A DNA stretch of 64,000 bases from an uncultured delta proteobacterium (GTDB lineage: Bacteria; Desulfobacterota; Binatia; UBA9968), in contig CAVUZH010000013.1 in the NCBI GenBank assembly GCA_963745835.1, positions 480,001 to 544,000 on the forward strand. Reading direction: 5' to 3'. Every line of letters starts with the position of its first letter. Position 1 is the stretch's first letter. This document shows positions 1 to 64,000 of the stretch, one piece after another. Both the position numbers and the translations under genes were made by a program. The notes under the pieces are model-generated. The model had not been told where the DNA came from, made no database searches, and saw only the letters and a list, made by a program, of their open reading frames with translations.

Positions 1-2808
1 CTCGCGCACTTGCTCGAGTTGGGCCATCAAAGTGTCGAGCTTGGCGCTGGGTTCGGCAACTTTGCTCTTGTCAATCAGACCGGGATGGCAAGCGGCCTGA
101 CGCAGACGCAGCAGCGCCTCGAGCGCCTGGAACTTGACTCGGCTACGGTCTCCATTTTCGAAGTCCTTCAACAACCGCGCACGGTAGTAGGCGCGCAACT
201 CGTCGTACTGTTTTTTTTCGCGCCCCTCCAGATCGCAAAAAATAGTTTGCTCGGTCTTATCCGGAAGCTCGCGCGCCACCTGGCTTTTCGTGCGCCTAAG
301 CACAAAGGGCCGCAGCGCGCGCGCCAACAAACTACGGGTGGCGGGTTCGGGGTTGCGCCCGGCACGGCCAAATACGGTGGCACTGCCGAAGAGACCGGGG
401 TTGAGAAATTCGAACAAACTCCAGAGCTCGCCCAGATGGTTCTCCACCGGAGTGCCGCTCATCGCCAGGCGGTGGTCGGCGCGTAGCAAGCGCGCCGCTT
501 TGGCCGACAATGTTCCGGCATTTTTGATCGCCTGCGCTTCATCAAGAACACAATAGTCGAAACGCTGTGCTTTAAATTCCAAGGCATCGCGCCGAAGCGT
601 GCCATAGGTGGTAATGACAACATCATAGTCGCTGAAATGTTCGCCCGGCTTTGCGCGCAATGATCCGGTATGATCGAGGAATTGCAGTTTAGGCGTAAAT
701 CGCGCGGCCTCTCTCTTCCAATGAAAGACCAGCGAGCGTGGCACCACGACTAATGAAGGCCGCGGCGTTTGACGCTCGCCCCGGGCATACGAGTCGCGAC
801 GCGATTCCAACAACGCTAATACCTGAACTGTTTTGCCGAGCCCCATGTCGTCGGCCAGGCAACCACCCAACCCGAAGCGCTGCAGAAAACCGAGCCAGCC
901 CAAGCCCTCACGCTGATAGTCGCGCAAATGCCCAACGAAGTCGTCTGTCGGATCGGCAGCCTCGAGCCCTGCGAATGAGTAGAGTTCTTGCCGTATGCGC
1001 TCAAACCCGGCATCGACAGCCACATTCTCTTCACTGGCAATTAGCGCATCGATTAAGCCGACTTGCTTTCGGCTAAACCTCAGCTGATCGCCATGCATGC
1101 TGCCCAGGCCGGCCAGCAACCGGTATTTTTCCAGCCAATCTTCCGGCAAAATGCCGATGGTTCCGTCATCGAGGCGGACGGTCTCTTCGCCGCGCTTTAT
1201 GGCGCGCAGCAGTTTCGGCAGCGCCAGTTTGACTTGATCAAATAGGGCGCCGCCCTGAAGCTCAAACCAATCAACTCCCGATTTAACATTGAGACGCAGG
1301 GCGCTCGCCGGACGATAAATTTTCCCTTCGGCCTCGACGCGCCAGCCGGCGCCGCTTAGCGCGCGCACGACGCTTGGAAGACGATCCGGTGAGAATTCGA
1401 ATTCGCTCTCAGAGCCGGGCCAATGCCGCCGGCGAAAGCCAAGCTCTTTCAAGCGATTCACCGCCGCATCTTCCACGGCAAAGTCGCGATTGATCAAACG
1501 GCGACGATTTTGTTGATGTATGGCCTGTCCGGGGTACCTGTGCGGCACCAGGGTGCCATCATACTCAAAAGAAAGATTACCGATCAGACGAGCATTTACC
1601 GATTTGCGCTCACTTGGAGAGCTTATCGTTAAACCCGGATTGGGACGGCAGGTGATTTCTTCGAAGCTAAACTCCTGCGGGAGTTTAAGCCGTGGCCGGC
1701 GCGGCATACGCAAGATCTCATTGACAAATTCATCGCCCTCTGTTTTGGGGACAGACATCGGTCCGTGGTCTCGCAGAAGCTCAATCCAGCTAAACGCGCC
1801 GAAATTGTGCAAACGAGCGATGCGACCGTCATAAACCAGCAGGCCGCCGGCAACGATGAGCTGCGGATTTTTGAGGTCCATCTCTACGTCTTCGCGCCGC
1901 AACACGCCGCGCACGGAGTACTGTTCTCCGGATTTCTCGACGGTCATTTCCACGCCGAAGTCCCAGGGCTCACCTTGGTCCCATACCAGTGGCTGCTGAT
2001 TTTGGTCACTTGAGAGACCGAGTACGAATCGCTCTGTGGCGCACATCAGCGGCAACAGCAGATCCCATGAAGGCTCCGCTAGGCTAAAGGTCGACTGAAC
2101 CGAATCGTAGTACGGCGAGTAACCGTAGCTGGTTTCTTCCCGCGCTCCAGCCAGTAGCGCGAGAATCCGTCTGTCGGCCGGATCGGGGAGAGTAGCGATT
2201 TCGTTGAGGCGGATTTTCTGATTCTTGAGTTTGCCCCAACTGCCATCGGCTTTCCGGGCGCGCTGCGCCACTTGGATCGTCAGCCGTTCGCTGTCGACGC
2301 AACCGCTCATATCGATGGCATAGACGAAGTAGCGCTCGGGGCCGTCATCCAAATTAAACCGGCGATCCTGTGCCGCCATGCCTACATCAAGCCGCTGAAG
2401 TTGCCGCTTCCAATTTACCTCAGGTGAACGCGAGGTTGGGCTCCGCTCAGCTGGATGATAATTAAACAATCCCGGTATCTCTTCTCTAATTTCGCCGGGA
2501 GCGTGATCGCCTAATCCGTCGAGAAAGCCACTTCGCTCGGCTGCCAAAAACACCGCCCATATGTGTTTGCAGGTGACCAACTCTCGGTCGTAGAGGGGGC
2601 AGCTGCACGAGACTTGGAAAAAATCCTGGGCCCGAAGAATGATGACTTCGTAGCGTCGCGTACCTTGGACCGTCGCCGCGACCCGCCAGGCGCTCCCTTC
2701 GATGATGTTGACGGCGCCGTCCAGATAATACCGTTCGCCTCGCTCGCGAAAGGTCCGGCTGACACACCCGGATACTGCTGAGGTTAGGGATTTAAAAGAG
2801 TTTTTCAC
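1..2808 (-). CDS. SWIM zinc-finger + SNF2-family helicase/ATPase; 3' end runs off the window
   Basis: Not in the ORF track, apparently because its stop lies outside the window. Hand translation from GTG 2808 gives SWIM motif VSCSCPLYDRELVTCKHIWAV, Q-motif LRDYQREG, motif I LADDMGLGKTVQ, motif II VLDEAQAIKN, motif III SGTPVENHLGELWSLF and LLRLRQAACHP. Confidence 0.93.
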   Translation of the reverse strand, partial: MKNSFKSLTSAVSGCVSRTFRERGERYYLDGAVNIIEGSAWRVAATVQGTRRYEVIILRAQDFFQVSCSCPLYDRELVTCKHIWAVFLAAERSGFLDGLGDHAPGEIREEIPGLFNYHPAERSPTSRSPEVNWKRQLQRLDVGMAAQDRRFNLDDGPERYFVYAIDMSGCVDSERLTIQVAQRARKADGSWGKLKNQKIRLNEIATLPDPADRRILALLAGAREETSYGYSPYYDSVQSTFSLAEPSWDLLLPLMCATERFVLGLSSDQNQQPLVWDQGEPWDFGVEMTVEKSGEQYSVRGVLRREDVEMDLKNPQLIVAGGLLVYDGRIARLHNFGAFSWIELLRDHGPMSVPKTEGDEFVNEILRMPRRPRLKLPQEFSFEEITCRPNPGLTISSPSERKSVNARLIGNLSFEYDGTLVPHRYPGQAIHQQNRRRLINRDFAVEDAAVNRLKELGFRRRHWPGSESEFEFSPDRLPSVVRALSGAGWRVEAEGKIYRPASALRLNVKSGVDWFELQGGALFDQVKLALPKLLRAIKRGEETVRLDDGTIGILPEDWLEKYRLLAGLGSMHGDQLRFSRKQVGLIDALIASEENVAVDAGFERIRQELYSFAGLEAADPTDDFVGHLRDYQREGLGWLGFLQRFGLGGCLADDMGLGKTVQVLALLESRRDSYARGERQTPRPSLVVVPRSLVFHWKREAARFTPKLQFLDHTGSLRAKPGEHFSDYDVVITTYGTLRRDALEFKAQRFDYCVLDEAQAIKNAGTLSAKAARLLRADHRLAMSGTPVENHLGELWSLFEFLNPGLFGSATVFGRAGRNPEPATRSLLARALRPFVLRRTKSQVARELPDKTEQTIFCDLEGREKKQYDELRAYYRARLLKDFENGDRSRVKFQALEALLRLRQAACHPGLIDKSKVAEPSAKLDTLMAQLEQVRE

Positions 2809-3253
2809 AATCGATCACTAATTACCGGTCGCCCTGAAACGCTGACGGCGTTGTTGGACGCGCTTTCATCGCGATAAAGTTGCTTGATCGAAGTTGGCAA
2901 AGCCTCATAAGGACGAAGACTTAATGGTATTCGCCGTGATTTGAATGTTCGGCACAGCGCTCGGGTCAATGTCGCAGTCACGTACTGACCTTAAAAGCCA
3001 CCCATCAAGGTAACCTCTGAGATTAACAGCCGCAAGCACGAAACTACAACTCCCCAGCATCTATTTTGGATAGCATGTACCGGGAGACTAACGAGCGATT
3101 ATAGAAAATCCGCTCGCGCCTTGAACCATGCTTTACCTCCGTTGGTGCGGCACGAGCGCTGGCAACGCTAGATTCCGGTCACGGCTCGGCTAGCGCAGCG
3201 TGGAAGGGGTACTCAATGGATCGGAGGTGTGAGCTGATTGCAAGCGGCTGTCA

Positions 3254-4261
3254 TCAACGCTCTGACAGCACCGCTTTCACAAACCCGCTTTGATCAAGCT
3301 CTCGGACCAGGCGGCTGTCGGAAAAGTCTTCGGGCTTTGCGCCCTTGGCCTTAGGATTTTGTTTCTCCAGCCCCTGTAGCAGGCTGGCGATGCCGCTGAT
3401 CGACGGATACGGCGGAATCGCAAAGTTGGATTTCACCACGGCGTTATAACTCTCTTCGAGGATTTCCCGGTCGTCGGTTCGGAAATATTTGGCCATCGCC
3501 TTTAGAGCAAAGTTCTTGTCCTTCTGCGCTCGCGCCGCGCCCTCGATGTATGCCCGCAAGAAGCGTCTCGCCACATCCTCGTTGGTCTTTAGATACCGCC
3601 GCGTCGTCACCACTCCGTTGATGTGGTATTCCGCATCCAGCTTCGACATATCCAAAAGCTCTTTGAGTTTCACTTTGCGCGCTTGCAGGGTCGCGGGAGG
3701 AGTGATTGCCGCGGCGTGGACCTTTCCTGCCGCCATCGCGGTTACGGTTTCTGCCGGTCCTCCCGTCTGAACCATAGTGATGTCTCGTTCAGGTTCGATC
3801 CCATAGGCGCGCAGTGCGAATCTGGAAGCGAGATCGGAAAGTGTTCCAAACCGGGTTGCGCCAAATACCTTTCCTCTTAGATCCTCCATCCTATCGATGC
3901 CCGGCCGGGCAAAGATCGAGAACAGAAACTTTCGCACGATCGTGGCGATAATCACAGTGTCGGCGCCGGAGAAGTTGGCTTGAATCGAGGCAGCGCCGCC
4001 AAGTTGGATAATCGGCAACTCACCTGCGAGCATCGCCTGAAGAGCCAGCGAACTGCCGGGAATGCTGATCGTCTCGGCATCCAAGCCGTGCTTCTCGTAA
4101 TAGTTTCCCTCCTTGGCAAGCCACATAGTCATCTGCGTCGCCGACGCCGAGCCTCCGCCGAGCCTGAGCTTGTCAAGTTTCCTTTCTTGCGCCGGCGCAG
4201 CGCAAAATAGAGCTAGGGTGATGAACACGGCGCAAGGCAATATCAGGCGATTGATGTTCAT
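3254..4261 (-). CDS. ABC transporter substrate-binding protein, SsuA/NMT1(THI5)-like
   Basis: Signal peptide after MNINR; family-typical LAKEGNYYEKHGLD, DLRGKVFGATRFGTLSD and the DxRLVRELDQSGF tail. Confidence 0.85.
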   Translation of the reverse strand: MNINRLILPCAVFITLALFCAAPAQERKLDKLRLGGGSASATQMTMWLAKEGNYYEKHGLDAETISIPGSSLALQAMLAGELPIIQLGGAASIQANFSGADTVIIATIVRKFLFSIFARPGIDRMEDLRGKVFGATRFGTLSDLASRFALRAYGIEPERDITMVQTGGPAETVTAMAAGKVHAAAITPPATLQARKVKLKELLDMSKLDAEYHINGVVTTRRYLKTNEDVARRFLRAYIEGAARAQKDKNFALKAMAKYFRTDDREILEESYNAVVKSNFAIPPYPSISGIASLLQGLEKQNPKAKGAKPEDFSDSRLVRELDQSGFVKAVLSER

Positions 4262-4364
4262 GTGACTCTCCTTTTCACAGCTACAAGTCGTGCCAAAATA
4301 GAGAGACACCAGCCTAGGTGTCAAGCGATCCCGGCTGAGTGGTCGCTCAAGAGAGGCGCAAAGA

Positions 4365-5138
4365 CTATGAGCGGTGGGTCTCTTTTTCTAGAAGCGCCTT
4401 CAAGCTCGCGGCGTTTGTTAGCGCGTGGCCATGCAAATCATTATTGAAATAAACGTAAGCGTCCAGTCCAGATTTTAGATAGCCTTTAATTTCTCGGGCG
4501 TAAACACCAAGGGTTGCGTCATCGTAGTTGCCGTCGTAGCGGCCGCCGTGGAATCGGATGTAAACCCAATCGGCGGTAACCTCTCGGGGGTGCTCGGGGA
4601 TCATGTCGTGGATGCACAAAGCGGCGCGATAGCGACGCAGCACCTCATAAACTTCGTTTATCAACCAGCGCGGATCGCGAAATTCCACCGTCCACCGATG
4701 TCTCCGTGGAGCGGCTGCAAGAAAGTCTGCCAATCGTTCTACGTTGACATTCCATCTTGGCGGCAGCTGGACGAGAATCGGAGCCAAGTGATCCTCAAGG
4801 CGCTCGGCGCGTTCGGTGAATCTACGGATGGTGTCCGCGGCATTCTTTAGTTTCATTACATGCGAACCATAGCGGCTGAATTTCAGGGCGAAACAAAATC
4901 CTTCCGGAGCGCCGGCCCTCCAGGCATCGAAGTAAGTTTCCGGCGGCAGGCGGTAAAAAGTGTTGTTGAGCTCAACCGTGTCGAACTGCGCGGCATAGTA
5001 AGCGAACCATTGCTTGGAAGAAAGATTCTCAGGGTAGAAGATTCCCTTCCAGTGCTTGTAGTGAAAACCGGAGGTGCCTATACGGTAGTGACCGGAGCGT
5101 CTACCGGTCCGGGGTTGCTTTGATGCAAGGTCTGTCAT
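4365..5138 (-). CDS. DUF72 (YecE-like) protein
   Basis: IGTSGFHYKHW, FDTVELNNTFYRLP, LVQLPP, VEFRDPRW, YIRFHG, YVYFNND. Confidence 0.92.
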   Translation of the reverse strand: MTDLASKQPRTGRRSGHYRIGTSGFHYKHWKGIFYPENLSSKQWFAYYAAQFDTVELNNTFYRLPPETYFDAWRAGAPEGFCFALKFSRYGSHVMKLKNAADTIRRFTERAERLEDHLAPILVQLPPRWNVNVERLADFLAAAPRRHRWTVEFRDPRWLINEVYEVLRRYRAALCIHDMIPEHPREVTADWVYIRFHGGRYDGNYDDATLGVYAREIKGYLKSGLDAYVYFNNDLHGHALTNAASLKALLEKETHRS

Positions 5139-5248
5139 CGGCAGAGTTGCCGTTATCTGATCGATGTACTATGGGTCAAAATCTCTACAAAGAGCGTAAC
5201 CTCCACAACGACCGAGTCAACCGAGACTCTCATAGACTGACATAGGGA

Positions 5249-6769
5249 TCATACCGGCGGGTAAACAACTCCTGAGCCGGGACCAAGCGGAATTCCCAGG
5301 AGCAGCCAGGCGATCAGGAGGAGGGTCCAGCCGATGGCGAAGCTAACCGAATAAGGCAGCATCAGCGTCAGCAAAGTTCCAAGGCCGATAGATGGTTGAT
5401 ATTTTTGCGCGAACGCGATGATTAGCGGCATGTAGGGCATGAGAGGCGTGATAATATTGGTAAAGGAATCGCCGATTCGATAAGCGCCTTGGGTCATCTC
5501 AGGAGAGAATCCGAGAATCATCAGCATCGGCACAAACACAGGTCCGATAACGGCCCACTTGGCCGACGCGCTGGCAACAAATAGATCGATGACGGCGCAA
5601 ACAAAAATAAACAAAACTATCAGTGGGATTCCCGACAAGCCCGAGCCACGCAACAAGTCAGCGCCGCTGACGGCCATTATCAGGCCGAGGTTGGACCAGC
5701 CGAAGTAGGCGACAAACTGGCTTGCCGCAAACGCCAAAGCGATGTAGCTCCCCATGGTGCCAAGGGTCTCTTCGATCATGCGCGCGACGTCGCGGTTGCT
5801 TGTGATCGTTCCTGCCGCCAAGCCATACGCAAGCGCCGGCAGCAAGAATCCCACAGCCATCAAAACCACCATACCTTGAAAGAACGGCTCGAGAGTGCCC
5901 TTGGCATCGCGCAAGAGTGCGTCCTCCGGCGTTACCAGGAAGAGCAGTATGACGAGCTCGAAAACGAGAGTGATCCCCGCAGCTTTCAAGCCGTGCTTTT
6001 CTTGAATCCCCAGGACTGCCGAACCGGGCTCCTCTTGCATTCGATACGGACCCAATCTCGGCTCGATAATCCAGTTGGTTACGATCGCACCGATGCCGGT
6101 CAGCAAGAAAGTCGAGCCAATCATGAAGTAGTAATTTGCCGTGGCCGGGACCACGTACTTCGGATCATAGAGTCTCGCTGCCTCCTGGGTAAGGCCAGCC
6201 AGAAGCGGATCGAGCGGCGTGAGAAACAGGTTGGCGCTGAACCCTCCCGATACTCCAGCGAAGGCGGCAGCCAACCCGGCAATCGGATGGCGGCCGACTT
6301 GCGCGAATAGGACCGCTCCAAGTGGTATGAGGATGACGTACCCCGCATCCACCGTGAGACTGGCGTTGACCCCGGCAAATACCAATGCGGTCGTAATCAG
6401 CCAAGACGGCACACTCCGTACGAATCCTTTGAGGGCGGCAGAAAAAAGGCCGCCCCGCTCCGCCACACCTACCCCGATCATCGCGACCAGCACCGTGCCT
6501 AATGGAGCAAAGCCGGTAAAATTTCCCACAGCCTTGGTGATGATGTTCTGGATACCCTGGCGATCGAGTAGGTTAACGGCGGCGATCTGCTTACCCGTCA
6601 ACGGATGAACTACTGCTAGTCCCAGAGTATGGGCGAGGTATGAGATAATCAGAATCATGAGGGAAAAGAGTATAAATAGATTGAACGGATGCGGCAGCTT
6701 GTTACCCCAGCGCTCGATCCTATCGAGCAAGCCTGCGGCAAAGCTTCTCGGACGCAGCTTGGTCACCAT
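5249..6769 (-). CDS. abgT: AbgT-family transporter (p-aminobenzoyl-glutamate/MtrF-like)
   Basis: LDRIERWGNKLPHPF, NFTGFAPLG, GRHPIAGLAAAFAGVSGGFSANL, SASAKW, YRIGDSFTNIITP. Confidence 0.9.
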   Translation of the reverse strand: MVTKLRPRSFAAGLLDRIERWGNKLPHPFNLFILFSLMILIISYLAHTLGLAVVHPLTGKQIAAVNLLDRQGIQNIITKAVGNFTGFAPLGTVLVAMIGVGVAERGGLFSAALKGFVRSVPSWLITTALVFAGVNASLTVDAGYVILIPLGAVLFAQVGRHPIAGLAAAFAGVSGGFSANLFLTPLDPLLAGLTQEAARLYDPKYVVPATANYYFMIGSTFLLTGIGAIVTNWIIEPRLGPYRMQEEPGSAVLGIQEKHGLKAAGITLVFELVILLFLVTPEDALLRDAKGTLEPFFQGMVVLMAVGFLLPALAYGLAAGTITSNRDVARMIEETLGTMGSYIALAFAASQFVAYFGWSNLGLIMAVSGADLLRGSGLSGIPLIVLFIFVCAVIDLFVASASAKWAVIGPVFVPMLMILGFSPEMTQGAYRIGDSFTNIITPLMPYMPLIIAFAQKYQPSIGLGTLLTLMLPYSVSFAIGWTLLLIAWLLLGIPLGPGSGVVYPPV

Positions 6770-7043
6770 CGCCTTTGCATAATACTCTCCGCTTGAATGA
6801 GTCAAGTAGATAGCGCGCCCTGCCCGCTGCCGGGCGCGGACCAGCTCAGCCAGTTGAACGAATGTGATGAATGCATCGATCATCGTGCGGCGATCAATCG
6901 AACAATTCGCGCGTATTGCAGATTTTGCAGCCGCACAGATTCCATCAGGCGCACGACTATCAAGTCGTGGCGGTTCCGGCGCTTCATATGGAGAAAAGAG
7001 CGCTGTTCAGCTTGCCAAAGCTGATTGAAGACCCAGGGGATAA

Positions 7044-9131
7044 ATGTTAGACGGAACACCTATGGCGAAGTACCGAGTAACCGTCGATACCGGAGGAACA
7101 TTTTCCGACTTTGTCTTTTTTAACGAAGAGACCGGCGAAATCAGCATCACCAAGTTGCCGTCAACGCCACGGGAACCATTTCAAGCGGTGTTAAACGGCG
7201 TCAAGGAATTACTCGAACGCGGAGTGGCGGCCCAAGATGTTTCATTTTTCTGCCATGGTACCACCGTCGGCACCAATGCGCTCCTCGAAGAAAAAGGCGC
7301 CAAGACCGGCTTGCTCGTGACCCAGGGCTTTCGTGGCATTTATGAAGTGATGGAGCAAACCCGAGGTTATGGCCCCGCCACCTACGATTTATTTTTTGAA
7401 AAGCCGCGGCTCCTGGCTCCGCCCTTTTATACCGAAGAAGTTCCCGAACGGGTCGACTTTCGCGGCAACGCGTTAAAACCCATCGACGTCGAAGCCGCGC
7501 GCCAAGCGATCAGCCGCTTGAAGAAAAAAGGCGTGCAGTCCGTGGCGGTATGCTTCTTGTTTTCATTTTTAAATCCGGATCATGAGCTCAAGATCAAAGA
7601 GCTCTTCGCCGCAGAATTTCCCCAGGCGCAGCTGTCGCTTTCGTATGAAGTGCTGCCGCAGATTCGCGAGTTCTATCGAATGAGCACCACCATCATCAAC
7701 GCCTACATCCAGCCGGTGATGGCCAACTATTTGGGCAGTCTTGAGAAGCGCATGCGTGAAATGGGGATCACCACGCCCAAGCTCTATATCATGCAATCCA
7801 ACGGCGGCGTTTCGACGTTTGCAGGCTCAGCCAAAAAGCCGGTGGCTACGGTTCTTTCCGGTCCCGCCGGCGGCGTCATCGCTTCAATGGGAACTTGCGA
7901 GCGCGTTGGCATCAACAACATCATCACCTTCGACATGGGCGGTACCAGCTGTGACGTCGCGTTGATTCATCAGGGCAATCCGGTCATCACGACTCAAGGG
8001 AAAATCAATTTGCGGCCAATCGCGCTGCCGATGCTCGATATTCACACAGTCAGCGCCGGCGGCGGCACCATCGCCCGGCTTGACGCGGTTGGCGGTTTAC
8101 AGGTCGGCCCGGATAGCGCCGGCGCCGATCCGGGCCCGGTCTGCTACGACCGTGGCGGCGAAAATATTACCATCACTGATGCCAACATGGTGATCGGTGT
8201 TTTGGACCCTGAACACTTTCTCGGCGGCCGCATGAAGCTTAATAAAGCAAAAGCCCAGCGTCTGCTCGAGGAAAGAATCGCCAAACCTTTGACAATGGAT
8301 TTGATGGAAGCAGCCCACGGGGTACTCGACATCATCAATGCCAAGATGGAAGAGGCGATCAAGGCAGTATCGTCCCAGCGGGGTTATGACATTCGCGATT
8401 TTACTCTAGTCGCCTTTGGCGGCGGCGGGCCCATGCATGCTGGCAGGATGGCTCTGGATTTAGGCATTACTTCGGTGCTGATTCCGCTCACGCCTGGCGT
8501 TCATTCAGCGCTGGGCTTGCTCATGTCCGATGTCAAGCATGACTACGTCCGCTCCAAATTAGTCGGTCTCGATGATCTGGATTTGGACGAGATCAATCGG
8601 ATGTTCGGCCAGCTCATCGATCAAGCAAAAGGCGATCTTCACGGCGAGGGTTTTGGCGACAGCGAAATCAAAATGGAACCCTATCTGGATCTACGCTACG
8701 CCGGTCAGGGTTACGAGCTGACCGTTCCCTGTCCCATGCCGCCGCTGACCAAGGACGACTTAACGCTGATGCGGGCTCGCTTCGATACCGTCCACGAGCA
8801 AAACTCCGGGCATAAAGCCGAGACCGAGCCGGTCGAACTGGTGAGCCTTCGGTTGATTTCACTTGGCATCGTTCCTCAGGCCAAGCTTTCACCCGGTAAA
8901 GTTTCCGGCCGCACGGTCGAACAAGCAACGACGGGAACGCGAAAAGTATTTTTTGGCAAGCAGCACGGGATGTTGAACACCCAGGTATATAGCCGGGAGG
9001 CGCTCGAACCGGGTCACAGGCTCAGCGGTCCGGCAATTGTCGAGCAGTTGGATACGACAACCGTCATTCACCCGGAGCAGGAAGTCACGGTCGACGATTA
9101 CCGAAACCTAATCATGAGAAACAAGCAGTAA
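7044..9131 (+). CDS. Hydantoinase/oxoprolinase family, ATP-binding A subunit (HyuA-like)
   Basis: VDTGGTFSD, HGTTVGTNALLE, SGPAGG, DMGGTSCD, SAGGG, SAGADPGPVCY, FGGGG, LRYAGQGYEL. Start could be 7062. Confidence 0.92.
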   Translation: MLDGTPMAKYRVTVDTGGTFSDFVFFNEETGEISITKLPSTPREPFQAVLNGVKELLERGVAAQDVSFFCHGTTVGTNALLEEKGAKTGLLVTQGFRGIYEVMEQTRGYGPATYDLFFEKPRLLAPPFYTEEVPERVDFRGNALKPIDVEAARQAISRLKKKGVQSVAVCFLFSFLNPDHELKIKELFAAEFPQAQLSLSYEVLPQIREFYRMSTTIINAYIQPVMANYLGSLEKRMREMGITTPKLYIMQSNGGVSTFAGSAKKPVATVLSGPAGGVIASMGTCERVGINNIITFDMGGTSCDVALIHQGNPVITTQGKINLRPIALPMLDIHTVSAGGGTIARLDAVGGLQVGPDSAGADPGPVCYDRGGENITITDANMVIGVLDPEHFLGGRMKLNKAKAQRLLEERIAKPLTMDLMEAAHGVLDIINAKMEEAIKAVSSQRGYDIRDFTLVAFGGGGPMHAGRMALDLGITSVLIPLTPGVHSALGLLMSDVKHDYVRSKLVGLDDLDLDEINRMFGQLIDQAKGDLHGEGFGDSEIKMEPYLDLRYAGQGYELTVPCPMPPLTKDDLTLMRARFDTVHEQNSGHKAETEPVELVSLRLISLGIVPQAKLSPGKVSGRTVEQATTGTRKVFFGKQHGMLNTQVYSREALEPGHRLSGPAIVEQLDTTTVIHPEQEVTVDDYRNLIMRNKQ

Positions 9132-9143
9132 TAAGGCTCCGAC

Positions 9144-9211
9144 GACTGGAACCACTTGAACCATTTGAACTACTAATTCCATCAGTTTCAGTGAGTCCAA
9201 TCGTTCCAGCC
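9144..9211. repeat. T(T/G)GAAC 9-nt-period repeat element, inverted arrangement
   Basis: gactggaac-cacttgaac-catttgaac followed by a degenerate reverse-complement arm agtttcagtgagtccaatcgttccag. Confidence 0.7.
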
Positions 9212-9224
9212 GGATCTACTAGCA

Positions 9225-10973
9225 ATGAGTTCGAAATCTATGAATGTTGATCCAGTAACCCTGCAAGTGATTCAGGCACGTTTGGCCGGCATCGTCCAGG
9301 AGATGCAAAATTCACTCTTTCGCACAGGCTATTCAACGATCATCCGCGAATCCCAAGACGCCAGCTGCGCGATCTTGAATCGCCAGGGCGAAGTCGTCGC
9401 CCAGCATGTGGTATTGCCGCTGCACATGGGCGCATTTCCCGCCTGCGCCGCAGGCATTTTAAAAAATTACAGCGCTGAGGAAATTCACCAAGGTGATGCC
9501 TTCATTACCAATCACCCATATCTCGGCGGCAGCCCTCACGCTCCCGACATGGCGGTGCTGTCGCCAATTTTCTTCCACGACGAGTGGGTCGGTTTTGCGG
9601 CAAATCTCGCGCATAAAAGCGACATTGGCGGTCCCGTGCCGGGAAGCTGCTGGAGCCAGGCTCGAGAGATCTATCAAGAAGGTCTGCACGTTCCGCCGAT
9701 CAAGTTCGTTCACAGATATCAAACCAGTAAAGACATCGAAGCCGTTCTCGGCGCCAACAGCCGCACTCCGGAGCTGGTGGTTGGAGACCTGCGCGGCCAA
9801 GTCGGCGCCGCGCGGCTTGGCGAAAATCGCTTCCAAGAGATGATGGAGCGCTACGGCAAAGAAACGATCCTAAGCTCGTTCGAGCAACTGTTTGCATTGA
9901 CTGAAGCCAAGGTGCGCGCGGAAATCGCCTCCTGGCCCGATGGCACCGGCGAGGGCGAGCGATTCGTCGACAGCGATGGGATCGATCTCGATACGCCCGT
10001 GCGCCTGCATGTGCGCATGGAAAAGAAGGGTCAGGACCTGCTCTTTGACTTTACCGGTTGCGCCGACCAAACCAGAGGTCCGGCGAATATTCGGCCGACC
10101 ATTGTGCGCGCGGCCTGCTGCTATCTTCTCACCTGTCTGGTGGATCCAGCGCTGGCCATCAACTATGGATTGGCAAAGGTCATCAATATCAAAGTTCGCG
10201 AAGGCAGCGTCGTCAACCCGCGCTTTCCCGCGCCGGTAAACACTTATAACCCGACCGTCCATGCGTTGGTGGAATCATTACTGGAAGCGTCAAGCCAGAT
10301 CACGCCCCATAAAAAGGTGGGCGACGGCTGCAGCAGCCGGTCCATCATTATCGGCGGACGCAGTAATAAAACCGGCAAAGGTTACGTGCAGTATGAAATC
10401 TTCGGCGGCGGCTCTGGCGGCCGCAGCGGCAAAGACGGCGTCTCCGGCACCAATGTCAATCAATCCAACGCCAAGATCGCGCCGATTGAAATCATCGAGT
10501 CCGAGTTCTCTACACGTTTGCGAAGATTCCAGCTGATCCCCGATTCGGGCGGCCCCGGAACATTTCGCGGCGGCTTGGGGTTTGTCCGAGAATACGAAGT
10601 CTTGGACAATGACGCGCGTTTCTCCCTGCGATCGACCAAACACACGGTCGCCCCTAAAGGCATTGACGGCGGCGCCAATGGCAAGACCGGTCATTGCACG
10701 TTGAATCCAGGCAAGCCAGACGAGCGGGCGATCCCGTCGCGCTTCTCGGACTACGTACTGCATCCGGGCGATGTTTTTAGCCTGGAAACGCCCGGCGGTG
10801 GCGGACTCGGCGATCCGTTGCAAAGAGATCCTCAACGAGTTCTCGGCGATGTGCGCAACGGTTATGTGACCCGAGAAAAGGCGCGAGAAGTTTACCGAGT
10901 GGCCGTTGATGAAAAAGACAGCGACTTCATCCTCAATGAAGCCGAAACACGCGCGCTACGGAGATCGCGCTAG
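9225..10973 (+). CDS. Hydantoinase B/oxoprolinase family subunit, copy 1
   Basis: EMQNSLFRTGYSTIIRESQDASCA, NHPYLGGSPHAPD, HKSDIGGPVPGS, PIEIIESEF, DSGGPGTFRGGLG, TPGGGGLGDP. Confidence 0.92.
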   Translation: MSSKSMNVDPVTLQVIQARLAGIVQEMQNSLFRTGYSTIIRESQDASCAILNRQGEVVAQHVVLPLHMGAFPACAAGILKNYSAEEIHQGDAFITNHPYLGGSPHAPDMAVLSPIFFHDEWVGFAANLAHKSDIGGPVPGSCWSQAREIYQEGLHVPPIKFVHRYQTSKDIEAVLGANSRTPELVVGDLRGQVGAARLGENRFQEMMERYGKETILSSFEQLFALTEAKVRAEIASWPDGTGEGERFVDSDGIDLDTPVRLHVRMEKKGQDLLFDFTGCADQTRGPANIRPTIVRAACCYLLTCLVDPALAINYGLAKVINIKVREGSVVNPRFPAPVNTYNPTVHALVESLLEASSQITPHKKVGDGCSSRSIIIGGRSNKTGKGYVQYEIFGGGSGGRSGKDGVSGTNVNQSNAKIAPIEIIESEFSTRLRRFQLIPDSGGPGTFRGGLGFVREYEVLDNDARFSLRSTKHTVAPKGIDGGANGKTGHCTLNPGKPDERAIPSRFSDYVLHPGDVFSLETPGGGGLGDPLQRDPQRVLGDVRNGYVTREKAREVYRVAVDEKDSDFILNEAETRALRRSR

Positions 10974-11001
10974 CTGTGCCAATGTTCACCGACAGCTCGG
11001 G

Positions 11002-11071
11002 GATTGGAACTGTTGGAACGCTGGAACGTAACGCCGCAAATTGCAAACGTTAAAATCGTTCGAGACGGTCC
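11002..11071. repeat. T(T/G)GAAC short-period repeat element, degenerate inverted arrangement
   Basis: gattggaac-tgttggaac-gctggaacg, then an eroded opposite-strand arm cgttaaaatcgttcgagacggtcc. Confidence 0.55.
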
Positions 11072-11104
11072 GGCTCTAATCGCACCGGCGGCTAACTGAT
11101 ACTC

Positions 11105-12784
11105 ATGGTCGATCCGATCACTCTCCAAGTCATCCAGGCGCGGCTTGCAGGCATCGTTCAGGAGATGCAAAATTCGCTGTTTCGGACCGGTTATTCCACC
11201 ATCATCCGCGAGTCACAAGACGCCAGTTGCGCGGTCTTAAATCGCCAGGGCGAAGTGGTCGCGCAACATGTTGTGCTGCCGCTTCACATGGGCGCGTTTC
11301 CAGCTTGCGCCGAAGCAATATTAAAGACCTATGCGCCCGCTGAGATTCAGGAGGGGGACGCCTACATCACCAACCACCCCTATCTCGGCGGTAGCCCGCA
11401 TGCCCCGGATATGGGCGTGTTCACGCCGATTTTTTATAAGGGAGAATGGGTCGGCTTTACCGCGAATATGGCGCATAAGAGCGACATCGGCGGGACGGTG
11501 CCGGGAAGCGGTTCCGGCAGTGCGCGTGAAATCTACCAAGAGGGGCTTCATCTGCCGCCGATAAAGTTGATGTCGCGGCTGCGGTCGATCCAAGAGATCG
11601 AGGCCATAATCGCTGCCAACAGCCGTACTCCCGGGGTGGTCATTGGCGATTTGCGCGGCCAAGTCGGAGCAGCCCGCCTGGGTGAGCGCAGAATCGCCGA
11701 GCTCATGGAGCGTTACGGCAAACAAACCATACTGGACTGTACCGCCGTCCTTTCATCGAACACAGAAAAGCGCGTTCGCCAGGCGATCGAAAGATGGCCT
11801 GACGGCGAATCCCAAGGCGAAAGCTTTGTCGATCACGACGGCATCGATTTAACCCGTCCGATCCGCATTCATGTGAAAGTAAAAAAGACCGGCGATAGGA
11901 TTCACTTCGATTTCAGCGGCAGCAGCGATCAAACTCAGGGTCCGGCCAATATACGGCCGCCGCTTGTGCGCGCCGCATGCGTCTACTGTCTGGTGGCGCT
12001 GGTTGACCGTTTTTTGCCGATCAATCAGGGTCTCACGCGAGTGGTGGAGACAACATTTCGCGCCGGCAGTGTCGTCGATCCCTACTTCCCCGCATCGGTG
12101 AACACCTACATGCCGACCGCGTTGACAGTGGCCGAAGCCGTCCTTAGGGCGCTGGCGGCATTCGTTCCCGAAAAGCGGATTTCGGGCGGATCGGGAAGCG
12201 CCGCGCTGGTGCTAGGCGGGCGCGATGCTCAGACCCAGCGGTCCTACGTACACTACGAGATCTTCAGCGGCGGCACCGGAGCGCGCTGGAGCAAAGACGG
12301 CGTATCCGCAACGGCATTTCACCTGAGCAACTGCAAGACCGCGCCTGTCGAAATCATCGAATCGGAGTTTCCCACCCGCGTCGAGCGATTTGAAATGATA
12401 CCGGACTCAGGCGGCGCCGGCCGATGGCGCGGCGGTTTGGGCTTTGCGCGCGACTATCGGATCCTAACCGACGAGGTTCGCTTTTCAATGCGCACCGACA
12501 AACATGCCATAGCGCCCTTCGGCAGCGACAACGGATTGTCCGGCGCCCAGGGCTCCTGCATCGTCAATCCCGATACCGATAAAGAAACGCGCTTGCCATC
12601 ACGCTTTGGCGATCAGAGGCTCAACAACGGGGATCTCTTGCGGGTCGAGCGTCCCGGCGGCGGCGGACTCGGAAATCCCTTGGATCGCGCAGCCGAACAA
12701 GTACTGGAAGACGTGCGCCAAGGTTATGTGTCAGTCGAGCGCGCTAAGTCCGACTACAAGGTGGTCGATCAGTTACAGCGATAG
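11105..12784 (+). CDS. Hydantoinase B/oxoprolinase family subunit, copy 2
   Basis: Same motifs as 9225-10973; the first ~65 aa are nearly identical to copy 1. Confidence 0.92.
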   Translation: MVDPITLQVIQARLAGIVQEMQNSLFRTGYSTIIRESQDASCAVLNRQGEVVAQHVVLPLHMGAFPACAEAILKTYAPAEIQEGDAYITNHPYLGGSPHAPDMGVFTPIFYKGEWVGFTANMAHKSDIGGTVPGSGSGSAREIYQEGLHLPPIKLMSRLRSIQEIEAIIAANSRTPGVVIGDLRGQVGAARLGERRIAELMERYGKQTILDCTAVLSSNTEKRVRQAIERWPDGESQGESFVDHDGIDLTRPIRIHVKVKKTGDRIHFDFSGSSDQTQGPANIRPPLVRAACVYCLVALVDRFLPINQGLTRVVETTFRAGSVVDPYFPASVNTYMPTALTVAEAVLRALAAFVPEKRISGGSGSAALVLGGRDAQTQRSYVHYEIFSGGTGARWSKDGVSATAFHLSNCKTAPVEIIESEFPTRVERFEMIPDSGGAGRWRGGLGFARDYRILTDEVRFSMRTDKHAIAPFGSDNGLSGAQGSCIVNPDTDKETRLPSRFGDQRLNNGDLLRVERPGGGGLGNPLDRAAEQVLEDVRQGYVSVERAKSDYKVVDQLQR

Positions 12785-12911
12785 CCGAGCCCTGCTTAGA
12801 TCGGGGCGAAACAGCAAGTTCTTCGAGGGAAATTGTAAAAAAATAAGTAGCAAAAATGGTCGGGCCTCTGGTATAAGCACTTTAATACGTGCGCCCCTTG
12901 AAGGAGGAAAA

Positions 12912-13187
12912 ATGGCGACAGCAAAGAAAAAGACCCGCAAACCGAATGCAGCGTTTATGAAACCCGTACAACCGGATGCAGCATTGAGCACGGTCGTCGG
13001 GACAAAAGCTATCCCTCGCACCGAGGTAACCAAAAAGCTTTGGGCCTATATTAAGAAGAATGGGCTCCAAGACAAAAAGAAAAAAACCAATATCAACGCC
13101 GACGACAATCTTAAGGTTGTTTTCGGTGGTAAGAAGCAAGTCACGATGTTTGAGATGACCAAGCTGGTCAGCAAACACCTCAAGTAA
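12912..13187 (+). CDS. SWIB/MDM2 domain protein
   Basis: RBS aaggagg before ATG 12912; AFMKPVQPDAALSTVVG...RTEVTKKLWAYIKKNGLQD...INADDNLKVVFGGKKQVTMFEMTKLVSKHL. Confidence 0.92.
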   Translation: MATAKKKTRKPNAAFMKPVQPDAALSTVVGTKAIPRTEVTKKLWAYIKKNGLQDKKKKTNINADDNLKVVFGGKKQVTMFEMTKLVSKHLK

Positions 13188-13221
13188 ACAGTCCCTCCTT
13201 ATTTCGCAAGAACATAGTTCG

Positions 13222-13264
13222 CAGTGATTAAGATCGGTGATTTTTTCATCGATCTTGATCACTG
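13222..13264. terminator. Long hairpin between the convergent SWIB and purF genes (candidate terminator)
   Basis: cagtgattaagatcggtga-ttttt-tcatcgatcttgatcactg: 19-bp stem with two G-U pairs in the + transcript; no classical U-tract. Confidence 0.55.
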
Positions 13265-13517
13265 ATCGAATGCTGCGGCTTCCTGGTTTCGGCTAACGAC
13301 CTAATGGGCCGAGACTGACTGTTGTCTGTTTTCAGGCAACCTGATCATCAGCTCCCCGCTGTCATCTACAGCAGAGCCTTCTTTGTCTTCTGGGAATAGC
13401 AAAGCATCACGATCATCTAACAGGCTTCGCGCAACTCTCTCAGCGAGGTCACTTATCAAGGCGACTCGGCGGATTCGCTCGCTAAGGCGACCGAGATGCA
13501 CGGAAACAGCCTTATCG

Positions 13518-14946
13518 TTATGACCGATGCTGTAGCGCATCGAACAGGTGAAGTTGGCGTGTGTGCCCTTCATCTTCGAAATGAACGGGATAGTTGCCGC
13601 TGAAACACGCGTCGCAGAAACCCTGCCGGTTTCCATCGAAATATTCATACATGCCTTCATTGCTGAGATAGGCGAGAGTGTCGGCTTCGATAAAGCGGCG
13701 GATCTCTTCCAGTGAACTGGATGATGCAATCAGTTCGGTACGGGTCGGCGTGTCGATACCGTAGTAACACGGACCGGTCGTAGCCGGTGAACTGATGCGC
13801 ATGTGAACTTCTTTTGCGCCGGCATCGCGCAGCATGCGAATGATCTTTCGGCTTGTCGTGCCGCGCACGATGGAATCATCAACTACAATGACGCGCTTGC
13901 CGTTAAGAACTTCCCGCTGAGCGTTGAGTTTTATTTTCACCCCGAAATGACGAATGGTTTGCTGCGGCTCGATAAACGTTCGGCCGACATAATGGTTACG
14001 AATCAAGCCGAACTCGAGCGGAATCTTCGATTCCTCGGCATAGCCGATCGCCGCGGGCACACCGGAGTCGGGCACCGGTGTTACGAGATCCGCGTTGACA
14101 GCACTCTCCTTCGCCAGTTGGCGACCCATAGATTTCCGCACATTGTAAACATTGTGACCGTACAGCGGTGCTGTCCGGCCGTGCGAAGTAAATGTATTCG
14201 AAAATGCATTTGGCGTGGGGCACCGGCGGAAATGGCTTTAGCGATTCCATCCCGGCCGGACCGAAAGTAATGATCTCCCCGGGTTCGACCTCGCGCACAT
14301 AGTCCGCCTCGATTAAATCCAGCGCGCAAGTTTCCGAGGCGACGACATAGGATCCACTATTCGGTCCCTCGCGAAATTTTCCTAGAACCAGCGGTCGGAA
14401 GCCATACGGGTCCCGGGCGGCAATCATCCGATCCGGCGTAATGAAGAGCAACGAATAGGCGCCCCGCACGCGGCTGAGCGCTTCAACGATCCGTCCCATG
14501 AGCGAAATCTCTTTGGAGGTGGCGATCAAATGAATAATCACTTCGGTATCGGAAGTCGACTGGAATATCGAGCCTGAGCGTTCGAGCTCATCACGCAAAA
14601 TCGCGCCATTAACCAAGTTGCCGTTATGCGCGATGGCGATGGGGCCCTGCGAATACTCAACGACAAAGGGCTGCGCGTTTTTAAGATGACTTTGGCCTTG
14701 AGTGGAGTAGCGATTGTGGCCTATGGCGCTTTGGCCTTCCAAGCGCTTGATGACATCTTCCTTGAAGACATCGGCGACCAGACCCATTTGCCTGTGTGAA
14801 ATCAGCGCCTTGCCATCTGAAGACACGATACCGCACGACTCCTGACCACGATGTTGCAGCGCATAAAGACCGAGATAGACCATGTTGGCGGCTTCCGGGT
14901 GGCCATAGACGCCCATCACCGCACATTCGTCGTGAAATTTATCCAT
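13518..14946 (-). CDS. purF: Amidophosphoribosyltransferase, split by one +1 frameshift near 14167
   Basis: [43 protein letters not shown] in one frame; VPDSG and [11 protein letters not shown] in the next. Removing one base restores [17 protein letters not shown]. Confidence 0.9.
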
Positions 14947-15022
14947 CAATCCTCGAACAATCCTCGATAGCGTGAAATTCCGGGCTTTTATAACAGTTCG
15001 ACAGCCGCAGTCGCCGAGCCGC

Positions 15023-17255
15023 TTACTTAAGCCGATCGGCTCAGCGTTGACGACCAAATCACCTGCAGCTCATCCACGGGCAATTGCAAAATCGGTTGAA
15101 TGGAAAATCGCGAACCGCCGACTGCGCCGATGACCTGGAGCGGCACGCCATGCCCGGAGGCAATTTCTTGCAGCTGGCTTAAATCCTTCTCCTGCAAGGA
15201 CACCAGAATCCGCGACTGAGATTCGCTAAACAGTAAAGCGTCGCCGCGGATCATTTCACGCATCTCGAGCTCTAACTCCCAAGGGTTTATCCGGACCGCC
15301 GATACAGCACTCCGCCAATGCTACAGCCAAGCCACCGTCGGATATATCGTGCGCCGAACGGAGGATGCCGCTTTCAATAGCTTCGATACAACAGTTCTGG
15401 ATAGCCTGCTCCAGCTTGAGATCGATCCAAGGCGGTGTGCCTTTAACGATATGATGAATAAGCTTTGAGGTATTCACTACCACCGAGCTCTTCACGCGTG
15501 CGGCCTAGCAGCACCACGATATCACCAGCTGCTTTAAACCAGGGAGTTATGACTCGGTTAACCTTTGGCAGAAGACCGACCATCCCGATGGTTGGCGTTG
15601 GGTAAATGGGAATCCCGTCCGTTTCATTATAGAAACTTACATTACCGCTCACAACCGGCACTTTGAGCGCAACACAGGCGTCGCGCATGCCTTGAATAAC
15701 GCGCGCAAACTGCCACATGACCGCTCGGATTCTCGGGACTGCCAAAGTTTAGACAATCGGTGAGCCCGATCGGCCGGGCGCCGACACAGGCCAGGTTGCG
15801 CGCCGCCTCCGCCACGGCTAGAGCGCCGCCAACGTAGGGATCGAGAAAACAATAACGGCTGTTGCCGTCGACTGTCAGTGCGAGCCCTTTATCCGTCCCT
15901 TTGATGCGAACCACCGCCGCGTCGGCGCCGGGCGCCACAACGGTATTGCTGCGCACGTAACAATCGTATTGCCGATAAACCCATTCCTTAGAAGCAATAT
16001 TGGGCGCAGCCAGCATCAGCTTCAACGTCGCTCCGAGATCTCTCGGCTCTGCGATTGCCGACAAATCCAGTTGCTCGAGGGCGTCTTGACTCTTGGGCCG
16101 CTCGGCGGGCCGGTGATAAACCGGGGCCTCTTTGGTTAAGGCGCTGATCGGGATGCACGCGACTTCGACGCCATTGAACAGAGCGCGAAATCGGTTGTCG
16201 TTGGTCACCTGGCCGACGACCACCGCCTCAAGATCCCATTTGTCAAAAATTCGCTTGATCTCCGCTTCCGTACCCGCTTTGGCAACTAGAAGCATGCGTT
16301 CCTGCGACTCGGACAGCAAAATCTCGTACGGTGTCATTCCCTCTTCACGCAAAGGCACCGCCGATAGATCGAGCTCAATCCCGGCACCGCCGCGACCGGC
16401 CATTTCTGTCGATGAACTGGTCAATCCAGCGGCGCCCATATCTTGAATACCGATCAGGTAATCGTGCTCCATCAACTCCAAACACGCTTCCAAAAGAAGC
16501 TTTTCAGTGAATGGATCGCCGACTTGTACCGTGGGTCGCCGCTGCTCTTTTTCCTCGGAGAACGATTCAGAGGCCATGGTCGCGCCGTGAATGCCGTCGC
16601 GGCCGGTCTTGGAGCCGACATACATCACCGGGTTGCCGGAGCCCTTCGCCACCCCGGTGTGAATGCGCTTCTTCTTGGTGATTCCTAACGTGAACGCGTT
16701 GACCACAATGTTGGCGTCATAGCATTCGTCGAAGTAAACCTCGCCCCCTACGGTGGGCACGCCAATGCAGTTGCCATAGCCGCCGATGCCCGCCACCACG
16801 CCGGAAACTAAATACCGCGTGCGCGGATGATCGATGCGGCCAAACCGCAACGAATTCAATGAGGCGATGGGCCGGGCGCCCATGGTAAAAATGTCCCGCA
16901 AGATACCGCCGACTCCGGTAGCCGCCCCTTGATAGGGTTCAATAAAAGATGGATGGTTGTGGCTTTCCATCTTGAATGCCACTGCCAAACCATCGCCGAT
17001 ATCGACCACCCCGGCGTTTTCACCGGGCCCCTGCAGAACATGCGGCGCTTCAGTGGGCAGGCTCTTTAAGTATTGGCGCGAGCTCTTGTAGCTACAGTGC
17101 TCCGACCACATAACCGAGAACACGCCGAGTTCGGTATAGTTAGGTTCTCGTCCGAGAATCTGAATAATTTTCTGGTACTCATCCGGCGTGATTCCATGGC
17201 TCACAACCAGCTCAGCAGTAACCTGTGGCTGCTTAGAAACGCTCTGATCAACCAT
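15023..17255 (-). CDS. purL: Phosphoribosylformylglycinamidine synthase subunit PurL, split by +1 frameshifts near 15725, 15465, 15269 and possibly ~15040
   Basis: [34 protein letters not shown] | [11 protein letters not shown] | [10 protein letters not shown] | LFSESQSR spread over four consecutive ORFs. Confidence 0.9.
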
Positions 17256-17958
17256 GCGCGGCGCTCTTTGAATCGCAGGCGGCCGCAATCGAGGAGAAAA
17301 TCTTCAGTCCGTCATCGCTGCCGAGGAGCTTGTTGCAGGCATCTTCCGGATGGGGCATCAACCCGAAGACGTTGCGCCTTTCATTGCAGACGCCGGCGAT
17401 GTCATCCACCGAGCCATTGGGGTTGGCAGCCGGCGAAGTTTTTCCTTTCGCATTAACGTAGCGAAAGAGAACCTGGCGATTCCGCTGTAATCGCTCTAAA
17501 GTCAGTTCATCGGCGTGATAACGTCCTTCGCCGTGCTTGACCGGGATTTTTAGCAGCTGCCCTTTTTTTAGCTGAGAAGTAAACGGCGCGTCGGTCTCTT
17601 CCACCCGCAGCCAGGTTTGTTGACAAACGAACTTCAGGCCGGCATTGCGCACCAGCGCTCCGGGGAGCAGTCCCGCTTCACAGAGGATTTGGAAGCCGTT
17701 GCAAATGCCGAGCACGATGCCGCCTTCTTGAGCGAATTTCTCAACGCCGCGCATGATCGGTGAAAAACGCGCCACGGCGCCGCAGCGGAGATAATCGCCA
17801 TAGGAAAAGCCTCCCGGGAGCACCAGACAATCGAAATGTCCGGCAAGCTCATCCTTGTGCCAAAGAAACTTGACCTTCTGGCCCATCTCTCGTTTGAGAC
17901 TATCGAAAACATCCTGATCATCGCACGAGCCTGGAAAAACAATCACACCCCAACGCAC
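17248..17958 (-). CDS. purQ: FGAM synthase glutaminase subunit PurQ
   Basis: [51 protein letters not shown]. Confidence 0.95.
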
Positions 17959-18073
17959 ACTATCGCTCCTCTATTTCTAACTTTGAGACAATCGAAAACA
18001 TCCTGATCGTCGCACGAGCCGGGAAAAACAATCACGCCCCAACGCACGCTTCGCTCCCCTATTCCACTTTGAG
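17893..18073. repeat. Imperfect 89-bp tandem duplication of the purQ RBS and first ~22 codons
   Basis: Units 17893-17981 and 17982-18067; tttgag occurs at 17893, 17982 and 18068. Confidence 0.9.
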
Positions 18074-18105
18074 GCCCCGAACCATGCCGGTCGCCGCACG
18101 AACTA

Positions 18106-18351
18106 TCAGCCTTCAGATATTTCATAATGGAAATTTTCTATGACCGGATTTGCCAGCAGCTTGTCGCACATCTCACGGATGCGACCTTCCGCGACTTCTC
18201 GCGAACAAGCCTGTAAATTGAGCTCGACAAATTTGCCGACTCTAACATCCTGAACCTCTTTGTAGCCCAACGTATGCAGCGACTGCTCGACGGCTTTACC
18301 TTGGGGATCGAGCACGCCGTTTTTTAGTGACACGAATATTTTGACCCGCAT
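18106..18351 (-). CDS. purS: FGAM synthase subunit PurS
   Basis: VSLKNGVLDPQGKAV...VRVGKFVEL...MCDKLLANPVIE; position between purB and purQ. Confidence 0.93.
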   Translation of the reverse strand: MRVKIFVSLKNGVLDPQGKAVEQSLHTLGYKEVQDVRVGKFVELNLQACSREVAEGRIREMCDKLLANPVIENFHYEISEG

Positions 18352-18385
18352 TAGCACCTTCGGCCGGTCTTCTCCGGCTATAAAT

Positions 18386-19678
18386 CTAACGGAATACCCT
18401 GCGAAAGATGAAGTCTACATTGGCAAGATGATGCTTTAAACCCCACACCGCTTCCACCTCCCGCGCCGACAGATAACTCGTGATCTCCCGGTCTTTTAGC
18501 AACTCGTCTTTTAGCTCACCACCATCTCTAGCGATTTTCAAGGCATGGCGTTGAACCATGCGGTAAGCCGCATCTCGAGAGACGCCCTTGTCGACCAGCG
18601 CGAGAAGCACTGCCTCGGAAAAAACCGCTCCACCGCTTTTTTCCAGGTTGCGTTTCATATTCTCCGGGTAGACACAGAGCTCTCCCAGCACATAGGTCAT
18701 GCGCCGCAACATAAAATCGATCGCGATCGTTGCATCCGGCGCAATCACTCGTTCCACCGAAGAGTGGCTGATATCTCGCTCATGCCAGAGCGCCACATTT
18801 TCCAACGCCGCTAATGCATAAGAACGCATCAGCCGCGCCAATCCTGTTACGTTCTCGGACAGAATCGGGTTGCGTTTGTGCGGCATGGCCGATGAGCCCT
18901 TCTGCCCTGCCGTAAAGGGTTCTTCGGCCTCCTGCACCTCGGTCCGCTGCAGGTGACGGATTTCAACAGCAAACTTTTCTAACGAACTGCCGATCACTGC
19001 CAATGTGGCGAAAAAGTACGCATGGCGGTCGCGCTGGATGATCTGATTGGATACCAATGCCGGTTTAAGTCCGCTCTTCTTACAAACATAGGCTTCAACT
19101 TTGGGAGAGATCTGGGCGAAGGTACCGACGGCCCCCGAAATCTGACCGACGCTAATATCTTCCACGGCTTTCCTCAGCCGAGCAAGATTCCTAGCCATCT
19201 CTTCATACCAAAGTGCAAACTTTAAGCCGAACGTGATCGGCTCCGCATGCACGCCATGGGTGCGGCCGATCATCACCGTTGATTTATACTTGTAGGCCTG
19301 GCGGCGTAGAACCTTCATCAAGCTCTGCACATCTTCGACTAAAATCGCCGAGGCTTCTCTGAGTTGAATCGCCAGAGCCGTATCCATCACATCGGATGAG
19401 GTCATACCGAGATGAAGAAAGCGCGCATCATCGCCGATGGATTCGGCCACAGAGCTTAAAAATGCGATGACTTCGTGCTTTACCTCGCGCTCGATCTCGC
19501 GAATACGCCCGACATCGAAGCGCGCGTTTTTCCTGATCCGGCTGATAGCTGCTTTTGGGACTTTGCCCATTTGGGCCAAGGCCTCAGCCGCCAGAATTTC
19601 GACGTCGAGCCATTTCTGAAAATTATTTTCTTCGGACCAGATGCGACCCATTTCCGGTCGCGTATAACGTGGGATCAT
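18386..19678 (-). CDS. purB: Adenylosuccinate lyase
   Basis: MIPRYTRPEM, HLGMTSSDV, GRTHGVHAEP, GSSAMPHKRNP, WHERDISHSSVER. Confidence 0.96.
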   Translation of the reverse strand: MIPRYTRPEMGRIWSEENNFQKWLDVEILAAEALAQMGKVPKAAISRIRKNARFDVGRIREIEREVKHEVIAFLSSVAESIGDDARFLHLGMTSSDVMDTALAIQLREASAILVEDVQSLMKVLRRQAYKYKSTVMIGRTHGVHAEPITFGLKFALWYEEMARNLARLRKAVEDISVGQISGAVGTFAQISPKVEAYVCKKSGLKPALVSNQIIQRDRHAYFFATLAVIGSSLEKFAVEIRHLQRTEVQEAEEPFTAGQKGSSAMPHKRNPILSENVTGLARLMRSYALAALENVALWHERDISHSSVERVIAPDATIAIDFMLRRMTYVLGELCVYPENMKRNLEKSGGAVFSEAVLLALVDKGVSRDAAYRMVQRHALKIARDGGELKDELLKDREITSYLSAREVEAVWGLKHHLANVDFIFRRVFR

Positions 19679-19743
19679 GTTCGGCAGTAAGCCTGTAGTT
19701 TGATTATCGGCTGATGGTGAATGGAGTGAAATGCGCCCGAGGC

Positions 19744-20208
19744 TCAACGTTTTCGGATCTCATCGGTATGGCCAAAACCTCCCGCCTGCCGCTCGGAACG
19801 AGGCAATTCGCCGACTTCCTGCCACAGCGCGCGCACAACCCGTTGAATTATCATTTGTGCGATCCTCTGTCCCGGCCGAATGATGATTGAGTCCGAACCC
19901 AAATTGATGGCGATGAGCTGGATTTCACCCCGGTAGTCCGCATCGATCGTTCCGGGGCTGTTGATTAGAGTCAGCCCTTCTTTTAAAGCAACCCCGCTAC
20001 GCGGGCGAATTTGCGCCTCGTATCCGAAAGGCAGCGCGATCGCAATTCCGGTCGGAATCAGCGTTCGCTGGAGAGGTCCCAATTGGATATCGTGAGATAG
20101 GTCGGCGCATAGATCCATGCCGGCCGCCCCTTCTGTCATATAAGCTGGCAGTGAAGCCGGCGCGCCGCCAGAACGCACTCGCTTGATCGCTATCTGAATC
20201 TCTTCCAC
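19744..20208 (-). CDS. dut: dUTP diphosphatase
   Basis: [39 protein letters not shown]. Confidence 0.96.
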
Positions 20209-20235
20209 GGCGCCCGAACTCCGATCGAGGAGTGA

Positions 20236-21510
20236 CTACCGACCGAGACCGAAGTTTTTGATTTTGAAATTTTCCTTGAAATCACCAAGCAGGGAAACTG
20301 CCATTGCCTCGGGCCGAAACAAGGCGCGCGCCAATTCGATGATTTCATCGCGGGTGACAGAACGAATACGTTGACAGATCTCATCTGTGGTGATCGATTT
20401 GCCGAAGTAAAGCTCATTGCGAGCGATATGACTCATCCACGAGTCCGTGGATTCCAGGCCCAGCATGATATTTCCCACCAGTTGCCCCCGGGTGCGGCGA
20501 ACCTCGTCTTCTTTAATCTCTCCGGCTGCCAGACATTTTAACTCCCTCAACACGAGATCGATGACTTCCTCAACCGCTTCTAAACTGGTCCCGGCATAGA
20601 TGCCGAGATAACCCGTATCACTGTAGGTGGACATGAAAGAATAAACGGAGTAGGCCTTGCCGCGCTTCTCACGAATCTCCTGAAACAACCGAGAACTCAT
20701 GCCGCCGCCGAGTATTGTGTTTAGGATATAGCCCGCATGTCGCTGCGGATGGGTCTGGTGAATACCAGGCATGCCTAAACATAGATGAACCTGTTCCAAA
20801 GGCTTAGCATGGGTAAAAAGGCCACTTTTGGTTTGCGGCAAGAGCTCGGCATCGACTCGACTTGGAAGCGCTGAAACAGACTGTTTTGCGCTGCCAAGTC
20901 GCGCATTCAACTCCTTCACCAGCTTTTCGTGTTGGAAGTGGCCGGCGGCTGCGACAACGACTCTGCTCGGATGATATCGTTCGTGAAAAAAATTGACGAA
21001 GTCTTCCCGACCAAACTTCGAGACAGTACCAACATGACCGGCAATCGGTCGGCCTAGTGGATGATTCTGGAAGAAATCCAAACTAAACAGATCGTGCACA
21101 TAGTCATCCGGAGTGTCTTCAGCCTGAGAAATCTCTTGAAGAATAACCGATCTTTCACGCTCGATTTCTTCGCCGTCAAAACTTGAATTGAGAAAAATAT
21201 CGGTCAGCAGATCGCTCGCCAGCGGCAGATCTTCGTCAAGCACCTTGGCGTAGTAGCAGGTGTGTTCCTTGGAAGTAAAGGCGTTAAGGAGGCCGCCCAC
21301 GGCATCCATTTCCTCGGCGATTTGCGCGGCGGTGCGTGTCGTCGTTCCCTTGAAAAGCAGATGCTCGATGAAATGGGAGATGCCGTTCTCATCCGGCAAC
21401 TCATGACGGGAGCCATTCTCAACCCAGATCCCCAAACTCACCGAACGGTGATCGGTCATCTCTTGAGAGACAACTCGGATGCCATTATCCAAAACGCTTT
21501 TAGCAAACAT
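20236..21510 (-). CDS. M16-family (pitrilysin-like) zinc peptidase
   Basis: HxxEH motif SHFIEHLLFKGT, NAFTSKE, GGGMSSRLFQEIRE; downstream of pnp. Confidence 0.93.
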   Translation of the reverse strand: MFAKSVLDNGIRVVSQEMTDHRSVSLGIWVENGSRHELPDENGISHFIEHLLFKGTTTRTAAQIAEEMDAVGGLLNAFTSKEHTCYYAKVLDEDLPLASDLLTDIFLNSSFDGEEIERERSVILQEISQAEDTPDDYVHDLFSLDFFQNHPLGRPIAGHVGTVSKFGREDFVNFFHERYHPSRVVVAAAGHFQHEKLVKELNARLGSAKQSVSALPSRVDAELLPQTKSGLFTHAKPLEQVHLCLGMPGIHQTHPQRHAGYILNTILGGGMSSRLFQEIREKRGKAYSVYSFMSTYSDTGYLGIYAGTSLEAVEEVIDLVLRELKCLAAGEIKEDEVRRTRGQLVGNIMLGLESTDSWMSHIARNELYFGKSITTDEICQRIRSVTRDEIIELARALFRPEAMAVSLLGDFKENFKIKNFGLGR

Positions 21511-21533
21511 AATAAAAGTACAAACCTGAAGGG

Positions 21534-23666
21534 TTATTCTTCACGAGGACCATCCGAGCCGCCGCCAAGGTTTGTTTGTCCCCCGCCGGCTTCTTGGAGG
21601 GCCTCTTTTCGACTGAGCCTGATCTTGCCTTGGCGATCGACCTCAAGGACTTTGACCATGACTTCGTCACCCTCTTTAAGCACGTCGGCGACCCGACGGA
21701 CATGCCCAGGAGCAAGTTGTGAAATGTGAACCAGACCATCGGTGCCGGGGAAAATCTCGACGAACGCGCCGAAATCGACGATCTTCCTCACGGTGCCTTT
21801 GTAGATCTTCCCAACCTCCGCTTCGGCTGCGATATTCTGGACCATTTGTATAGCTTTTTGTGCAGCGGCTTCATCGCTAGAAGCGATGGTTACGGTGCCA
21901 TCATCTTCGACATCCATTTTGACACCGGTTGCTTCAATGATCCCGCGGATAACTTTGCCGCCCGGGCCGATGATTTCACGGATCTTCTCGGGTTTCACTC
22001 TGATAGTGATGATCCGAGGCGCATGGCCCGAAACGTTCGTGCGCGGCACCGACAGAGTCTTGCCCATCTCGCCAAGAATGTGCATGCGTCCTTCCTTGGC
22101 TTGATAAAGAGCCTGGCGCATGATGTTACGATCGACACCGCTGATTTTGATGTCCATCTGGAGCGAAGTCACCCCCTCAGCGGTTCCTGCAACTTTGAAA
22201 TCCATGTCGCCCAAGTGATCCTCATCGCCGAGAATGTCCGAGAGGATGCGTACATGCTCGCCTTCTTTGATCAAACCCATGGCAATGCCGGCAACTGGAG
22301 CGGAAACCGGCACACCCGCGTCCATCAAGGAAAGCGATCCTCCGCATACCGTCGCCATCGATGTTGACCCATTCGACTCCAATATCTCTGAAACTATCCG
22401 TAACGTGTACGGGAAGCTCTCCTCCGGTGGTAACACCGGCAGCAAAGCACGTTCGGCAAGATTGCCATGACCAATCTCGCGCCGGCCCGGGCCGCGCAAG
22501 AACTTGACCTCGCCGACACTGAACGGCGGGAAGTTATAATGAAGCATGAATTTTTTGAAATGCTCGCCGATCAAAGCGTCGACCCTCTGCTCATCGGAAG
22601 CGGTGCCGAGAGTCGTCACCACTAATGCCTGAGTCTCACCGCGTGTAAACAGGGCGGACCCGTGGGTACGTGGCAAAACCTCGACTTCGCAACTGATCGG
22701 ACGAATATCCTTTAATCCACGACCATCAATGCGCCGCTCCTTCTCTATCACCAAATTTCGAAAGCAATTTCTTTTAAGCTCCTCAAAGGCGCCTTTGATA
22801 TCCTTAGCCTTGTCCGGATGTTCTGACAGCGCTAGCGGTACAACCTCGCTTTTCACTTCTGCGATGCGCTTGTAGCGTTCCAACTTTTCTGGGACCTCGA
22901 GCGCTTGCTTTAGTTTTGACAGAGCCAAACCTTCAATCCGTTGGGCCGCGGCCTTGTCGAGCTGCGCCAGGGGCACTTGACGTTTGGCCTTCCCGACCGC
23001 GCGGCGAATTTCCTCCTGCATCTCCAACAACGGTTGAATGGCCTCGTGCCCGGCAAACAGCGCTTCTAGAATCTCATCCTCGGGGATTACCTGGGCGCCA
23101 CCTTCAACCATGACGATAGCTGCGCGACTCCCTGAGAGAAAGATATCCATATCGCTGTCTGAAAGCTGACTCTGCGTAGGATTCATGACTAGTTGCCCAT
23201 TGATCCTGCCGATTCGAACACCTGCCAACGGACCGTTGAAAGGAATGTCCGAAACTTCTAGGGCAACGGACGCTCCAAGCATGGCGATAACGTCGGGATC
23301 GTTTTCGCGGTCGGCGGAAAGAACTGTGGCAATAATCTGGGTCTCGCAACGGAGTCCTTCCGCAAACAGCGGACGAATCGAGCGATCAATCAAACGACAC
23401 GTAAGGATCTCCTTTTCCGACGGTCGCCCCTCGCGCTTGAAAAACCCGCCGGGAATTTTTCCGGCGGCAAACGTTTTCTCCTGGTAATCGACCGTCAAGG
23501 GAAAGAAATCCGTGTCCAGTTTAAAATCTTTGGCAGCTACAGCAGTGGCCAAAACCACCGTTTCGCCGTAGCGAACCAAGGCCGCACCATCGGCCTGCTT
23601 TGCCAGGCGACCGACCTCGATGGACAAAGGTCGACCGTGAAAATCCAATTCAATTTTCTTGATCAT
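21534..23666 (-). CDS. pnp: Polyribonucleotide nucleotidyltransferase
   Basis: [52 protein letters not shown] and S1 domains. Confidence 0.98.
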
Positions 23667-23734
23667 AGACGCTCCTCTAAAGTGAGAGGTGCTTGACGGA
23701 GGGTAAGGATGGAGGGCAATCGGTTAGGAAACCA

Positions 23735-24004
23735 TTACTTCCTTATTCCAAGTCGTTGGATTAGAACCTGATATCGTTCGAAATCGGATTTCTTCAGATA
23801 ATCAAGGAGCCTTCTCCGTTGGCCTACCAGCTTCAATAGGCCCCGACGGGAATGATGATCTTTAGCATGAATCTTGAAGTGCTCGGTAAGATATTCGATG
23901 CGCTGACTCAAGAGCGCGACTTGCACTTCAGGAGAGCCGGTATCGCTCTGATGGACCCTGAACTGCTCGATAACCCCCTGCTTTTGCTGTGGAGCAATTC
24001 CCAT
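23735..24004 (-). CDS. rpsO: 30S ribosomal protein S15
   Basis: [37 protein letters not shown]. Confidence 0.98.
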
Positions 24005-24215
24005 GTTCTCCGCTTTTTCTCTCTTTCCTTTTTATTATCGACATTTTCTAACATAGTGACCTGATATTGTAAAGCTGCAACTACGCCGAGCGGCCTCGCG
24101 GCGCGCAGTTGGCACGGGTTGAGGTTTTTAGCCCGCAAATCGGCGGATCCGACATCTAAAACATAGTAAAAACGTTTTTTGTTTTTTTGTCAGATGGTTA
24201 TGGTAAAATTCGTCC

Positions 24216-24827
24216 ATGAGAACTTCGATCGCTGCTGCGCTGTTACAAATTCTGCTCCTCGTTTTGATCTCTCCCTCGCATGCAGCGGATTTCTTTCGTT
24301 GGATCGACCAGAACGGGGTGGTCCATTTCACCGATAATATCCATAATATTCCGGAAGCACGCCGATCAACGGCAGTTCGCATCAAAGGGCAAGAGCCGGC
24401 CAGACCCGCGGCGCCTTCCAAGGTTTCGCCAGCAACCGCTGCCAAGGCATCCATTCCTTTTGAAAAACGTGGACAGGTGGTTGTCGTGGAGGTGATGCTT
24501 AATAATACTGTGCCCGTCAAATTGGTTGTCGATACCGGCGCCACTTATACAATGATTTCAGCGGCGACAGCCAAAGAGTTAAGCATCGATCCGCAGAGCG
24601 CTCAGCGCACGATGCCCTTTCAAACCGCGAACGGCGTCATCCAAGCACCGCTTGCCAATTTGGAATCGGTGATAGTGGGCGGAATGGAAATGAAAAACCT
24701 TACCGCAGCGATTCACGACGCTGTCCCCAGCGCCCAAGTCGCCGGTCTTCTCGGTCTTAACTTCCTTAGCAACTTTCGACTGGACATAGATACCGAGAAA
24801 GGCATGCTCCATTTGGAGCGAAAATAA
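24216..24827 (+). CDS. Exported DUF4124 + retropepsin-like aspartyl protease
   Basis: Signal peptide, FRWIDQNGVVHFTD, catalytic LVVDTGATYT, TANG, GLLGLNFL. Confidence 0.88.
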   Translation: MRTSIAAALLQILLLVLISPSHAADFFRWIDQNGVVHFTDNIHNIPEARRSTAVRIKGQEPARPAAPSKVSPATAAKASIPFEKRGQVVVVEVMLNNTVPVKLVVDTGATYTMISAATAKELSIDPQSAQRTMPFQTANGVIQAPLANLESVIVGGMEMKNLTAAIHDAVPSAQVAGLLGLNFLSNFRLDIDTEKGMLHLERK

Positions 24828-24931
24828 TCAGAGCCAGCCACAGTGAAGTTTGGTCGATTACTGGCCCGGTACCATTTCTCCGGGTGGACCGCGCTTGAAT
24901 ACCTGAAAACGCTTTACCGACCCCGTTTCTC

Positions 24932-24965
24932 AAACAAAAGGGGCGATGGATTCAACCACCGCCCC
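24932..24965 (-). terminator. Rho-independent terminator of nrdJ
   Basis: Minus strand ggggcggtgg-ttgaat-ccatcgcccc followed by ttttgttt, 30 nt after the nrdJ stop. Confidence 0.75.
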
Positions 24966-24995
24966 GTGTTTCTGCCATCCCCGAGACGGGCAATC

Positions 24996-27767
24996 TCAGG
25001 AACAACCGCTGACAGCACCGCAGTTCAGGCACTTATAGCAAGCGCCGCTGCGAATCATGATGGCACCGCAATCCGGACAAGGTGGCGCATCTTGCTGGTA
25101 AAGGCTGGTGACACTGCTGATACTCGTCACCGGCGCCCCACCTCGAGGCGTCTGAGGAACAATCGACACCACCCTCTTAGAAACCGGGACTTCCTTTTCT
25201 TCGGTCTCTTGCTTGACGACACCGATCTCCCGCTGGGCTTCGCCGTCGAGAAACTTGGTTGCCAGCCACCTGAAGATGTAATCCATGATCGACTTGGCCA
25301 TCGGGATATCCGGATTTTTGGTAAACCCCGAAGGCTCGAAGCGCATATGGCTGAACTTGTCCACCAACCCTCTTAGCGGCACGCCGTATTGGAGTGCTAT
25401 CGAAATCGCCGTGGCAAAGGAATCCATCAGCCCCGAAATGGTTGAACCCTCTTTGGACATGGTGATGAAGATTTCTCCGGGCTGGCCGTCTTCGTACATG
25501 CCGGCGATGATATAGCCCTCATGACCGGCGATATCGAACTTGTGTGTAATCGAGCGCCGTTCGTCCGGCAGCTTGCGCCGCAGCGGCCGCGTCTCCTTGC
25601 TTTCAGCCGTGCCGCTTTTTGTGCCGTCCTTGTCCTTCGACGTATTGAGCGGCTGGGTGCGTTTCGAACCATCCCGGTAGATCGCCACCGCCTTCAATCC
25701 GAGCTTCCAGGACTCCATGTATGCTTGAATGATGTCTTCTACCGTCGCCTCGTTCGGCATATTGATCGTTTTAGAGATCGCCCCCGATATAAACGGCTGC
25801 ACCGCTCCCATCATTCTGATGTGCCCCATATAATTAATCGTACGAATGCCATTGGCCGGCTTGAAGGCACAGTCGAAGACAGCGAGATCTTCGTCGCTTA
25901 GGTGCGGCGCGCCCTCGATGGTCTCATGCTCTTCAATGTACTCGACGATGTCTTGAATTTGCTTTACGTCATACCCCAGACGCTTAAGCGCCCGAGCCAC
26001 TGTGTTATTGACGATCTTCAAGAGTCCGCCGCCAACCAGCTTCTTGTATTTGATCAGAGCGATATCCGGCTCCACTCCCGTGGTGTCGCAATCCATCATG
26101 AACGCAATCGTGCCAGTGGGAGCGAGCACCGAGATCTGCGAATTTTTCACGCCATGCGTTTCGGCCTCTCCGCAGGTCTGATCCCACGACTCGCGCGCCG
26201 CCGTCAGAAGATCCAACGGCACGTGCGCTGATGAAATCTTGTACGCATGAGAGCGATGTTTGTTGAGCACTCGCAGCATCGGCTCCTGATTGACGTCATA
26301 TCCCGCGAAAGTTCCTGTGGCTCCAGCGATGCGCGTCGATTGAAGATAACCTTCTCCCGACATCAGTGCGGTCACGGCGGATGCATAGCCGCGACCGGCA
26401 TCGGAATCATAGGGCAGCCCCAAGGACATCAGCAATGCGCCGAGATTAGCATAGCCCAATCCCAATTCGCGAAAGGCATGGGCATTGGCTGTAATCTCCG
26501 GGGTCGGATAAGAAGAATTATCGATCAGAATGTCTTGCGCAAGCACGATGATGTCGACCGCGCGGCGAAAAGATTCTGTGTCGAAAACGCCGTCTTCACG
26601 CAAAAACTTCAGCAAGTTCAACGAAGCTAGATTGCAAGCCGAATTGTCCAGATGCATGTATTCCGAGCACGGATTGGAGGCGTTGATCCTGCCGGTGCCG
26701 GAACAGGTATGCCAATCGTTGATGGTCGTATCGTATTGCATTCCGGGATCACCGCAGAAGTAAGTGCTCTCGGCAATCATGCGCATCAAATCACGGGCCT
26801 GATAGGTCTCGCTGACTTCGCCGCTTTTGATGAAGCGAGTCTTCCATTCACGATCCTCTTGCACGGCCTGCATAAAGTCATCAGTGACACGGACCGAGTT
26901 ATTGGCATTTTGAAAGAACACGCTACCGTAGGCCGGACCATCCAAGCTGGAATCGTATCCCGCTTCGATCAAAGCCCAGGCCTTCTTCTCCTCTTCAACT
27001 TTGCATTTAACAAACTCCTCGATATCGGGATGATCCACGTTGAGAACCACCATTTTCGCGGCTCGCCTAGTTTTACCGCCTGATTTGATCACCCCGGCGG
27101 AGGCATCCGCCGCTTTCATGAAGGAGACTGGACCGGAAGCAGTGCCGCCGCCAGCGAGTTGCTCTTTAGCGGAGCGGATCTTCGAGAGATTCACGCCGGA
27201 ACCAGAACCGCCTTTAAAGATGATTCCTTCCTTGCGGTACCAATCGAGGATTGATTCCATCGTGTCATCGACAGAAAGAATAAAGCAGGCCGAGCACTGC
27301 GGCTTCTCTTCGATGCCGCAATTAAACCAAACAGGGCTGTTGAAGCAGGCCTTCTGGTGGACCAGAATGTGAGTTAATTCATCGTGAAAGCTCTGGGCAT
27401 CCTCATCCGTGGCAAAGTAGCCATCTTTAGTGCCCCAACGCGTGATCGTATCGACCACGCGGCCGATCATCTGCCGCACGCTGTATTCCCGTTGAGGACT
27501 GCCGATCGGACCACGAAAATATTTTGAGACCACAACATTGGTGGCCATGAGCGACCACGTTTTCGGAATTTCTACATTGTTCTGTTCGAAAACCACCTTG
27601 CCCTTCTCGTTTGTGATCGATGCCGAACGGATTTCCCAATCGATTTCGTCGTACGGGTTGACACCCGCGCGGGTAAAATAGCGGCTAACCTTGATACCGC
27701 TTTTGCGCTTGGGCTGGGCCGGATTTAAGCTAGGAATATCGGTGCTTTGTGGCATCATGGTCGCCAT
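24996..27767 (-). CDS. nrdJ: Class II (vitamin B12-dependent) ribonucleotide reductase with C-terminal TSCPD-like domain and zinc ribbon
   Basis: FNSPVWFN, PQCSACFI, GGKTRRAAKM, NASNPCSEY, APTGTI, ISGAISKTIN, YRDGSK, CPDCG..CLNCG. Confidence 0.95.
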   Translation of the reverse strand: MATMMPQSTDIPSLNPAQPKRKSGIKVSRYFTRAGVNPYDEIDWEIRSASITNEKGKVVFEQNNVEIPKTWSLMATNVVVSKYFRGPIGSPQREYSVRQMIGRVVDTITRWGTKDGYFATDEDAQSFHDELTHILVHQKACFNSPVWFNCGIEEKPQCSACFILSVDDTMESILDWYRKEGIIFKGGSGSGVNLSKIRSAKEQLAGGGTASGPVSFMKAADASAGVIKSGGKTRRAAKMVVLNVDHPDIEEFVKCKVEEEKKAWALIEAGYDSSLDGPAYGSVFFQNANNSVRVTDDFMQAVQEDREWKTRFIKSGEVSETYQARDLMRMIAESTYFCGDPGMQYDTTINDWHTCSGTGRINASNPCSEYMHLDNSACNLASLNLLKFLREDGVFDTESFRRAVDIIVLAQDILIDNSSYPTPEITANAHAFRELGLGYANLGALLMSLGLPYDSDAGRGYASAVTALMSGEGYLQSTRIAGATGTFAGYDVNQEPMLRVLNKHRSHAYKISSAHVPLDLLTAARESWDQTCGEAETHGVKNSQISVLAPTGTIAFMMDCDTTGVEPDIALIKYKKLVGGGLLKIVNNTVARALKRLGYDVKQIQDIVEYIEEHETIEGAPHLSDEDLAVFDCAFKPANGIRTINYMGHIRMMGAVQPFISGAISKTINMPNEATVEDIIQAYMESWKLGLKAVAIYRDGSKRTQPLNTSKDKDGTKSGTAESKETRPLRRKLPDERRSITHKFDIAGHEGYIIAGMYEDGQPGEIFITMSKEGSTISGLMDSFATAISIALQYGVPLRGLVDKFSHMRFEPSGFTKNPDIPMAKSIMDYIFRWLATKFLDGEAQREIGVVKQETEEKEVPVSKRVVSIVPQTPRGGAPVTSISSVTSLYQQDAPPCPDCGAIMIRSGACYKCLNCGAVSGCS

Positions 27768-27793
27768 GGTAGTATCTCCCTTCGGTCGCTAAA

Positions 27794-27840
27794 TATCAAT
27801 ATGTAGTATGAGATGCGGCGGAACGCACTAGATTTTGTAT
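27794..27840. promoter_or_regulatory. Tandem NrdR boxes upstream of nrdJ
   Basis: tatCAATATGTAGTat (27794-27809) and gcaCTAGATTTTGTat (27825-27840) match the acaCwAtATaTwGtgt consensus and start 31 bp apart. Confidence 0.75.
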
Positions 27841-27986
27841 AGTTAAAATTTTTGTCAATTTTTGTCAAGAAATTTTTTTGATCGCTTGGTTTCACTAGAA
27901 TTTATCGGACTTCTGTGACACTGCCGGTAATAAAAACGCTATAATCGCAATTATGCTTTGCTAAATTCGCGGCTGGGTTATTCAAA

Positions 27987-28460
27987 ATGGCAAGAAAAAC
28001 ACCGCCAACAATAGATCGGGTGGGCGAGGTTCTGGGAAATTCGTTGAAGCGCCTCGATCTCTCCTATCGACTCAATGAATACAGTATATGGCCGGTATGG
28101 GACGAAGTCGTCGGCAAAACTATCGCCGTAAACGCGCAGCCCGAAAAGATTCGCAACGGTACATTGTTTGTCAAAGTGACAAGTTCCGTTTGGATGCAGC
28201 AGTTGCAGTTCATGAAAGAGATGATCGCGGAAAAATTAAATAACCGGCTCAACCGAGAAGTCGTCAAGAATATTTTCTTCGTCGTCGGCCGGATTGATTC
28301 ACCCGGACCGGGAGAAACCCCGAGTACGGCTGCTAAACCCGCCATTGATGAGGAGCCGAAAATCGACGAGCAATTTCTCGAGTCGGTGTCCGACCCCGAG
28401 CTACGTCAAGCCTTCAAGAAACTGGTAAAGAGTTATTCGCGCCGGCGCGGGCAAGGGTAA
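27987..28460 (+). CDS. DUF721/DciA-family protein
   Basis: WDEVVGKTIAVNAQPEKIRNGTLFVKVTSSVWMQQLQF..IAEKLN..VKNIFF. Confidence 0.85.
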   Translation: MARKTPPTIDRVGEVLGNSLKRLDLSYRLNEYSIWPVWDEVVGKTIAVNAQPEKIRNGTLFVKVTSSVWMQQLQFMKEMIAEKLNNRLNREVVKNIFFVVGRIDSPGPGETPSTAAKPAIDEEPKIDEQFLESVSDPELRQAFKKLVKSYSRRRGQG

Positions 28461-28513
28461 GCAGCAGACGCGCAATCCCGACACCTGATTCACAACCCAC
28501 AGGCTGATCCACT

Positions 28514-29347
28514 CTAGAAAGGACTCTTACGCCCGGCCGCTATCGCGTTCAGTTCCGCGCTATAATTCTTGGCGGAATCGTAGATGATTAACGGCGGCAG
28601 GATATCGACGCCTTTTCGCCCGCCTTTAACGGCTTCGACCAGAACCATCGATGCCTTGGCATCGGAAAAAGCATGAACGCTTCGCAAGCGCTTCGGTTCA
28701 AGCCCGAAGCTTCGCATCGTGCTCACTAAATCGACTGTGCGATCTCCCAGATGAATACATGCAAAGCAGCCTTTATTCTTTGCCAAGAACGCTGCGGCCC
28801 TGACAAAATCATCGAGACTGGCTTTGATTTCATGACGAGCAATTTGCTTTTCGCAAGAAAAGCTCAAACGGCCGCTACTGGCTTGCCTGTAAGGGGGATT
28901 ACAGACGACCACGTCGAAGCTTTCAGGTTTGAAGCGCTCCACAGTCATTGCAATATCGATTTGCGCGATTACGATACGATCTTCGTAGCCGTTGAGGCGA
29001 ATGTTTCGCGTCGCGCGATCCGCCATCTGCCCCTGAATCTCGACTCCTGTAAGCAAGATCGACGGATAGCGGTAGGCCAAGATCAGCGGCACCACTCCGT
29101 TACCAGTGCCCAAGTCGATCACTTTATTTCCGGATCGAATTGTCGCGAAATCGGCCAAGAGAATGGAATCGACGGAAAATCGATAACCCTGCTTCTTCTG
29201 ATATAGCTGCAGGGCGCCGCCGAAAAGCGCATCCAGTGTCTCATCACTTGCCGGAGCCACCGATGAAAACGCCGCAGCAGAGAATCGACCGGGCCGCGCT
29301 GGTTGTGCGTCGGCATCTATCTCGCTCATGCCAAAAATCTTTTTCAT
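28514..29347 (-). CDS. tRNA1(Val) adenine-37 N6-methyltransferase family (TrmN6/YfiC-like)
   Basis: QKKQGYRFSVDSILLA, DLGTGNG, CNPPY, ARHE, PKRLR. Confidence 0.85.
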   Translation of the reverse strand: MKKIFGMSEIDADAQPARPGRFSAAAFSSVAPASDETLDALFGGALQLYQKKQGYRFSVDSILLADFATIRSGNKVIDLGTGNGVVPLILAYRYPSILLTGVEIQGQMADRATRNIRLNGYEDRIVIAQIDIAMTVERFKPESFDVVVCNPPYRQASSGRLSFSCEKQIARHEIKASLDDFVRAAAFLAKNKGCFACIHLGDRTVDLVSTMRSFGLEPKRLRSVHAFSDAKASMVLVEAVKGGRKGVDILPPLIIYDSAKNYSAELNAIAAGRKSPF

Positions 29348-29417
29348 GCTTGCAAAGCGCAGCAGACTTCTATATTTAGTCTGAATCCACTAGCATCGTT
29401 CTTCCTCAACAAAACGC

Positions 29418-30188
29418 ATGGTTCCGTTCCTAGGCCGAATCGGCCGTTATGCCATCGATCAGATTGCCGGGATGGGAAGAATGTTTCTCTTTCTCATCTC
29501 AGCCATCCTGCAAGCCTTTCGCGCGCCGGCAAAACTTCGTCTGATCGTTTACCACATCAAGACCATTGGCGTGGATTCTCTTTCAGTCGTCGCTCTATCA
29601 GGGTTTTTTACCGGCATGGTGATGGGCTTTCAAGGCTACTACAGCTTGAGGCAGTTCAACGCCGAGAGCTGGCTCGGCTCCGCCACCGCACTAAGTTTAT
29701 TACGCGAGCTCGGCCCCGTTCTCTCGGCATTCATGGTCACCGGAAGAACCGGCTCCGCGATGGCCGCGGAGTTGGGCACCATGCGTGCCACCGAGCAGAT
29801 CGATGCTCTTTATTCCATGGCGATCAATCCGATCAAGTATCTAGTTACTCCGCGCATCGTCGCCAGCCTAATCGCCATGCCGATGCTCACGGCGATTTTC
29901 AATGTCATCGGAATCTTCGGCTCGTATGCCGTCGGTGTCGGAATCCTTGGTGTCAGCTCGGGCAGTTTTTTTTCCGGCATGGAAAACAGTGTCGTTTTTC
30001 ACGACGTTTACAGCGGAATGATCAAATCGGTCTGTTTTGGTCTGATCATTACCTGGATCTGCTGCTACAAAGGATTTCATGCTCCACCGATGGCGACGGG
30101 AGTGAGCCAGGCCACCACCGAATCGGTGGTTCTTTCTTTCGTCTTCATCCTGGTTTGGGATTACTTTCTTACGTCAATCATGTTGTAG
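29418..30188 (+). CDS. mlaE: Mla/Ttg2 ABC permease
   Basis: RELGPVL, GRTGSAMAAELGTMRATEQIDAL, GVSQATTESVV. Confidence 0.93.
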   Translation: MVPFLGRIGRYAIDQIAGMGRMFLFLISAILQAFRAPAKLRLIVYHIKTIGVDSLSVVALSGFFTGMVMGFQGYYSLRQFNAESWLGSATALSLLRELGPVLSAFMVTGRTGSAMAAELGTMRATEQIDALYSMAINPIKYLVTPRIVASLIAMPMLTAIFNVIGIFGSYAVGVGILGVSSGSFFSGMENSVVFHDVYSGMIKSVCFGLIITWICCYKGFHAPPMATGVSQATTESVVLSFVFILVWDYFLTSIML

Positions 30189-30192
30189 CCCG

Positions 30193-30939
30193 ATGATAAA
30201 GGTCGTTAATTTACACAAAAGCTTTGGCCGGCAAAAGGTTCTCAAAGGTGTGAACCTTGAGTTCTCCACGGGAAAAATCACCACCATCGTCGGAACCAGT
30301 GGTTGTGGCAAGACGGTACTGTTGAAACATTTGAACGCCTTACTCCTGCCCGACGCAGGTGAAGTTCTGGTCAACGGGATCGACATCACCAAGCTCGGCC
30401 AAAAGGAATTGTATCGGATCCGGGCCAAATTCGGTGTGCTTTTTCAAGGCGCTGCGCTACTCGATTCGATGACGGTCTTCGACAATGTCGGTTTTCCATT
30501 GCGCGAGAAAACACGGATGAGTGAGAGCGAAGTGAAGACCAAAGTCGCCGACCGGCTGGAGCAGGTCGGATTGGGCGAAATGGGACATAAGCTACCGGCG
30601 GAACTGAGCGGCGGAATGAGAAAACGCGCCGGCTTGGCGCGCGCCCTCATCATGGACCCTGAAATCGTCCTGTTTGACGAGCCTACCACCGGTCTCGACC
30701 CGGTGCTGGCAACAGGCATTCACCAACTCATATCAAGAACTCAAAATGATTTCGGCTACACGGGGATTATCGTCAGTCACACGATTCCACAGGTCTTCGA
30801 TATCTCCGACTACATCGTTATGCTTGCCGGCGGCGTTGTTGAAGAGGTCGCCCCGCCGCAAGCTTTCAGCGCGTCCGAAAATCCGATTGTGCAGCAATTT
30901 ATTCACGGCAGAACTGAAGGGCCCATCGAGGTCTTGTAG
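30193..30939 (+). CDS. mlaF: Mla/Ttg2 ABC ATPase
   Basis: GTSGCGKT, FQGAALLDS, ELSGGMRKR, LFDEPTTGLDP; operon context. Confidence 0.92.
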   Translation: MIKVVNLHKSFGRQKVLKGVNLEFSTGKITTIVGTSGCGKTVLLKHLNALLLPDAGEVLVNGIDITKLGQKELYRIRAKFGVLFQGAALLDSMTVFDNVGFPLREKTRMSESEVKTKVADRLEQVGLGEMGHKLPAELSGGMRKRAGLARALIMDPEIVLFDEPTTGLDPVLATGIHQLISRTQNDFGYTGIIVSHTIPQVFDISDYIVMLAGGVVEEVAPPQAFSASENPIVQQFIHGRTEGPIEVL

Positions 30940-30948
30940 GAGATTGAA

Positions 30949-31410
30949 GTGAACCATTCACGCACTGACATCATCGTCGGTATTTTTGTGCTCGCCGGGG
31001 CCATCTGCCTCGGCTATCTCGCCATACGCCTCGGCAAGGTAGAATTGTTCGGCGCTACCGGCTACGTCGTATACGCCGACTTCTCTTCGGTCGCAGGATT
31101 GAAAGTCGGTGACCCTGTAGAAATCGCCGGTGTCAGAATCGGCAAAGTAGAATCGCTCGGTTTGGTTGACGATCGCGCGCGTGTCGCTATACGGATGGAC
31201 CCCGATGTGAAGCTCCAGGACGACGTCATTGCGTCGGTACGCGCCCGCGGTCTCATCGGCGACAAATTTGTCTTGATCGCACCGGGAGCTTCGGATAACA
31301 TTATCCCGCCCGGAGGCAAGATCAGAGAAACCGAATCGCCCCAAGACATTACGGATCTCATCGGCAAGTTTGTCGGCGGAGATCTCACATCCAAAAAAGA
31401 CGAACAATGA
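30949..31410 (+). CDS. mlaD: MCE-domain protein
   Basis: N-terminal TM helix, FSSVAGLKVGDPVEIAGVRIGKV, GLIGDKF. Confidence 0.92.
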   Translation: MNHSRTDIIVGIFVLAGAICLGYLAIRLGKVELFGATGYVVYADFSSVAGLKVGDPVEIAGVRIGKVESLGLVDDRARVAIRMDPDVKLQDDVIASVRARGLIGDKFVLIAPGASDNIIPPGGKIRETESPQDITDLIGKFVGGDLTSKKDEQ

Positions 31411-32021
31411 CGAAATCATTCTGGCATCTTCTTGTGCTTTCATCGCTGATGTTTTTAAGCGACCCCGTATCATCTATGGCGGGACCACCAACCGATCAGA
31501 TCAAGGCGACGGTGGATAACGCTGTTGGGCTACTCAGAGAGGCCCGGAACACGACCGCGGAGACCAAAGACCGTCGCGAGCAGCTGAGACAAATTCTTTT
31601 TACCCGGTTCGACTTTTCTGAAATGGCCCGGCGCGCGTTAGGCGCTCATTGGCGCCGGCGCGCTGCCACCGAGCAACAGGAATTCGTCCAGCTATTCACT
31701 GAGCTGCTCGAACGTCAATACGCTGGCATCATAGAGTCCTATACCGATGAGAAAATCGTCTACGTCGGCGAAAGAACCGATGGCGCGTTTGCCGAAGTAA
31801 ACAGCAAGATATTCACCGCCAAAGGTCAGGAGTTGTCGATCAACTACAAGGCTCAGTTGGTCGGCCAGGAGTGGAAGGTTTATGATGTTATCGCCGAAGA
31901 AATCAGCCTGGTCAACAATTTTCGCTCTCAATTTAACCGCGTAATCTCCAGCTCCTCCTACGAGGAGTTGGTCCGACGGCTTAGGGAAAAGCAGGCGGAC
32001 GTGATCCCTGTCAAGAATTAG
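31407..32021 (+). CDS. mlaC: Periplasmic phospholipid-binding protein (MlaC/Ttg2D)
   Basis: FDFSEMARRALG, WKVYDV, SLVNNFRSQF. Confidence 0.9.
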   Translation: MTKSFWHLLVLSSLMFLSDPVSSMAGPPTDQIKATVDNAVGLLREARNTTAETKDRREQLRQILFTRFDFSEMARRALGAHWRRRAATEQQEFVQLFTELLERQYAGIIESYTDEKIVYVGERTDGAFAEVNSKIFTAKGQELSINYKAQLVGQEWKVYDVIAEEISLVNNFRSQFNRVISSSSYEELVRRLREKQADVIPVKN

Positions 32022-32189
32022 GGGCCGATCCGCTGTACTTTCACCAAACTTCTTAAAGCTCACGCAGCCAGGCGCTCATCGCGCCTGCTGCTCTGCGCCT
32101 CTTTCACCGAATCACCCTATCCAGTATGCTTGGAGGGGTTGTTTTTTCGAAGTAGCAGATTATAGATTTGACTGGAAGGGAGCTCTCGC

Positions 32190-33125
32190 ATGGCAATCAA
32201 TATCGATTGGCATTCGCATCATACGGCGCCGGAAGTCTCCGATCGAATCAAAGACCTAACCGGTAAGCGTCCGCATATCGACGCCTTGGATTCACCGGAT
32301 TTCTCCAAACGCGTCACGGAAATGGACGAAGCGGGTGTCGATTTGCAGCTCATTTGCCAGGGCGCCGGCGTTTATGCCGACCAAATGCCGCCGGAACAAG
32401 CGCTCGAGATCGTGCGCATGTCGAACAACGTGCTTGCCGAGCGACTCGCTGGTTACAAAGATCGGTTGATGGGCGTCACGGCTTTGTCGCTAAAAAATAT
32501 TGCCGCGTCCGTCGCGGAAATCGAACGTACGGCAAAACAAGGCTTTCGCGCTGTACTGCTCTATCCGCACGTCGACGGCAAGATGCTCGTGGACACGCCA
32601 GAAATGGACCCGATCTTCGCAAAAATTTCCGAGCTCAACCTGCCGATCTTTCTGCACGGCGCCGGTACGGCGCAAGATCCATCCTTGGCGCGTCTCGAAG
32701 ACGGCGGCGCGGGAGTCGCTTATGCGGTTCTGTCTGATGGTGAGGTCGCGGAGTGCTGCCTGCGCATGATTGCCAGCGGCTTGTTCGATCGTTATCCGAA
32801 TCTAAAAATCGTTATCCGCAGCTCCGGCGGCGGTATACCGCTATTGCTTCATCGGTTTTTCTGGAAGCATAAAGGGCCTAGCGGGGAGCGGCGCTACTCG
32901 GAAATTTTTCTTGAGCATTTTCTCATCGATTGCGCCAGCTCGGATGACCGGACACTGTCGTTCTTGATAGACAAGATGGGCGAAAACAACATGGTTTTTG
33001 GCTCTGACTACTGCGGCGGGCTCGACCGGCTGAACAGAAGTTTTAACGCCATCCTGGCGCAGCCCGATCCCGATCACATCAAAGGTTTTATGGAAAAAAA
33101 TTCCCGGCAGCTGTTACACATTTGA
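32190..33125 (+). CDS. Amidohydrolase_2 family protein (ACMSD/decarboxylase-like)
   Basis: IDWHSH, PIFLHG, GLFDRYPNLKI, FGSDY. Confidence 0.8.
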   Translation: MAINIDWHSHHTAPEVSDRIKDLTGKRPHIDALDSPDFSKRVTEMDEAGVDLQLICQGAGVYADQMPPEQALEIVRMSNNVLAERLAGYKDRLMGVTALSLKNIAASVAEIERTAKQGFRAVLLYPHVDGKMLVDTPEMDPIFAKISELNLPIFLHGAGTAQDPSLARLEDGGAGVAYAVLSDGEVAECCLRMIASGLFDRYPNLKIVIRSSGGGIPLLLHRFFWKHKGPSGERRYSEIFLEHFLIDCASSDDRTLSFLIDKMGENNMVFGSDYCGGLDRLNRSFNAILAQPDPDHIKGFMEKNSRQLLHI

Positions 33126-33193
33126 CTTGGAGCTCGAGCCTCTACGGCTATTCGCCCGGGCGTGAACTGATGGTTGCACTCCAATGAAATCCT

Positions 33194-34423
33194 ATGGCAT
33201 CTCTGTATGACCTGACGATCATCGGCGGTGGCATTCTCGGTCTCGCCACCGCGTTGAAAATCACTGCCGTCCATCCCGGCCTGAGACTATTGCTGTTGGA
33301 GAAGGAACCGGATGTCGCGCGGCACCAAACCGGCAACAACAGTGGCGTGATCCATTCAGGCCTCTACTACCGACCGGGGTCGCTAAAAGCGCGCACCTGT
33401 GTTGCCGGACGCAGAGAGCTGATCCAATTCTGCGACGAGAACAACGTGCCCTATGAAATTTGCGGCAAGGTCGTCGTCGCCACGACTGACGAAGAGCTGC
33501 CGCGTTTGGAGGAATTGCGCCGCCGCGGAGAAGCCAACGGCCTGGGTGGACTCGAAACAATCGGCGCCGAGCGCTTAAAAGAGCTTGAGCCACACGCCAC
33601 GGGAATCAAAGGCCTCCACGTCCCGGAGACCGGGATCATTGACTACAAGAAAGTGGCCGCCGCATATGCCACTAAGATTCGCGATTCTGGCGGCGACATC
33701 CGGCTGTCGCAAAAAGTCGTAGGCATACTCGATCGGCCCGATGAAATCGTGCTGCAGACTTCCGGTGGGGATTATCGCACCAAGCATTTGATCAATTGTT
33801 GCGGACTGCAATCGGACTTGATTGCAAAAATGGCTCGCGGCGCTAATCAGGACCATGAGCCGGAGCACCGCATCATTCCGTTTCGGGGCGAGTATTACAA
33901 GATCGCGCCGGAACGGCAGTTCTTGGTAAAAAATCTGATTTATCCGGTTCCCGATCCGACTTTTCCATTCTTGGGTGTTCACTTCACGCGAATGGCCAAA
34001 GGCGGCGTGGAGGCGGGTCCTAATGCGGTGCTCGCTTACGCGCGCGAAGGTTACAGCCACAGGCAGATTAACCTGAACGATCTCTGGCAAACAGTTTCGT
34101 TCAGAGGATTTTGGGCGATGACCGGAAAATACTGGCAAACCGGTTTCGGCGAGCTTTACCGCTCACTCAGCAAAACAGCTTTCGTGCGCGCGTTGCAACA
34201 GCTGGTGCCCGAGATCCGCGCGAGCGATCTGGTTGCCGGCGGCGCCGGCGTGCGCGCCCAAGCGGTCTCAACCAACGGCGCGCTGGTGGATGACTTTGTG
34301 ATTAAACAAGGCCGTAACACTATTCACATCCTCAACGCCCCGTCGCCGGGTGCGACAGCCTCGCTCGCTATCGGCCGGCAGATCTGCGAGATGGCGGAAA
34401 AAAACTTCGACCTTAGAAACTAG
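33194..34423 (+). CDS. lhgO: L-2-hydroxyglutarate oxidase family FAD oxidoreductase
   Basis: IIGGGILG, HQTGNNSGVIHSGLYY, PFRGEY, IYPVPDP.FPFLGVHFT, GVRAQA, NAPSPGATASL. Confidence 0.9.
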   Translation: MASLYDLTIIGGGILGLATALKITAVHPGLRLLLLEKEPDVARHQTGNNSGVIHSGLYYRPGSLKARTCVAGRRELIQFCDENNVPYEICGKVVVATTDEELPRLEELRRRGEANGLGGLETIGAERLKELEPHATGIKGLHVPETGIIDYKKVAAAYATKIRDSGGDIRLSQKVVGILDRPDEIVLQTSGGDYRTKHLINCCGLQSDLIAKMARGANQDHEPEHRIIPFRGEYYKIAPERQFLVKNLIYPVPDPTFPFLGVHFTRMAKGGVEAGPNAVLAYAREGYSHRQINLNDLWQTVSFRGFWAMTGKYWQTGFGELYRSLSKTAFVRALQQLVPEIRASDLVAGGAGVRAQAVSTNGALVDDFVIKQGRNTIHILNAPSPGATASLAIGRQICEMAEKNFDLRN

Positions 34424-34482
34424 TTCAGCGTTGCGTTACACCTAATATCGCGCATCACTTCAGTAGCCTACCCTGCGCCTTC

Positions 34483-35547
34483 TCACTGCGCCGGCTTGAA
34501 GGTGTCGCGGAATAGGGTGACGTACTTGTCGAAGTCATCCATCACCGACTGCTCGAAAGGCAAAAGCTTGTATGGCTTCAGATAAGTCGCGGTCACATCC
34601 GGTCGGGTCGGAATTCGGCGGCTGGCGCGGATTGTTTCCATTCCCGAGCGGGACAAAAGAAAATCGTAAAACAACGCCGATGTGTAGACGTTTGCGCCCG
34701 TGCTGGTGATTGCCGCGGCGACCTTCGAAATCGGAATCACTCCGTCCAGAACTGCCCATTCTACCGGCGCGCCCTGGGCCTTGGCGCGCTCGACTGTGTG
34801 TACCTGAAGCTCGGAAGCGATGGGAAACTCGCCCGCCGCCATCAGCTGGCCGATCAGCGAATGGCCTTTGCGCCACTGTATCTGCTGGGCCGCGAGTTTT
34901 TTCATGTAATCCAGTGCCGCCTCCCTGCCGTCTCGCCGTTCCAAAAAGCGCAACGAAACGACGAACCAGTTATACGGCTCCGTATCCATAGCGATTGAAC
35001 CCTTCCATTTGGCGTTCAACAAATCTTTATAGGTTTTCGGCGCTCCATCTTTATTGACCATTTTGGTGTTGTAAGCCGCTACCCACGCTGATGTGTAAAG
35101 ACCCGTCCAATAACCGCCCGGATCTTTGGCTTCCTCAGGATAAATCGAGTTTTCCAAACCTTCATAACGCGCCAACAGCTTGCGTTTGATCATGATCGAC
35201 AGTTCCAGCTCGGGCAAGGCGACGACGTCGGCCTTGAAAGCATTGGCGCGCGCCTCGGCGAGAATCCGTTCGAGTAATTTCTCGCTCGACGAGCGCAAAT
35301 GCTGGACCTGGATCGACGGATGCTGCTCGTTGAATTTCTTAATCAAAGCCAGCGCATCTTCTGCGGTCGTGCTTGAATACCAGACCAATCCGCTCTCTTT
35401 TTTGCTTCCTTCGACAAGCCGCGCCTGTCGTTCCGCCGGCGGTAATTTCATCACAGCCGCAAGCACCGCCTGACGAGTTTGGGCATCTGCTATCACGGGC
35501 AAGCTGGTTAACGACAGATAGACAATTATCAACAACAAAGTTGGCAT
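34483..35547 (-). CDS. Extracellular solute-binding protein (Fe3+/thiamine/polyamine-type fold)
   Basis: Signal peptide, LVWYSS, AAYNTKMV, PKTYKDLLNAKWKG, GAPVEW, DFLLS. Confidence 0.8.
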   Translation of the reverse strand: MPTLLLIIVYLSLTSLPVIADAQTRQAVLAAVMKLPPAERQARLVEGSKKESGLVWYSSTTAEDALALIKKFNEQHPSIQVQHLRSSSEKLLERILAEARANAFKADVVALPELELSIMIKRKLLARYEGLENSIYPEEAKDPGGYWTGLYTSAWVAAYNTKMVNKDGAPKTYKDLLNAKWKGSIAMDTEPYNWFVVSLRFLERRDGREAALDYMKKLAAQQIQWRKGHSLIGQLMAAGEFPIASELQVHTVERAKAQGAPVEWAVLDGVIPISKVAAAITSTGANVYTSALFYDFLLSRSGMETIRASRRIPTRPDVTATYLKPYKLLPFEQSVMDDFDKYVTLFRDTFKPAQ

Positions 35548-35738
35548 GTTGTCGCCTCCGATTTTGATCTGAAACGTTCGCGCGAATAGAAGCGCCAGAG
35601 TTCATAAAAAGCTGCCACTGAATTAGCCAGCTTCGCCGAGTCTGTCAACTACGAAGATCTTTGAATTCACGGCCAACCTTGATTTCCACTTGCTCGTCAA
35701 ATATCGTGGCGAGATATTCTGCGGAGGAAACCATCTGA

Positions 35739-36266
35739 ATGATCATCGAATATAAGGGCAAGAAACCGGCTGTGTCTCCCAAAGCCTTCATTGCGCCCAC
35801 CGCAGTGCTCATCGGTGACGTTAGCGTCGGCGACGATGCCAGCATCTGGTGGGGCGCGGTCCTACGCTCGGATCAGGGCGGCTATCCGATCGTGATCGGA
35901 TCGCGCACCAGTATTCAGGACAACTGCGTGATTCATTCGGGCGAAGCTGCCACGATCATCGAAGAAGACTGCACTGTGGGTCACGGCGCGATTATGGAAG
36001 GATGCGTAATCAAGCGCGGCGCCATAATCGGCATGAATTCCACAATTCTGGAAAATACCGAGATTGGCGAAGAATCGCTCATCGCCGCCGGCAGTGTCGT
36101 TGTTCCGCATACCAAAATCCCGCCGCGTGTTCTTGCCGCCGGCACGCCGGCGAAAGTGAAAAAGGAAATCGAAGGCGAAGCTCTCAAATGGATAAAGATG
36201 GGCGCATCGACTTACGTCGAACTCTGCCGCAGCTATCTCGGCGGCGACTACATAATCGTTGGCTAG
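35739..36266 (+). CDS. Gamma carbonic anhydrase family hexapeptide-repeat protein
   Basis: FIAPTAVLIGDV, SIWWGAVLRSD, IQDNCVIH, TVGHGA, AGTPAK. Confidence 0.9.
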   Translation: MIIEYKGKKPAVSPKAFIAPTAVLIGDVSVGDDASIWWGAVLRSDQGGYPIVIGSRTSIQDNCVIHSGEAATIIEEDCTVGHGAIMEGCVIKRGAIIGMNSTILENTEIGEESLIAAGSVVVPHTKIPPRVLAAGTPAKVKKEIEGEALKWIKMGASTYVELCRSYLGGDYIIVG

Positions 36267-36298
36267 TTTCCGAGATCATCGAACAGGGGGAAAAAAGC

Positions 36299-37213
36299 GT
36301 GCGCATCATCTTGATTGGACAAGCAGCGTTTGCGGAAAAGACTCTCGATAAACTGGTCAGTAACGGGGAAGAGGTGCTCGCCGTCTTTTGTTTTCCCGAT
36401 ACGCCCGGCGGAAAAATCGATCCCGTCAAGCAGAGGGCTCTTCAGCTGGGTATCCCGGTGCATCAACACAAAACGCTCAAAACGCCTGAAGTCACCGAGC
36501 AGTTTGTTTCTCTCAAGGCAGACTTGGCGATCCTGGCATTTGTCAGCCAGATCATTCCCCCGCCGGTATTCAATGCGCCGCGCCTCGGCAGTATTTGTTA
36601 TCATCCTTCCTTGTTGCCCAAATACCGCGGCAGGACCGCGATCAATTGGGCCCTGATCCGCGGAGAAACCGTGACCGGTTTGACAATTTTTTGGTTGGAC
36701 AAGGGCATCGATACAGGGCCCATCCTCCTGCAAAAAGAAGTGCGGGTTGAACCGGACGATACCACCGGCACGTTATACTTCAACAAACTGTTCCCCATGG
36801 GAATTGAAGCGATCGGCGAAGCGGTGGACCTGATTAAAGCCGGCAATCCGCCGCGGATTGTGCAAGACGAATCAAAGGCGACATACGATCCGCCGTGCGG
36901 CGACGAACACGCGAAGATCGATTGGTCCAAACCGGCTCAGGAAGTTTATAATTTAATCCGTGGGTGCGATCCCCAGCCTGGCGCGCACACGACCTACCAG
37001 GATAAAACTTTGCGCCTCTTCGACACCCGGCTACAGAAGAACCCAAACGGCGCCGAACCGGGCCAAGTTACCGGTATCGGCGCCGAAGAGATCACCATAG
37101 CGGTCACCGGCGGCACGCTGACGGTCAAGAGAGTGCGCGGCGAATCCGGAAAAATCAGCGGCGCGGAATTCGCCAAGCAGGTTGATTTGAAAGTCGGTGA
37201 TCGGCTTGAGTGA
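36299..37213 (+). CDS. Formyltransferase-family protein resembling the hydrolase domain of 10-formyl-THF dehydrogenase
   Basis: GTG start after a ggggg RBS; RIILIGQAAF, ICYHPSLLPKYRGRTAINW, IFWLDKGIDTGPILLQKE, NLIRGCDPQPGA. Confidence 0.82.
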   Translation: MRIILIGQAAFAEKTLDKLVSNGEEVLAVFCFPDTPGGKIDPVKQRALQLGIPVHQHKTLKTPEVTEQFVSLKADLAILAFVSQIIPPPVFNAPRLGSICYHPSLLPKYRGRTAINWALIRGETVTGLTIFWLDKGIDTGPILLQKEVRVEPDDTTGTLYFNKLFPMGIEAIGEAVDLIKAGNPPRIVQDESKATYDPPCGDEHAKIDWSKPAQEVYNLIRGCDPQPGAHTTYQDKTLRLFDTRLQKNPNGAEPGQVTGIGAEEITIAVTGGTLTVKRVRGESGKISGAEFAKQVDLKVGDRLE

Positions 37214-37290
37214 TTTCACGAGCACAGCCTTTCACGCGAGGGTTCACGGGTCTAACTGAGTTCCCGCAAGTACTCTGGAAGCGGACACGC

Positions 37291-38313
37291 ATGAGATTGT
37301 CAGTACTCGATCAATCAACCGCGTCCAAGGATAGAACGCAGGACACTGCGATTCGTGAGACGCTCGAGCTTGCGCGACACTGCGACGCGTTGGGTTATCA
37401 TCGTTACTGGGTGTCGGAACATCACAACTCCGGCACCATCGCCGGCACCGCGCCCGAGATACTCATGGCCGCGATTGCGGCCACCACGGCTCGTATCCGC
37501 ATCGGCAGCGCCGGTATTATGCTGCCGCACTATTCCGCGCTGAAAGTTGCCGAGCAATTCCGCGTTTTGGAGGCCATCGCGCCGGGTCGCATCGATTTGG
37601 GAGTTGGACGCGCCCCCGGATCGGACCAGATGACGTCATACGCGCTCAATCCAAATCCGCAGAACGTCCTCGACCAATTTCCCCGACAAGTTCAAGAGCT
37701 GCAACACTGGGTATCGGGGACTCCCCTGCCTGAGGGTCATCCCTTCAGAACGGTCGTCGCGCAGCCCACCGGTCCAAGCAGCCCTGACCTATGGATTCTC
37801 GGCAGCTCGGACTACGGCGCTCAGCTCGCCGCCTATTTTGGCCTGCCTTACGCGTTCGCTTATTTTTTCAGCGAGGGCACCGGCGTGGAGCAAGCGCTCG
37901 AGCTTTATCGCAAGAACTATCGCCCGAGTGAAAATAATCCCAAGCCGATCGCGACGATTTGCGTCTGGGCGCTGGCGGCAGTTACGGAACAAGAAGCCTT
38001 GCATCAGTTAAAGACCCGCGAACGCGCGATTATCGATCGCAGACAAGGCATCCGTTTACCGCTTATGCCGCCCGAGGAAGCAGAGCGGCCATATTCTTCC
38101 GCGGAGATGGCAACTGCGCAGAAGCTTCGCCGCAAGGCGATTGTCGGCTCCAAAGAACAGGTTGCCGAGCGACTGAAAGAACTTGCAAAGAGTTTAGAAC
38201 TTGACGAACTGGTCGTAGTCACATGGACTTACGATCCGGCTCCGCGCCATCGCTCTTACGAGCTACTGGCGCAAGCTTTTGCGCTGGAACAAACAGACCG
38301 TCATTCGGCGTAG
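37291..38313 (+). CDS. Luciferase-like (LLM) flavin-dependent oxidoreductase
   Basis: LSVLDQS, GYHRYWVSEHH, RIGSAGIMLPHYS, PGRIDLGVGRAPG, WILGSS. Confidence 0.9.
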   Translation: MRLSVLDQSTASKDRTQDTAIRETLELARHCDALGYHRYWVSEHHNSGTIAGTAPEILMAAIAATTARIRIGSAGIMLPHYSALKVAEQFRVLEAIAPGRIDLGVGRAPGSDQMTSYALNPNPQNVLDQFPRQVQELQHWVSGTPLPEGHPFRTVVAQPTGPSSPDLWILGSSDYGAQLAAYFGLPYAFAYFFSEGTGVEQALELYRKNYRPSENNPKPIATICVWALAAVTEQEALHQLKTRERAIIDRRQGIRLPLMPPEEAERPYSSAEMATAQKLRRKAIVGSKEQVAERLKELAKSLELDELVVVTWTYDPAPRHRSYELLAQAFALEQTDRHSA

Positions 38314-38472
38314 TCGGTTAGTCGATATTTGTCTGACCCGTGTCAAGACACGCACATAAGCGAAAAGAAGATTGACATGTTAGAAGATTGGCGTTTACTC
38401 TCGCCCACTGACAGCGTGACGTTCAGGGGCGCGCGCTCTTTGGATTCAATCGACAACTCAGGAGGTGTTTCC

Positions 38473-39099
38473 ATGATGACTCTCTATTTCAGTCCTGGCG
38501 CTTGTTCGTTGGCTTCTCATATCGGTCTTGAAGAAGCCGGCGCGCCATACGAGATCAAGCCTATCCTGCTGGCCAAAGGGCAGCAGAGAACCGAGGATTA
38601 TTTGAAGATCAACCCGCGCGGGAAAGTCCCGGCGCTCAGCGTGGACGGCAAAATTCTGGTCGAGAACACGGCGATCCTCACATACCTCGGAAGGCGTTTT
38701 CCCGAAAAACGGCTGATGCCAACGGATCCGGCCGAAGAGGCGCGCTGCATTGGGACCATGTGTTGGTTCTCAAGCGTCGTGCATCCCTCGTACCAACGGT
38801 TTCATCGGCCTGAGCGTTTCGCCGAAAGCGAAGCCGCGCACGCCGGGGTCAAGGAAAACGGGCGGAAGTTGTTCTGGGCCAATCTCCAGGAGATCGACTC
38901 CATGATTCAAGCAAATAATTGGGTCATGGGCCCCGAGTTCACCGCCGTCGATCCCTACGCCCTGGTTTTCTACGGCTGGGGCGAACGGAGCGGATTTCCC
39001 ATGAAAGAGCTCAGCGCCTACACGGCGTGGCAGGAGCGCATGATGAAGCGCCCGACGGTTAAGAAAAGTGTCGAGAGCGAACAGAAAGCCGCGACATAA
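38473..39099 (+). CDS. Glutathione S-transferase (beta-class-like)
   Basis: RBS ggagg; LYFSPGACSLASHI, INPRGKVPAL, ENTAILTYL. Confidence 0.92.
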   Translation: MMTLYFSPGACSLASHIGLEEAGAPYEIKPILLAKGQQRTEDYLKINPRGKVPALSVDGKILVENTAILTYLGRRFPEKRLMPTDPAEEARCIGTMCWFSSVVHPSYQRFHRPERFAESEAAHAGVKENGRKLFWANLQEIDSMIQANNWVMGPEFTAVDPYALVFYGWGERSGFPMKELSAYTAWQERMMKRPTVKKSVESEQKAAT

Positions 39100-39347
39100 T
39101 GTGATGACCGAACTCGGCGGGCAACAAGGATGACAACCGTTGGCGGCACCGAACAGGGGCCGGAATTCACCGTTCGACCAGCCATTGCTTCAGCTTAACG
39201 GTTCAGCCGCAGATCTTTCACCGAGTCAATCCTGCTTGCAGTAAAGTGGCGACGTCGATCGTATGTCATGCACAGCTCGGCCAAGTATCATTGCTGGCCC
39301 GAGATGCTGAAACCGCTGAACGCGCGACTTGAAGTCAGCGTTTCATC

Positions 39348-39812
39348 ATGTCCGAACCGCAGCGAACTCATCCGCTTGCAAGCATGACCGGGCTGTTTGC
39401 GCTGGTCGTCTGGTCTTTTTACGCGCTGTACGCTGCGTTTAGTTATCCGGCGAGCCTTACCTCGGTGCGCGTCGCCGCCTGCTTCGGCTTGATCGCTTGC
39501 CTGGCCGTGATCTTTAATTTCGCCTATTGGCGTGCCGCGGTTTTACTGGCTTCATTTGTTTATTTGCTGCTCTACGTGATCCGCATCGTTCGCATGACGG
39601 CGATCGCCAACCACCTGTCATTTTTCTCCGGGCTTTCCTTCTATTACAGCATTTCATGGCGGGTGACTGCCGGCTCGTTCGAAGAGAAAGCTCTGCTGGG
39701 CGGCTTACTCCATGCTTATCTGGAATTCGTCATGCCCGTGCTGGACGTCGGTCTCATCCTGGTTATCCTCATATCCTCGCGACACAAGCGCAGCATTTCG
39801 TCAATCGACTGA
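39348..39812 (+). CDS. Hypothetical membrane protein (about 4 TM helices)
   Basis: 154-aa ORF with several hydrophobic segments; no family recognised. Confidence 0.6.
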   Translation: MSEPQRTHPLASMTGLFALVVWSFYALYAAFSYPASLTSVRVAACFGLIACLAVIFNFAYWRAAVLLASFVYLLLYVIRIVRMTAIANHLSFFSGLSFYYSISWRVTAGSFEEKALLGGLLHAYLEFVMPVLDVGLILVILISSRHKRSISSID

Positions 39813-40081
39813 CACAGAGAAAGAGATACCGCGGTTTTGAGCGTGATCGAGTTCTCTGAGCATACCGGCCGAGCCAAATCCCCGGAAGCCAAACTGCCGG
39901 CCAAAAATTCCTGCCAATCGTCAGAAGCCGCAATTACGAAATTATCACCGATTTGTTTGTTGCAACGACACGCCTATTCACATTGATCGTGCGATTGACC
40001 AACGGTCGGTTCGACGGTATAGCTCTCATAAGCGATCCATCTCGCTTTCGTCTTCGTGCTCATGGTAAATTCGTGCTCTCC

Positions 40082-40672
40082 ATGTTTTCGCTGCTGTTCT
40101 TCTTTAGTACGACCGCGCTGATCTTGGCTCAGGCGCCTGCCACGGCGGCGGCGTCCACTAGCGATGCGTCGGCGAAGAAACTCAACTGGGACGAAAAATT
40201 CGAGGGCGTGGTCCACGACGCCAACAACATCGCTGGGTTTGTCGCCGAGTACCGTTGGCTGAGTAATTATTACCTCTGCAGAGTCGAATGGGACGGCCGC
40301 GTCTACGGCTCGGCGGAGGCGGCCTACCATTCGGGCAAGTATCCGGTGGCGGACCGTGACGTGTTCACTCGGCTCGATCCCGATCCGGCGCGAAAACTGT
40401 CGCGCACCAAACGCTATGACACCGCGGCCTGGGAGATCCGCAAGGTGTCGACGATGCGCGCGGTCGTATGGGCAAAATTTTCGCAGAATCCGGAGCTTGC
40501 GACAAAGCTCCTGGCGACCGGAAGCCGCCACCTTGAGGAAACCAATTGGTGGGGTGATAAAATTTGGGGCGTTTACCGAGGCGAAGGGCAGAACCTCCTT
40601 GGCAAAATCATAATGGAAACCCGCGCCCGGCTCGCAAGGGCGAGCACCGCTGCACCGGTCAGAACGAAATGA
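40082..40672 (+). CDS. NADAR (YbiA-like) family protein with a hydrophobic N-terminal leader
   Basis: YRWLSNYY, SAEAAYHSGK, AKFSQNPELATKLLATG, LEETNWWGDKIWG, GQNLLGKIIM. Start uncertain. Confidence 0.85.
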   Translation: MFSLLFFFSTTALILAQAPATAAASTSDASAKKLNWDEKFEGVVHDANNIAGFVAEYRWLSNYYLCRVEWDGRVYGSAEAAYHSGKYPVADRDVFTRLDPDPARKLSRTKRYDTAAWEIRKVSTMRAVVWAKFSQNPELATKLLATGSRHLEETNWWGDKIWGVYRGEGQNLLGKIIMETRARLARASTAAPVRTK

Positions 40673-40839
40673 TCCGCCGCCCGCGCGGCACCCTCTTTAC
40701 CTTCGTCCGCGTCGAGGGTAATCACATCCAGTGGTAGCCGGTCTGTCCTGGAGTATGAGTTGAGCACGAACACCGAACGGCCATTGAGCTGCCGTAATTG
40801 AGTCAAGTCTACGAGGCTTGTCGGCAGCCGCTCAGCTCG

Positions 40840-42288
40840 CTAGGGTAACGGCGTCTTCAGTCCCAGCTCGTCGGCCACCGCGTGCTCGACGACCGTGCCT
40901 TTGAAGAAATCCAGATTGTTGCGCGTGTGTAGGCGCGCGGCGTTGCTAAACGTGAATTCCCGGAAATCCTGCTCGGTCACGAAGCCTTTTTCGATCAGCT
41001 CGAACGCTTCAGGCATCACCTGCCTGAAATCGGGCACGTCGAAATGCGTGAAGTCGGAGCTGAACACCGGCCGAAGCCGGACGCCCATGCGCGGATCGAA
41101 GGCCCACATCGTTGCGCGATCGTCCGCCTCGCAGCCGAAGTAAAAGTTGTTAGAGAATACCGCGCGCACATCCTCCTTTGAGTTGATTCCTGCGGCTTCA
41201 AAATCATCGGCAACATGCTCAGGCCGGCTCAGCTCTTCCAGGCTGCACTCGGGGCGGAATGCGTCCAAGTTGTTCATGATCGCGGCGGCGTTGGCTTTCA
41301 GTCTTTGATCGCCATATCGGTCGATCAGCCGGTGCATCTCGGCAGTGCTTGTTGCGCTCGGATACTGCAGCCCATCACGGCGGCGCTTCTCCCAGTGTTC
41401 GATTAAGTCGAGACACAACTGACAGGCCCAGCTTACGCCGCCTTCCATGAAGCCGAAATTGAGGGTTGGGTAGCGGCGCGCGAGGCCACCCAGAAAGACA
41501 CCGCGGGCGAAGGCGTGATTTGATTCGGCAAAGTGGCCGACGTGATTGTAGGTGAAATTGCTGATCGAGGCGCGATCCTGCCAACGGCCGCTGCCGGCGT
41601 GTTGAGTTACGGCCACGCCGAGCTCGACGCAGCGCCGCCAGAGCGGCTCATAGTCGTAGGGGCTGTCGAGAGCAATGGTATCGATGTACCAGGCGGCCTT
41701 CTGCCGGTCGATTCCCTCCGCCGCGCTTGGGATCGGTCGCTCCTCGTTGCCGCGCAGCATGATCGCTTTGAAACCTCGCTCTCTAACGGCGTATTCCAAC
41801 TCCTCAAGAGCTTCGTCCGGCGTATGGGAGGGAATCATCGCTACCGGCGCAAACCTTGCGGCAAATGGCGCGAACATATCAGCCGTCATCATGTTGTAGG
41901 CACGGATGGCGGCCCTGTGCAGGTCGTCCTGAGCAATGCCGTTGATGCTGAGCCCGAAGCTCGGATAGATCAACGCGAAATCGATACCCAATTCGGGCAG
42001 ACGCTCATTCAACAAAGCCGGCAGCAGCGCCGTGGCTTTATCGAGCGTATTGCTGGTCACACCCCACCAGATCGTGCGACGCAGACGTTTGTGCTGCCGT
42101 TCCGACCAGGTCGCTCCATACCAACTTTGATTGCGCTGCCACAGCCCTCTAATTTGATCGACAGATCCAGCGCCGCCTACTTCGCGGAGGTATTCGAGAA
42201 AGATCGGAATCGGCTCCATCCAGTGTCCGTCACCGTCGATCACCGGATGCTTGAGCGCATCGTGTATTTCTGCTGCTCGATTTTCCAT
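40840..42288 (-). CDS. Amidohydrolase family protein
   Basis: VIDGDGHWME, RAYN, YEPLW, RRYPTLNFGFMEGGVSW, FSSDFTHFD. Confidence 0.85.
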   Translation of the reverse strand: MENRAAEIHDALKHPVIDGDGHWMEPIPIFLEYLREVGGAGSVDQIRGLWQRNQSWYGATWSERQHKRLRRTIWWGVTSNTLDKATALLPALLNERLPELGIDFALIYPSFGLSINGIAQDDLHRAAIRAYNMMTADMFAPFAARFAPVAMIPSHTPDEALEELEYAVRERGFKAIMLRGNEERPIPSAAEGIDRQKAAWYIDTIALDSPYDYEPLWRRCVELGVAVTQHAGSGRWQDRASISNFTYNHVGHFAESNHAFARGVFLGGLARRYPTLNFGFMEGGVSWACQLCLDLIEHWEKRRRDGLQYPSATSTAEMHRLIDRYGDQRLKANAAAIMNNLDAFRPECSLEELSRPEHVADDFEAAGINSKEDVRAVFSNNFYFGCEADDRATMWAFDPRMGVRLRPVFSSDFTHFDVPDFRQVMPEAFELIEKGFVTEQDFREFTFSNAARLHTRNNLDFFKGTVVEHAVADELGLKTPLP

Positions 42289-42372
42289 GGTCACCGCTCC
42301 TCTCGCTAGTCTCTTTTCTCTTTTAGCGACTAGCCAGTAAGTCGTCAATCGCAATTGCCTGGAACAAAGATG

Positions 42373-42581
42373 CGTTCCAACCGTTCCACCGCTGCGCTCC
42401 GTTCCAGTCGTTCCAATCGTCTAATGAAACAACTTTGTTTTCGTGCGTTGAACGACTTGAACGATTGAAACCAAGCAGCGATTGCCACGACTGGAACCGT
42501 TGGAACGGTGAAACGGCTTGAATCCCTGGAACGAGCCTAGCGAATCGGACTTGAACCTTTAAAGGTCGAACCTTTGAACCC
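42373..42581. repeat. Composite T(T/G)GAAC element: inverted arm 42373-42420 plus copy 1 of the ~135-bp element (42446-42581)
   Basis: cgttccaaccgttccaccgctgcgctccgttccagtcgttccaatcg, then cgttgaacgacttgaacg...gactggaaccgttggaacggtgaaacggcttgaatccctggaacgagcctagcgaatcggacttgaacc...tttgaacc. Confidence 0.85.
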
Positions 42582-42727
42582 CGGTAGGTGACTTCATCTT
42601 GTTTCTAGTGCCTTGGAGTCGTGGCGCAACAATTTTCCTTTACGAGCCAAATTGGAATGAAAATCGGCAAGGATAAGTTAAAACTTGATTGTTTTCAGCC
42701 ATTCGGGATAAAACGCTATGCGTTACC

Positions 42728-44362
42728 ATGTTTCTGAGACGTGGTATGTTCGCCACATTGACGAAGTTTAGTCTGAGAGTCGTTATTCCAAGCGTTTGCC
42801 TCATCGTCCTTGTGAATGTGCTTCTCTCCGAACATCATGAAAGCAATCCACAAAAACGTATCGAAGTGGCGTTGGCCTCAAGAAATAATGCCGGTGCAAA
42901 AGCGGAATACCACAAGCTGATTGAGGACAATTTCTTTAAGGTCGAGTATCACAGAGGCTATATCGGCAGCCACCTCGGGCAACCTCGGCGGGGAAGCGCT
43001 TTTTCGGCGCAAGCCAATCAGGATATAATTGAGGGGTATCGACGTTACGCGTCGTCGAGCATTCCCGAAGTGTCTGACATCGGGTACTACGGACTTGGCT
43101 ATTTCTACAGTCTTCAGAGAGACGACGAGCGGGCAAGAGAGAATTTCCAGAAAGTTCGCAATACTCAACTCCCCTACCTGAACAACTCTCTTGGAGCGGT
43201 CTATCGCAGGACGGGTCGTCTCGATCTGGCGAAGCAATACTTCCATCGAGAGATCCAGGTTGGAGGTAATGTAGCGGGAGCTTATTCGGGCCTTGCTCAG
43301 ATATTTTACGCCACAAAGCAGTACAGTGATCTCAAGCAAATTGCTGCCCGTGCAGAAGCAAAAAACTCTTTTCCACCGCGTATCCGACGATTTCTGGCGC
43401 TGCGAGAGGGAAGGTATGCAGACTATTTATGGGAAGCTTCGGTTTTCCGCCGCGTGACTGCCTACGGTCTCCTCGGCGTCGTGCTGATACTTGGCACCTG
43501 GTTTGTCTATCTGCAGCAGATCGAAGGGTTCGAGCCGAAACGCCTTGGCTACACCGTAATAGTCCTGGCCGGAGGGATGATTTTTTGTTGCTTTGTAGTG
43601 CCGCTCTACGATGCCTTTGCCTTCGGATCCCGCGCCAACGGCACGGACCAAAAGGATCTCCTTTATTACGTATTAGTCGTCGGGCTCATTGAGGAAGCGT
43701 TAAAGATCATTCCCGTGCTCCTGGTCATGTGGCTGACCCGTGCGATCGATGAGCCTTTGGACTACATCATCTACGGCTCTATATCGGCGCTCGGTTTCGC
43801 CTTCATGGAAAACCTGCTCCCCGGCTATGAATGGAGACTCGGAGCAATCTCCTCCCGCGCATTGGGGGCTGTTGTCCTGCACATGACATTCACTTCATTA
43901 ATTATGTACGGACTCTTCTATAGCAGGTACCGCGCCCAGAAGAAGCCGCTTCAGTATTTTCTTCTCGCCTTTGGAGCAGCATGCGTCCTCCATGGGATCC
44001 TTGACTTCTCAGTCGACAGAGGCTGGAGCATTCTCGGTCTTCTAATATCGACTTATTGCATCCGGCAGTACGGTGTCTTTATCAATTCCACCCTGAACCT
44101 TTCCAAGCGTAACCCGGAGCGGCCGAAGCGACAACTTGAACTCACCGAGTATCTCTGCTATTCGCTGGCCGCCCTCGTGATGCTGCAGTATATCGCAATG
44201 GCGGTAAAGTACGGCCCGGGCAATGCAAACTCAACTTTCTTCTGGACAGCTTTTTTCTCGTATTTTTGGCTGTGCGTAATTCTGGTAAACCTCGGGACCT
44301 TTGACATGCGAAAGCGTCCATGGCTGCCACTTTTGAGGAGGAAAGCAACTTCTCACGCATGA
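42728..44362 (+). CDS. PrsW-family glutamic intramembrane protease with an N-terminal TPR-like domain
   Basis: GLIEEALK, ALGFAFMENL, HMTFT, LHGILD; TPR-like YYGLGYFY...ARENFQK and NNSLGAVYRRTGRLDLAKQYF. Start 42728 or 42746. Confidence 0.82.
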   Translation: MFLRRGMFATLTKFSLRVVIPSVCLIVLVNVLLSEHHESNPQKRIEVALASRNNAGAKAEYHKLIEDNFFKVEYHRGYIGSHLGQPRRGSAFSAQANQDIIEGYRRYASSSIPEVSDIGYYGLGYFYSLQRDDERARENFQKVRNTQLPYLNNSLGAVYRRTGRLDLAKQYFHREIQVGGNVAGAYSGLAQIFYATKQYSDLKQIAARAEAKNSFPPRIRRFLALREGRYADYLWEASVFRRVTAYGLLGVVLILGTWFVYLQQIEGFEPKRLGYTVIVLAGGMIFCCFVVPLYDAFAFGSRANGTDQKDLLYYVLVVGLIEEALKIIPVLLVMWLTRAIDEPLDYIIYGSISALGFAFMENLLPGYEWRLGAISSRALGAVVLHMTFTSLIMYGLFYSRYRAQKKPLQYFLLAFGAACVLHGILDFSVDRGWSILGLLISTYCIRQYGVFINSTLNLSKRNPERPKRQLELTEYLCYSLAALVMLQYIAMAVKYGPGNANSTFFWTAFFSYFWLCVILVNLGTFDMRKRPWLPLLRRKATSHA

Positions 44363-44447
44363 CTCAGCAGAAATGCAGAACTTGCGTGATTGTTTGACGA
44401 CTAAAATGGTCCCTTTACTGCCTGTTGCTCCTGCCTGATGTCTGTTT

Positions 44448-44578
44448 GGTTGAACGGCTTGAACGAATTGAACCCAGCAAAACGCACTGGATCGGTTGGA
44501 ACATTTGGAGCGGCTTAAATCCCTGGAACGAGCGCAGCGAATCTGACCTTGAACTTTTGGACCTTGAACTGTTGAACT
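44448..44578 (+). repeat. Copy 2 of the ~135-bp T(T/G)GAAC element
   Basis: ggttgaacggcttgaacgaattgaacc...cggcttaaatccctggaacgagcgcagcgaatctgaccttgaacttttggaccttgaactgttgaac. Confidence 0.85.
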
Positions 44579-44707
44579 CCCGTTACATCTGCTGCCCTTG
44601 ACTACTTCTGTCTGTTTGCCTAGTGTTCGGCCCAATCAGTGCTGGCAAGCTTAGTGCTCACGAAAAATCTTCGATACCAGGAATCGCCAAGGAAGTGGAG
44701 ATCCTAC

Positions 44708-45712
44708 ATGCCAGGGCGGCTCTTTCCCAGATCGATTGAAATTTTTGTACTGATCGCGTGTGTCCTGGCGGCAGTCCCTGGACTATCGGTGTCGGCGGAA
44801 TCGCCGTCCAAAACTATTCATTCCGTTACTAACGTCAGGCTGGCCACGCCTCCACCATCACTCAGCTATTTGCCTATCCATGTGGCGCTCCAGAAAGGGT
44901 TCTTTGCAAAACGCGGCTTTGATGTGGAAGTCATTCAGATGGCTGCTGGACTCGCAGCTCCGGCACTGCTCAACCGGTCCATCGATTATACGACGATACC
45001 GAGCGGACCGGCTACGGCTGCCGCTCGTGGACTGCCCCTTAAGGTGGTTTGCTTCACGTCGGTAAAGCTCCAGCATGTTCTTATTGGCCGCCCGGAGATC
45101 ATGAGCGTGACCGATCTTGCGGGGAAACGGATTGGTGCCGGAAGTCTTGGAACTCTCCCCGCCTATCAGGTTCGGTTCATCATCGATAGATTCCGGCTTG
45201 GAAGCGACACGATTATTGTCCCTTTGAACTCGACTAACGACCGGATCATCGCCACGCAAAAGGGCAACGTTGATGCTGCCGTCGTGTCAGCGCCCTTCGA
45301 TTTGAAGGCTGAGGAACTGGGATTGAAACGGCTCCTGCAGATCGGGTCGATACTGCCGATCCCGCAAGCAGGACTTGCCACCACCGAAGAAAAGATAAAA
45401 ACCAGACGGCACGAAGTCATTGAGTTCCTCAAAGCTACGAACGAAGGCCTCGATTACACTTGGAGCCAGCGGGAAGGCACTATTGATATCATCGCGAAGT
45501 GGATGAACTTAAATCGATCGTTAGCTGTAAGAGTCTACGAATCCGTGCGCGACACTTACTCGCAAAACGGCATCCCTTCCCAAGAGCAAACCAACGCCTA
45601 TATAGCCATGCTGAGTGCGACGGCAGCTCTGAAGGGAGACGTCTCCAGCGCTTCCATTTTCGATTTTACCCTTGCCGCCGAGGCGGCCAAAGAAATGACT
45701 GCAAAGAAGTAG
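44708..45712 (+). CDS. ABC transporter substrate-binding protein, SsuA/NMT1-like
   Basis: Signal peptide, PIHVALQKGFFAKRGFDVE, DLAGKRIG, GNVDAA, IFDFTL. Confidence 0.85.
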   Translation: MPGRLFPRSIEIFVLIACVLAAVPGLSVSAESPSKTIHSVTNVRLATPPPSLSYLPIHVALQKGFFAKRGFDVEVIQMAAGLAAPALLNRSIDYTTIPSGPATAAARGLPLKVVCFTSVKLQHVLIGRPEIMSVTDLAGKRIGAGSLGTLPAYQVRFIIDRFRLGSDTIIVPLNSTNDRIIATQKGNVDAAVVSAPFDLKAEELGLKRLLQIGSILPIPQAGLATTEEKIKTRRHEVIEFLKATNEGLDYTWSQREGTIDIIAKWMNLNRSLAVRVYESVRDTYSQNGIPSQEQTNAYIAMLSATAALKGDVSSASIFDFTLAAEAAKEMTAKK

Positions 45713-45947
45713 AGGGAAATAACACCGGTGGTGGAAGAGAATCTTGCCGATACCAAACTGCATGTGCAACATGCTCTGTGACATCCTCGAGAGGCAACCG
45801 GTGTTTGTACGCCAAGATGATCGGCCACTACTGACGCCAAGATTCAAATGCATTCGCAACTAACCAACTTCGGACTTCTCTGATCCGATCGGTTAAATAT
45901 TTTGAACGCACCGATTGAATTTTTTTGGTTTAACTCGGAGCAAGCTA

Positions 45948-46087
45948 TTTTGAACGAGTTGAAGCCACGAAAACACTGGAGCGATTGCAACGACTGGGAA
46001 CCGTTGGAATGGTTGAAACGGGTTGAATCCACTTAGCCAAGTAGCAGCCAATCTGATCTTGAACTCTTGAACTTTGAACGTTGAACC
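45948..46087 (+). repeat. Copy 3 of the ~135-bp T(T/G)GAAC element
   Basis: agcgattgcaacgactgggaaccgttggaatggttgaaacgggttgaatcc...aatctgatcttgaactcttgaactttgaacgttgaacc. Confidence 0.85.
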
Positions 46088-46091
46088 GCTG

Positions 46092-47198
46092 CTACGTGGC
46101 AACTTTCTGTCGTTGCCCCGTCTGTGAAGCGCGCATAATCGTATCCAACGTGCGATGACGGCGCACTGCGTGATCGAAGTCGGTCTCGATAGCCGAGCCG
46201 GTGCGTATTGCCTCGGCAAACTTGACCCACATCTGGCCCACTTCGTAGGCGGGACCGTCCGTGCGCACGGTTTCGGGCACCCACTTGAATCGCTCCGGCA
46301 CGGTCAACTCCTGCAGTACCTTGTCGTCTTTCCGTCCGCCCATAATTTTACGCTGCTGCTCCCCGCCACCCTCGCCGCCGCCGATCATCGCCAGCGTGCC
46401 CTCCCTGCCGTAAATCTCCAGCCGATGCCCGCTACCGTGATACGGATGCACGCCGCAGTAGGCATTAACGATGGCGCCGTTTTCGAAGCGGCCGTGAACC
46501 GCGATGTTGTCGGGTGAGGTGACGTCCACGTATCTTTTGGTGTCGCTCTCGAACCATTGAGGGACCTGCGTACTGACCATCGCCGAGAGTTCGGCCAGTT
46601 CGCCGACCACCATGCACATGGCGTCGAACACGTGGCCGAACGTAATCGTCAGCGTGTTCGCGCCCAAGGTGACATCGCGCTGCCAGGTGCGGTCCGAAGG
46701 GCGGGTTAACACACCGCTACCCATAAGCGTCATATTCACAGCCAGCATCTGCCCGACGTAATCTTGCTGAATCAACTCGCGCATGTACAGATAAGCGGGC
46801 GACGCGCGGCGCTGCAAGCCGACCATGGTGCGAAGGTTTTTCTGGCGCGCCAGCGCCGCCAGATCTTCGGCCTCTTTGGTATTCGCGCCGAGTGGCCATT
46901 CGCAGAAAACGTGCTTGCCCGCTTCAATGGCGTGTTTCGTGAGTTCGTAGTGCGCCGGCACCCGCACTGCGACCGCCACAACTTCGACCTGCATATCCGC
47001 ATTTAGCTCTTTGTCGTTGCCGTACGCGCGCATCACGCCAAACTTATCGGCCGCTGCGTGCGCGGTATCCGCATGCGCCGTGCACACGGCGTAGAGCTCG
47101 GCTTCGGGCACGCCCGTCAACGCCGGCGCATGCGCTCGCGGTCCCCATCTGCCCCCTGCTCCAATGAGTCCTACGCGGATTGGATTGAATTGGGTCAT
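46092..47198 (-). CDS. Gfo/Idh/MocA-family oxidoreductase
   Basis: IRVGLIGA, HYEL, AGKHVFCEWPL, GLQRR, LEIYGREG. Confidence 0.9.
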   Translation of the reverse strand: MTQFNPIRVGLIGAGGRWGPRAHAPALTGVPEAELYAVCTAHADTAHAAADKFGVMRAYGNDKELNADMQVEVVAVAVRVPAHYELTKHAIEAGKHVFCEWPLGANTKEAEDLAALARQKNLRTMVGLQRRASPAYLYMRELIQQDYVGQMLAVNMTLMGSGVLTRPSDRTWQRDVTLGANTLTITFGHVFDAMCMVVGELAELSAMVSTQVPQWFESDTKRYVDVTSPDNIAVHGRFENGAIVNAYCGVHPYHGSGHRLEIYGREGTLAMIGGGEGGGEQQRKIMGGRKDDKVLQELTVPERFKWVPETVRTDGPAYEVGQMWVKFAEAIRTGSAIETDFDHAVRRHRTLDTIMRASQTGQRQKVAT

Positions 47199-47445
47199 GG
47201 TTTCCCTCTTGTAAAATGAATTAAATTTATCGGCGCAACGCAACGAAATCGGCAAAGATGTCACAGCGCCAGTTCAGACTCTTACGTTATATCAAACTTA
47301 GAAAAAAGTCTGAGCTAGACGCGCGCCGTTACGTTGACTAAACTTGTCACAGACAGCGTGAGTTGTAGCTCGGCAGCGATACGGAACGAGTCCGGAAAAA
47401 TCGCGTCGAATTTTTGGCTAACCACCATATCGATAATGCGAACCG

Positions 47446-48438
47446 CTAGAACCGCCCTTCTTTCTCCATCCTGCGCACCGCGCTGTCTTCGATTAACTCT
47501 TCCGCTTTAAGGCGACGAATCTTCTCGTTGTTGACGCCCAGCAGACGGATGACATTACGAATGCCATCGGCGCTGGGGTAAATCTTACGTTCGTACAGAT
47601 TGACCATTGTGCGATAGCCATCTTCGGCATCTTCGATCCGTCTAAAGCGCAGCGCTTTGGCGAGACTCTTGGTAACCTGGCTCTTGTTATCAGGATTGCG
47701 GATGAACGCGACGCTATCCAGTAAGGCTCTGAGCACACTGTCCACTGCGGCGGGAGACGACGTGACGAAGCTCCGCCGCGCCATCAAGCCTGAGCCCTGA
47801 TAGGGTATCGGCAACTTCTCGCTGTCAGCGAGGACGGTGAAGCCTTTGCCCTCGAGCATCTTGCCGAAGGTGTAACCTAGGAACGACGCATCTACAGTGC
47901 CGTTGAGCACACCCTGGGCCATCACCGCCTGCTCGCCCAACGTTCTGAATTGAATTTTGTCTCGCTCGGGGACCAACCCCCAGTAATCCAGCATCAACAT
48001 CGAGAAAATCCATCCGCCGCCGCTCAAGCTGTTGACCCCGAGACTCTTGCCCTTTAACTCTGCGGGCGTTTTGATCTTTGGATTGGCCACGAACATGCCT
48101 GACAGCCGGTTAATAAATCCGGCAACAAACACCAGGTCGGCCCCTTCGGCAATCGCGCCCAGGTTCGCGCCGGAAACCGAGCCCCAGTGAAATTGAGTTT
48201 CGCCCGAGCTCAGCGCCGACATCGCCACCGGCCCATTGCGGACCTGGACGAAACTCAAATCGACGCCGTGCTTGCGAAATAAGCCCTGGTCCTGAGCTAC
48301 ATAAACCGCGCCATCGCGCTCGCTGGCCGATCCCGAGGTCATGATGATCTTGTATAACGGCGCAGCGCCTTCAGCCGGTTGAAAGGAAGGAATAAAAACA
48401 AAAAACAAGACGAGCAAATAAACCGATCGAGTTTTCAT
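47446..48438 (-). CDS. ABC transporter substrate-binding protein, SsuA/NMT1-like
   Basis: Signal peptide, YVAQDQGLFRKHGVD, ELKGKSLGV, DSAVRRMEKEG tail. Confidence 0.85.
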   Translation of the reverse strand: MKTRSVYLLVLFFVFIPSFQPAEGAAPLYKIIMTSGSASERDGAVYVAQDQGLFRKHGVDLSFVQVRNGPVAMSALSSGETQFHWGSVSGANLGAIAEGADLVFVAGFINRLSGMFVANPKIKTPAELKGKSLGVNSLSGGGWIFSMLMLDYWGLVPERDKIQFRTLGEQAVMAQGVLNGTVDASFLGYTFGKMLEGKGFTVLADSEKLPIPYQGSGLMARRSFVTSSPAAVDSVLRALLDSVAFIRNPDNKSQVTKSLAKALRFRRIEDAEDGYRTMVNLYERKIYPSADGIRNVIRLLGVNNEKIRRLKAEELIEDSAVRRMEKEGRF

Positions 48439-48765
48439 GAGCCTGCTCCCGTTTGAAATAGGATGATTAGATCCGCCTGCTACTCTGCGATCGCAGCCGA
48501 TCTTGGCAAAGAGTTTATCCTGCGGCAAGCGCTGAATGAGTCAATTTGTTAGCGGTTGAAGCCACAGGCAGCGCTCGCGGCATCGCGCGAGTTTTATTGA
48601 TAGAACGAGGCATAACTTCTTGGCAAGCCCCGCCTATTTCATGCTATTGATCCATTATATTTATATTCGGCGTATTCCGTTTACCATGTGCACCATCGAT
48701 CTATCGCTTTAACAGGCCTATCAGAGATTGTCAGCAGAACGCACGATCAAGGAGGAGCTTAAGCG

Positions 48766-49434
48766 ATGAAAACTCTTTACCTTTCGATCATCACAGTGAC
48801 TGTAGCCGTGCTCGGCATCACATGGGTCACGGCTCAGGACCGAGACACATCGATGAGTTTTTTTGTCACCAGCGCTGGTCCTGGCAACGGCGCCGACCTC
48901 GGCGGACTGAAAGGAGCGGATGCGCTTTGCCAGAAGATGGCCGCGGCTGGTGGAGCCGCCAGCGGTAATTGGCGCGCCTATCTGAGCGTCAGCGCCAATG
49001 ATGGGAAAGCTGCGGTAAACGCGCGTGATCGCATCGGCAAAGGTCCCTGGTACAATGCCAAAGGAGTTAAAATAGCCGACGACGTCGAGAACCTTCATTC
49101 GGATAAGAACAATCTAAACAAGGAAACGGCCTTGGACGAAAAAGGTAATCGGGTTAATGCTCGCGGTGACAAGCCGAATAAGCACGACATCTTGACCGGC
49201 TCTAAGAGCGACGGCACCGCCTACCCGGCAAGTCCAAACCTAACATGCGAAAACTGGACAGCCGGCAATTCAACCAAGCTCCCCGGAGCCGCTCAAGTCG
49301 GCCATCATGACCGCGAGGGTAATTCGCCTGAAGGCGTCTCTTGGAATTCGGCGCATGCCTCCCGCGGCTGCGGTCAAGAAGATCTCAGATCTTCCGGCGG
49401 CGATGGCTTGGTCTATTGCTTTCTTGGACGGTAA
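48766..49434 (+). CDS. Exported lectin-like protein (endostatin/C-type-lectin-like bacterial family)
   Basis: Signal peptide; SFFVTS..GADLGGLKGADALCQ..WRAYLS..NARDRIG.GPW..HDILTGS..C.NWT..GHHDR..SWNSAH..YCF. Confidence 0.75.
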   Translation: MKTLYLSIITVTVAVLGITWVTAQDRDTSMSFFVTSAGPGNGADLGGLKGADALCQKMAAAGGAASGNWRAYLSVSANDGKAAVNARDRIGKGPWYNAKGVKIADDVENLHSDKNNLNKETALDEKGNRVNARGDKPNKHDILTGSKSDGTAYPASPNLTCENWTAGNSTKLPGAAQVGHHDREGNSPEGVSWNSAHASRGCGQEDLRSSGGDGLVYCFLGR

Positions 49435-49515
49435 AAAATACAGACGGAAAGCGTAGCAGGCGTGTGACCGTTCTTAGAGAGTTTATTCAACTGAGCCTCT
49501 GGGAAGTACGGGACT

Positions 49516-50250
49516 CTAGCTGAGTAGTTCGATGACCATCATAAAGGCAAACGGCGCCATGGATGTTCCTCCACCTGACTTCAGGCACGCCTTATACATT
49601 TCGCGGTATTCCTGCCACAGTTTTTCGGGCTCCGCATCAGGCGCCAGACAGTCTGCCGGAGAAAATTGCCGTTTGACCGAACTGATGCCGGTGTTAAAGC
49701 GTTGAAGATGGGTAAAGCCCTGCTCGAAAAGTGGCAGCGCATCGGCATAGCGCCCGGTTTGGTGATAGGTAGCCGCCAATGGAAGATTGGTAAAGTATTC
49801 ATCTGGTTCTAATCGGAACGCCAGCTTCTGCACAAACTCCGCCTCTTTATATCGCCCTTGCGCGTGCAGTTGGAAACCGAAACGAGAAAACAAACAAGCA
49901 ATCTCCGCGATTGCCTCGTCCAAATCGATTCTCGTCGCAAGCTCCGGATAACGATCTCTCGGGTAGCCGTAATCTTCGGACAAGGTGATGAAACGCATCA
50001 CGTCTTCCTTGGAACTAAGCCGCGAGACGATGGCCACGAGAAAACGATGAGATAGTTTTTCCCAATCATTGCGAGTCACCAGAATTTGCAAAAGACAATC
50101 TCGTTCTGAAAGCCCGGTTTTTTCCAAAGCCCGGTAGCGCCTAAGCATAGCGGTGACTCTTGCTTTAGGAGTGAGATGTCGCCGCGCTAATAACCGATAG
50201 ATGATGATTCCCGCGATTAGAGAAATGAGCCAGAACATCGGATTGTCCAT
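49516..50250 (-). CDS. Hypothetical protein with an N-terminal membrane anchor and a TPR-like segment
   Basis: RBS ggagg; TM helix; GRYKEAE...LAATYHQTGRYADALPLFEQ. Confidence 0.65.
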   Translation of the reverse strand: MDNPMFWLISLIAGIIIYRLLARRHLTPKARVTAMLRRYRALEKTGLSERDCLLQILVTRNDWEKLSHRFLVAIVSRLSSKEDVMRFITLSEDYGYPRDRYPELATRIDLDEAIAEIACLFSRFGFQLHAQGRYKEAEFVQKLAFRLEPDEYFTNLPLAATYHQTGRYADALPLFEQGFTHLQRFNTGISSVKRQFSPADCLAPDAEPEKLWQEYREMYKACLKSGGGTSMAPFAFMMVIELLS

Positions 50251-50509
50251 TCTGACCTCCTCGCTGATGAAAAACACGCAATGCCCCGCCAGGTCAAGTC
50301 ATAGAAAATAGTCAAAGTGGCGATCACCGGCTAGCAAGCACGGCTCCGGCCATCCAGGTAATATTTTTTAGAGAGATCGTTTACGCGCAGCTCTGCCGTA
50401 CCCGATCAATCCTTTCTTTTTGCGCTTTCATCCCTGCTATAGCAGCGCTCGTCGACCGGTTTGCTAACAGAAGGCGAGAAAATGAGTCTAAGTAGATCAG
50501 GAGGAAGTC

Positions 50510-50734
50510 ATGAAAACATTGCTCTTACTGCTACTTCTAGGAAATTTAGGTCTGGCCGGCTGCGAGTTCGTCGCCGGAGCCGCTACCGGTGCTCTGGCCA
50601 CTGGAGCAGGATATGAAATCAATGCCAAGAGACAGATGGACAGGCTCGATGATGATTACCGCCACGAGCGCATAAGTCGCCGTGAATATGAACGCCGCAG
50701 AAGTCAGATAGAGAGAGGTTCCATCGTGTACTGA
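50510..50734 (+). CDS. Small lipoprotein with a glycine-zipper-like segment
   Basis: RBS aggagg; lipobox LAGC; GAATGALATGAG; charged C-terminus. Confidence 0.75.
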   Translation: MKTLLLLLLLGNLGLAGCEFVAGAATGALATGAGYEINAKRQMDRLDDDYRHERISRREYERRRSQIERGSIVY

Positions 50735-51205
50735 GTTCGGCAGGGGATTGTCCGGCGCGAATAACTGGGTCCAGCGCCGGTCGATTCGGATTGACGTTGA
50801 AATATATCGCCCACAGGTGTTTGATCGCCCTAGTAGGAGCCAAACGGTATCCTGCTCGTGCCAAGAAGCCCGCATCCGGTCCGCTGAAGTTACAGCATTG
50901 AACCGGCAGATTCTTAACTCAATCCGGCGCGGCCGTATAATCAATTCTTGGCTCGTCCAGGTTGCTTGTATTAAAGTTTTTTCGTAACTTTCGCGGCCAT
51001 CATCAAAGATCAGTTCTCCCTGCTCTTTCTCATCTCAATGTGCCTTTCTATTCCAGCGCCGCACCGACGGTGTATATTGAAATAGAGGCCGATCTACTCT
51101 GCCCCGCAGCTTCAGGATTCCATCGAGCGCGTCTAATTGTAAAGAAGTAGAGATGCGCCGATCCTGATCATTAACTAGAAAACCGCGTGCGAAAGGAGGA
51201 GGAGG

Positions 51206-52708
51206 ATGCAGTATAGAGATTTCAACATTTTTCGGATGATGTTCAGAGCAGCATCGCTTCTGCTGATTGCCGTTATCTTTTTCGGCTGCACATCTGACAT
51301 TATTCCCGCCACCGGCGAAAGGCGCTATCTGGGTTATACCTGGCAACAGGAAACCGAGCTCGGCAAGGAAGCCAGCAAACAAGTCGCCGCCTTGTTCGGT
51401 GTTTACCGGGATCCTAAACTGGAGCGCTACGTCAACGATGTCGGTAGTCGGGTTCTCGCAACCAGCCACCTGCGCCGGCCGGGAACAGAGGAGCAGTTTC
51501 AAAAAACACCGATTACGTTCACGGTACTCGATAGCCCGATCATCAATGCGATGGCTCTTCCCGGTGGGTATATCTATGTCACTCGAGGAATGCTCAGCCA
51601 TCTTAATAACGAGGATGAGCTAGCCTCGGTGTTGGGGCACGAGATCGGCCATGTCACCGCGCGCCACGCAGCGCGCCAGGCATGGCAACAACAATTGGGG
51701 CAAGGACTGTTGCTCGGCGGCGCGATCTTGGGTCAGGGGCTTGGACTTCCCGCCCAGGAAATTCTCAATGTCGGCGGCATGGCGGCGCAGCTACTGTTTC
51801 TTCGTTACAGCCGTGAGGACGAATTGGAGTCGGATCAATTGAGTGTCGAGTACAGCTCACTTGCCGGCTATGACCCGGCCGAAGTGATCTCATTTTTTCA
51901 GACGCTCAACCGGATCCAAGAAAAGGAAGGACAAGGAATGCCCAATTTTCTTTCCACGCATCCCAATCCAGGCGACCGAGTGCAACGCATCAAAGAATTA
52001 ACCGATCGCCGGCGTGTTGAACGACCGCCGCAGCCCACCGTCGACCGTTATTTAAATGCCATTGAAGGGTTGGTAATCGGTGAAGACCCGCGCCAGGGTT
52101 TCGTGGAAGGCAATGTCTTTTACCATCCCGATTTGCGCTTCCGCTTTCCGGTGCCACGGGGTTTCAAAGTGCTCAACCAACCGACTCAGGTGGTGATGGT
52201 CGAGAGCCAGAACCGAGCAATCCTGGGATTTACTTCGAGTCCGGAGAAGACAATAGAATCTGCCGCTGCTAAATTCATTAATCAGCCGGGACTGCGGGTC
52301 ATCCAACGGACCCCGACGCGCTCCAATGGCTTGCCGGCACTGTTGGTGATCGCCGATGGGCAGATGGAAAAAGGTCAGGTGGTTCGGCTGATGGTTTACT
52401 TTATTGAATATCGCGGCTCGGTTTACCATTTTCTCGGCTACAGCGCGCCCCAAGCCTTCAGCATGTTTCAAAAAGAATTTATGCAGACCATGCAGGGATT
52501 CGGCGAACTTCAAGATTCGCGTCTCGTCAATAAAGAACCGGTCCGCCTCGCGCTCGAGCGTGTTTCGCGACAGGCGCGCTTTCAGGATCTAATTCCAAAG
52601 AATTTGCCCGCGCCGCTTAAGCCCGAAGATCTGGCGATCATGAACCAGGTTCAGTTGAACGACGAAATTCAACCAGGGAGAACGATCAAGTTACCAAGAG
52701 CGCGTTAG
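51206..52708 (+). CDS. M48-family zinc metalloprotease lipoprotein
   Basis: NAMALPGG, LGHEIGH, YSREDELESD, FLSTHP; lipobox-like FFGC. Confidence 0.9.
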   Translation: MQYRDFNIFRMMFRAASLLLIAVIFFGCTSDIIPATGERRYLGYTWQQETELGKEASKQVAALFGVYRDPKLERYVNDVGSRVLATSHLRRPGTEEQFQKTPITFTVLDSPIINAMALPGGYIYVTRGMLSHLNNEDELASVLGHEIGHVTARHAARQAWQQQLGQGLLLGGAILGQGLGLPAQEILNVGGMAAQLLFLRYSREDELESDQLSVEYSSLAGYDPAEVISFFQTLNRIQEKEGQGMPNFLSTHPNPGDRVQRIKELTDRRRVERPPQPTVDRYLNAIEGLVIGEDPRQGFVEGNVFYHPDLRFRFPVPRGFKVLNQPTQVVMVESQNRAILGFTSSPEKTIESAAAKFINQPGLRVIQRTPTRSNGLPALLVIADGQMEKGQVVRLMVYFIEYRGSVYHFLGYSAPQAFSMFQKEFMQTMQGFGELQDSRLVNKEPVRLALERVSRQARFQDLIPKNLPAPLKPEDLAIMNQVQLNDEIQPGRTIKLPRAR

Positions 52709-52816
52709 CAGCAAGGTTGTGGGTTTTGGCTTTTCCAACGCATCGCGCATCTGAGAAGCGCCCGGTAAACCCGTGTAGCATGGATGAGACAGTTGGAGCA
52801 GAAGAGGCTCACTTTA

Positions 52817-52858
52817 GAAAATGAAAGCGGAGGAACTATGCAATTAGCTCCTCCGCTT
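52817..52858 (-). terminator. Rho-independent terminator after the entericidin-like gene
   Basis: Minus strand aagcggaggagcta-attgca-tagttcctccgctt followed by tcattttc. Confidence 0.7.
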
Positions 52859-52890
52859 GTACTCGGTAGAAAACGTTAGTGGCTGTCGAT

Positions 52891-53055
52891 TTAGAGCCTG
52901 CGCCTTACCGATTCCGCGGCATCTTGCGTCTTTTCGCCGCCACGCTCAATATCGCGTCCCATTCCTTTTACGGTGTTGCAACCGATAGAGGCCAAAATAC
53001 CAGCGAGTGAAATCGCGATGGTAATTATAGAAAAACGTTTTTTCAGTGACTGCAT
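52891..53055 (-). CDS. Entericidin A/B-family lipoprotein (54 aa, below the ORF-track cut-off)
   Basis: Hand translation MQSLKKRFSIITIAISLAGILASIGCNTVKGMGRDIERGGEKTQDAAESVRRRL; GCNT.kG.G.D signature; RBS aggagg. Confidence 0.88.
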   Translation of the reverse strand: MQSLKKRFSIITIAISLAGILASIGCNTVKGMGRDIERGGEKTQDAAESVRRRL

Positions 53056-53095
53056 AATGGAACCTCCTATGTTGAAAACTCTGCTGATTACCTAC

Positions 53096-53111
53096 AGCAA
53101 AGCCTGTACCA
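53096..53111 (-). promoter_or_regulatory. Putative sigma-54 -24/-12 promoter
   Basis: Minus strand TGGTACAGGCTTTGCT, exact GG-N10-GC spacing, 41 nt upstream of the entericidin-like ATG. Confidence 0.6.
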
Positions 53112-53477
53112 AAAATCAGTCGAGTCTCGCAGTTTGATCGAGCGGTTCACGCAACAAGAAAGCAAAACCTGAAGATTTCAGAGAGCGGAATCTCAATGAA
53201 AGAAGAGATCGTTATCTTAAATATTGAACGACACATTGGCGGACATGCCGGAACGCATTCATCACTTGCAGAAGAAACTCAAAACCTGGAAAGCGTTTTC
53301 CGAGGAATGGGCCAAGCTCGGGCGATCAGATCAAGGAACAGGACGCGGTTAGTACAGAAGTCGCGCGAAGAGGGATGGTCTTTCCGCAGTGTGCGCCCGG
53401 TGCGTTTTGATTCTACGTTCCCCCAAGCCGTCTCGCCAGGTGCGTCGGGATATTAAATGAAGCTTAGGATCCCTGGG

Positions 53478-54305
53478 CTAGTTCTCCGTGATATCGATAA
53501 ATACTCCGTCGGGATCGGAGAACTGATGCTGGCCGTGCCGGCACGAAGCGATTAAGGCCAACCGGCGCTCTCCCTCGCTGGGCTCGCTGACGATTCTTTC
53601 GCGCATGCTCGCATCCGACTCGCGCAAAGCGGCCAGTTGTTTCTTGACCAAATCGATGCTTTCCACTTTGAAGCCCAGGTGTTCTAATCCAGGCCTGTCA
53701 ATGCCGGCGCCTTCGAAGTCGGTCATCTTCCAGGGGGCGACGATCAAGGTAACCTTGCCATCGGTGAGATAATAATTGGGATCCTCCAGCGCCTTTTCTT
53801 CTTCCTTTAACTCGAACAGGTCGCGGTAAAAGGCCGCGATCGCCTCGGCATTCATGACGCGCAACTTGATATGATGAATCCGCCTAGGGTCCTCGCGAGC
53901 CTGCTCGACGTATACATCGCGCCGATTCTGCATGCCTTCCTGGGTGAGATCGAAATAATTGCCCTCGGGATCATGAGCGCCAAAGGTCGCGAACGGTCGG
54001 TTGGAGGGCCGCTTCAACACGGCTACATCGGGGTATTCCATTTTAACGCGCGCGCAAGCTTCCTCGACGTTATCAACGTCGATACCAAAATGATGGAGCC
54101 CCGGATTGTAGCCCGGTTTCCGGCCGATAATCGTCATGCCGACGTAGCCGTCGCTGACACTGACGGCATAATTGGTCTGGATCGCCCTTTCCTCTTCGGC
54201 GGAGCCCGGCTTGGATCGTCTCATGCCGAGCACGGCTTCGTAGAATTTGGCTTCGCGCACGAAATTTTCGCTGACGATCGCAACGTGCTGGATTTTAGAT
54301 AGCAT
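53478..54305 (-). CDS. Two-domain VOC (glyoxalase/extradiol dioxygenase fold) protein
   Basis: KIQHVAI..FYEAVLG, GLHHFG, HDPEGNYFD; IHHIKL..FYRDLF, GLEHLGF, DPDGVFID; RBS ggagg. Confidence 0.85.
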   Translation of the reverse strand: MLSKIQHVAIVSENFVREAKFYEAVLGMRRSKPGSAEEERAIQTNYAVSVSDGYVGMTIIGRKPGYNPGLHHFGIDVDNVEEACARVKMEYPDVAVLKRPSNRPFATFGAHDPEGNYFDLTQEGMQNRRDVYVEQAREDPRRIHHIKLRVMNAEAIAAFYRDLFELKEEEKALEDPNYYLTDGKVTLIVAPWKMTDFEGAGIDRPGLEHLGFKVESIDLVKKQLAALRESDASMRERIVSEPSEGERRLALIASCRHGQHQFSDPDGVFIDITEN

Positions 54306-54323
54306 AATGCCTCCGCTTTCACT

Positions 54324-54422
54324 GAGTTCCAAATGTTCCAATCGTTTGAATGCATGAAGTGACAGAGCCTCCGAGCGCTTAAACAGTTGGAACGTTTGGA
54401 ACCACTGGAACATTTGGAACTT
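54324..54422. repeat. TGGAAC 9-nt-period element with a perfect 16-bp inverted repeat
   Basis: agttccaaatgttcca (54325-54340) and tggaacatttggaact (54406-54421); right arm cagttggaa-cgtttggaa-ccactggaa-catttggaa. Confidence 0.85.
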
Positions 54423-54425
54423 GCA

Positions 54426-55415
54426 TCACTTTCCAGTGATGCGCTTGAAGAACCCCTCTTTCTCTAATTCATCGAGAGTGCTCTCATCGACATACTTGCT
54501 CATGTTCATGTCGACTTTGGCGGCAGGGTTTCGCTGCGCGACCATCTCCAGAGTGTTGCGCACACCTTGCTGGGCTATGCGCGTCGGAAATGAAAAGCTG
54601 GTCGCGATATAGTCGTAAGTTTCCTCGACGGCCTTGGGGTTTTTCTGCTGCAGTCGCTTGGTCAGTACCGCGATCGCCTTTGGTTTATCGTTCAACAGCT
54701 GATACGTAGCCTCGGCGTAGGCTTGCTGGAAGCGCTTGACGAGCTCGCGGTTCTTAGCCAAAAAAGACCGGCGCACCACCATCGCGTTCATTGGAAAGGC
54801 CGCTGTCTGCATGTCGCGCATATGTGCGAGCACGTTCATGCCCATGCGGATTGCCTCGCCCAACTCCGGTTGTGCCAAGACGGTTGCGTCCAATGCTTTA
54901 GCCGAAAGCGCGACCAGCCGCTGCGCAGCGCCGCCGCTCTGAATGATCGTCACGGCTTGCCTTGGAACATTCCACTCCTTGAGCGCGAGCACGATCGCCA
55001 GTTCGTTAGCGCCGCCGAACCCGACTATTCCGATCTTCTTGCCGTTGAGATCCTCGGGCTTTTGGATCTCCTTCTGTGCGACGAAACTGAAGGGGAAAGT
55101 GTTGAGCGAACCCGAGATCATCACCAGGTCCGCCCCCTGATTGATCGCGTTGATCGTCGTTACCGCATCGACCTGAGCGAAATCAACGCTGTTGCCGATC
55201 AACCCTTGGATCTGGCGGGTCGAGCCCGGCAACAGAACGACATCGCCGTTGATGCCGTACTTCGCCAGCAAACCTAGATCCTTGGTCGCCCAGACCGGCG
55301 TCTGAAAACCGGCAAAGCCGGCGTACGCGATATTATAGCGCTCCTGCGCGGGAAGAGCCGTCGGCGCCAGAATGCACAGAAAGACAACCAAACCCAATAC
55401 GTTTTTCCAGGTCAT
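54426..55415 (-). CDS. ABC transporter substrate-binding protein, SsuA/NMT1-like
   Basis: Signal peptide, PVWATKDLGLLAKYG, DLNGKKIGI, VDESTLDELEKEGF tail. Confidence 0.85.
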   Translation of the reverse strand: MTWKNVLGLVVFLCILAPTALPAQERYNIAYAGFAGFQTPVWATKDLGLLAKYGINGDVVLLPGSTRQIQGLIGNSVDFAQVDAVTTINAINQGADLVMISGSLNTFPFSFVAQKEIQKPEDLNGKKIGIVGFGGANELAIVLALKEWNVPRQAVTIIQSGGAAQRLVALSAKALDATVLAQPELGEAIRMGMNVLAHMRDMQTAAFPMNAMVVRRSFLAKNRELVKRFQQAYAEATYQLLNDKPKAIAVLTKRLQQKNPKAVEETYDYIATSFSFPTRIAQQGVRNTLEMVAQRNPAAKVDMNMSKYVDESTLDELEKEGFFKRITGK

Positions 55416-55462
55416 TTGAACGTTACCTTTCCACGGAATTCATCCGATTTCACAGGGCACCG

Positions 55463-56749
55463 TCAGCGACTGCGAACGCGCTCGATGGTCGCGATCCGCG
55501 CCCTCGTATGCTGCTTCCAGTCAACCGAGGCGTCAATTATCTCCGAAAATACCTGCAGGTGCGAAAACCGGTTCGATGCCGGATCGCGCAGTACGTGCTG
55601 CGGGTCGCGGCCGTGCTTGACGTCATTGATGGCGTTCAACAACAGCTTACGCGCGGCAATGATCGCTTTGTCCGAGGAAACCAGATGCTCCGACGTGCGG
55701 TCTTGAATCGCACCCTGGCTCTCGGTGGCAAACGCGTCATGCGCTTGAAAGTTGTAACCCATGCCCGTAAACGTCTTGGTTTTCATTGATTCGCGGTCCT
55801 GCTGATATCGATTGACGCCGGTGCGAGTCAGGCGGAAATCCGCACCAAGCTCGGCGCGGCTCTTGTTGACCAGTTCTGGCGGCAGCGCCTTTTCGCGGCT
55901 AAACATGAAAACATATTTCCAATGGCTGGTGTCATCGATGGGCACGTGCCAGTGAACAGAATACCCTTCACCCACCGTGGAACCGCCAAAGGCGGCGAGG
56001 TTGGGCATCACGAAGTTGGTAACACGCAAATAGGTTTTATCTTCTCCGGATGCTCGCAACGAACAAATTCTCAAACCGAAATCGGTGAGCTCGACTTCGA
56101 TCGTCGGCGCGATGTCTTTGCCGAGTAATGTGTTATCCGTCGTGTCGGTGCCCGGCACGACCCGTCGCAGCGGCATCGGGGCGTCGGCAAGAAACTGGTG
56201 CAGGAAGGATAAATGCACCGGATCGATGTTGCCTTCGTTACCCTGCAGATAATTGCAGTTGTAGAAAATCTTTGTGACTGCGCGCTGCTCTTCCGGCACG
56301 GAAAGAAATTCATAATCGGGCAGCAGCGGCGGCTCGCCCGCTCCCATGTACGTTAAGATCACGCCGCCGCTCTCTCTGCAGGGATGCGCCCGATGACGGA
56401 TCTGATCCCGGTTTGCGCCCCCGCCGGGCTCACCGGGCTGTTCGATAACCCGGCCGCAAACATCATAGAGCCAGCCGTGATAAATACATCTGAGCCCGCC
56501 GTTTTCGATCCGCCCATAGCTGAGGTCGGTTCCGCGATGGGAGCAATGCAAACCCAGTAGACCCGGTTGTCCATGATCGTCGCGAAACAGCACCAACTCC
56601 TCGCCCAGGACATTCACCCGCAAAGGCGCGGCGCCCTGCGGCAGTTCCTCTGATAAAGCGATTGGTTGCCAGTAGCGGCGCATGAGCTCTCCACACGGAG
56701 TTTCGGGAGCCGTTTGAGTTAAAAGATTGTTTTCTTCTCGAGAGATCAT
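55463..56749 (-). CDS. Rieske non-heme iron oxygenase alpha subunit (phthalate 4,5-dioxygenase-like)
   Basis: CSHRG...CIYHGW Rieske motif; EGNIDPVHLSFLH and HDAFATESQG iron-site motifs. Confidence 0.9.
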   Translation of the reverse strand: MISREENNLLTQTAPETPCGELMRRYWQPIALSEELPQGAAPLRVNVLGEELVLFRDDHGQPGLLGLHCSHRGTDLSYGRIENGGLRCIYHGWLYDVCGRVIEQPGEPGGGANRDQIRHRAHPCRESGGVILTYMGAGEPPLLPDYEFLSVPEEQRAVTKIFYNCNYLQGNEGNIDPVHLSFLHQFLADAPMPLRRVVPGTDTTDNTLLGKDIAPTIEVELTDFGLRICSLRASGEDKTYLRVTNFVMPNLAAFGGSTVGEGYSVHWHVPIDDTSHWKYVFMFSREKALPPELVNKSRAELGADFRLTRTGVNRYQQDRESMKTKTFTGMGYNFQAHDAFATESQGAIQDRTSEHLVSSDKAIIAARKLLLNAINDVKHGRDPQHVLRDPASNRFSHLQVFSEIIDASVDWKQHTRARIATIERVRSR

Positions 56750-56836
56750 TACGGTTTGCCCCTAAACTCGATCGACTCGTATCTTGCTATTCGCCAACCG
56801 CCGAGTCAACATCTGCTTTTGTCCGCAAATACGGCA

Positions 56837-57012
56837 GTTCAAGGTTCAACCGTTCAACGTTCAACGACAGAGTAACTTGAGCAGATCGGCCAGGGTAGTA
56901 TTCCGGGGATGAACACATCAATCCTCCCTCTGACGTTGAACCTTTGAACCGTTGAACGGCTCCCGTCCACCTCAAACGCTTGAACACTCCCGTTCACCTT
57001 GAACCTGGAACG
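56837..57012. repeat. TTGAAC 7-8-nt-period element, inverted arrangement
   Basis: gttcaag-gttcaacc-gttcaac-gttcaac (56837-56865) and cgttgaacctttgaaccgttgaac (from 56934), with further ttgaac/tggaac units to 57012. Confidence 0.8.
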
Positions 57013-57071
57013 TTTGCTATAGTAGGTTAAGCGGACTAAAGCACAGGCATTCGCATAGGAAGAAAGAAGCC

Positions 57072-57974
57072 ATGGCTAATCTCGTTGGTTGTTTTGCGAT
57101 GTCACACGGGCCGCAGTTGATGCTCGAGCCGAAGCATTGGAACCTCCTGCGCATGCGAGAGGCGGAAAAGCTGCCGGAGAAGCCCGAGCTCGAGAGCGAG
57201 ACTGACGAGGTCAAATGGCAGAAGTGGCATCACTGCATGGACGCAATCGCCAAGCTCCGGCAAAAATTACAAGCTTTGCATCCGGACGTTGCCATCGTTA
57301 TCGGCGACGATCAGCACGAAAATATCCTCGACGACAACACGCCGCCCTTCACGATTTTCATCGGCGATGAAGCGGAAGCAACCACCAGTCTCAGGTATCT
57401 CAATCAAGCTAAATCGGATAATCGGACTCGCTATGACATCGACAGCGAACTGGCCAAGGGTCTGTTAGCCGATCTGATGAACAATGGATTTGACCCCGCC
57501 TACTCAAAGATGACCCGCTATGACGGCGGCTTGGGCCACGCCTTCGCGCGGGTGCTCAAGTTTCTGCTTCCTGACACGAGCTGCCGGGTCGTTCCAATCA
57601 TGGTCAACACCTATTTTCCACCGGCGCCATCGGCCAAGCGTTGCGTCCAATTCGGTCGCGCATTGGCCGCGGCGATTCGCCGTGATCCTGGAACTCAACG
57701 GGTCGTGATTGTCGGTTCCGGCGGGCTTAGCCACACCAAAATCGATGAGAGACTCGACGCCGAGTTTCTGGAGTTCGTCAAACGCAACGATTTGCAGTCG
57801 ATGACCGCAATGCCTTCAGCTTTGTTTGTCGAGGGGACATCGGAAATTCTCAACTGGATTGCCACGGCCGCCGCCGCCGACCACCCGGGCGAGATCATCG
57901 AGTACCAACCGTTGTACCGATCCAGGACCGGCGTCGGTTGCGCCATGGGCTTTGCCTATTGGGATCTGCAGTAA
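57072..57974 (+). CDS. LigB/DesB-type (class III) extradiol ring-cleavage dioxygenase
   Basis: MSHGP, IGDDQHENI, GLGHAF, VPIMVNT, GSGGLSH, GTSEILNW. Confidence 0.85.
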   Translation: MANLVGCFAMSHGPQLMLEPKHWNLLRMREAEKLPEKPELESETDEVKWQKWHHCMDAIAKLRQKLQALHPDVAIVIGDDQHENILDDNTPPFTIFIGDEAEATTSLRYLNQAKSDNRTRYDIDSELAKGLLADLMNNGFDPAYSKMTRYDGGLGHAFARVLKFLLPDTSCRVVPIMVNTYFPPAPSAKRCVQFGRALAAAIRRDPGTQRVVIVGSGGLSHTKIDERLDAEFLEFVKRNDLQSMTAMPSALFVEGTSEILNWIATAAAADHPGEIIEYQPLYRSRTGVGCAMGFAYWDLQ

Positions 57975-58018
57975 TTTCGCCGGCTGATGCCCCTGGCACG
58001 AAGCCTACCAGTCACTGA

Positions 58019-59314
58019 ATGACGACCGATTCATCTGAACCGAATCCGCAAACCGTCGGCCGCCTCGCCGCATTTCGGTATCGCGACTTCCGACTTTTTT
58101 GGCTGAGTCTGTTTGTCTCCAACGTCGGTACCTGGATGCAGATGACGGCGACCAACTGGCTTTTGTATCAGCTCACCGACTCTGCCTTCCAACTCGGCCT
58201 CAACGGCCTCTTTCGCGCCGTGCCTGCAATCTTTCTGGGCTTGATCAGCGGCACGTTCGCCGATCGCTACGACAGGAAACGTCTGCTTCTCTGGACCCAG
58301 CTCGCCTTGGCATTGCTCACGCTCGGACTCGCTGTCTTGGATCATTCTGGGAGCATTCAGGCTTGGCAGATCTACGCTTTCACGTTCATCAGCGCAGCTG
58401 TCGGTTCTTTCGACGGTCCCGCGCGCCAAGCACTGTTCCCATCTCTGGTGCCTCGCTCTGCATTGCCCAATGCCGTCGCGCTGAATTCAGTATTGTGGAA
58501 AGGCGCAGCGCTAATTGGGCCTTCGCTGGGCGGCATCGCCATTAGCCTGCTGGGAACCAGCGGCGCATTCTACGCCAACGCTGCAAGCTTCTTAGCAGTT
58601 GTCATTGCTTTGATGATGATGCGCAGTTATACCCCGCCGGCTGAGAGACCTCACGATTTCTTCGGCGAAATGAAAGACGGATTCACTTACATGCTTTCAA
58701 AGCCAATCATTCTTGGGGTACTGGTCATGGAGGCGGTTTCGTCACTATTCGGCCTCGATAACGCCATGCTGACGATTTTTGCCAGCGATGTCTTTCACGT
58801 CGGCGCCCATGGTTTCGGTTTTCTACAGTCATCGCGCGGTCTTGGCGCTGTGATCGGTTCGAGCCTGTTCATCGGCATGGGGCAACAACCGGCGCAGGGA
58901 AAGATTCTGACCATCGCGGCGATTCTTTACGGCGTCGGTTTTGCGGCTTTCGGGGTTGCCCCTTCGTTTGTATTGGCGATCATCCTCCTCGCCATGGTCG
59001 GCGCCACCGACGCAATCTGGTCGGCGGCGCGCGGTACGATTCTTCAATTAACAACACCGGAGAGATTTCGCGGCCGAATCATGGGTCTGTTTCAACTGAG
59101 CAACCGCGGCCTTCATCCGTTGGGACAAACGGAAACCGGACTGATGGTTCCGCTGATCGGCGCGCGGGAAACAACTGTAGTGGGTGGGCTACTGGTTTCG
59201 GCGGTTACTCTGATGATTGCTTGGCGCATACCAAGCATCGTCCGTTTCCGATTGAATGAGGGCGAGGAGCGCGATGGCCGTGAAGTTTTCAGGGAAAACA
59301 AACTAGCAGACTGA
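58019..59314 (+). CDS. MFS transporter (H+ antiporter-like)
   Basis: FRYRDFRLFW, GTWMQ, GTFADRYDRKR, PARQAL, QLTTPERFRGR; ~12 TM segments. Confidence 0.9.
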   Translation: MTTDSSEPNPQTVGRLAAFRYRDFRLFWLSLFVSNVGTWMQMTATNWLLYQLTDSAFQLGLNGLFRAVPAIFLGLISGTFADRYDRKRLLLWTQLALALLTLGLAVLDHSGSIQAWQIYAFTFISAAVGSFDGPARQALFPSLVPRSALPNAVALNSVLWKGAALIGPSLGGIAISLLGTSGAFYANAASFLAVVIALMMMRSYTPPAERPHDFFGEMKDGFTYMLSKPIILGVLVMEAVSSLFGLDNAMLTIFASDVFHVGAHGFGFLQSSRGLGAVIGSSLFIGMGQQPAQGKILTIAAILYGVGFAAFGVAPSFVLAIILLAMVGATDAIWSAARGTILQLTTPERFRGRIMGLFQLSNRGLHPLGQTETGLMVPLIGARETTVVGGLLVSAVTLMIAWRIPSIVRFRLNEGEERDGREVFRENKLAD

Positions 59315-59546
59315 CAGACGATGAAATCTGTTCTTGAATGAAAAATATCGAACCAGCGAGATTAGGAGCACGGAGCAAACGTTTGCAACAAAGACAATCC
59401 GTTTCTGCATCTTAGAAAGCGACAGCTGTCAGTGCGCCGCGGGAAATAACGAGCAGGGGCATCAGCTTTATCTTCATCACTCACTCTAAAGATAGGCAGA
59501 ATAGAAAAACCACATGGATGTTAGTAGCGGACTTGTATTGACTCTA

Positions 59547-60638
59547 CTAGGCCGCTGCTTTCGCCGTGCAGCGCGGATGTTGTCCGCCCATCGCGCACTG
59601 GGCGCCAACCTTCACGAGTTCCTGTTCGAATTCTTTGTGAATCTGCGGATCCTCGTCCTCGTACTCCATTTGCGAGCCGCCTTTTTTAACGTCTTCATCC
59701 ACGCCGTAGAGTTTTCTCAGGCCTTTGAACTTTCTGCCGCTGGCGCGCAGCGCTAAATAGCGCGCCGGCTCGTTCCCCGCGTTGAAATGTTGGTGAAACC
59801 AGAAGTCGGGCGGAACGACGATTGAACCGGGCTGCCAATCGAAGCGCTTGATCTCCTCTCCCTGAGGCCACAGGCACGAGTAGCCCTTTCCGGCGATGAT
59901 GATCACATGCGCGCCGGGACCATGTCGATGTGCCTTCTTGTAAGTGCCGACCGGAAACTCGGAAATGTGGGCCCCCATGGTGTTTTCCGAAAGCTCCAGC
60001 ATGATGTTTTTGCCGCCAGCGCCGCGCTCTTTCCAAGCCTGAAGCGCCATTGTGTGCACGTCGGGAACAAAATTCGTATCCCAGATCCTTCCGGGAAACG
60101 AGTCGCCTTTGCCGGAAAAATATTCTTCCTCGCCGGAGAAACGATCTGAAAACACATAATTGTTGTTGAAGACAAAATCGGCGTTGTGAAATAGATTCAA
60201 CAGCACAGGCGCGTTGGTTACCGCCAGCATGCGCGCCGGTTCCGAACCGCTGCCGTTGAAGTGCTGGTAGTGGCAATTGATCGGCGGTGAAAATAGACTG
60301 CCGATTTGCCACTCGAAGGTTTGTTTTTTTCCGTTGGTTTGCCAAATCGATGTCGCCCCGTGGCCGCTGATCACGTAGATCATTTCTTCATAGAGATGGT
60401 GTTGCTCTCGGCCTTTTTGGCCCGGAGGAATTTCGTAGATGTAAGCGTCGTTGGCCTCTCCGGTGCCGATGAGATTCAAGTAAGCCCCAAAGCCGCCCAT
60501 TCTATCCCACGGCTCTAGCGGAACTTTCTTAATATCCTGAATGAAAAACTCGCGGATAATCGGAATTCCTTCTGTTTCGACCCACTGCTGATAGGTAGAC
60601 TCATCCGTCCATTTAGCTTGTTTGCTGGGAATCATCAC
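59547..60638 (-). CDS. Bicupin protein (gentisate-dioxygenase-like fold, function unassigned)
   Basis: QHHLYEEMIYVISGHG, PINCHYQHFN, KAHRHGPG, WFHQHFN. Confidence 0.8.
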   Translation of the reverse strand: MMIPSKQAKWTDESTYQQWVETEGIPIIREFFIQDIKKVPLEPWDRMGGFGAYLNLIGTGEANDAYIYEIPPGQKGREQHHLYEEMIYVISGHGATSIWQTNGKKQTFEWQIGSLFSPPINCHYQHFNGSGSEPARMLAVTNAPVLLNLFHNADFVFNNNYVFSDRFSGEEEYFSGKGDSFPGRIWDTNFVPDVHTMALQAWKERGAGGKNIMLELSENTMGAHISEFPVGTYKKAHRHGPGAHVIIIAGKGYSCLWPQGEEIKRFDWQPGSIVVPPDFWFHQHFNAGNEPARYLALRASGRKFKGLRKLYGVDEDVKKGGSQMEYEDEDPQIHKEFEQELVKVGAQCAMGGQHPRCTAKAAA

Positions 60639-60903
60639 TCCTCCGTTTCATGATTCTCGTGCATCGATGTTTTCAATTAGAATCGGGTATATCCGCGGTG
60701 ATCACTTTGTGCAAGAGACTCTAGCCAGCTCGACCATCCAAGAACCAGCGGTCGAAATTCGTCGCAATCAGCAAGGTCGTTCCATTGCTTGCTTGAGAGA
60801 TAACGCCAGGCGATACCGCTGTCCGTCGTTCATGTTGCTAGCCTAAACACCCGGCAGGGAGGGCAATAGCAGGTCACGGCGCCGTGAGGAAAGCTCATAT
60901 GAT

Positions 60904-61863
60904 CTAAGCTCGGAGGCGGGAGAGGTGAAGCTTACGAGATAAGAGCAGTTGTCGCAGTTCGCGTTTCACTTGCGCCACCACCGGCTGCCAATCTTCCGCC
61001 TGCTGCTGTCGAAACAAACGCATGGTCGGGTACCACGGGCTATCGCTCCGACCGCTCATCCAGCGCCAGTCCGCATCCTTTTGCAGCAGTGTCCAGGTTC
61101 GGACGCCTAATGCGCCGGCCAAATGAGCCGGCATGCTATCGATCGATACGACCAGATCGAGCGCCCGCATAACCCGCGCCGTCGTCAAAGCGTCGGCACC
61201 GTGCGGCAAAATCGTTTTGAAGCTTGGATGATGCTCCAATGCGGTCGCCTCTTGTTGGAGCACGTAGAAGCTAATCTCGTGAAGCTCCGCGAGTTGAGTC
61301 AGCAGATCGAATGGCACATCCCGTCGGGGATCCCAATCGCCGCCTCTCCAGACCAGACCTACCTTCATCTTACAATCGTCGAGGGCAGACGCCTCGACGT
61401 GGAAATAGGGAACTCGAGCGGGTATCGTTTCGACGGTCGTGCGAAACACGTACGGCAGTTCCATCACTTCCACGTCGGCGTCGTAGTCGCAATCCGGAGT
61501 TCCGTCGTGGAGCGGAATCATCCGGTCAATCTCCCCGGCCGTGCTTAGCAGCGCTATCAACGACGGCTGCGCCCAAACTGTTACTTGCGCGGCAATGGTT
61601 TTTAACAGAGGAATGTAGCGGATGAACTGAATGGTGTCGCCAAGGCCATGATAGCACCGCACCAGCACTCGTTTGCCGTGCAGCGATGCGCCGTTCCAGA
61701 TGACCTGTTGATGACGTGGCACATCGGTAGCCGCGCGTGGCGCAGCCAAGTGGCGCCGCAGCAGTATGTCGCTATTGCGCCAAGCCTGATCGAACTCGCC
61801 TCGCCGCATATGCTCCATCCATTGGGCAGTCAAATCGATCAGTTGATTTGGATTGCGAACCAC
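60904..61863 (-). CDS. GT-B glycosyltransferase, family-9-like
   Basis: WNGASLHGKRVLV, HGLGDTIQFIRY, VGLVWRG, LDLVVSIDSMPAHLAGALG, DWRW, SPWYPTMRLFRQ. Confidence 0.8.
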   Translation of the reverse strand: MVRNPNQLIDLTAQWMEHMRRGEFDQAWRNSDILLRRHLAAPRAATDVPRHQQVIWNGASLHGKRVLVRCYHGLGDTIQFIRYIPLLKTIAAQVTVWAQPSLIALLSTAGEIDRMIPLHDGTPDCDYDADVEVMELPYVFRTTVETIPARVPYFHVEASALDDCKMKVGLVWRGGDWDPRRDVPFDLLTQLAELHEISFYVLQQEATALEHHPSFKTILPHGADALTTARVMRALDLVVSIDSMPAHLAGALGVRTWTLLQKDADWRWMSGRSDSPWYPTMRLFRQQQAEDWQPVVAQVKRELRQLLLSRKLHLSRLRA

Positions 61864-62303
61864 TAACTGATTGAAACGCGATTTTCAGGCGCAGACAAGC
61901 GACAAGCGTTCCAGCCAAGATTCCTCAGCCTAGTCAATCAGCATGTGCTTGCCGGAGCCGGATGCGACTGACGGGCAATCATTCGAGAAGACGCACTTGG
62001 AACTGTGGATTTATTTGCGCAGCAAATGCGCTGAGAGTTAGGGATTGATCAAACCCAGTCAACGTCCTGGCGCAACTAAGACGCGGTTTCGCGCGAGCGG
62101 CTCGGTGCTTGGAACGGATCAGAATTCACGCGCGCGATTTCTCCGCTTGCATTCGCAAGTTCACACAATCGCAGCGCAGTAATGCCCTCGCCGGTTGGCG
62201 CCTGAATCTGCTGTTCCTCGCTTACGTGCCTGTCAGGACCAATGTCCGACGGCGCGAGAGTACTCGCGATGGATCTAGCGATGATTCCCAACCGAGGCAG
62301 TCT

Positions 62304-62942
62304 TTAGGAATTCAGCTTAGCCGACGGCCATCCGTAGATCCCTAAGGTCGATTTTCCCGCCATGAGATCTCTCTTGGTTTGATCCTCTTTGGCTTCGCGC
62401 TTCTGCGCCGCTTCAAGAGTTGCGGAGATCTCGGCTGCCGGGATGACGATCACGCCGTCTCGATCGCCCACCACCAAATCGCCAGGGTTGATGGTAATGT
62501 CGCCGAGTAGGATCGGCCAGTTGATGTGCCCGCCGCCCTGCTTGTCTGTGCCGCGCACTGATAAGCCGCGCGAGAACACCGGCAAGCCAAGTTGTTCGAT
62601 CAAATCTGCGTCGCGCACGCAACCGTCGATCACCAGACCCGAGATCTTTCGCTGCTGCGCCGCAATCGTCATGATCTCGCCCCAATAACCGCCTTCGTAT
62701 CCGCGATTTACCTCCGCCACTATGATCGATCCAGGTTCAGCAGCGTAGATCGCCTGATGCAGCATGAGGTTGTCCATCGGTGGGGAACTGACCGTCACCG
62801 CCGGTCCCGCAACCTTCATCCGCGGCGAAATGGGTTTGATGTGATGGGGCAAAGCACCCTTCCTGCCCATCGCCTCGTGTAATGTTGCCGTGCCGAAGTG
62901 GATCGCACGGGAGATAACTGTTTCGTTTAATGAAGGAGCCAT
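62304..62942 (-). CDS. RraA-family HMG/CHA aldolase (LigK/ProA-like)
   Basis: TATLHEAMG, GPAVTV, DNLMLH, WGEIM, IDGCVRD, PGDLVVGDRDGV. Confidence 0.85.
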   Translation of the reverse strand: MAPSLNETVISRAIHFGTATLHEAMGRKGALPHHIKPISPRMKVAGPAVTVSSPPMDNLMLHQAIYAAEPGSIIVAEVNRGYEGGYWGEIMTIAAQQRKISGLVIDGCVRDADLIEQLGLPVFSRGLSVRGTDKQGGGHINWPILLGDITINPGDLVVGDRDGVIVIPAAEISATLEAAQKREAKEDQTKRDLMAGKSTLGIYGWPSAKLNS

Positions 62943-63157
62943 AAACCTTTCCGTTAATTTTTTATCTGACGTTATATTATTCGCCGTTCAAGATGTCTCA
63001 ATCGATCGGCGCCAAAACGATCTATTCCGCTTCATATCTCATCTACCAGAACCGTATCTGGCTCACGATGAATTCCCTGGCGTCGTTTAGCCGGTCCATC
63101 CTCTGCAATCAACACACTCGCCGCGATCTTGAGCTTCTGACGCCGGGCTCCTGCGTG

Positions 63158-63829
63158 TTACTTTCCTTTACCGGCATGGAGCATCCGCTCGTAACCAAGC
63201 TTCTCCAGCATCTCGAGACTGGAAGAACCCTTGCGAATTCCTTCCGCCATCTGAGCTTCCTTCTGAAAAACCATTTCCGCCGCGTCGAGCACCTCTTCTT
63301 CTTTTTCCCTTGGAATAAACACAACACCGCTACCGTCGGCGATCACCAGATCGCCGGGATGAACCTGAACGCCGGCGAATTGAATTTCCTGATTGAAGGA
63401 TTCCTGCATCACCCGCCCGCGCGCGGTCATAGGCACGACGCCGCGGGCATAAACAGGAAACTCTAGATCGCGCGCCTCATCGATGTCTCGACAAGCGCCA
63501 TCGATAACCGCTCCGCTCAGCCCTTTTAATTTCGCCGACAACGACAATAAGCCGCCCCAGGTGGAAAACTGTCGCTGCCCGCCATTGTCGATGACGATGA
63601 TATCCCCCGGCTGGGCCGCTTCGATGGCCGGCGTGCCGAGATGCTGGGTGGGCTGCTGTAAACCAACAGGCTTTATCTTAACTGTCACGGCGCGACCGAC
63701 GATGCGCGGGCACTGCCATTGCGGCCGCACTCCCCATGTAGCGCCGGCCAGTTTCATACTGTCCAACCCATCGGAAACCGAGCAAGTATCCAGCTTCGCC
63801 AGTCGTTCGATAATCGCTTCTCGCTGCAT
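63158..63829 (-). CDS. RraA-family protein (aldolase/decarboxylase-like)
   Basis: VSDGLD, GRAVTV, WGGLL, IDGACRD, PGDLVIADGSGVV. Confidence 0.85.
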   Translation of the reverse strand: MQREAIIERLAKLDTCSVSDGLDSMKLAGATWGVRPQWQCPRIVGRAVTVKIKPVGLQQPTQHLGTPAIEAAQPGDIIVIDNGGQRQFSTWGGLLSLSAKLKGLSGAVIDGACRDIDEARDLEFPVYARGVVPMTARGRVMQESFNQEIQFAGVQVHPGDLVIADGSGVVFIPREKEEEVLDAAEMVFQKEAQMAEGIRKGSSSLEMLEKLGYERMLHAGKGK

Positions 63830-64000
63830 ATCTCCCCGAGCGAGCTTGTTCGATGTGAAGCTTGGGATCAACCAGCAGCTCGTTTGCCGCTTACGCAGGC
63901 TCACTCGTCTACGAAACGTCTATCTGGAAAGCTCGGAGTGTGTCAAGGGAGAGACGATCAAACGGGACTACTTGAGACACGAAGTGCCAGTAATTGTTAT

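Follow-up and report, generated by a model that had tools for sequence, protein, structure and literature searches.

Two unrelated genes of a Candidatus Binatia MAG lie one behind the other between three direct copies of the same intergenic element, and the question raised by this locus is whether such genes are cassettes taken up by a dedicated capture system or whether the element is there for another reason. Here we have analysed a 64,000-nt stretch of contig C13 (positions 480001-544000), called the window below, together with the rest of the genome and its relatives. Our results show that the three elements belong to a large, undescribed class of arrays at gene ends, and not to a proven gene-capture system.

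Two accessory genes inserted at a repeated intergenic element

The first-pass annotation had described three composites of about 135 bp, all on the same strand, bracketing a TPR-PrsW gene and a binding-protein gene, and this layout was borne out. The first copy, E1 (42446-42581, plus strand), is composed of a TTGAAC block with a 9-nt period, a TGGAAC block, a core, and a TTGAAC block with a 7-8-nt period; E2 (44448-44578, plus strand) is a direct copy placed between the two genes, and E3 (45948-46087, plus strand) is another one, adjoining the stop codon of the GFO/IDH/MocA oxidoreductase gene (GFO; 46092-47264, minus strand; Pfam E 2.6e-24) that forms the right flank. The periods given for the blocks were recovered by TRF, 9 nt at 42448-42469 and 44450-44473, and 7-8 nt at 44548-44579 and 46057-46086. 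The left flank is an Amidohydrolase_2 gene (40840-42288, minus strand; Pfam E 2e-12), and upstream of it lies a resident inverted module of GTTCCA units around a GCGNAGC-type core (42374-42415, minus strand), which is found at the same place in G004, G005, G006, L052 and L111 and whose arms are 94% complementary to 42492-42507.

One composite intergenic element thus stands at this locus in three local copies, E1, E2 and E3. Aligned with their flanks by MAFFT they give 181 columns with a mean column identity of 78%; E1 and E2 share repeats at 42509-42560 and 44506-44557 (81%) and at 42447-42477 and 44449-44479 (84%), and E1 and E3 at 42468-42494 and 45971-45997 (81%), besides a 17-mer at 42493 and 45997 (94%). 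The motif TTGAACNNNTTGAAC, with at most one mismatch, occurs seven times in the window (shuffle mean 0.30; none of 100 shuffles reached seven). The genome scan proposed in the first-pass annotation, made with a profile built from E1, E2 and E3, returned no fourth full copy: the three copies, which match by construction, score about 158-164 bits, and the next best match 38.5 bits; similarly, BLAST found no full composite in 40 relatives. The short linker behind the first block of E2 is also seen, by eye, in the resident elements of L049 and L055, which points to a locus-specific ancestry of the copies. The mosaic signal among the three is weak: the left halves are 0.81 (E1-E3), 0.74 (E1-E2) and 0.64 (E2-E3) identical, and the right halves are about equally similar in all pairs (0.72-0.78). 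Beyond the arrays, the right-flank similarity was matched by 87 of 2000 shuffles for E1-E2 and by 251 of 2000 for E2-E3, that of E1-E3 was not significant, and the left flanks show no similarity; since the similarity of the copies does not clearly extend past the arrays, exact insertion breakpoints cannot be placed.

What does this spacer look like in relatives? Orthologues of the amidohydrolase are present in 79 related loci (75-99% amino acid identity), and in 21 of them it has a GFO orthologue (75-95% identity) as its co-directional neighbour, across gaps of 124-2056 nt. Neither the PrsW nor the binding-protein gene lies between the two in any of these 21 loci, and 17 of the 21 spacers carry at least three forward T(T/G)GAAC hexamers. 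In the congener G006, contig C20 is collinear with C13:380021-529710 at about 94-95% nucleotide identity and has 440 nt where 3699 nt stand here. Metagenomes point the same way: 14 DNA runs from seven studies contain half or more of the words sampled from the stretch, and in X13, a soil run, a contig joins 42420 to 46111, which is the empty-site form, alongside contigs that match the insert. Because the 21 flank-adjacent loci lack both genes and 17 of them have the hexamers, the two genes are a 3.7-kb insertion at a resident element. In relatives the composite sits between the GFO stop codon and the amidohydrolase promoter region; here the element is the site of a 3.7-kb segment that carries the two unrelated accessory genes, with a copy at each junction. 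The 7-8-nt block of E3 (46059-46086), which is among the genome's arrays as C13:526091, stops 5 nt short of the GFO stop codon and is the resident post-stop array of GFO, and this right block type recurs with the same downstream junction in L075, L097, L103, L106 and L052. Thus, empty sites that retain the element, as the first-pass annotation anticipated, do exist, and the insertion of the two genes is lineage-specific.

The first inserted gene (42728-44362, plus strand; start at 42728 or at 42746, the latter fitting the homologue L120) codes for a TPR-PrsW intramembrane protease, its ORF (42689-44362) matching Pfam PrsW-protease with E 5.6e-27 and TPR only weakly. None of 25 relatives has it at E<=1e-10, and one metagenome relative (L120, 63% identity) is found in another context without arrays. 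The second (44708-45712, plus strand; ORF 44639-45712, Pfam NMT1 E 9.9e-16) codes for an NMT1/THI5-like periplasmic binding protein, of which the 79 related loci hold no orthologue, only paralogues at 24-27%; a 70% nucleotide match in G009 and the nearest relative of the protein (L002) are again in other contexts without arrays. By GC content PrsW stands at the 11th and the binding protein at the 37th percentile among genes, the flanks being at the 92nd and 97th, and the codon comparison proposed in the first-pass annotation placed the enclosed genes at the 15th and 11th percentiles. One RNA-library contig, possibly from DNA carry-over, spans 44209-44497 and so runs across the PrsW stop into E2; contigs of such libraries carry neither 3'-end nor strand information.

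Hexamer arrays at gene ends

What had been overlooked is that the modules of the composite are members of a genome-wide, strongly oriented, stop-codon-adjacent repeat class. The unit, T(T/G)GAAC, is repeated with a period of 9 or 7-8 nt, usually four times. The genome has 133 arrays of at least three units, whereas 40 permuted control hexamers average 0.1; 73 of the arrays have four units, 56 three and 4 five, 116 lie outside crude genes, and only 22 of 108 clusters contain more than one array. Further arrays in the window are at 9145-9174, 11004-11029, 54382-54420 and 56837-56957.

The placement of the arrays was analysed with gene calls from a crude ORF caller that takes the start of the longest ORF. 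In the first 30 nt behind stop codons, 48 arrays have GTTC(C/A)A on the sense strand and 5 face the other way; in the first 10 nt the numbers are 30 and 0, and the modal distance to the stop codon is 5 nt; random intergenic 33-mers, used as placement control, give 4.2% and 1.4%. At gene starts, 26 of 50 evaluated arrays lie at most 40 nt upstream of a start codon. The T(T/G)GAAC reading direction points into the adjoining coding region, and on the mRNA strand the arrays appear as GTTC(C/A)A 0-30 nt past stops or as T(T/G)GAAC 4-40 nt before starts; by these crude gene calls, 64 of the 133 fit neither the post-stop class nor a partner arm. The orientation rule is also seen in another genus: 330 kb of G117 has 10 versus 2 arrays in the first 60 nt behind stop codons.

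The four-unit 9-nt pattern is present in 76 of the 87 genomes sampled from one Binatia family (f1) and absent from the 5 and 28 genomes of two sister families (f2 and f3), and a reversed control pattern gave no match in any sampled Binatia genome. The arrays are therefore a class peculiar to the family, each genome having more than 100 intergenic ones, and a search of the literature returned no account of this Binatia repeat class. Binatia are abundant uncultured soil bacteria, and the rules of these arrays, with about four units, a fixed period, a typical stop distance and a strand choice, are unusually sharp for bacterial intergenic repeats.

Origin of the insertion

How did the two genes come to lie between copies of such an element? 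The explanation that we prefer, and to which we give an even chance, is an insertion that duplicated the resident element, the hexamer arrays being a family-specific boundary class. The insertion, or insertions, would have occurred by recombination inside the resident element, for instance by Campbell-type integration of DNA bearing a similar element or by template switching on the hexamer repeats. The copies would then have diverged quickly, as arrays do elsewhere. On this view the element would have acted as a patch of repeated homology and not as the att site of a dedicated cassette machine. Fast turnover is seen at the arrays of C13:385.6 kb and 491.0 kb, which persist in G006 and are poorly or not alignable, with flanks about 94-95% identical. 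However, the three copies are only 64-81% identical by halves and the insertion is missing from relatives with flanks 94-99% identical; duplication at the insertion therefore requires very fast divergence, or else the copies arrived with the genes. Searches for a donor, for the circular junction named as a check in the first-pass annotation and for a one-gene intermediate found none.

Although we regard it as unlikely, one alternative is that the arrays are purely selfish REPIN- or MITE-like DNA without a host function. Purifying selection and a preference in insertion would then account for their placement, and mobility would have left the three copies as a by-product. Single arrays are unstructured (median z -0.10 for 30 of them) and E1, E2 and E3 give no fold signal on either strand (z 0.01 to 2.36 against 200 dinucleotide shuffles). 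In favour of this alternative, strong folds are predicted for all 19 inverted pairs (z below -2, with a median of -5.29, against mononucleotide shuffles), and their spacers in this genome are unrelated to each other, as described for the hairpin-forming inverted doublets of REPINs (PMC3116915). The number of four-unit arrays ranges from 0 to 176 among the genomes of the family, arrays occur inside decayed copies of an IS, and G086 has an element of roughly 170 nt that bears arrays and is visible, in near-identical copies, in 9 of 10 loci fetched. Against this reading, no high-identity multi-copy master sequence is present in this genome, and arrays flank none of the 12 Y1_Tnp genes that pass the Pfam cut-off; downstream of one of these genes there is an array at a distance of about 190 nt. 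A second family of Y1-like ISs ends in 13-nt inverted sequences of its own. Moreover, arrays persist at orthologous sites across genera, the unit number is held near four, and the 48:5 orientation with the 5-nt modal stop distance is hard to obtain without function or a very specific targeting.

Slightly less probable is that no duplication took place at the insertion. Each gene would have carried its own boundary element from a related donor in which composites flank most genes, or the block would have entered by recombination in the flanking genes, and the copies would be alike because they belong to the same subtype or because gene conversion acted on them locally at a later time. The modest identity of the copies is what such an origin would give, and arrays stand at gene boundaries genome-wide, so that any fragment from a relative carries them. 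The inserted genes also differ from the flanks in GC percentile and have low codon scores, and GFO is 94-95% identical in amino acids to G004 and G006, whereas the amidohydrolase is 98-99% identical. Nevertheless, the full composite was found neither at another locus of this genome nor by BLAST in the relatives, and such relatives of the two genes as were found elsewhere have no arrays. In addition, since E1 and E2 have an orientation atypical for post-stop arrays, they are not ordinary 3' elements of the PrsW and binding-protein genes.

The first-pass annotation had proposed gene capture, and of this idea a lineage-specific insertion with element-retaining empty sites stands, while a general capture or insertion-site system is not supported. 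In its dedicated form a trans-acting enzyme would capture single genes at the element, an integration site duplicated at each capture through an att-like crossover or an element-length target duplication. Two unrelated single genes in the same orientation, each between direct copies, agree with this, as do the empty sites in relatives and in the X13 contig, the locus-specific features that the copies have in common with resident elements of other genera, the restriction of arrays to one family, which is what a lineage-specific enzyme would lead one to expect, and the G086 element, which indicates that such DNA can proliferate. Other loci behave differently. A comparison of about 510 kb of collinear DNA with the congener G006 gave 17 indels of at least 1 kb, and only one of them borders arrays; as about 2.4% of spacers carry arrays, one such case among 17 has a chance of about one in three. 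In the compared blocks, the gene context is the same for five of the six array loci, G006 has also kept another gene that lies between two arrays of the same direction (C13:489-491 kb), and three other independent insertions in the very same spacer (L056, L073 and L109) have no bracketing elements. The copies are not near-identical, and homologues of both genes exist elsewhere without arrays (one example each). The statement that the window holds no recombinase or transposase agrees with a search that covered tyrosine recombinases (PF00589) and Y1 transposases (PF01797): none of the 13 PF00589 and none of the 14 PF01797 matches of the genome falls in C13:480001-544000, the nearest PF00589 match on the contig being at 754684. 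Dedicated gene capture is accordingly doubtful, and equally doubtful is that the arrays both mark coding-region edges for an array-reading factor and serve as capture sites, each capture duplicating the element; if true, the three-copy locus would show at work a new mechanism of gene capture, either trans-encoded or independent of a recombinase. For genome evolution, the locus illustrates how repeats can accompany the insertion of accessory genes and, in a wider comparison, warns that not every bracketed gene is a cassette.

Known systems and a candidate function

Many E. coli REPs are located within about 15 nt of stop codons, and the arrays resemble REP, BIME and REPIN sequences in several respects. 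These elements, which go with RAYT transposases, are also short, high-copy, extragenic and lineage-specific repeats (PMC3116915; PMC3733652), with mosaic higher-order arrangements, common singlets and long persistence at orthologous sites (PMC3116915). In contrast, the REP unit is a palindrome with a GTAG or CGTC tag, whereas here we find a direct array of about four hexamers with a 7-9-nt period, variable, non-pairing inter-unit spacers, a strong orientation relative to the adjoining gene, and no Y1/RAYT gene flanked by arrays. With respect to MITEs, a conserved multi-copy element is seen in G086, while the inverted-pair spacers of this genome are unrelated.

As in integrons, single unrelated genes in one orientation are separated by a repeated site, and one site is retained when the locus is empty; the arrangement may likewise differ between close relatives. 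However, there is no integrase nearby (no PF00589 match in the window), the element does not fold like the bottom strand of attC, and most of the elements stand at gene boundaries that are conserved and do not vary. The view that it is not attC was upheld, RYYYAAC/GTTRRRY ends being absent on reading the sequence. Regarding cassette variation, the insertion is missing from the 21 related loci and from the X13 contig that joins its flanks, but only one two-gene state has been seen, and the three other insertions in the spacer lack the site.

Cyanobacterial STRRs are short tandemly repeated heptamers, lineage-specific and intergenic, and the arrays are comparable to them as lineage-specific intergenic tandem arrays of 7-nt-class units; they differ in motif and host phylum, and may differ in having a unit number fixed near four and a defined position and orientation relative to stop and start codons.

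As for function, we tentatively favour, at clearly less than even confidence, that the arrays are orientation-dependent boundary signals of transcription units. They could be read on nascent RNA as unstructured, periodic UC-containing motifs, for example as putative Rho loading sites, and a DNA-binding protein that reads them is about equally possible. A Rho gene is present in the genome. Rut sites are not known to contain a repeated consensus hexamer, and they are longer than the arrays and rich in C. The likeness of the arrays to them is one of working only, that of untranslated unstructured RNA behind a stop with regularly spaced pyrimidine-C dinucleotides, and is limited to the GTTC(C/A)A reading, the sense strand in 48 of the 53 arrays within 30 nt after a stop; the arrays differ in being a repeated hexamer, and TTGAAC-type units have no C excess. 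Two observations count against a boundary signal on RNA, namely that TTGAAC units have no excess of C over G and that a Rho site would be expected to be longer than four units, and that arrays just before start codons are unexplained by sense-strand termination.

The array rules permit concrete experiments, since on these rules one would expect a factor that recognises a periodic hexamer in one direction on RNA or DNA. In annotation the arrays are markers of gene ends, and they can also cause breaks in assemblies; at 42373-42420, contig ends and loose ends pile up in metagenome assemblies.

Three repeat copies and the genes between them

The source genome, a MAG of 7.28 Mb in 25 contigs of which the window covers C13:480001-544000, carries at this locus three repeat copies on the plus strand, E1 (42446-42581), E2 (44448-44578) and E3 (45948-46087), between which lie a TPR-PrsW protease gene and then an NMT1-type binding-protein gene. 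Outside the copies, and on the minus strand, opposite to them, are two genes, one for an amidohydrolase (40840-42288) and one for a GFO/IDH/MocA oxidoreductase (GFO, 46092-47264). The first-pass annotation had described three direct copies of about 135 bp, each with a block of 9-nt period and another of 7-8-nt period, and this description holds: the alignment has a mean column identity of 78%, repeat finders joined the copies pairwise and confirmed both blocks, and the double-hexamer pattern occurs seven times in the window versus 0.30 expected. Elsewhere in the window, at 17893-18063, there is an 89-nt unit repeated 1.9 times with a match of 91% (TRF score 291).

Several identities were considered for the elements and rejected. 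Structured RNA or ssDNA was discarded because both strands, compared with shuffles, gave z values of 0.01 to 2.36; sigma-70 promoters because one promoter-like site was found versus 2.8 expected from shuffles; and intrinsic terminators because the scan behaved as in shuffles (six terminator-like sites versus 4.8 expected). Between 40000 and 48000 no match to a known Rfam RNA family was obtained at E≤1. The RNA library X15 gave only scattered contigs, one spanning the PrsW stop codon into E2, which come without ends or strand and could represent carry-over DNA.

Our comparisons show that the two genes were inserted at a resident element. Amidohydrolase orthologues were taken from 79 loci, in 21 of which the gene immediately upstream, in the same orientation, is a GFO orthologue, at gaps of 124-2056 nt. 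The first pass had proposed checking for patchy gene presence and for sites keeping the element without the genes: none of the 21 loci has the PrsW or the binding-protein gene, and 17 of their 21 spacers contain at least three forward hexamers. In three genomes of the same genus (G004, G005 and G006) the gap measures 228-548 nt, with amidohydrolases of 95-99% amino acid identity. Positions 380021-529710 of the source contig C13 are collinear with contig C20 of G006 at ~94-95% nucleotide identity, the spacer measuring 3699 nt in the source genome versus 440 nt in G006. No match to the PrsW gene was detected among 25 relatives at E≤1e-10. Fourteen DNA runs from seven studies contain at least half of the words sampled from the stretch. 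In run X13 a single contig links 42420 to 46111 with 149 other letters in between, and the same run also contains contigs matching both inserted genes. The proposed comparison of codon usage places the inserted genes low in the range of the genome (codon score at the 15th and 11th percentiles, GC at the 11th and 37th), and the flanking genes at the 91st-97th percentile for composition.

The 7-8-nt block of E3, together with the 5-nt junction joining it to the stop codon of GFO, recurs in four relatives' loci (L075, L097, L103 and L106). E3 is thus, at least in its right part, the resident element, and E1 and E2 are extra copies. The inverted module at 42374-42415 is likewise conserved in relatives.

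Two further observations concern these regions. The 3΄ segment of 1146 nt in the PrsW gene (43203-44348) has a 99% identical, frameshifted fragment on another contig of the source genome (C22:94063-95207, L011), which has no bounding arrays and whose 5΄ end meets a decayed transposase-like helix-turn-helix remnant via 8 nt of shared sequence. At C20:151034-165604 of G006 collinearity with the source genome stops abruptly and the remaining contig is far more GC-rich; either a rearrangement or contig chimerism may account for this break.

How did the extra copies arise? Identities among left halves are 0.81 (E1-E3), 0.74 (E1-E2) and 0.64 (E2-E3), and among right halves 0.72-0.78, that is, 64-81% overall by halves. 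A clean mosaic pointing to one crossover was rejected, since the pattern is confined to the left halves, as was a duplicated unit reaching into the GFO 3΄ end, which an alignment hinted at but for which similarity beyond the arrays was not significant. A profile scan from the three copies, as suggested earlier, gave no fourth full copy in the source genome, and no full copy was found among 40 relatives (a tally that includes G012 and G018). By eye, a short linker of E2 recurs in L049 and L055 within their resident elements, which suggests that all three copies descended from the locus's own element. Array evolution is fast: two other orthologous array sites are retained in G006 but are poorly or not alignable, within flanks ~94-95% identical. 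Ready-made copies may have been imported along with the genes, but taken together these observations favour duplication of the resident element. We propose that recombination inside the resident element gave rise to the copies, which would then have diverged rapidly, and that the repeats may have served as homology or template-switch sites accompanying this single insertion. At one of the two array sites just mentioned, C13:385596-385769, an inverted array pair has a period of 7-8 nt versus 9 nt in its G006 orthologue (C20:5610-5846), with an unrelated spacer and flanks ~94% identical; it seems that the element was replaced in place as a whole.

Architecture, orientation and distribution of the hexamer arrays

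The source genome contains 133 arrays of at least three T(T/G)GAAC units that repeat every 6-10 nt, versus a mean of 0.1 for 40 composition-matched control hexamers. Four units are present in 73 arrays, three in 56 and five in four, and the intervals are of 9 nt (210, mostly TGGAAC), 8 nt (98) or 7 nt (35, mostly TTGAAC); arrays of the 7-8-nt type are preceded by a conserved 5΄ flank resembling TCTGACG. Genes were called with a crude ORF-based caller (6023 genes), and 116 of the 133 arrays fall outside them. In a recurrent module the hexamers are joined via a core containing GCGNAGC, a sequence characteristic of very stable DNA mini-hairpins; 17 of 18 pattern matches fit, one looks like chance, and genome-wide the middle base is free (A 10, C 5, T 3; for example at C5:167532, C13:19889 and C2:12665). 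There are also about 20 inverted pairs, a GTTC(C/A)A array followed 22-118 nt away by a T(T/G)GAAC array, with unrelated spacers. Strong folding was found in all 19 inverted pairs tested and was lacking in 30 single arrays: inverted pairs form hairpins, single arrays are unstructured.

The nearest gene end is a 3΄ end for 73 of 102 intergenic clusters. Among arrays located up to 30 nt behind a stop codon, GTTC(C/A)A is the sense-strand reading in 48 and the opposite direction is seen in five; up to 10 nt behind it the counts are 30 versus 0, with a mode of 5 nt. For random intergenic 33-mers the values are 4.2% and 1.4%. In a second class, to which 26 of 50 evaluated arrays belong, T(T/G)GAAC is read 4-40 nt ahead of a start codon and frequently adjoins a GGAG of Shine-Dalgarno type. 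In both classes, therefore, reading T(T/G)GAAC leads into the neighbouring gene. E3 follows the post-stop rule relative to GFO, and E1 and E2 are pre-start arrays of the inserted genes. The rule is visible only relative to the nearest stop codon: array direction has no bias with respect to the strand of both neighbours (43 same versus 38 opposite). It is reproduced in a second genus, where 330 kb of G117 contain 22 arrays, 21 of them intergenic, and the split up to 60 nt behind a stop codon is 10 versus 2.

In the window's family, 76 of the 87 genomes sampled carry the four-unit 9-nt pattern (0-176 per genome), versus none of the 5 and 28 genomes of the two sister families; the reversed control pattern was absent from every genome of the survey. 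The arrays are thus restricted to this family, oriented, and situated next to gene boundaries. The survey counts, like those of the Y1-like IS below, include the unpublished genomes G012, G018, G100 and G106, on which no conclusion rests. In a relative, G086, nine of ten fetched loci (L145-L153) share a nearly unchanged element of ~170 nt that has conserved arms and two four-unit arrays placed head to head, 8-9 nt apart, so such DNA can proliferate as a unit. The element resembles a non-autonomous one that was active recently.

Possible function, gene capture and transposase partners

We infer a single reading direction for the arrays. Read as GTTC(C/A)A, they would place one UC dinucleotide per unit in unstructured RNA directly behind the stop codon, and such periodic UC resembles what a periodic loading site for Rho might look like; a Rho gene is present in the genome. 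That a DNA-binding protein reads the arrays is a serious alternative, and so is a purely selfish, REPIN-like behaviour. REP/BIME/REPIN sequences are the closest system in behaviour (PMC3116915), although two defining features are missing from the arrays: a palindromic unit and a flanking RAYT gene. No description of these arrays, which are intergenic repeat elements, was found in the literature searched.

The first pass had suggested that the element may be a recombination or insertion site capturing single genes; the checks it proposed gave mostly negative results, and a dedicated capture system acting there is, in our view, quite unlikely. In ~510 kb collinear with G006 (C20 against C13, and C13:2501-364892 against C3:907123-1333097), only the target, one of 17 gaps or replacements of at least 1 kb, is bordered by arrays, which is compatible with chance since ~2.4% of spacers hold arrays (108 clusters, 4465 spacers); of six array loci in the compared blocks, five carry arrays in both genomes and keep the same neighbouring genes. 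The same GFO-amidohydrolase spacer, a recurrent insertion point, received other insertions without bracketing arrays: a DsbA-like gene with another NMT1-type binding-protein gene (L056), one 536-aa ORF (L073) and two small ORFs resembling an antitoxin/toxin pair (L109). Relatives of the inserted genes were found elsewhere only in L120 (63% aa identity) and L002 (70% nt identity), both without arrays. The earlier remark that the window lacks a recombinase or transposase proved right for tyrosine recombinases and Y1 transposases, and its statement that the element is not attC-like agrees with the absence of any fold above shuffles on either strand, so that two features of integrons are lacking, the integrase and the folding site.

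Transposase partners were rejected. RAYT/Y1 genes detected by Pfam are not flanked by arrays. A second, Y1/HUH-like IS family (intact copies, 267 aa long, are present in relatives at L134, L135, L137, L142 and L144) is found in 41 of 87 genomes of the window's family and in 1 of 5 and 0 of 28 of the sister families f2 and f3; it was dropped because it is bounded by its own 13-nt inverted ends of the GGGTCGGACCAAG type, with no flanking arrays, and because arrays and IS do not match across genomes (176 arrays in G079 and 67 in G002 with zero IS match; an IS match with zero arrays in G024). All copies in the source genome are decayed (C2:12300-12900, C5:167100-167700, C5:170350-170750, C13:590800-591350 and C22:280300-283550). 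In several decayed copies of this IS, hexamer arrays are inserted within the 5΄ portion of the coding sequence, at positions that differ between genomes. Separately, two RAYT-like Y1 gene copies in the source genome, at C13:681319-681729 and C13:690954-691379, are each flanked by inverted repeats of the GGGGACAGGCTACTTT type; this is the classical layout of REP/RAYT systems and has no relation to the hexamer arrays.
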